Translations under genes and position numbers: made by a program
Shown here: piece by piece, positions 1 through 20,000 of the stretch
How positions within the stretch are numbered: the first letter of the stretch is position 1
Layout: the number at the start of each line of letters is the position of its first letter
Notes under the pieces: model-generated
Told to the model about the DNA's origin: nothing
Seen by the model: only the letters and a program-made list of their open reading frames with translations
The model's database searches: none
DNA from: Balamuthia mandrillaris
Lineage: Eukaryota
Direction of reading: 5' to 3'
DNA length: 20,000 bases
Assembly (NCBI GenBank): GCA_031835245.2
Contig: JAVKOQ020000083.1
Coordinates: 170,402 to 190,401 of the forward strand

Positions 1-1357
1 GATGGATTCCGCTGTGATGCTGTTCCTTATCTATGTATGCATCTCTTTCGTCGTTTCTCTTTCTCCTTCTCTTTCTCTCTCTTTCTCTCTCTCTCTCTCT
101 CTCGCTGACTTTGTCTCATTCTTTTGCTGTTGACAGTCGAAGAAGAGGGCACAAATTGTGAGAACTTACCTCGCACACATGTCTTCCTCAAAGAGCTTCG
201 TAAGTTTGTGGACGACAACTATACAGGCAGAGTCCTGCTTGCTGAGGCCTGCCAAATGCCCGACCAAGTCCGCAAGTACTTTGGCGATGGGGATGGCGAC
301 GAGTTCCACATGGGCTTTCACTTCCCTGTCATGCCTCGCATCTTCATGTCCCTCCGCAAGGAGGACTGCACCTCCCTCAAAGAAATCCTGGAGGAGACGC
401 CCGAGATTCCGCCCAAGTGTCAATGGATGACATTTCTGCGTAACCACGATGAGTTGACGTTGGAGATGGTAACGCCGGAGGAGCGGCAGTACATGTGGGA
501 GGTCTATGCTCCGGAGAAGAGGATGAGATTGAACCTTGGCATTCGTAGGCGATTGGCTCCATTGGTTTGTTTTGTTTTGTTTTGTTTTGGTTTGTTTTGT
601 TTTGTTTTGTTTTAAAAACAAAAATCGCTAATGGGTTGCGTTGTTTTTTGCAGCTGAATAACGATCGGAGACAAATCGAGCTAGCTTTCTCTTTGTTGCT
701 AACGTTACCTGGCTCTCCTATTATTTATGTAATGCCTCTCGCTCTCTCTCTCTCTTTCTCTCCCCTTCATCTTTCTCACCCTCTCTCCCTTAAAAAAAGT
801 ATGGCGATGAAATCGGAATGGGAGACAACATTCAGCTCCCCGATCGAAACGGCGTGCGCACGCCCATGCAATGGAACACCAAGCCTCACGGGGGCTTCTC
901 CTCCCCCTCCACCACCAAGCTCTACGCCCCCGTCATCAACGACGCAGTCTACGGCTACCAACGGGTGAACGTGGACTCGCAGCAGCACGACCCAAGCAGC
1001 CTCTTCCACGCCATCCGCATGATGCTCCAAGTCCGAAGAAAGCACCCCTCGTTTGGTTCGGGCACGCTGACGTGGCTGACCAACGAGCTGACGTCAGTAG
1101 CTGCTTACGTCAGATCCACAGATGTCGACAAAATGTTGATCGTGTCCAACGTCAGCGGCAAGGAGATTTCGGCCACGGTGGAGGTGCCGGAGGAGTGCCT
1201 GACCAACCCGGCGGAGGAGCAGCTGGAGCTGCGCGAGGAGTTGACGGGGGTGAAGTACAAGGGCACCTCGTCGGGCACGTTGCAGGTGTCGCTTCAGCCG
1301 TACCAATTCCTTTGGTTGGATCTATCCACACCGCCCAATCAGTATCGCGAAGAATGA
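1..1357 (+). CDS. treS: Trehalose synthase / maltose alpha-D-glucosyltransferase (GH13 TreS), 3' part; exons <1-34, 137-564, 654-728, 800-1357
   Basis: The spliced translation gives canonical TreS motifs: [93 protein letters not shown]. Three GT-AG introns join these in frame. Confidence 0.95.
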
Positions 1358-1417
1358 AAGAATGCACCTGAGAAAAAGTTTTTTTTTTGGTTTAAAGAAA
1401 AGTTAAACTTTGTGTTT

Positions 1418-4400
1418 TTAGCCTTCTTGTTCTCGTTCTTCAGCTTCCTGTTTGTTTCAACAAGAGGAAAGGAAGGAAAGAAAGAAAGGAGAGATGTAAG
1501 CAAAATAGCAAAGAGAAGTGGCGACAGAGAAAAGGAATGGTTCACTCTTGTCTCAAAGGTAAGGATGTAGCGAGGAAGACTTTGTGCTGGCTCGAAAATG
1601 ATGAGCTCGTTTCCCTTTGGGGAGTAGTGACTATCATAGCCATCTTGTTTGCCTGTCCCATCCTTTGTATTTTATATTAATAATCATCCATGCCTAAAGT
1701 AAAACTAAAAAGTAAACATAATCTTCAATGCTTACCATACGTTCAGTGCATCGGTAGGATCGGCCACGAATAACTTTGGTGAGGAGGATCTGGTCTGATT
1801 CTCGCTCCTCCGAATACCATAACGCATAGTCCGAATATACAGAAAAGTAAATGCCTTTACCAAAATATCTTCGTGTTTAAACACCAAGATGGAGAGAGAG
1901 CGAGAGAGAGAGAGAGAGAGAGAGCGTTAGAAATAAAGAAAAGGGAAACGAGAACCGAGTAAAGAGAAAAGAAGAGACTAAGCGACAAATAGCACTAACC
2001 CATCATCAAGCACTGTGATATCAGGAACTTTCTTTTGGGTTTTCTTCTTCTTCGACTTTTTGTTAGTCTGGTCTTGACTGGGCAGCTTATCTGGCGGCAA
2101 GAAACCTGTTTTTGAGATACCAATCATGCTATTTCGTGTCGACCCATGCTACAAAGAGATGAGAGAAGAGTGTAATGTTAGATAGAAAGAAAAAGAGAAC
2201 AAGGCAAGAGAGGAAATGACTTACAAAACCCCAAACTTCGTTTATGTCTTTGCCTGCTGATAAAAAATCTGCCTTTTTCTCTTCATACTGTTGTTTCAAA
2301 TCTAGATTATTTAATTGTTAAAAAAAGAGAATTGAGTAAGGAGTAAATGAAAGAGAATGCAACAAAAAAGAAGTGGCTGCTACAAACCTCTGTTTACAAT
2401 AACCCAAACCTTTAAAGCAAAGAAAATTTTGTCAGCGAACAAAAGAAGAATAAAAGGAAGGAAGGAAGGAAGGAAGGAAGGAAGGAAGGAAGGAAGGAAG
2501 GAAGGAAGGAAGGAAGGAAGGAAGGAAGGAAGGAAGGAAGGAAGGAAGGAAGGAAGGAAGGAAGGAAGGAAGGAAGGAAGGAAGGAAGGAAGGAAGGAAG
2601 GAAGGAAGGAAGGAAGGAAGGAAGGAAGGAAGGAAGGAAGGAAGGAAGGAAGGAAGGAAGGAAGAGGAAGGAAGGAAGGAAGGAAGGAAGGAGGAAGGAA
2701 GGAAGGAAGGAAGGAAGGAAGGAAGGAAGGAAGGAAGGAAGGAAGGAAGGAAGGAAGGAAGGAAGGAAGGAAGGAAGGAAGGAAGGAAGGAAGGAAGGAG
2801 GAGTAGTACAAGAAGAAGAAGAAGAAGAAGAAGAAGAAGAAGAACAAGAACAAGAACAAGAACAAGAACAAGAACAAGAAGAAGAAGAACAAGAAGAAGA
2901 AGAAGAAGAACAAGAACAAGAACAAGAACAAGAAGAAGAACAAGAAGAAGAACAAGAACAAGAACAAGAACAAGAACAAGAACAAGAACAAGAACAAGAA
3001 GAAGAAGAAGAAGAAGAAGAAGAAGAAGAACAAGAGGGAGGAGGAGGAGAAGAAGAACATCAACAACAACAACAAGAAGAAGGAGAAGGGACAACAAGTT
3101 GAATGAACAAAAAGTTACCTCGGAAATCTGATAATTGGCTTGCGCTTTGGACATAGTCTGGTAGAAATGTGAAACGGCTTTGGAGAAGCAGTTCTCCTGT
3201 TGTTGAGTCATTTTAGAACCCTTTTTGAGCTTGATGATACCATAACCGTTTTCACTCTGCAGAATGTCATGCTCTTCATCCAACTCTACTGTATCATCTC
3301 TCTGTTTTGGTTTATATTCAGTTGTTACGTTGCAAAACAGAAGAGGAAAGACGCAAAAAGAAAGAAAAAGAAGGAGAAAAAGAGTAAAAGAAAGATAGGA
3401 AAAAAATAAATGAAAAAGAGTACCCGCTCTCCATCTTCGTATTGTTCTTCAGTCCACCCAAACTCGCTCAATACTTGAAGATGTTCCTGTTGCGAGATAC
3501 TGTAGGTCCGCCGGAAGCCACGCAATAGTTGTTTCTCGGCTGCCGTGATCTTGTTCTTCTGCACAGTTACTCGTACAATGCTGCGGCTGTTGATGGCGTT
3601 TTAAAAGAAAGAGGATGTAAGAAGCAAGGGAAGGATCAAAAACAAGAAGAGGAAGGAGAAGCAGAAGAAGAACAAGAACAAGAAAAAGAACTAAAGGAAG
3701 GAGGAAAGGAAAGGAGGAGAAGAAGAAGGAGGAGCATACAAGAAGAAGAAGAAGAAGAAGAAGAAGAAGAAGAAGAAGAAGAAGAAGAACAAGAAGAACA
3801 AGAAGAACAAGAAGAAGAAGCAGAAGAACAAGAAGAAGAACAATAACAACAAACAACAAACAACGTACTAATTATCAACCTCGGGTCGAGAAGCAGGAGC
3901 AGGGGGTGCAGCAGAAGCAGTAGCCGTGTTCGAATTCGACGAAGAAGGCATGGCCGAGGAAGGGGACGGAGAGGAGGAGGACGAGGTCACGTCCACCGAA
4001 GAAGAAGAAGTTTTGTTGTTGTCCTCATCCGACTCCACCTTGCGTTTTTTGGATTTGGAGGAGGTGGCCTTGGTCTGTTTTTTCTCCGGTACAAGGTGAG
4101 GATGCCGAAACTCTTTAAAGTGTTGTGGATTCTTTTTTTTTTGTTTTTACAAAAGCAAAATACGATCAAAAGATTAGATTCGCGATTCGATTCGATTCGA
4201 TGTAAAACAAACAAACAGCAAAAAAAAATTGATGGGACAAACGACGTACCTTTCGGTAACATTTGCTGCCATACCAACATACAGGTCGGTCATCGTCCTC
4301 TTCCTCCTCCTCCTCCTCTTCTTCCTCAGTTGGACTGTGTGCTTCTTCGTCGCTGTCCTGTTTCTTCTTCGTCTTTTGTTCCTCCTCCTCCTCTGCCTTT

Positions 4401-4591
4401 CTTTTCTTCGAGCTCTCTGTGGTGGTCGCCGCATCGTCGTAGTTGTTGTTGTTACCATTACCATTATTATTATTCGCAGCGGGGGGTTGGGCCTGCACGG
4501 GCGCAGCCGCACTAACGCTCGCAGAAGCTGCAGAGGCGGCAGCCTCGGAAGAAGGCGGCGTGGCGGCTTTGTGGGCACGGCGTGGCGGCAT
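1418..4591 (-). CDS. PBZ zinc finger + ENT/TerB-like helical domain + PARP-like ADP-ribosyltransferase catalytic domain (~492 aa); exons 4591-4250, 4131-3869, 3586-3424, 3301-3119, 2409-2388, 2301-2225, 2148-2000, 1868-1736, 1662-1546, 1447-1418
   Basis: PBZ: RPVCWYGSKCYRKNPQHFKEFRHP. ART motifs: EVWGFHGS, GYFGKGIYFSVYSDYALWYS, GYDSHYSPKGNELIIFEPAQSLPRYILTF. The exons sum to 1479 nt, in frame, with GT-AG junctions. The last 30-nt exon is less certain. Confidence 0.88.
2455..2799. repeat. (GAAG)n tetranucleotide microsatellite, intronic
   Basis: About 340 bp of near-perfect GAAG inside PARP-gene intron 2410-3118. Confidence 0.97.
2808..3080. repeat. (GAA)n/(GAACAA)n compound microsatellite, intronic
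   Basis: Directly visible, in the same intron as the GAAG tract. Confidence 0.95.
3640..3862. repeat. GAA-rich low-complexity tract, intronic
   Basis: (GAA)n run inside PARP-gene intron 3587-3868. Confidence 0.9.
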
Positions 4592-5194
4592 CTCTCTGTG
4601 TCTAAGATCTTTTTAAACAAATAAATTTTTTTGCTGCGGACAAAATTTTTCCTGGAACGATTTCTCAAAGAATGTAAAGCACGCCAACAATGCAAGGTGG
4701 GCTCCTATGGGCCAGGTTCTTTGATGGGATGCTTCCGCCGCTTGAAGCAGCGACACACCCAATGCTGTCCCACTCAAAACACTGAAACACGCGTAAATGG
4801 CCCTTACAAACAAAACAACCAAAAGCAAAAAACGGACACAGACCTCAACTTTTCCCTGCTCTCCAACGTTGCCATAACCCCTGACCTGGGAGTCTATATC
4901 TGATTAGATCCGCTTGTTTGGACGAAGCGGGCGGGTGGGGAAATGAGGGGGCCTTCTTCATGAACGTCTGGCTTGGTTGGGTTTGGTCAGCAAAACTTCA
5001 TGCAAGGGGTCCATGCTTCTTCCCACAGAGACCATAGGGGGTCGGTCACCCGTTGGAGGTATGGGAAAGGAAGGGATATCTACGAGGTTGAGCCTTGGCA
5101 AGCCTTTAAACGATTAAAAGAAAACGGTTCGCCGAACTTAGCATATACCGGTGTGCCCAAGACCTGTGAGCGCTCCTTAACCTCAAACCTTGAG

Positions 5195-5810
5195 ATGAAC
5201 CGCAACAAAGTTTATCTGTTGTGGATTGTGTGCGCTGTTGTTTGTGCCGTCGTGCCAGGCGGCAGGGCTGCAAACCAATGCAGCAGCTCAGCGGTGGCAA
5301 GAACCACGGCCACCACCGTCGTTGAGGGTGGTTGCAAGGGAGCTTTCACTTTCGGATATGGTTTGTTGCTGCTTTTGTTGGAATTGTATTTCTAGAGTTC
5401 TTGGTTTGTTTTTAATGCTAACAGCTACATTAAAGCGGAGGATGTACAAAGCAGGCTTGAAGCAAGCGGCTTCGGATCCAGCGCCAGTGGATATGGTTTG
5501 TTATCTGTTCATGTTGTGTTTCCTGTCTTGTGTTATTTATTCATTCTTTGCACCTCGTTGGCCCTGTACTTAATTATCGTTTGTAGTTGGTGTTGGAACA
5601 ATTGTAGCGTCCGGAACAGGGTCTCACGCCTCTGGTTATGGTACGTTCTGGGGTGCAGCAGCTCGCCATCTTCGATTGTTTAAACGGATTGTTGTTTCGT
5701 ATCAAAGTGGACATTGACGGTGAGATTACGGCTTCATTTGATGGGAGCGTAGCCATGGGTTACGGTAAAACCTTCTCTTTTTGTTCTCTTTGCTCTCCTC
5801 CCAATCTCCC

Positions 5811-5845
<35 letters not shown>

Positions 5846-6901
5846 CTCTTTCCCTCTCGCAAGCTGCACCTTGCTTTTATCATTTTGGATTACTGTTTGT
5901 TCTCCATCTCTCGTTTGCAAACAACAATCGGAAAGGGGTGGCTGATGCAGCAGCCAATTTATCTGTTTGTTTTCTTTCTTGCAGGTGATGAAGATGGCGA
6001 AATCATATCCACGGGACAAGGCAGTTTTGCATTGGGCTTTGGTACGTATGGTGTCCATTGGTGGAACCCCAACGCATTATTGTTGATTGTTCTTCCTTTC
6101 CTGAAGCTGATGACGACAGCGAAATCGAATCCACGGGACAAGGCAGTTTTGCATTGGGGTATGGTACGTATGGTGTCCATTGGTTTCACCCCAAAGACAA
6201 GTTCTTATTTACTGTTATTTCTTCTCTGTCCCTGAAGTGGATGACGGCAGCGAGATAGCATCCACGGGAGAAGGCACTTTTGCGTTCGGCTCTGGTATGT
6301 ATGGTGTCCATTGGCTTCATCCCAAGGTAAAGTTTTGCATTATTGTTGATCCTTCTCTCTTTCCTGAAGCTGATGAAGACAGCGAGATAGCATCCACGGG
6401 AGAAGGCACTTTTGCGTTGGGCTTTTGTGCGTATTCCCTCTTCAAACCCAACGCAGCATCACAAGGCAAAAGAGCGAAAAAGAACATACTAACCGATTCA
6501 CGTTGTGTGCAGCACTCAATGGCAGCTCCATCACTTCTACTGGCCATGGATCGTTTGCCGTGGGTGATGGTATGCTACCTAGCCTGCCTCCCGTCTCCCT
6601 CCTCTTGTGGACCCTAACTCTCCTCCGCTTTCTCTCTATCTCTCTCCTTCTCTTCCTTTGCACATGCAGCTGACTTTAATAGTAACATCACTTCTACTGG
6701 CTGGGGTTCTTTTGCCATGGGTGACAGTACGGCAGTCCTTGATCTTTTTTTCTCCTTGGCGACAAGCGCATAACTTTGATGTTCTCCACAGCATTTGATG
6801 ATGGTACGCTTGCTGCAACCGACGATGGAGCCTTCGTCTTGGGATATGGTTAGTTTCTCTTCTAATCCTTTCTAGTTCTGCATGTATTGTGTTGTAGTCT
6901 A

Positions 6902-6970
<69 letters not shown>

Positions 6971-7447
6971 ACGTCATTGTTAAATAAATCACATTGAACA
7001 GCTGAAGAAAGTTCCTCGCTGAGGTCGAACGGCGAGGGGTCCATTGCTATGGGAAAAGGTTTTATCCTCACATGGTTCGACTGACATCCGTGAGTCTTTC
7101 TTTCTCACCACACACTCGCTTCATAGCCTCAGACAACGGACTCATTGAATCACAATCTGATGGGTCTGTAGCACATGGGTTTGGTACTGTGACATGACTG
7201 TCTCTTAGTTACCTATTGTTGTGATTGATGTCCTCTCCAACCACCGTCCCTTCTCTCTCTCTCTCTCTCTCCCTCTCCCTCTCTCCTCTCTCGTCTGCGA
7301 TCACAGCGGTAAATTCCAGTTCAATTGTTGCAGTCGAAGCAGGGTCATTTGCTGCTGGCATTGGTACATAGGCGTTGTTTCTTCTTTGCTCCTTTTCATT
7401 CAGTGCTCCTTCTTATTACTTCTCTTGCTCTCTCCCTCCCTCTCTCC

Positions 7448-7495
<48 letters not shown>

Positions 7496-8544
7496 GTGTT
7501 CGACTCAGCGGACGCAAATTCTGGTATTACTGCTGAATCCATCGGGTCTATTGCCATGGGTGCAGGTACCTCACTCTTACTCTTTCTTCTTTTTTCTATC
7601 TAGCACCAAAGGTTTTGTGCCAAACTAACTCCAATTACCCAACAGCACAGGAGAACGGAGTTATCGTTGCCAAGGCTCCAGGGGCATTTGCCACCGGGTT
7701 TGGTTTGTCAATTCTGTTTTCTGTTTGGTGATAGTCACAGCAATGGAGTTCTCCTTCACCTAATCCCCGTTCTTTTTGTCCTGTATGTTGTGGATTCTTC
7801 TGCTTGCTCATCATCATCATCTTCTTCTTCTGGCTTAATGTTCTCCTTCTTGTTCTTCTACGTTGATTATTTTGTGTTGTACTCGATTTCTTTATAGCTG
7901 TATGGAATGGAACAATCAGAGCAACCGATGTAGGTGCTCATGCCTCTGGAGTGGGTAAACCTTTTCATCCCTTTGTTTTGATACCTGAACAACTGGAGCT
8001 CCTTGCTGATGCTAGAACATGACACCACACAAACCAAAATGAATAAAAAGCCTTTGGTGGCAACAGCGTTGCCGCAACAGCGCCTGGATCCTTTGCCCAC
8101 GGAATCAACATCCGGACCTCTACCATCGGCGGCATGGTGGCAGGCAGGTGCAACAACCCTACTGACGAGGCGAGCCTTGGCACCGGAGAGGCAGTTTTCG
8201 CGGTAGGAGTTGGGGACCCCAACCCGTTAACAGGGTTATGTGACTCGTCCTTTACAGGGATGATGCTGGACTCGAATGGCGATCTCTTCCTGAAGGGCGA
8301 CATCTTCTTGCAAGGCACCGTTTCTGACAGCCAGACCCTCAACCTGAGAAGCAGTGATGGAAGCCAACAATCACCAGTGTCTTTGTCCCTATCTTTGATC
8401 TCCTCCAGAGAGAAAATGGCTGCTTTGGAAGCCGAACTGAAGGACGCTCGTCAACAACTGGCAACCACTCGTGCGGAAGTAGAAGAGCTGAAGCTGTTGG
8501 TTAAGTCTCTGTTGCAGAAAGAGGCGCCTCAGAGTCAGGAGTAG
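5195..8544 (+). CDS. Secreted repeat protein with YadA-head/tail-fibre-like beta-roll repeats and a C-terminal coiled coil (~523 aa); 18 exons: 5195-5360, 5436-5495, 5587-5640, 5708-5764, 5985-6041, 6107-6163, 6238-6294, 6370-6426, 6513-6569, 6670-6726, 6792-6848, 7002-7058, 7127-7183, 7307-7363, 7509-7565, 7646-7702, 7898-7954, 8051-8544
   Basis: The N-terminus is signal-peptide-like (MNRNKVYLLWIVCAVVCAVVPGGRA). All 17 introns are GT-AG and phase 1. Each internal exon encodes one repeat, e.g. DEDGEIISTGQGSFALGF, DFNSNITSTGWGSFAMGD, QENGVIVAKAPGAFATGF. The exons total 1572 nt in frame, ending at TAG 8542-8544. The fold assignment is inference from the [ST/A]xGxG[SA]xAxG pattern. Confidence 0.88.
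5985..6426 (+). repeat. Four tandemly duplicated exon(+intron) units, period ~122-132 bp
   Basis: The exons share atccacggga(c/g)aaggca(g/c)ttttgc. Introns 6042-6106, 6164-6237 and 6295-6369 all start gta(c/t)gtatggtgtccattgg and end cctgaag. Confidence 0.92.
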
Positions 8545-8677
8545 AAGTAAAGGACCGTTCTTCAAACCGGCATGAATCCTTTCCATCCTTGTTGCTTTTC
8601 TACATTAAAACTAAAGTACTAAAAGCAGCAAAAGGCCTGACCACAAAAAAATGGAGTCGGTGCATTCTTCCCACTTA

Positions 8678-9032
8678 TTAACATACTTCAAAGGCAGGCA
8701 TGCAAGCCAACTTCAAGCTGGACAACATGTCGGACCAAAGCACAGCAGCACTTGCATAACTTCCAACAAAAAACATGAAAGGAGAGGGTTCCGGTTTCCT
8801 CATCACCTCCGGATCCGACATTATCGCATGAGAGAGGGCGTACTCTTGAAAGCGGATTGCTTGATAGAGGTACTTGGGATCCTTGGTCATGCGGTACATG
8901 TAAAGAAACATATAGGTGTTGCCGCTTACTCCATGTCCCAACATTAGTCCTTTGGTTAGCAATCCTCTTTTCCAAACTGCCTCAGCTGCTCTCTTTGCTA
9001 ACAGAAAACATGAGAAGGGAAAAGAGACAGAA

Positions 9033-9098
<66 letters not shown>

Positions 9099-10586
9099 AC
9101 CAGCATTTAAATAACGGTGGTCGTTGTAAAGAATCCATGCTTTTGTAAAGAGAGGTATATAGCCAGGAGCGCCATGACACCACTGCAGAAGCACATCTGG
9201 TTCTTCTGGAAGAGGAGGAACAGTCGGAGTAGGAAAGTTGCCATTGGGCAACTGTAATGTTAGCAAAAAGTCGAGTGTGCTGCGAATGAGGTTTGATACA
9301 GTGGCATTGGCCATGAACTTAGAAAGATGCATCATTTGGAACAAGACACCAGATGTGCCATGGCCTTGGTCATATAGCACGACATCTTTTGGAAAAGAAC
9401 ACCATAATACATAAGGAAGCAGCATAGAAAGTAAGAACGAACAAGTGAACATATGAAAGAATGTAAGAATAAAAGAAAAGACCGAATGGATACGCGCTTA
9501 CCTGGATAAGCAACATTACGCCACTTCAACACGGTCCCGTTTCCTGTCCGAACTCCAGCACTCAACATAGAGTGTGCCAACTCGTTCAACCACTCTGCTG
9601 GGATGACATAAGGAGCTCCATCTCTTTTACCTCCAAAGTGATCATTCAAGAAGTAAGCAGCAAAGAGGAGCCCGGCTTTGCCTTCATCAAAGGGGTCAGG
9701 AAAGGCTCGTTTCCCTTTCAGCACTTCCTTAAAGGTGGCTAACACTCTGGAGATGTATGTTTGGCTCTTTGGAGCGTCTCCAAGTAGGTCGTATATCACA
9801 GCAGCCACGGAGTAAGGGCCTACAGCAGAGTACATGAAACCAACCATTTGATTTTTTTCAGCAGAGTTATCCTTCTCAACAGCCTTTTGTAGACTAGTCA
9901 GTAACAAAGAAATAAAGAGAAGAATAAAGAGAAAGTTGAACCTGAAGAGAAGAGTTGACGTAACGAGCAGCAATGGCAAGAAAAGACTTAGCTTGTTGTT
10001 CATCCCGTTCAACACTATTTTTGTACAAGTGAAGAAATAAAAGAGCTCTGCCTATACTTCAACCGTTGTGTCAGTGGTAACAAGAATTCATCTGAAGAAT
10101 AAGCCGAAGAAGAAGAAGAAAGACGAAGAAGAAAGAAAGAAAGAAAGAAAGAAACGACAAGAAAGAAACGACAAGAAAGAAACAACAAAAAACGACAAGA
10201 GAAATGGACTTACCGGCGCTTCCAGACATTACATCCCACCCATCCGCAAAGTCACTCTCAGGAGGAGCGCCTTGCAGGATGAGCTCCAGGTATTGGCTGC
10301 CTCGAACGCTCATGTTGCGACGCAACTCCTCAGAGATGAACACGGGGTCACCCGGACGATAGTCCGGCATGTCGTTGACGTAGAACCGAGGACAAGGAGG
10401 GCCGACATGTTGCGGGCACGAAGTGTTGTCGCTCCTACCTTTATGGCTATAACGGTCGCGCTCGCTCTCTCCAAGTTGGGAGAAATGCTCCAAAGCTCTG
10501 CTGTGTTGCAGCACAAACGCCAAGAGAAGCTGAAAAGCAAAGACAACGAGCAGACCCCAGTAAAAGCACCCAGGAGTGGGTTTCAT
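8678..10586 (-). CDS. LanC-like (LANCL family) protein with N-terminal signal peptide/anchor (~489 aa); exons 10586-10214, 10051-9942, 9883-9502, 9385-9101, 8997-8678
   Basis: LanCL motifs: RFYVNDMPDY, SGSAGRALLFLHLY, GPYSVAAVIY, DEGKAGLLFA, GHGTSGV, PNGNFP, LLQWCHGAPG, VWKRGLLTKGLMLGHGVSGNTYMFL, MPAFE. The exon 2/3 junction is the least certain. Confidence 0.9.
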
Positions 10587-10661
10587 GACTTCTCTCTCTC
10601 TCTTTCTGTATTGTATGCATTACGCCTCCAATCGCAACATTTTCCTTTTTTCCATTTCCAG

Positions 10662-10762
10662 GACGACACGGAAAATTATTATTTTTCCCTTCCGTGTCGA
10701 CGCAAAGTGGGCCGTCACGTCTGTATCGGGACGACATGGAAGTATTCGGGACGACATGAAGT
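10662..10762. promoter_or_regulatory. Cluster of GACGACAYG motifs in the divergent LanCL/PX promoter
   Basis: gacgacacg at 10662-10670. A perfect 10-bp inverted repeat: cgacacggaa (10664-10673) / ttccgtgtcg (10690-10699). A direct repeat tcgggacgacatg at 10726 and 10746. Function is inferred from position. Confidence 0.55.
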
Positions 10763-10840
10763 CGAAAATTCAAACGAAAAAGGGGAAAAAGAAGGAAACA
10801 CTCACTGTTGTTGCGGTGAGCGAGTGAACAGGCCTCCGCA

Positions 10841-13669
10841 ATGGCATCGCGCAGGCTGAGCGGCTGGACGCTGAGCATACCCTCTGCCACCACCAACCCT
10901 GATTATACGGTTCGTTTTTTTTTTTGGTTGTTTGGATATTATCATATATTTTATTTATTTATTTTGTTTTGGGACCATCCTCTCCCTCTTCCATTTTATT
11001 GATACAATCCGCCACCTTGAACGTAACTTTTGGGTTGCTCATCAACAAAAAAAGGTCTACAACATATTCATCAGTGATGGCGTCTCCTCATGGGCAGTTC
11101 CCAAACGTTTCAGCGCTCTGCATGACTTTAAATCGATGGTGTGCTGGTTTTTCTTTCACCCCTATTTTTTTTTGTCTTTCGTTCTTTCTCATCATTTCTT
11201 TCTTCACGTCTTCTCGACCCCATCGTCCATCAGATGGAAGAAAAGTATCCTCGTAAACGGTTCCCACCGTTTCCGCCAAAGAAGCTCTTCGGCTCGAACG
11301 ACCCTGACACCGTGGAGGAGCGCAGGAGAGAGCTGGAGGGCTTTCTGAAGGGCCTGTTGGCCGACTCTGGCTTTCACTGCAAGTACATGCTTCGTTTCCT
11401 GGATCCGCACCACCAAGTACGTTTCTTGCTTCTTGCGTTGTTCTTTCCTCTCTTCTCTCTTCCGTCCACCTCTGCTTCGCTCTCTTCTCCCTTTGTCCTT
11501 GCTGCTTGCTTCTTGCTTCTTGCTTCTTGCTTCTTGCTTCTTGCTTTTTTCTAGCCTCTAATTGCTCCATTGTGACTACAGTCAAACCAAGAGTCAAGTA
11601 TGGACAGAGCCACGTATAGCCACCTACTAGCCATGCAACAAGCAGAGGAAGAGGAAAGAGCAAAGCAAGAGTCGTATGAACAATACAGACAGGACAAATA
11701 CAAAGAGGGAGAGGCACAACAAGAGTCGGACTATGAGGAAGCGGACTCTTATAACTTTTTGCTGCCACCGTTAGTCTTGAACCCACGCGAAGAAGGCTTA
11801 CCAGACGCTATAACGTTGGCCAACGGAGAAACCTGCTATTTGGCAGCATTGTTGGATGACATGCGCACCAATGTGCTCTATTTGCATCATCTTCGACAGC
11901 GATTGGATCGTTGCAGTGGCGACTCTGCTCGCTTAGGCATTCTTGCAGAGCAACGACAGAAGCTTTCGAGCACTTGCGCGGCTGTACGACGAGAAATAGA
12001 CCTCATTCTTCCTTCTTCTTCCATTTCGTCCACTCCGTCATCATTACTAGGAAAAGTAGAGCAGTTGCGATGGGAAAAGGAGCAGTTACAACAACGAACG
12101 CATCGAAGAAGGCCTAACCCTGAGATTCGTTCATTGAGAGGAGCGGCGACGGCGATGAAGAAGTTGCACACGTGGTTGCTGAGAGCAAGAGAGCAGATGA
12201 GCATAGCTCTTCAATGGGCAGAGAGCGCGGAGGAGTCCATCCTGTTGTCTGTTAGCGGTGAAGAAGAAGGAGGTTCCTCCGGGAAGGAAGAGGAGCATCA
12301 TGAACAAGAATTAAATGTAGCGGATCACAACACTTGCCTCGTGGACTTGGACTATAACAGCAACAATGTTAACACCAGCGCATTTCTTCCTCCTCCTGCT
12401 TACTATCACTACATGCCACCACCGATGTATACATCACCATACCCTCCTCCCGCTTATGTTCCATCTCCTCCTCCTTCTTCCTTCTCTTCAACTTCGTCGT
12501 CGTCTGATGTTCCACCATCAACTTCACAACTGCAGCAACAACCTACGTTTGTTCATGCGCCTTTCTATCCAGCACAACATCCGATGATGTTGATGGTGCC
12601 TTCACAAACTGCTTATCCACCTACCGCCACCAATGTTGAGTTGCCTCTTTCCTCCTCCTCTGCTTCATCTTCTTCTTTCACTTTGTCGTCTCCTGCAATC
12701 TTGCCAGCTTCCCTCCTGCCTCCTCCTTATACTAATGTTACTCCTACCTCTTCTTCTCCTACTCTCCCTGATCCATCACTTCAGCCAAATACCGATTCCG
12801 CTATCATTACTCTTCCTCAAGACATAAACCACTCTTCACCGCAACAACCACAACAACAGGTTTCCGCTTCTTCCTCTTCCTTCTCCGAGCCTCTGTTCCC
12901 TCAACCAAAACATCAACAAGATGACTTAGGCCAAGCTCTCCGGTCTCTGGAAGCGGAAGCCGAGCAGTTGGTTCTTGAAGCTATCCGACAACAACAAGAA
13001 GAAGCTGACTCCTCTTCCTCCTCTGCTGCCTCTTCATCCTCTGCATCTCTTCAGGTAGAAGGACAAGTCAGACTGTTCAAAGAGAAAGTGAGACAACTGC
13101 AACTCTCTGTACGAGCTCGTTTTTCCTCCACAGAGGAAGCTCGTCTCGTCCATCAGCGCATCGATGAGATAGCCAGTTATCTCAATGACAACCTCAACTT
13201 TCTTCAAAGCCTTCGCAACGGCCAAACTGCATCGCTCTCTCCACAAGACCAACTTTGTGTGTTTGAGGATCAGGTCTTTCGTCTTCTTCATGATGCAAAT
13301 CTTCTGGAGGAGCGAAGCAAAGCCCAAAACAGCAACGAGGAGAGAAATCATGAGGCTGAAGTGGCGCAGCTGCACCGAAGAATTGTCGCGTTGATGAAGC
13401 AGATGGTGGCTTATTGCTCCATGTTGCAAAAGCAAACTCAACAACAGCAACAACAGAGGCGGGGTGATGATGACGGCGGAAGAGGTTGGCTGATGGACCG
13501 CTTGGAGGACCTGCAGGAAAACTTGGTGGACTTTGAACATAACTTTTGCACCAAGTTCCACGTACAGAAGAGCCTCGGGGATAAGGCGAGAGCTATTTTC
13601 ACCGAGCGGAAGTTGAAGGAGGCCATTCTCCTTCATGAAGCTGCTGCTTCTGATATGTTTGAACTGTAA
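10841..13669 (+). CDS. PX (phox homology) domain protein with Pro/Ser-rich PPxY region and helical C-terminus (~807 aa); exons 10841-10909, 11055-11138, 11234-11416, 11582-13669
   Basis: The spliced N-terminus YTVYNIFISDGVSSWAVPKRFSALHDFKSMMEEKYPRKRFPPFPPKKLFGSNDPDTVEERRRELEGFLKGLL matches the PX signature (KRFS, PPFPPK, EERRxxLExFL). It joins in frame to the 689-aa ORF. Confidence 0.88.
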
Positions 13670-13823
13670 AAAAAAAGAATGAAAAATAACGTTTATCTTC
13701 TTCGTCTGCTCTTAGCAATCAAAAAACATAAAGTCCGAAGCTTTGTTGTTGTTGTACAGTACCCATCTTTGTGGAAGGACATCAAACCATAGGTAGAAGG
13801 AGGTAACTTCGAGGGAGGGAAGG

Positions 13824-14408
13824 TTAGGGAGAAGAAGAAGGAGAAGAAGAAGAAGAAGAAGAAGAACAAGAAGAAGAAGAAGAAGAAGAAGAAGAAGGAG
13901 GAGAAGAAGGAGAAGAGGATGATGAAGACGGACAAGCCTCGCTCATTGAAGATGACGAAGGCCTAGGAGAAACTATCTCATCCCCAGCCGTCGGCTCCTC
14001 CATTGCGAACGAGTATGTCCAGACCTGGAGGGCCGCCCGTCTCTGGCCGAGGAACAGGGTAACATTGCCGGCGAGCAGACTAAAAGTGCAAGGGCGGGTC
14101 GTGTAAGCCTGTAGGTGATCCTCCATGGGGAAGCACAGGCGCGAACTCATGCTCTCATCCACGAAGAACGTCATGACAACCTTGGTGCCGCCTCGTAAAC
14201 GAGGCAGGTGGGGGTGCAACTCACCAGGCCATTCCGAGTTTTGCCAGTCCTCCCCCTGCATGGTTAAGGTTGCGCTGGATTGCAGCGGGATTGCTGGGCA
14301 CATGGGGTTGGGAGTATCTGGGAGTTCCACCACAAGAAAAACGCTCCGGACTCTGCTCAACCAAGAAAGATCTGGGGTAGTGGTCGCGAGGCACAACTTT
14401 CTTTCCAT
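13824..14408 (-). CDS. Hypothetical protein (~194 aa), intronless, paralogue of 15190-15669, poly-Ser tail
   Basis: Shares PxLRGxTKVxMTFFxDExMxxRxCxPxxxHL, TFS and EPTxGDEI with its neighbour. The start (ATG 14408) is inferred. Confidence 0.7.
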   Translation of the reverse strand: MERKLCLATTTPDLSWLSRVRSVFLVVELPDTPNPMCPAIPLQSSATLTMQGEDWQNSEWPGELHPHLPRLRGGTKVVMTFFVDESMSSRLCFPMEDHLQAYTTRPCTFSLLAGNVTLFLGQRRAALQVWTYSFAMEEPTAGDEIVSPRPSSSSMSEACPSSSSSSPSSPPSSSSSSSSSCSSSSSSSSPSSSP

Positions 14409-15022
14409 TCGGTTCACCAACTGTTCTGCTTGGCTTCTGTGAGGCTTGTGTTTGTTCCTCCCTCCTTTGCTCTTTGGGCGTTGCTTTTTTTTTTTGTGGT
14501 TTGTGCGAAGCCTGAGAGATATGGACGTTTGTTTGGTTAACACACCTGTGGCGGCCGCAGTTTGTTGTGCAGCTGTCGGAGCTGTTCGTTTGGCCGGCAG
14601 GAGGGCGCTTCGGCAGCAGCATTTCCTACATGACCGAAAAGAAATGGTGGCGGGGAAAATTAGTGTCGACGAGGACCGCACAGCCAAACCAAACACATAA
14701 CGCTACGTTTTTTTTTTTTTTTTGATTGCTAAGAGCAGACGAAGAAGATAAACGTTATTTTTCATTCTTTTTTTTTTTTTTTTTTGATTGTTTAGAGGTG
14801 GAAATTTCTTTTAGAAAATCCGCAAAGTTTCCGCTCAACTTACCCACGTCGACAAAAATTTGCTTTTGTGTTTTGTTTGAAAAAAAAAAGGCAATAACTT
14901 GGACAGAACAACAACAGGTAGGCTATGGAGATGACGGGGTAGATTTCCTACGCAAAGGAGACAAAGGAGGCGTGGGAGGTGAAGAAGACGATGTTGATGA
15001 CGGAGACGGCGTTGACGAAGCA

Positions 15023-15186
15023 GACGAAGTGGACGAAGTGGTGGTATACGGAGGAGAAGAAGGGGAGGAAGGAGACGAAGAAGACGAAGTCGATGACGGA
15101 GAGGACGTTGACGAAGTGGACGAAGTGGTGGTATACGGAGTAGACAAAGGCGAAGAAGGGGAGGAAGGAGACGAAGAAGACGAAGT
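15023..15186. repeat. Imperfect direct repeat (two copies, ~87-96 bp apart) encoding a Ser/Pro/Thr-rich unit on the minus strand
   Basis: gacgaagtggacgaagtggtggtatacggag and gaaggggaggaaggagacgaagaagacgaagt each occur twice. Confidence 0.85.
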
Positions 15187-15189
15187 TGC

Positions 15190-15669
15190 CTAAGGGGACG
15201 GAGTACGCGAGGCAGACGAAGTAGACGGAGATATCTCATCCCCGCTTGTTGGTTCCTTGTCAAACTCCATGGTAGTCGGCTCATGTACGGATATGTCCAC
15301 GAGGTTTTGATGAAGCTTTACGGTTAAACCATCAAACCTGCAGCTGAAAGTAGCGCTGTTTAGTAAGGGCTTTAGATGTATCTGAATGGGGTAGCAGTTT
15401 CGTGTCCTCATATTCTCGTCCTCGAAGAAGGTCATGATGACCTTGGTTTGGCCACGAAGTTGCGGCGGTTGTTGATACAGCGTGCCACGCCACCTCAGGC
15501 CAACCTTGGTTAAGACCGCACTTATTTGCAATGAGTCGGGAGAGTAGATTGTATCGTGTATCTCTGGGAACTCCATACACAAACAAAAAAGTCGAGGCGT
15601 TGGCCAGCCAAGACGTATCATAGGCATAAGCAGCGCTGGTTGAAGTCGTCGAGCTTTCCATGCTCTCAT
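15190..15669 (-). CDS. Hypothetical protein (~159 aa), intronless, paralogue of 13824-14408; the frame stays open past its TAG to 14923
   Basis: PPQLRGQTKVIMTFFEDENMRTRNCYPIQIHL...EPTSGDEISP aligns with its neighbour. The start (ATG 15669) is inferred. Confidence 0.68.
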   Translation of the reverse strand: MRAWKARRLQPALLMPMIRLGWPTPRLFCLCMEFPEIHDTIYSPDSLQISAVLTKVGLRWRGTLYQQPPQLRGQTKVIMTFFEDENMRTRNCYPIQIHLKPLLNSATFSCRFDGLTVKLHQNLVDISVHEPTTMEFDKEPTSGDEISPSTSSASRTPSP

Positions 15670-15848
15670 CGTGTTGGTTGCGTTGAAGTGGGAGGGGTGG
15701 GGTGGTAGTGTGCGTGGCGGTGCTTGTTGTGCGTTTGCTGCAGGGAGGGAGGACAGAAAGACCAAAAAAAAAAAAAAGGTGCTACGTTTTTTTGCTACGT
15801 TTTTTTTTTTCAAAAAAAAAAACAAAGTTCGCACACATCGTCGGTTGG

Positions 15849-17544
15849 TCAGGCCACAGGGTCAGCGGCGTAGTGCGCAATGGAAGGAGAGCGATAGCCA
15901 TCCTCTCTCCACGTGATCGGGAAGAAGGTCTCCTCCATTTCGGTCTTCCCGTGCATCTTATATCTGCCATAAATGTACTGTACCCAGTTTTGTTTAAAAG
16001 TTAAAACGAGTGTTGAAGAGGAGAGAGAGACGTGGTTAGTTAGAGAGAAAAGGGTGAGATAGAGAGAGAGAATCGTACGCCAACATTGTCTGGCTTGAAT
16101 CGACAGTCGTGACGGATGGCATGAACTGCCAAGCTCCTGCGTATTCTGTCCTTGCTCACGTTTTTACCGGAACCATGCCACAACCTTCCATCCTTGTTGT
16201 TTGTTGTCGAAGGTCAATGATAAGTTACAATAGATAGGAAAGAAGAACGAACATGAAAAGCACATCCACCAATGGGTACTTCCACAGAGACAATGTCTGG
16301 TTGTGCGCCAGAGGCAGCAGCCGCTTTCCTAAGTGCTCTTTGATAGTCCACACTGGTGAAAAAGTCTTTCATGATGCCGCTTTCATCGTCGGCATTGTTG
16401 TTATTTGTTGTTGTCGGCTTCCAAAGATGAGAGCCTCGGGCGTATTGCAGAGTGCCTGCCTCTTCTGTGGTGTCGTCTAATGCTATCCAACATGTCACCA
16501 CTTCATTGGCCTTTAAGAAGCAGAGATGATGGTGAGAGAAGATATCAAGAAAGCAGAAGCTGAAGAAGAAGAAGAAGAACAAGAACAAGAACAAGAACAA
16601 GAAGAACAAGAACAAGACGAAGAAGAAGCAGCAAGAAGCAAAAGTAGAAGCAGAAGAAGCATAAAGACTAACTGGTTCAAGAAAGTCGAAGTAAGGAGAA
16701 TCTTGGTGGAAAGCGACAGCAGCGGTGCCTGGTGGCTTCCACCTGCATATCATTCCGCATAAGCAAGAAGTACTAAAACAGAAAGAAAAGAATAAAGAAA
16801 GAAGAGCAAAAGCCAAAAAGGAAGAGAAGAGAAGAGAGAAGGAGGAGAGGGAGAAAAGGGATGGCAACCAGACGTCATCTTGGGCGATGCGCGTGCCCTG
16901 CCAGCCCATCAGTTGGGAGATGATGCGGCCAAGCCTCTCCGACAGGACAACGCTGGCTATCGTCGTATCGCTTTTCCACTGTCACCCCATCGCAAAAATA
17001 AATAAATATATAAATAAATAAAATAAAATAAAATAAAATAAAATAAAATAAAATAAAATAAAAATAAATAAATAGATAAAATAACATTAAATAACATTAA
17101 ATAAAATAAAACTAAACAAAAATACAAAAAATAATAAATAAATAAACAAAACGTACATACAGCGTTAACGATCTCGCGCGTAACGTCGTCCCTGCTCATG
17201 CCCTTACGCCAGTGCCACTCGTCGGGGTAAACGCCGGTGTCAAACTCGCCGGCAAACAGCGGCTCCACCTTGGCCTGAAGCCGCAAGGCCAGCCGCCGGT
17301 CCAGCAGCTCGGGCAGCACCAAGAAGCCCTCCCTGCGGAACCGCTCCCTCTGCTCGTTGCTCAGCATTCCATTATGCTTTTGGCTGCTGCTGCTGGTGGT
17401 GGAATAGAAATGGCTGCAAAGTGAGGAAGAAGAGGAGGATGAAGATGGGTTGGAAAAGAAGGAAGGAAGGTAAGGTTTTTTAGTCCAGGTGGGTCTGAAG
17501 GCCTTCAGCAGCCCTCCTCTTCCCATCTGCGCAGTGCTGTGCAT
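15849..17544 (-). CDS. Phytanoyl-CoA dioxygenase (PhyH) family Fe(II)/2OG oxygenase with probable mitochondrial transit peptide (~354 aa); exons 17544-17161, 16978-16869, 16742-16673, 16510-16253, 16192-16079, 15977-15849
   Basis: Motifs LSNEQRERFRREGFLVL, KPPGTAAVAFHQDSPY (HxD), VTCWIALDDTTEEAGTLQYARGSHLW, GGCAFHDGRLWHGSGKN (distal His) and RRSLAVH. The exons total 1065 nt in frame. The N-terminus is Ser/Arg/Lys-rich and lacks acidic residues. Confidence 0.92.
16995..17150. repeat. (TAAAA)n/(TAAA)n AT-rich microsatellite, intronic
   Basis: Visible inside PhyH intron 16979-17160. Confidence 0.9.
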
Positions 17545-17573
17545 CTCTTTTCACTTTGTATTAAATGCAATTC

Positions 17574-17634
17574 TTTCATGACGACATGAATATTTGTTCG
17601 TGACGACGTGAACAAATTTCGTGTCGTCATGAAA
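17574..17634. promoter_or_regulatory. Imperfect palindrome with three GACGACRYG motifs in the 122-bp divergent PhyH/ASCC1 promoter
   Basis: The left arm tttcatgacgacatgaatatttgttc (17574-17599) pairs with gaacaaatttcgtgtcgtcatgaaa (17610-17634). Motifs lie at 17580, 17602 and 17620 (reverse). Confidence 0.6.
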
Positions 17635-17666
17635 AGACCCAAAGAAGAAAAGATAAAGACGAAGAA

Positions 17667-19061
17667 ATGGAAGATTACAGCCACGAGGAAGGGATCACCC
17701 TGGTCACGGTGCACGGCAGGACCTTTCGTAAAGCCAAGGTAGACCGTCCGCTCAGCTCGACGCGTCGTCGTAGGGTCTCTGCACCATCATCAACCTCCAC
17801 AACAGCAAACAAAAAGCAAGCCGAAGAGGAACCACGCTTTGAACAAGATGAACCCGTTTGCAGCGCTCTGCCTCCCTCTGCCAACCTCATCGAAGAAGAA
17901 CAGATGATGGTCGACACGGCAGAAGGGGAAGAGGACGCGCTCCCCATCGAACAGGAACCTGACTCTGGGCTCTGCGTGCTGCGCCTGCCCTTGGCGCCCG
18001 CCTTCTACCCGTTCCTCATCGGCAAGGGCGGCCAGATGCGCAGCAAGCTGCAGAGCGACACCGGCACCACCCTCCTCATCCCTCGCCAGGGTGCAGCCCC
18101 GCACCAACAGCAGGTGGTCATCCGCGGTCCCTCCCGGCAGGCCGTGCGCTCGGCCCACAGCCGCATCGAGATCCTCTGCCAGCAGGCCCTGGAGAGGCTC
18201 CCCTATACCCACTTCCTGTCCATCCCTTTGACGACGGATGCGGAGCTCCTCCAGGGCGTGCGCCAGTTTTGTCGGCAACTGCTGCAGGAGGAGCAGCAGG
18301 GCCAGCGGCGTGGCCTGGAGGAGTCCATCCTGGTGGACCCCGCCAAGCTGCATTTGACCCTCCTCATGCTGAAGCTCTACAGCGAGAGGGAGGTGGAGAG
18401 GGCCAAGGAGCTGTTGAGGGGCTGCGCCGCGGCGGTATACGACGTGGTGGGCACGACCTCCCTGAGGGTGGCGCTGACGGGCCTGGAGATGATGAACGAT
18501 GACCCCAGCAGGGTGGATGTGGTGTACATGGGTGTGAAGGAGTTGCAGGAGCCACCGCGATTGCCTGCCGTTTGTAGTTACGTCTCTCTCTCTCTCTCTT
18601 GCGGGTTAACCAACAAACTTTAACAAACATAATATCTATAGAATATCTGCAGAAAGAGTTTTCAAAGGCTGGCCTCATATCAGAGGCTGAGATGCGTCCC
18701 GTAAAGGTTCGTCTTTTCAACAAGAACACAGGCTAATACATAAAGAGACACTGACACAGCATAACATGCACAGCTGCATGCCACGCTTATCAACACGCGG
18801 CTAAGAACACAAGCCGAAGACGGAGGAGAGGAAGAGTCCACCTCAAGTAGACAACAACAAAGAGGAGGAAGAGGCGGAGCAGGAAGAGGAGGAAGCAGAG
18901 ACCAGGAGGAACGGATCCCAATCGATGCCACCCAGCTGCTCAGCCGTCACTCCTCACGAAGCTTTGGCGAGATCAAACTGAGCGGCATTCATCTCTCCCA
19001 ACGGGGAAAGTTTGACGCCTCTGGCTACTACCACTCTATTACTTCCATCTCTTTTCCTTGA
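17667..19061 (+). CDS. ASCC1: Activating signal cointegrator 1 complex subunit 1-like (KH domain + 2H phosphoesterase/AKAP7-like domain, ~420 aa); exons 17667-18576, 18642-18706, 18774-19061
   Basis: KH motif FLIGKGGQMRSKLQSDTGT; also YTHFLSIPL, MMNDDP and GIHLSQRGKFDASGYY. Two HxT motifs: KLHLTLLML and KLHATLIN. Confidence 0.9.
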
Positions 19062-19074
19062 GAAGAAGAAACAA

Positions 19075-19374
19075 CACTCTTCCTCTTTCTCTCTTTCTCT
19101 TTCTCGTTCGTCCTTTCTCTTTCTCTTTCGTCGTTTCTCTTTCGTCGTTTCTCTTTCTCTTTCGTCGTTTCTCTTTCTCTTTCTCTTTCTCTTTCTCTTT
19201 CTCTTTCTCTTTCTCTTTCTCTTTCTCTTTCTCTTTCTCTTTCTCTTTCTTTCTTTTCTCTCTTTCGTCGCTTTCTTTCGTCGTTTCTCTTTCTTTCGTC
19301 GTTTCTCTTTCTCTTTCGTCGTTTCTTCTTTCTCTTTCTCTTTCTTTCTTTCTTCTTCTTTCTTTCTTTCTCTT

Positions 19375-19415
<41 letters not shown>
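19075..19415. repeat. Pyrimidine-rich (TTTCTC)n/(CT)n compound microsatellite, intergenic
   Basis: Directly visible between the ASCC1 stop and the next gene. Confidence 0.93.
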
Positions 19416-19416
<1 letters not shown>

Positions 19417-19481
19417 AGATATTAGCAATTTTACTATCAAAAACTACAGGAAAAAAAAACAACAAAGTCAAAAGAGAGAAG

Positions 19482-20000
19482 ATGAAGAGGAAGACGCCGG
19501 TCATCACCATAGATGAGTATGAAGAACAAGAGGAAGAGGAAGAAGAGGAAGAAGAAGAAGAAGAAGAGCTTGAAATATCGAATGGTAGACACGATCACGG
19601 CTTGACTTGCTTCTTCCTCCCTTTCGTTAACAAACATGTGCTCGCCTCTTAGTTTCGCTCCTTTTCTCACGCTGTGAAACACACACACACACAGTGGGAG
19701 AGGCCCTCTACACCCAACTCGACTCCGTAGAGCAAGGCGTCTTCGCTTTCAGCGACCGCTACCCTCTGGCCATGTTGCCTGAGCTCTTTTGCCCCACGCT
19801 CGGCGTCATCCCTTTGCCCCTCACGGAACGGACGCTGCCCGACCTCAAGGCCCTCTGCGAGCAGGCCCCCTTTGGAGTGCGTGACAAAACCGTGGTGGAC
19901 ACCTCCTACCGCAACACCTGGCAGCTCTCTCCTTCCCCTGGTGATGGCGAGGCAACAGGCTTCAGCCTGCAGAACCCCGAGTGGGATGGGGCCATGCAAA
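19482..20000 (+). CDS. 2OG-Fe(II) oxygenase domain-containing protein, 5' part; exons 19482-19584, 19695->20000
   Basis: Not in the ORF track because no stop falls in the window. MKRKTPVITIDEYEE(n)LEISN joins through a phase-1 intron to ...LGVIPLPLTERTLPDLKALCEQAPFGVRDKTVVDTSYRNTWQL...FSLQNPEW. This matches the N-terminal pattern (GxIxLPL, APFG, TxxDxSxRxTWxL, NPxW) of a bacterial/fungal/protist 2OG-Fe(II) oxygenase family. The catalytic residues lie beyond the window. Confidence 0.75.

Follow-up and report, generated by a model that had tools for sequence, protein, structure and literature searches.

Genes in which single repeats of a solenoid protein are carried by single exons have been described in brown algae, where each LRR of the ROCO LRR genes occupies one exon of 72 nt in phase 2, exon shuffling alters the arrays, and there are reports of both splice variants and diversifying selection (PMC11378527). 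Schistosome micro-exon genes (MEGs), to which the earlier note had likened the gene analyzed here, have symmetric exons of 3–81 nt set between long introns and give rise to splice variants (PMC4350168; bioRxiv 10.1101/2023.06.21.545858). For Balamuthia mandrillaris itself, a preprint puts the number of introns per transcript at 4.7 and their mean length at 113 nt, and it describes the most spliced gene of the species, T2T133g112675, as one whose exons repeat, with 63 introns in all and a likeness to ice-nucleation repeats (bioRxiv 10.1101/2025.02.25.640156); that description is a single sentence and does not touch on family, phase, fold, or origin.

The present gene lies on the plus strand of a stretch of 20,000 nucleotides from B. 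mandrillaris (hereafter, the window). The organism is a free-living, brain-infecting amoeba whose infection is almost always fatal, and to our knowledge its surface proteins are poorly known. When spliced from the window sequence, the gene at 5195–8544 comprises 18 exons and 17 introns, all of which are GT..AG introns (17/17) in phase 1 (17/17) with lengths of 65–220 nt, and the joined exons make up 1,572 nt encoding 523 amino acids, with the sole stop codon at the end. The internal exons measure 60 and 54 nt, followed by 14 of 57 nt, and the intron number, phase, and exon lengths claimed in the earlier note were thus confirmed. Every intron interrupts the codon that follows the terminal G-x of a repeat with the 19-residue consensus A-D-x-x-[SG]-x-I-x-[SA]-T-G-x-G-S-F-A-x-G-x, and the spacing of the motif in the spliced protein is 19 residues in 14 of 17 cases and 14 residues in one of 17. 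The features, in window positions, are as follows.

5195–5360, plus strand: exon 1, 166 nt, with the start codon, a signal-peptide-like stretch, the N-cap with C29 and C47, and the end of the first repeat
5436–5495, plus strand: exon 2, 60 nt, a 20-residue repeat
5587–5640, plus strand: exon 3, 54 nt, an 18-residue repeat
5708–5764, plus strand: exon 4, 57 nt, a 19-residue repeat
5985–6041, 6107–6163, 6238–6294, and 6370–6426, plus strand: exons 5–8, 57 nt each, acidic repeats; recent tandem copies including introns 5–7
6513–6569 and 6670–6726, plus strand: exons 9 and 10, 57 nt each, with the sequons NGS and NIT
6792–6848, 7002–7058, and 7127–7183, plus strand: exons 11–13, 57 nt each
7307–7363, 7509–7565, and 7646–7702, plus strand: exons 14–16, 57 nt each; removal of introns 14 and 15 seen in RNA
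7703–7897, plus strand: intron 16, 195 nt; if retained, it brings a stop at residue 350
7898–7954, plus strand: exon 17, 57 nt, with the sequon NGT
8051–8544, plus strand: exon 18, with the last 19-residue repeat, one 14-residue turn, and the two-cysteine cap (C393 and C423), followed by a linker
within 8051–8544, plus strand: 3' part of exon 18, with the linker carrying a conserved arginine, the C-terminal coiled-coil heptads, and the stop codon

The ROCO LRR genes are a closer analogue of this layout than the schistosome MEGs. They share with it the allotment of one repeat to one exon at constant length and phase (here 14 × 57 nt plus 60 and 54 nt, phase 1) and the duplication of exons, which here involves exons 5–8 together with introns, whereas their products are LRR-ROC-COR GTPases and the Balamuthia protein is a predicted secreted beta-solenoid. 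The likeness to MEGs stood only in part: a human pathogen, mostly short symmetric exons (here 16 of 54–60 nt), and a secreted product (here predicted, with a signal-like start) are common to both, but the parallel is loose, since MEGs are defined by splice variants, none of which was seen here at a depth of ~4, and the present gene differs from them in its uniform exons, its short introns, and the coincidence of each exon with one structural repeat.

Within the 2.7-kb gene region there are 14 open phase-1 exons of the form AG-57 nt-GT with [AV]-x-G-x at their end, as against none in the remaining 16.5 kb of the plus strand and none on the entire minus strand. In 200 dinucleotide shuffles, 57-nt exons with this ending occurred with a mean of 0.03 and a maximum of 1, a test that is partly circular in that the end motif was derived from the same exons; when the motif was left out, 18 exons stood against a shuffle mean of 3.4 and a maximum of 9 (200 shuffles). 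Compared with the species averages quoted above, the number of introns is high while their size is normal. The exons of a LanC-like neighbor gene are ~280–380 nt long, as seen in an RNA contig, and exons of 57 nt are therefore not the local norm. For the last intron, an alternative acceptor at 8081 would also be in frame, but it loses one full repeat and conflicts with P0121, an NCBI-annotated B. mandrillaris protein in which the equivalents of exons 15–18 are joined identically, and 8051 was kept for this reason. The acceptor at 8051 is weak, yet it is used in P0121.

Concerning RNA, one contig from run X1 joins 7562 to 7643, a listed joint corresponding to the removal of intron 15, and also joins 7362 to 7508, corresponding to the removal of intron 14, where the short side comprises just 27 letters; no other letters are added at either joint. 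Both joints connect consecutive exons, and the spliced contig continues 120 nt into intron 16. RNA thus bears out two of the 17 junctions proposed from the DNA, that of intron 15 and, more weakly, that of intron 14, whereas the remaining 15 have no listed joint at the low read depth. The depth pattern of two X2 reads fits a join of exons 12 and 13, for which no joint is listed, and exon 18 is covered by an X1 contig at 8101–8258 and by a few X2 and X3 reads. Raw reads at least 95% alike at the locus numbered six in X2, four in X3, and none in X4, with 3–5 in 100 of each run's reads examined; these three runs were chosen by species label, X1 came from a small-share row of the run search, which listed no RNA holder, and reads matching a TCT run at 7795–7830, which were the majority and unrelated, were excluded. 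Expression is low in the four runs, with a contig depth of 4–5 over the gene versus 13.8 over the neighbor gene. No exon-skipping joint was listed in these runs, at a depth (~4) that is too low to exclude skipping.

How the array grew can be seen at exons 5–8, whose DNA is 73–87% identical in pairwise comparison, as against 66% for exons 9 and 10 and 33–57% for all other pairs. Introns 5, 6, and 7 are homologous to one another (z 10.0–11.5; one more pair reached 3.6 among the 136 pairs compared), alignment of the units of exons 5–8 reveals that the copied piece was an exon with its intron, and a tandem repeat was detected at 5967–6434. These observations are direct evidence that, at exons 5–8, tandem duplication is the source of the one-repeat-per-exon layout, and exons 9 and 10 likely represent an older duplication. 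The exon duplication envisaged in the earlier note is accordingly found with introns included, and the accompanying claim that any exon could be skipped without a frameshift holds for all 16 single-exon skips.

The last exon, used as a query against 1.84 billion representatives, had six matches, namely, four B. mandrillaris proteins, the run-derived P0125, and P0126 (E 6e-4), which was rejected as an unrelated repeat protein. The family members from B. mandrillaris are P0121, P0122, P0123, P0124, P0127, and P0134, and all family members share a cap in which two cysteines are invariant and an arginine, likewise invariant, ahead of the coiled coil. A search with last-exon fragments and of proteins of 287–2000 residues gave no record of the present gene copy; P0121 is 94.5% identical to residues 307–523 of the spliced protein, its last 217 residues. 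P0122, which consists of 2,919 residues and has a signal-like start, is composed of 11 cap-ended modules of 4–11 repeats each, and the one-intron-per-repeat rule of the window, when applied to it by hand count, predicts 57 introns. The layout of exon 1 is also found at the start of P0122 and P0134. Across the family, a rod holds 4 to 18 repeats, which agrees with the expectation of paralogues with differing repeat numbers. That gene finders would fragment such genes had also been anticipated, and indeed P0121 and P0123 are annotated as “partial” and P0134 and P0124, which have adjacent locus tags on one contig, are the front and back halves of one member. In P0134, a G-x immediately precedes each of the over-long repeats (26 and 37 residues, the only ones) as well as the aberrant end, and two of these irregular starts read G-E, which fits read-through of a G/GTGAG donor; as judged from the protein alone, the irregularities may be mis-called introns at the same site. 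From the one sentence of the preprint, T2T133g112675 is probably a relative in this family, and no Pfam match to the ice-nucleation repeat family was obtained for P0121, P0122, P0127, or P0134.

Relatives outside Balamuthia bear on the origin of the scaffold. Of 7,993 proteins scored with the last module of P0122 as the query, 22 matched. They comprise P0134, 14 proteins from metagenomes that have 18–20-residue repeats (P0131–P0133, P0135, P0136, P0138, P0140, P0143–P0145, and P0148–P0151), and seven in which a common linker accompanies YadA-head domains, six of these also carrying S74. The repeat period is therefore 18–20 in 14 of the 21 non-Balamuthia matches. Alignment of the 523-residue model with these 14 proteins spans 240–410 columns at 30–38% identity; for P0140 the values are 317 columns and 38% (E 2e-27, within a small local set). 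Eleven of the 14 also score at E below 0.01 with a profile built from the exons of the present gene. These metagenome and viral proteins have the same period and consensus, and the cap aligns with those of P0132, P0138, and P0140, as well as P0137, but they are encoded by single open frames without introns and have other end domains. P0133 was found on two IMG/VR viral contigs of about 150 kb; a PHROGs search of 17 L003 frames recognized no virion genes near it, so the label “tail fiber” is not warranted. Weak matches to phage depolymerase C-termini were found in P0131 and P0143, and some relatives are named trimeric autotransporter adhesin by a source. A profile of the cap matched four of 79 stored loci besides L001, with the best E of 1.4e-5 in a Bacteroidetes genome (2,174 targets), while the 19-residue repeat profile had no match in the stored bacterial loci; L001, from a metagenome scan, was rejected because its match runs antisense to a GntR-like frame and is due to chance. 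The linker motif that P0122 shares with bacterial YadA-head/S74 proteins occurs in 367 bacterial genome stretches, and the 77 loci kept are largely from Bacteroidota and Gemmatimonadota. In the Atlas, P0121 is nearest to S74/YadA-head clusters (score 0.94, 180/256 features). Neither tblastn of P0121 and P0122 against phages, nor viral scans with P0140 and A1, nor a genome scan with P0122 gave a relative. Because the repeat exists without introns, the match between exon and repeat most likely arose in the amoeba lineage. A bacterial or phage fiber gene is the likely source of the scaffold, the direction of transfer being suggested by these sequence relationships, and the bacterial-type scaffold assumed beforehand is upheld by the intron-free prokaryote-type repeat relatives, the cap match, and the S74/YadA-head likeness. 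Convergence is possible for repeats rich in Gly and Ala, and proteins of this kind are also present in other eukaryotes, as a mostly eukaryotic (haptophyte) cluster of the same type in the Atlas shows.

The protein begins with a hydrophobic N terminus (Kyte–Doolittle 19-residue mean of 1.97), in agreement with the signal-peptide-like start described earlier, and from its sequence is likely secreted. The N-glycosylation sequons reported in the repeats were located at residues 191, 213, 286, and 344, two cysteine pairs are present (C29/C47 in the N-cap and C393/C423 in the C-terminal cap), and 71% of the heptad a/d positions in the C-terminal coiled coil are hydrophobic. No C-terminal hydrophobic anchor was detected (Kyte–Doolittle maximum of 0.52), and surface display would therefore need a partner. 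AlphaFold2 predicted two strands per repeat in P0127 with pLDDT of 84–94 over residues 1–90 and, at lower confidence from a single sequence, the same two-strand pattern in P0140. The beta-solenoid with one turn per exon, which had been proposed from the repeats, is well supported by these predictions, made on the relatives P0127 and P0140. The best solved matches of the P0127 model are the heads of BpaC, YadA, and UspA1 (Z 11.8–12.3, rmsd 6.3–6.9, 120–139 residues), with ryegrass ice-binding protein at Z 11.7, curli CsgA at Z 10.9, and the right-handed helices of Vag8, TibA, and Ag43 within 1–2 Z of the YadA-type heads; the rmsd values of these matches are high and within the range that repeats reach by common arrangement. 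For the P0140 model, CsgA comes first (Z 23.0, rmsd 8.4), and TibA and tailspikes also lead. Pfam, NCBIfam, and PHROG contain no family that names the last exon or the paralogues, a sequence search of solved structures gave nothing better than E 0.4, and Foldseek against PDB and viral models gave nothing at E 0.001 or better. The Foldseek viral list is headed by giant-virus collagen-like proteins at E 0.02 and above, which is a lead at most.

Comparison with YadA (1p9h), BpaC (7o23), and UspA1 (3pr7) heads and with the families PF05658 and PF13884 reveals a Gly/Ala-rich two-strand repeat that ends in a 14-residue turn, a related cap, and a C-terminal coiled coil as common features. The protein resembles a YadA head or phage fiber but is not a trimeric autotransporter because the anchor, the 14-residue repeat, and the S74 domain are missing. 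Trimeric autotransporters have a C-terminal beta-barrel anchor, but here the C terminus encoded by the last exon is a hydrophilic coiled coil, and Pfam gave no match to an anchor family; the repeat is 19 residues long, unlike the 14-residue YadA head repeat, and neither YadA_head (PF05658) nor S74 (PF13884) has a Pfam match in the last exon or the six paralogues. The likeness to peptidase S74 fiber proteins is one of Atlas features, the S74 intramolecular chaperone domain being absent. Unlike bacterial fibers, the Balamuthia protein also has a eukaryotic signal-like peptide, sequons, and cysteine pairs. A binding role may be supposed by analogy with the YadA-head/phage-fiber relatives alone.

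We consider it somewhat more probable than otherwise that this is a real 18-exon gene for a 523-residue predicted beta-solenoid rod, likely secreted, likely trimeric, and likely binding, that its scaffold is likely bacterial or phage, and that the rod was lengthened by tandem copying of a one-repeat exon with its intron. After the transfer, a single phase-1 intron would have inserted directly downstream of one repeat's G-x, and repeated copying of that exon unit would have ended with a separate exon for every inner repeat. Unequal crossing-over might now add or remove whole turns while leaving frame and fold intact, whereas the coiled coil, the disulfide caps, and the repeats at the ends would stay fixed. 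The putative trimerization would be initiated by the coiled coil, a task that falls to the S74 chaperone and coil in the bacterial relatives. On this view, most of the diversity would be genomic, residing in paralogues and repeat number, and not derived from splicing. A fairly unlikely alternative is that the cassette exons are alternatively spliced so that one gene yields many rods, composing a variable receptor or antigen like the ROCO LRR genes or schistosome MEGs. The preservation of frame in every single skip agrees with this idea, as do the variation of the repeats in charge (0 to −5) and exposed positions, the differences from P0121 at 7 of 52 residues in three repeat exons versus 5 of 165 in the last exon (Fisher p 0.009), and the four amino-acid-changing and zero silent changes between exons 7 and 8, although pN is lower than pS in five of the six pairs of exons 5–8, and all these selection measures rest on few sequences. 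Moreover, duplication alone yields same-phase exons, and the two RNA joints are consecutive, with no skipping joint in the four runs of low depth. It is distinctly unlikely, in our estimation, that a captured phage or bacterial fiber gene was rebuilt as a splice-and-shuffle receptor family, in which exon skipping and exon exchange between paralogues would produce rods of varied length and binding surface as an amoebal variable-receptor/antigen system, with the self-cleaving chaperone replaced by a coiled coil cut at the conserved arginine by a host protease.

To a structural or nonspecific secreted solenoid, monomeric or polymeric, such as a cyst wall or matrix component or a curli- or ice-binding-like protein, whose exon pattern would be a neutral by-product of duplication, we attach a probability as small as that given to alternative splicing. 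The cap and coiled coil, which match those of fiber-type proteins, the relatives in viral contigs and among proteins named trimeric autotransporter adhesin, and the lack of a regular threonine array in the repeats all argue against such a protein, while its possible merits are that ryegrass ice-binding protein and CsgA score as well as, or nearly as well as, the YadA-type heads for P0127, that CsgA ranks first for P0140, that the low expression in the four runs fits a stage-specific product, and that the repeating-exon Balamuthia gene was likened to ice-nucleation repeats in the sentence from the preprint (bioRxiv 10.1101/2025.02.25.640156). It is highly improbable that the copy at this locus is decaying or almost silent, or that the chain of exons reflects a reading artefact: reads are few, intron 16 is kept in the spliced contig, and the searches mentioned above found no protein record of this copy, but the 523-residue frame is intact, the 17 introns are canonical, spliced joints exist, pN is lower than pS among the duplicated exons, and the 94.5% identical second copy, P0121, has the same junctions.

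The use of one exon per repeat with shuffling and splice variants is already known from the ROCO LRR genes (PMC11378527), and the novelty here lies in the scaffold, in its likely descent from a prokaryote or virus, and in a duplication step that can still be seen. In the open-access literature, searches combining Balamuthia with autotransporter, YadA, or ice nucleation gave no description of the family beyond the one sentence of the preprint, and PMC10471605 does not deal with exons, introns, adhesion, or YadA. The gene offers a clear example of a prokaryotic repeat scaffold, without introns and likely acquired by transfer, that would have taken on one exon per turn after its arrival, with the duplication step still visible at exons 5–8, and how introns come to match protein modules becomes directly testable. 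The findings also define an unnamed, mis-annotated family of likely secreted fiber proteins in B. mandrillaris, whose members are candidates for prey, substrate, or host binding and possible diagnostic antigens. Elsewhere in the window, a trehalose synthase exon at 794–1354 is 100% identical to a Balamuthia mandrillaris protein.

The arginine lying between the two-cysteine cap and the coiled coil of the fibre gene product is invariant in exon 18 (region 8345-8370) and in the paralogues, where it takes the form Arg-Arg. One possibility is that this invariant residue serves, in exon 18 and the paralogues, as a processing site in place of the self-cleavage carried out by the S74 chaperone domain of bacterial fibre proteins.

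Outside the window, the intron-free repeat protein P0133 (locus L003, 8001-11099) and its relatives constitute one family of proteins of 600-1,560 aa with 18-23-aa repeats, which sit in large viral or metagenome contigs and received no name from Pfam or PHROG. The run-derived protein P0125 (147 aa) has the same two-cysteine cap as the fibre-gene family, with 40% identity, and may indicate that this family is present in another organism.

The fibre gene shares the window with the following features.

109-1357, +: trehalose synthase (maltose alpha-D-glucosyltransferase) gene, with introns
2454-3082: long microsatellites, AAGG x 87, then ACAAGA x 38
4169-4612, -: PBZ zinc finger exon, in head-to-head orientation to the fibre gene
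8678-9877, -: gene of LanC-like type, arranged tail to tail relative to the fibre gene
10906-13669, +: PX-domain gene
13827-14702 and 15193-15861, -: tandem pair of frames that resemble each other
16217-17550, -: PhyH dioxygenase gene, head to head with the next
17604-18620, +: KH + AKAP7 2H-phosphoesterase gene, ASCC1-like

Among the matches listed, the relatives of the trehalose synthase are largely bacterial or metagenomic (41-56%), and the gene possibly represents an older gene transfer. Removal of two introns of the LanC-like gene was seen in sequencing run X1, and one of these removals also in the reads of run X2. The PX-domain gene includes a long exon of 690 aa in which no Pfam family was found. 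The tandem frames, neither of which has a Pfam match, are likely a duplicated gene; after each comes a repeat that is acidic or rich in Ser, with a 96-nt tandem at 14981-15186. Acidic low-complexity exons come after the PBZ zinc finger exon, towards position 3000.
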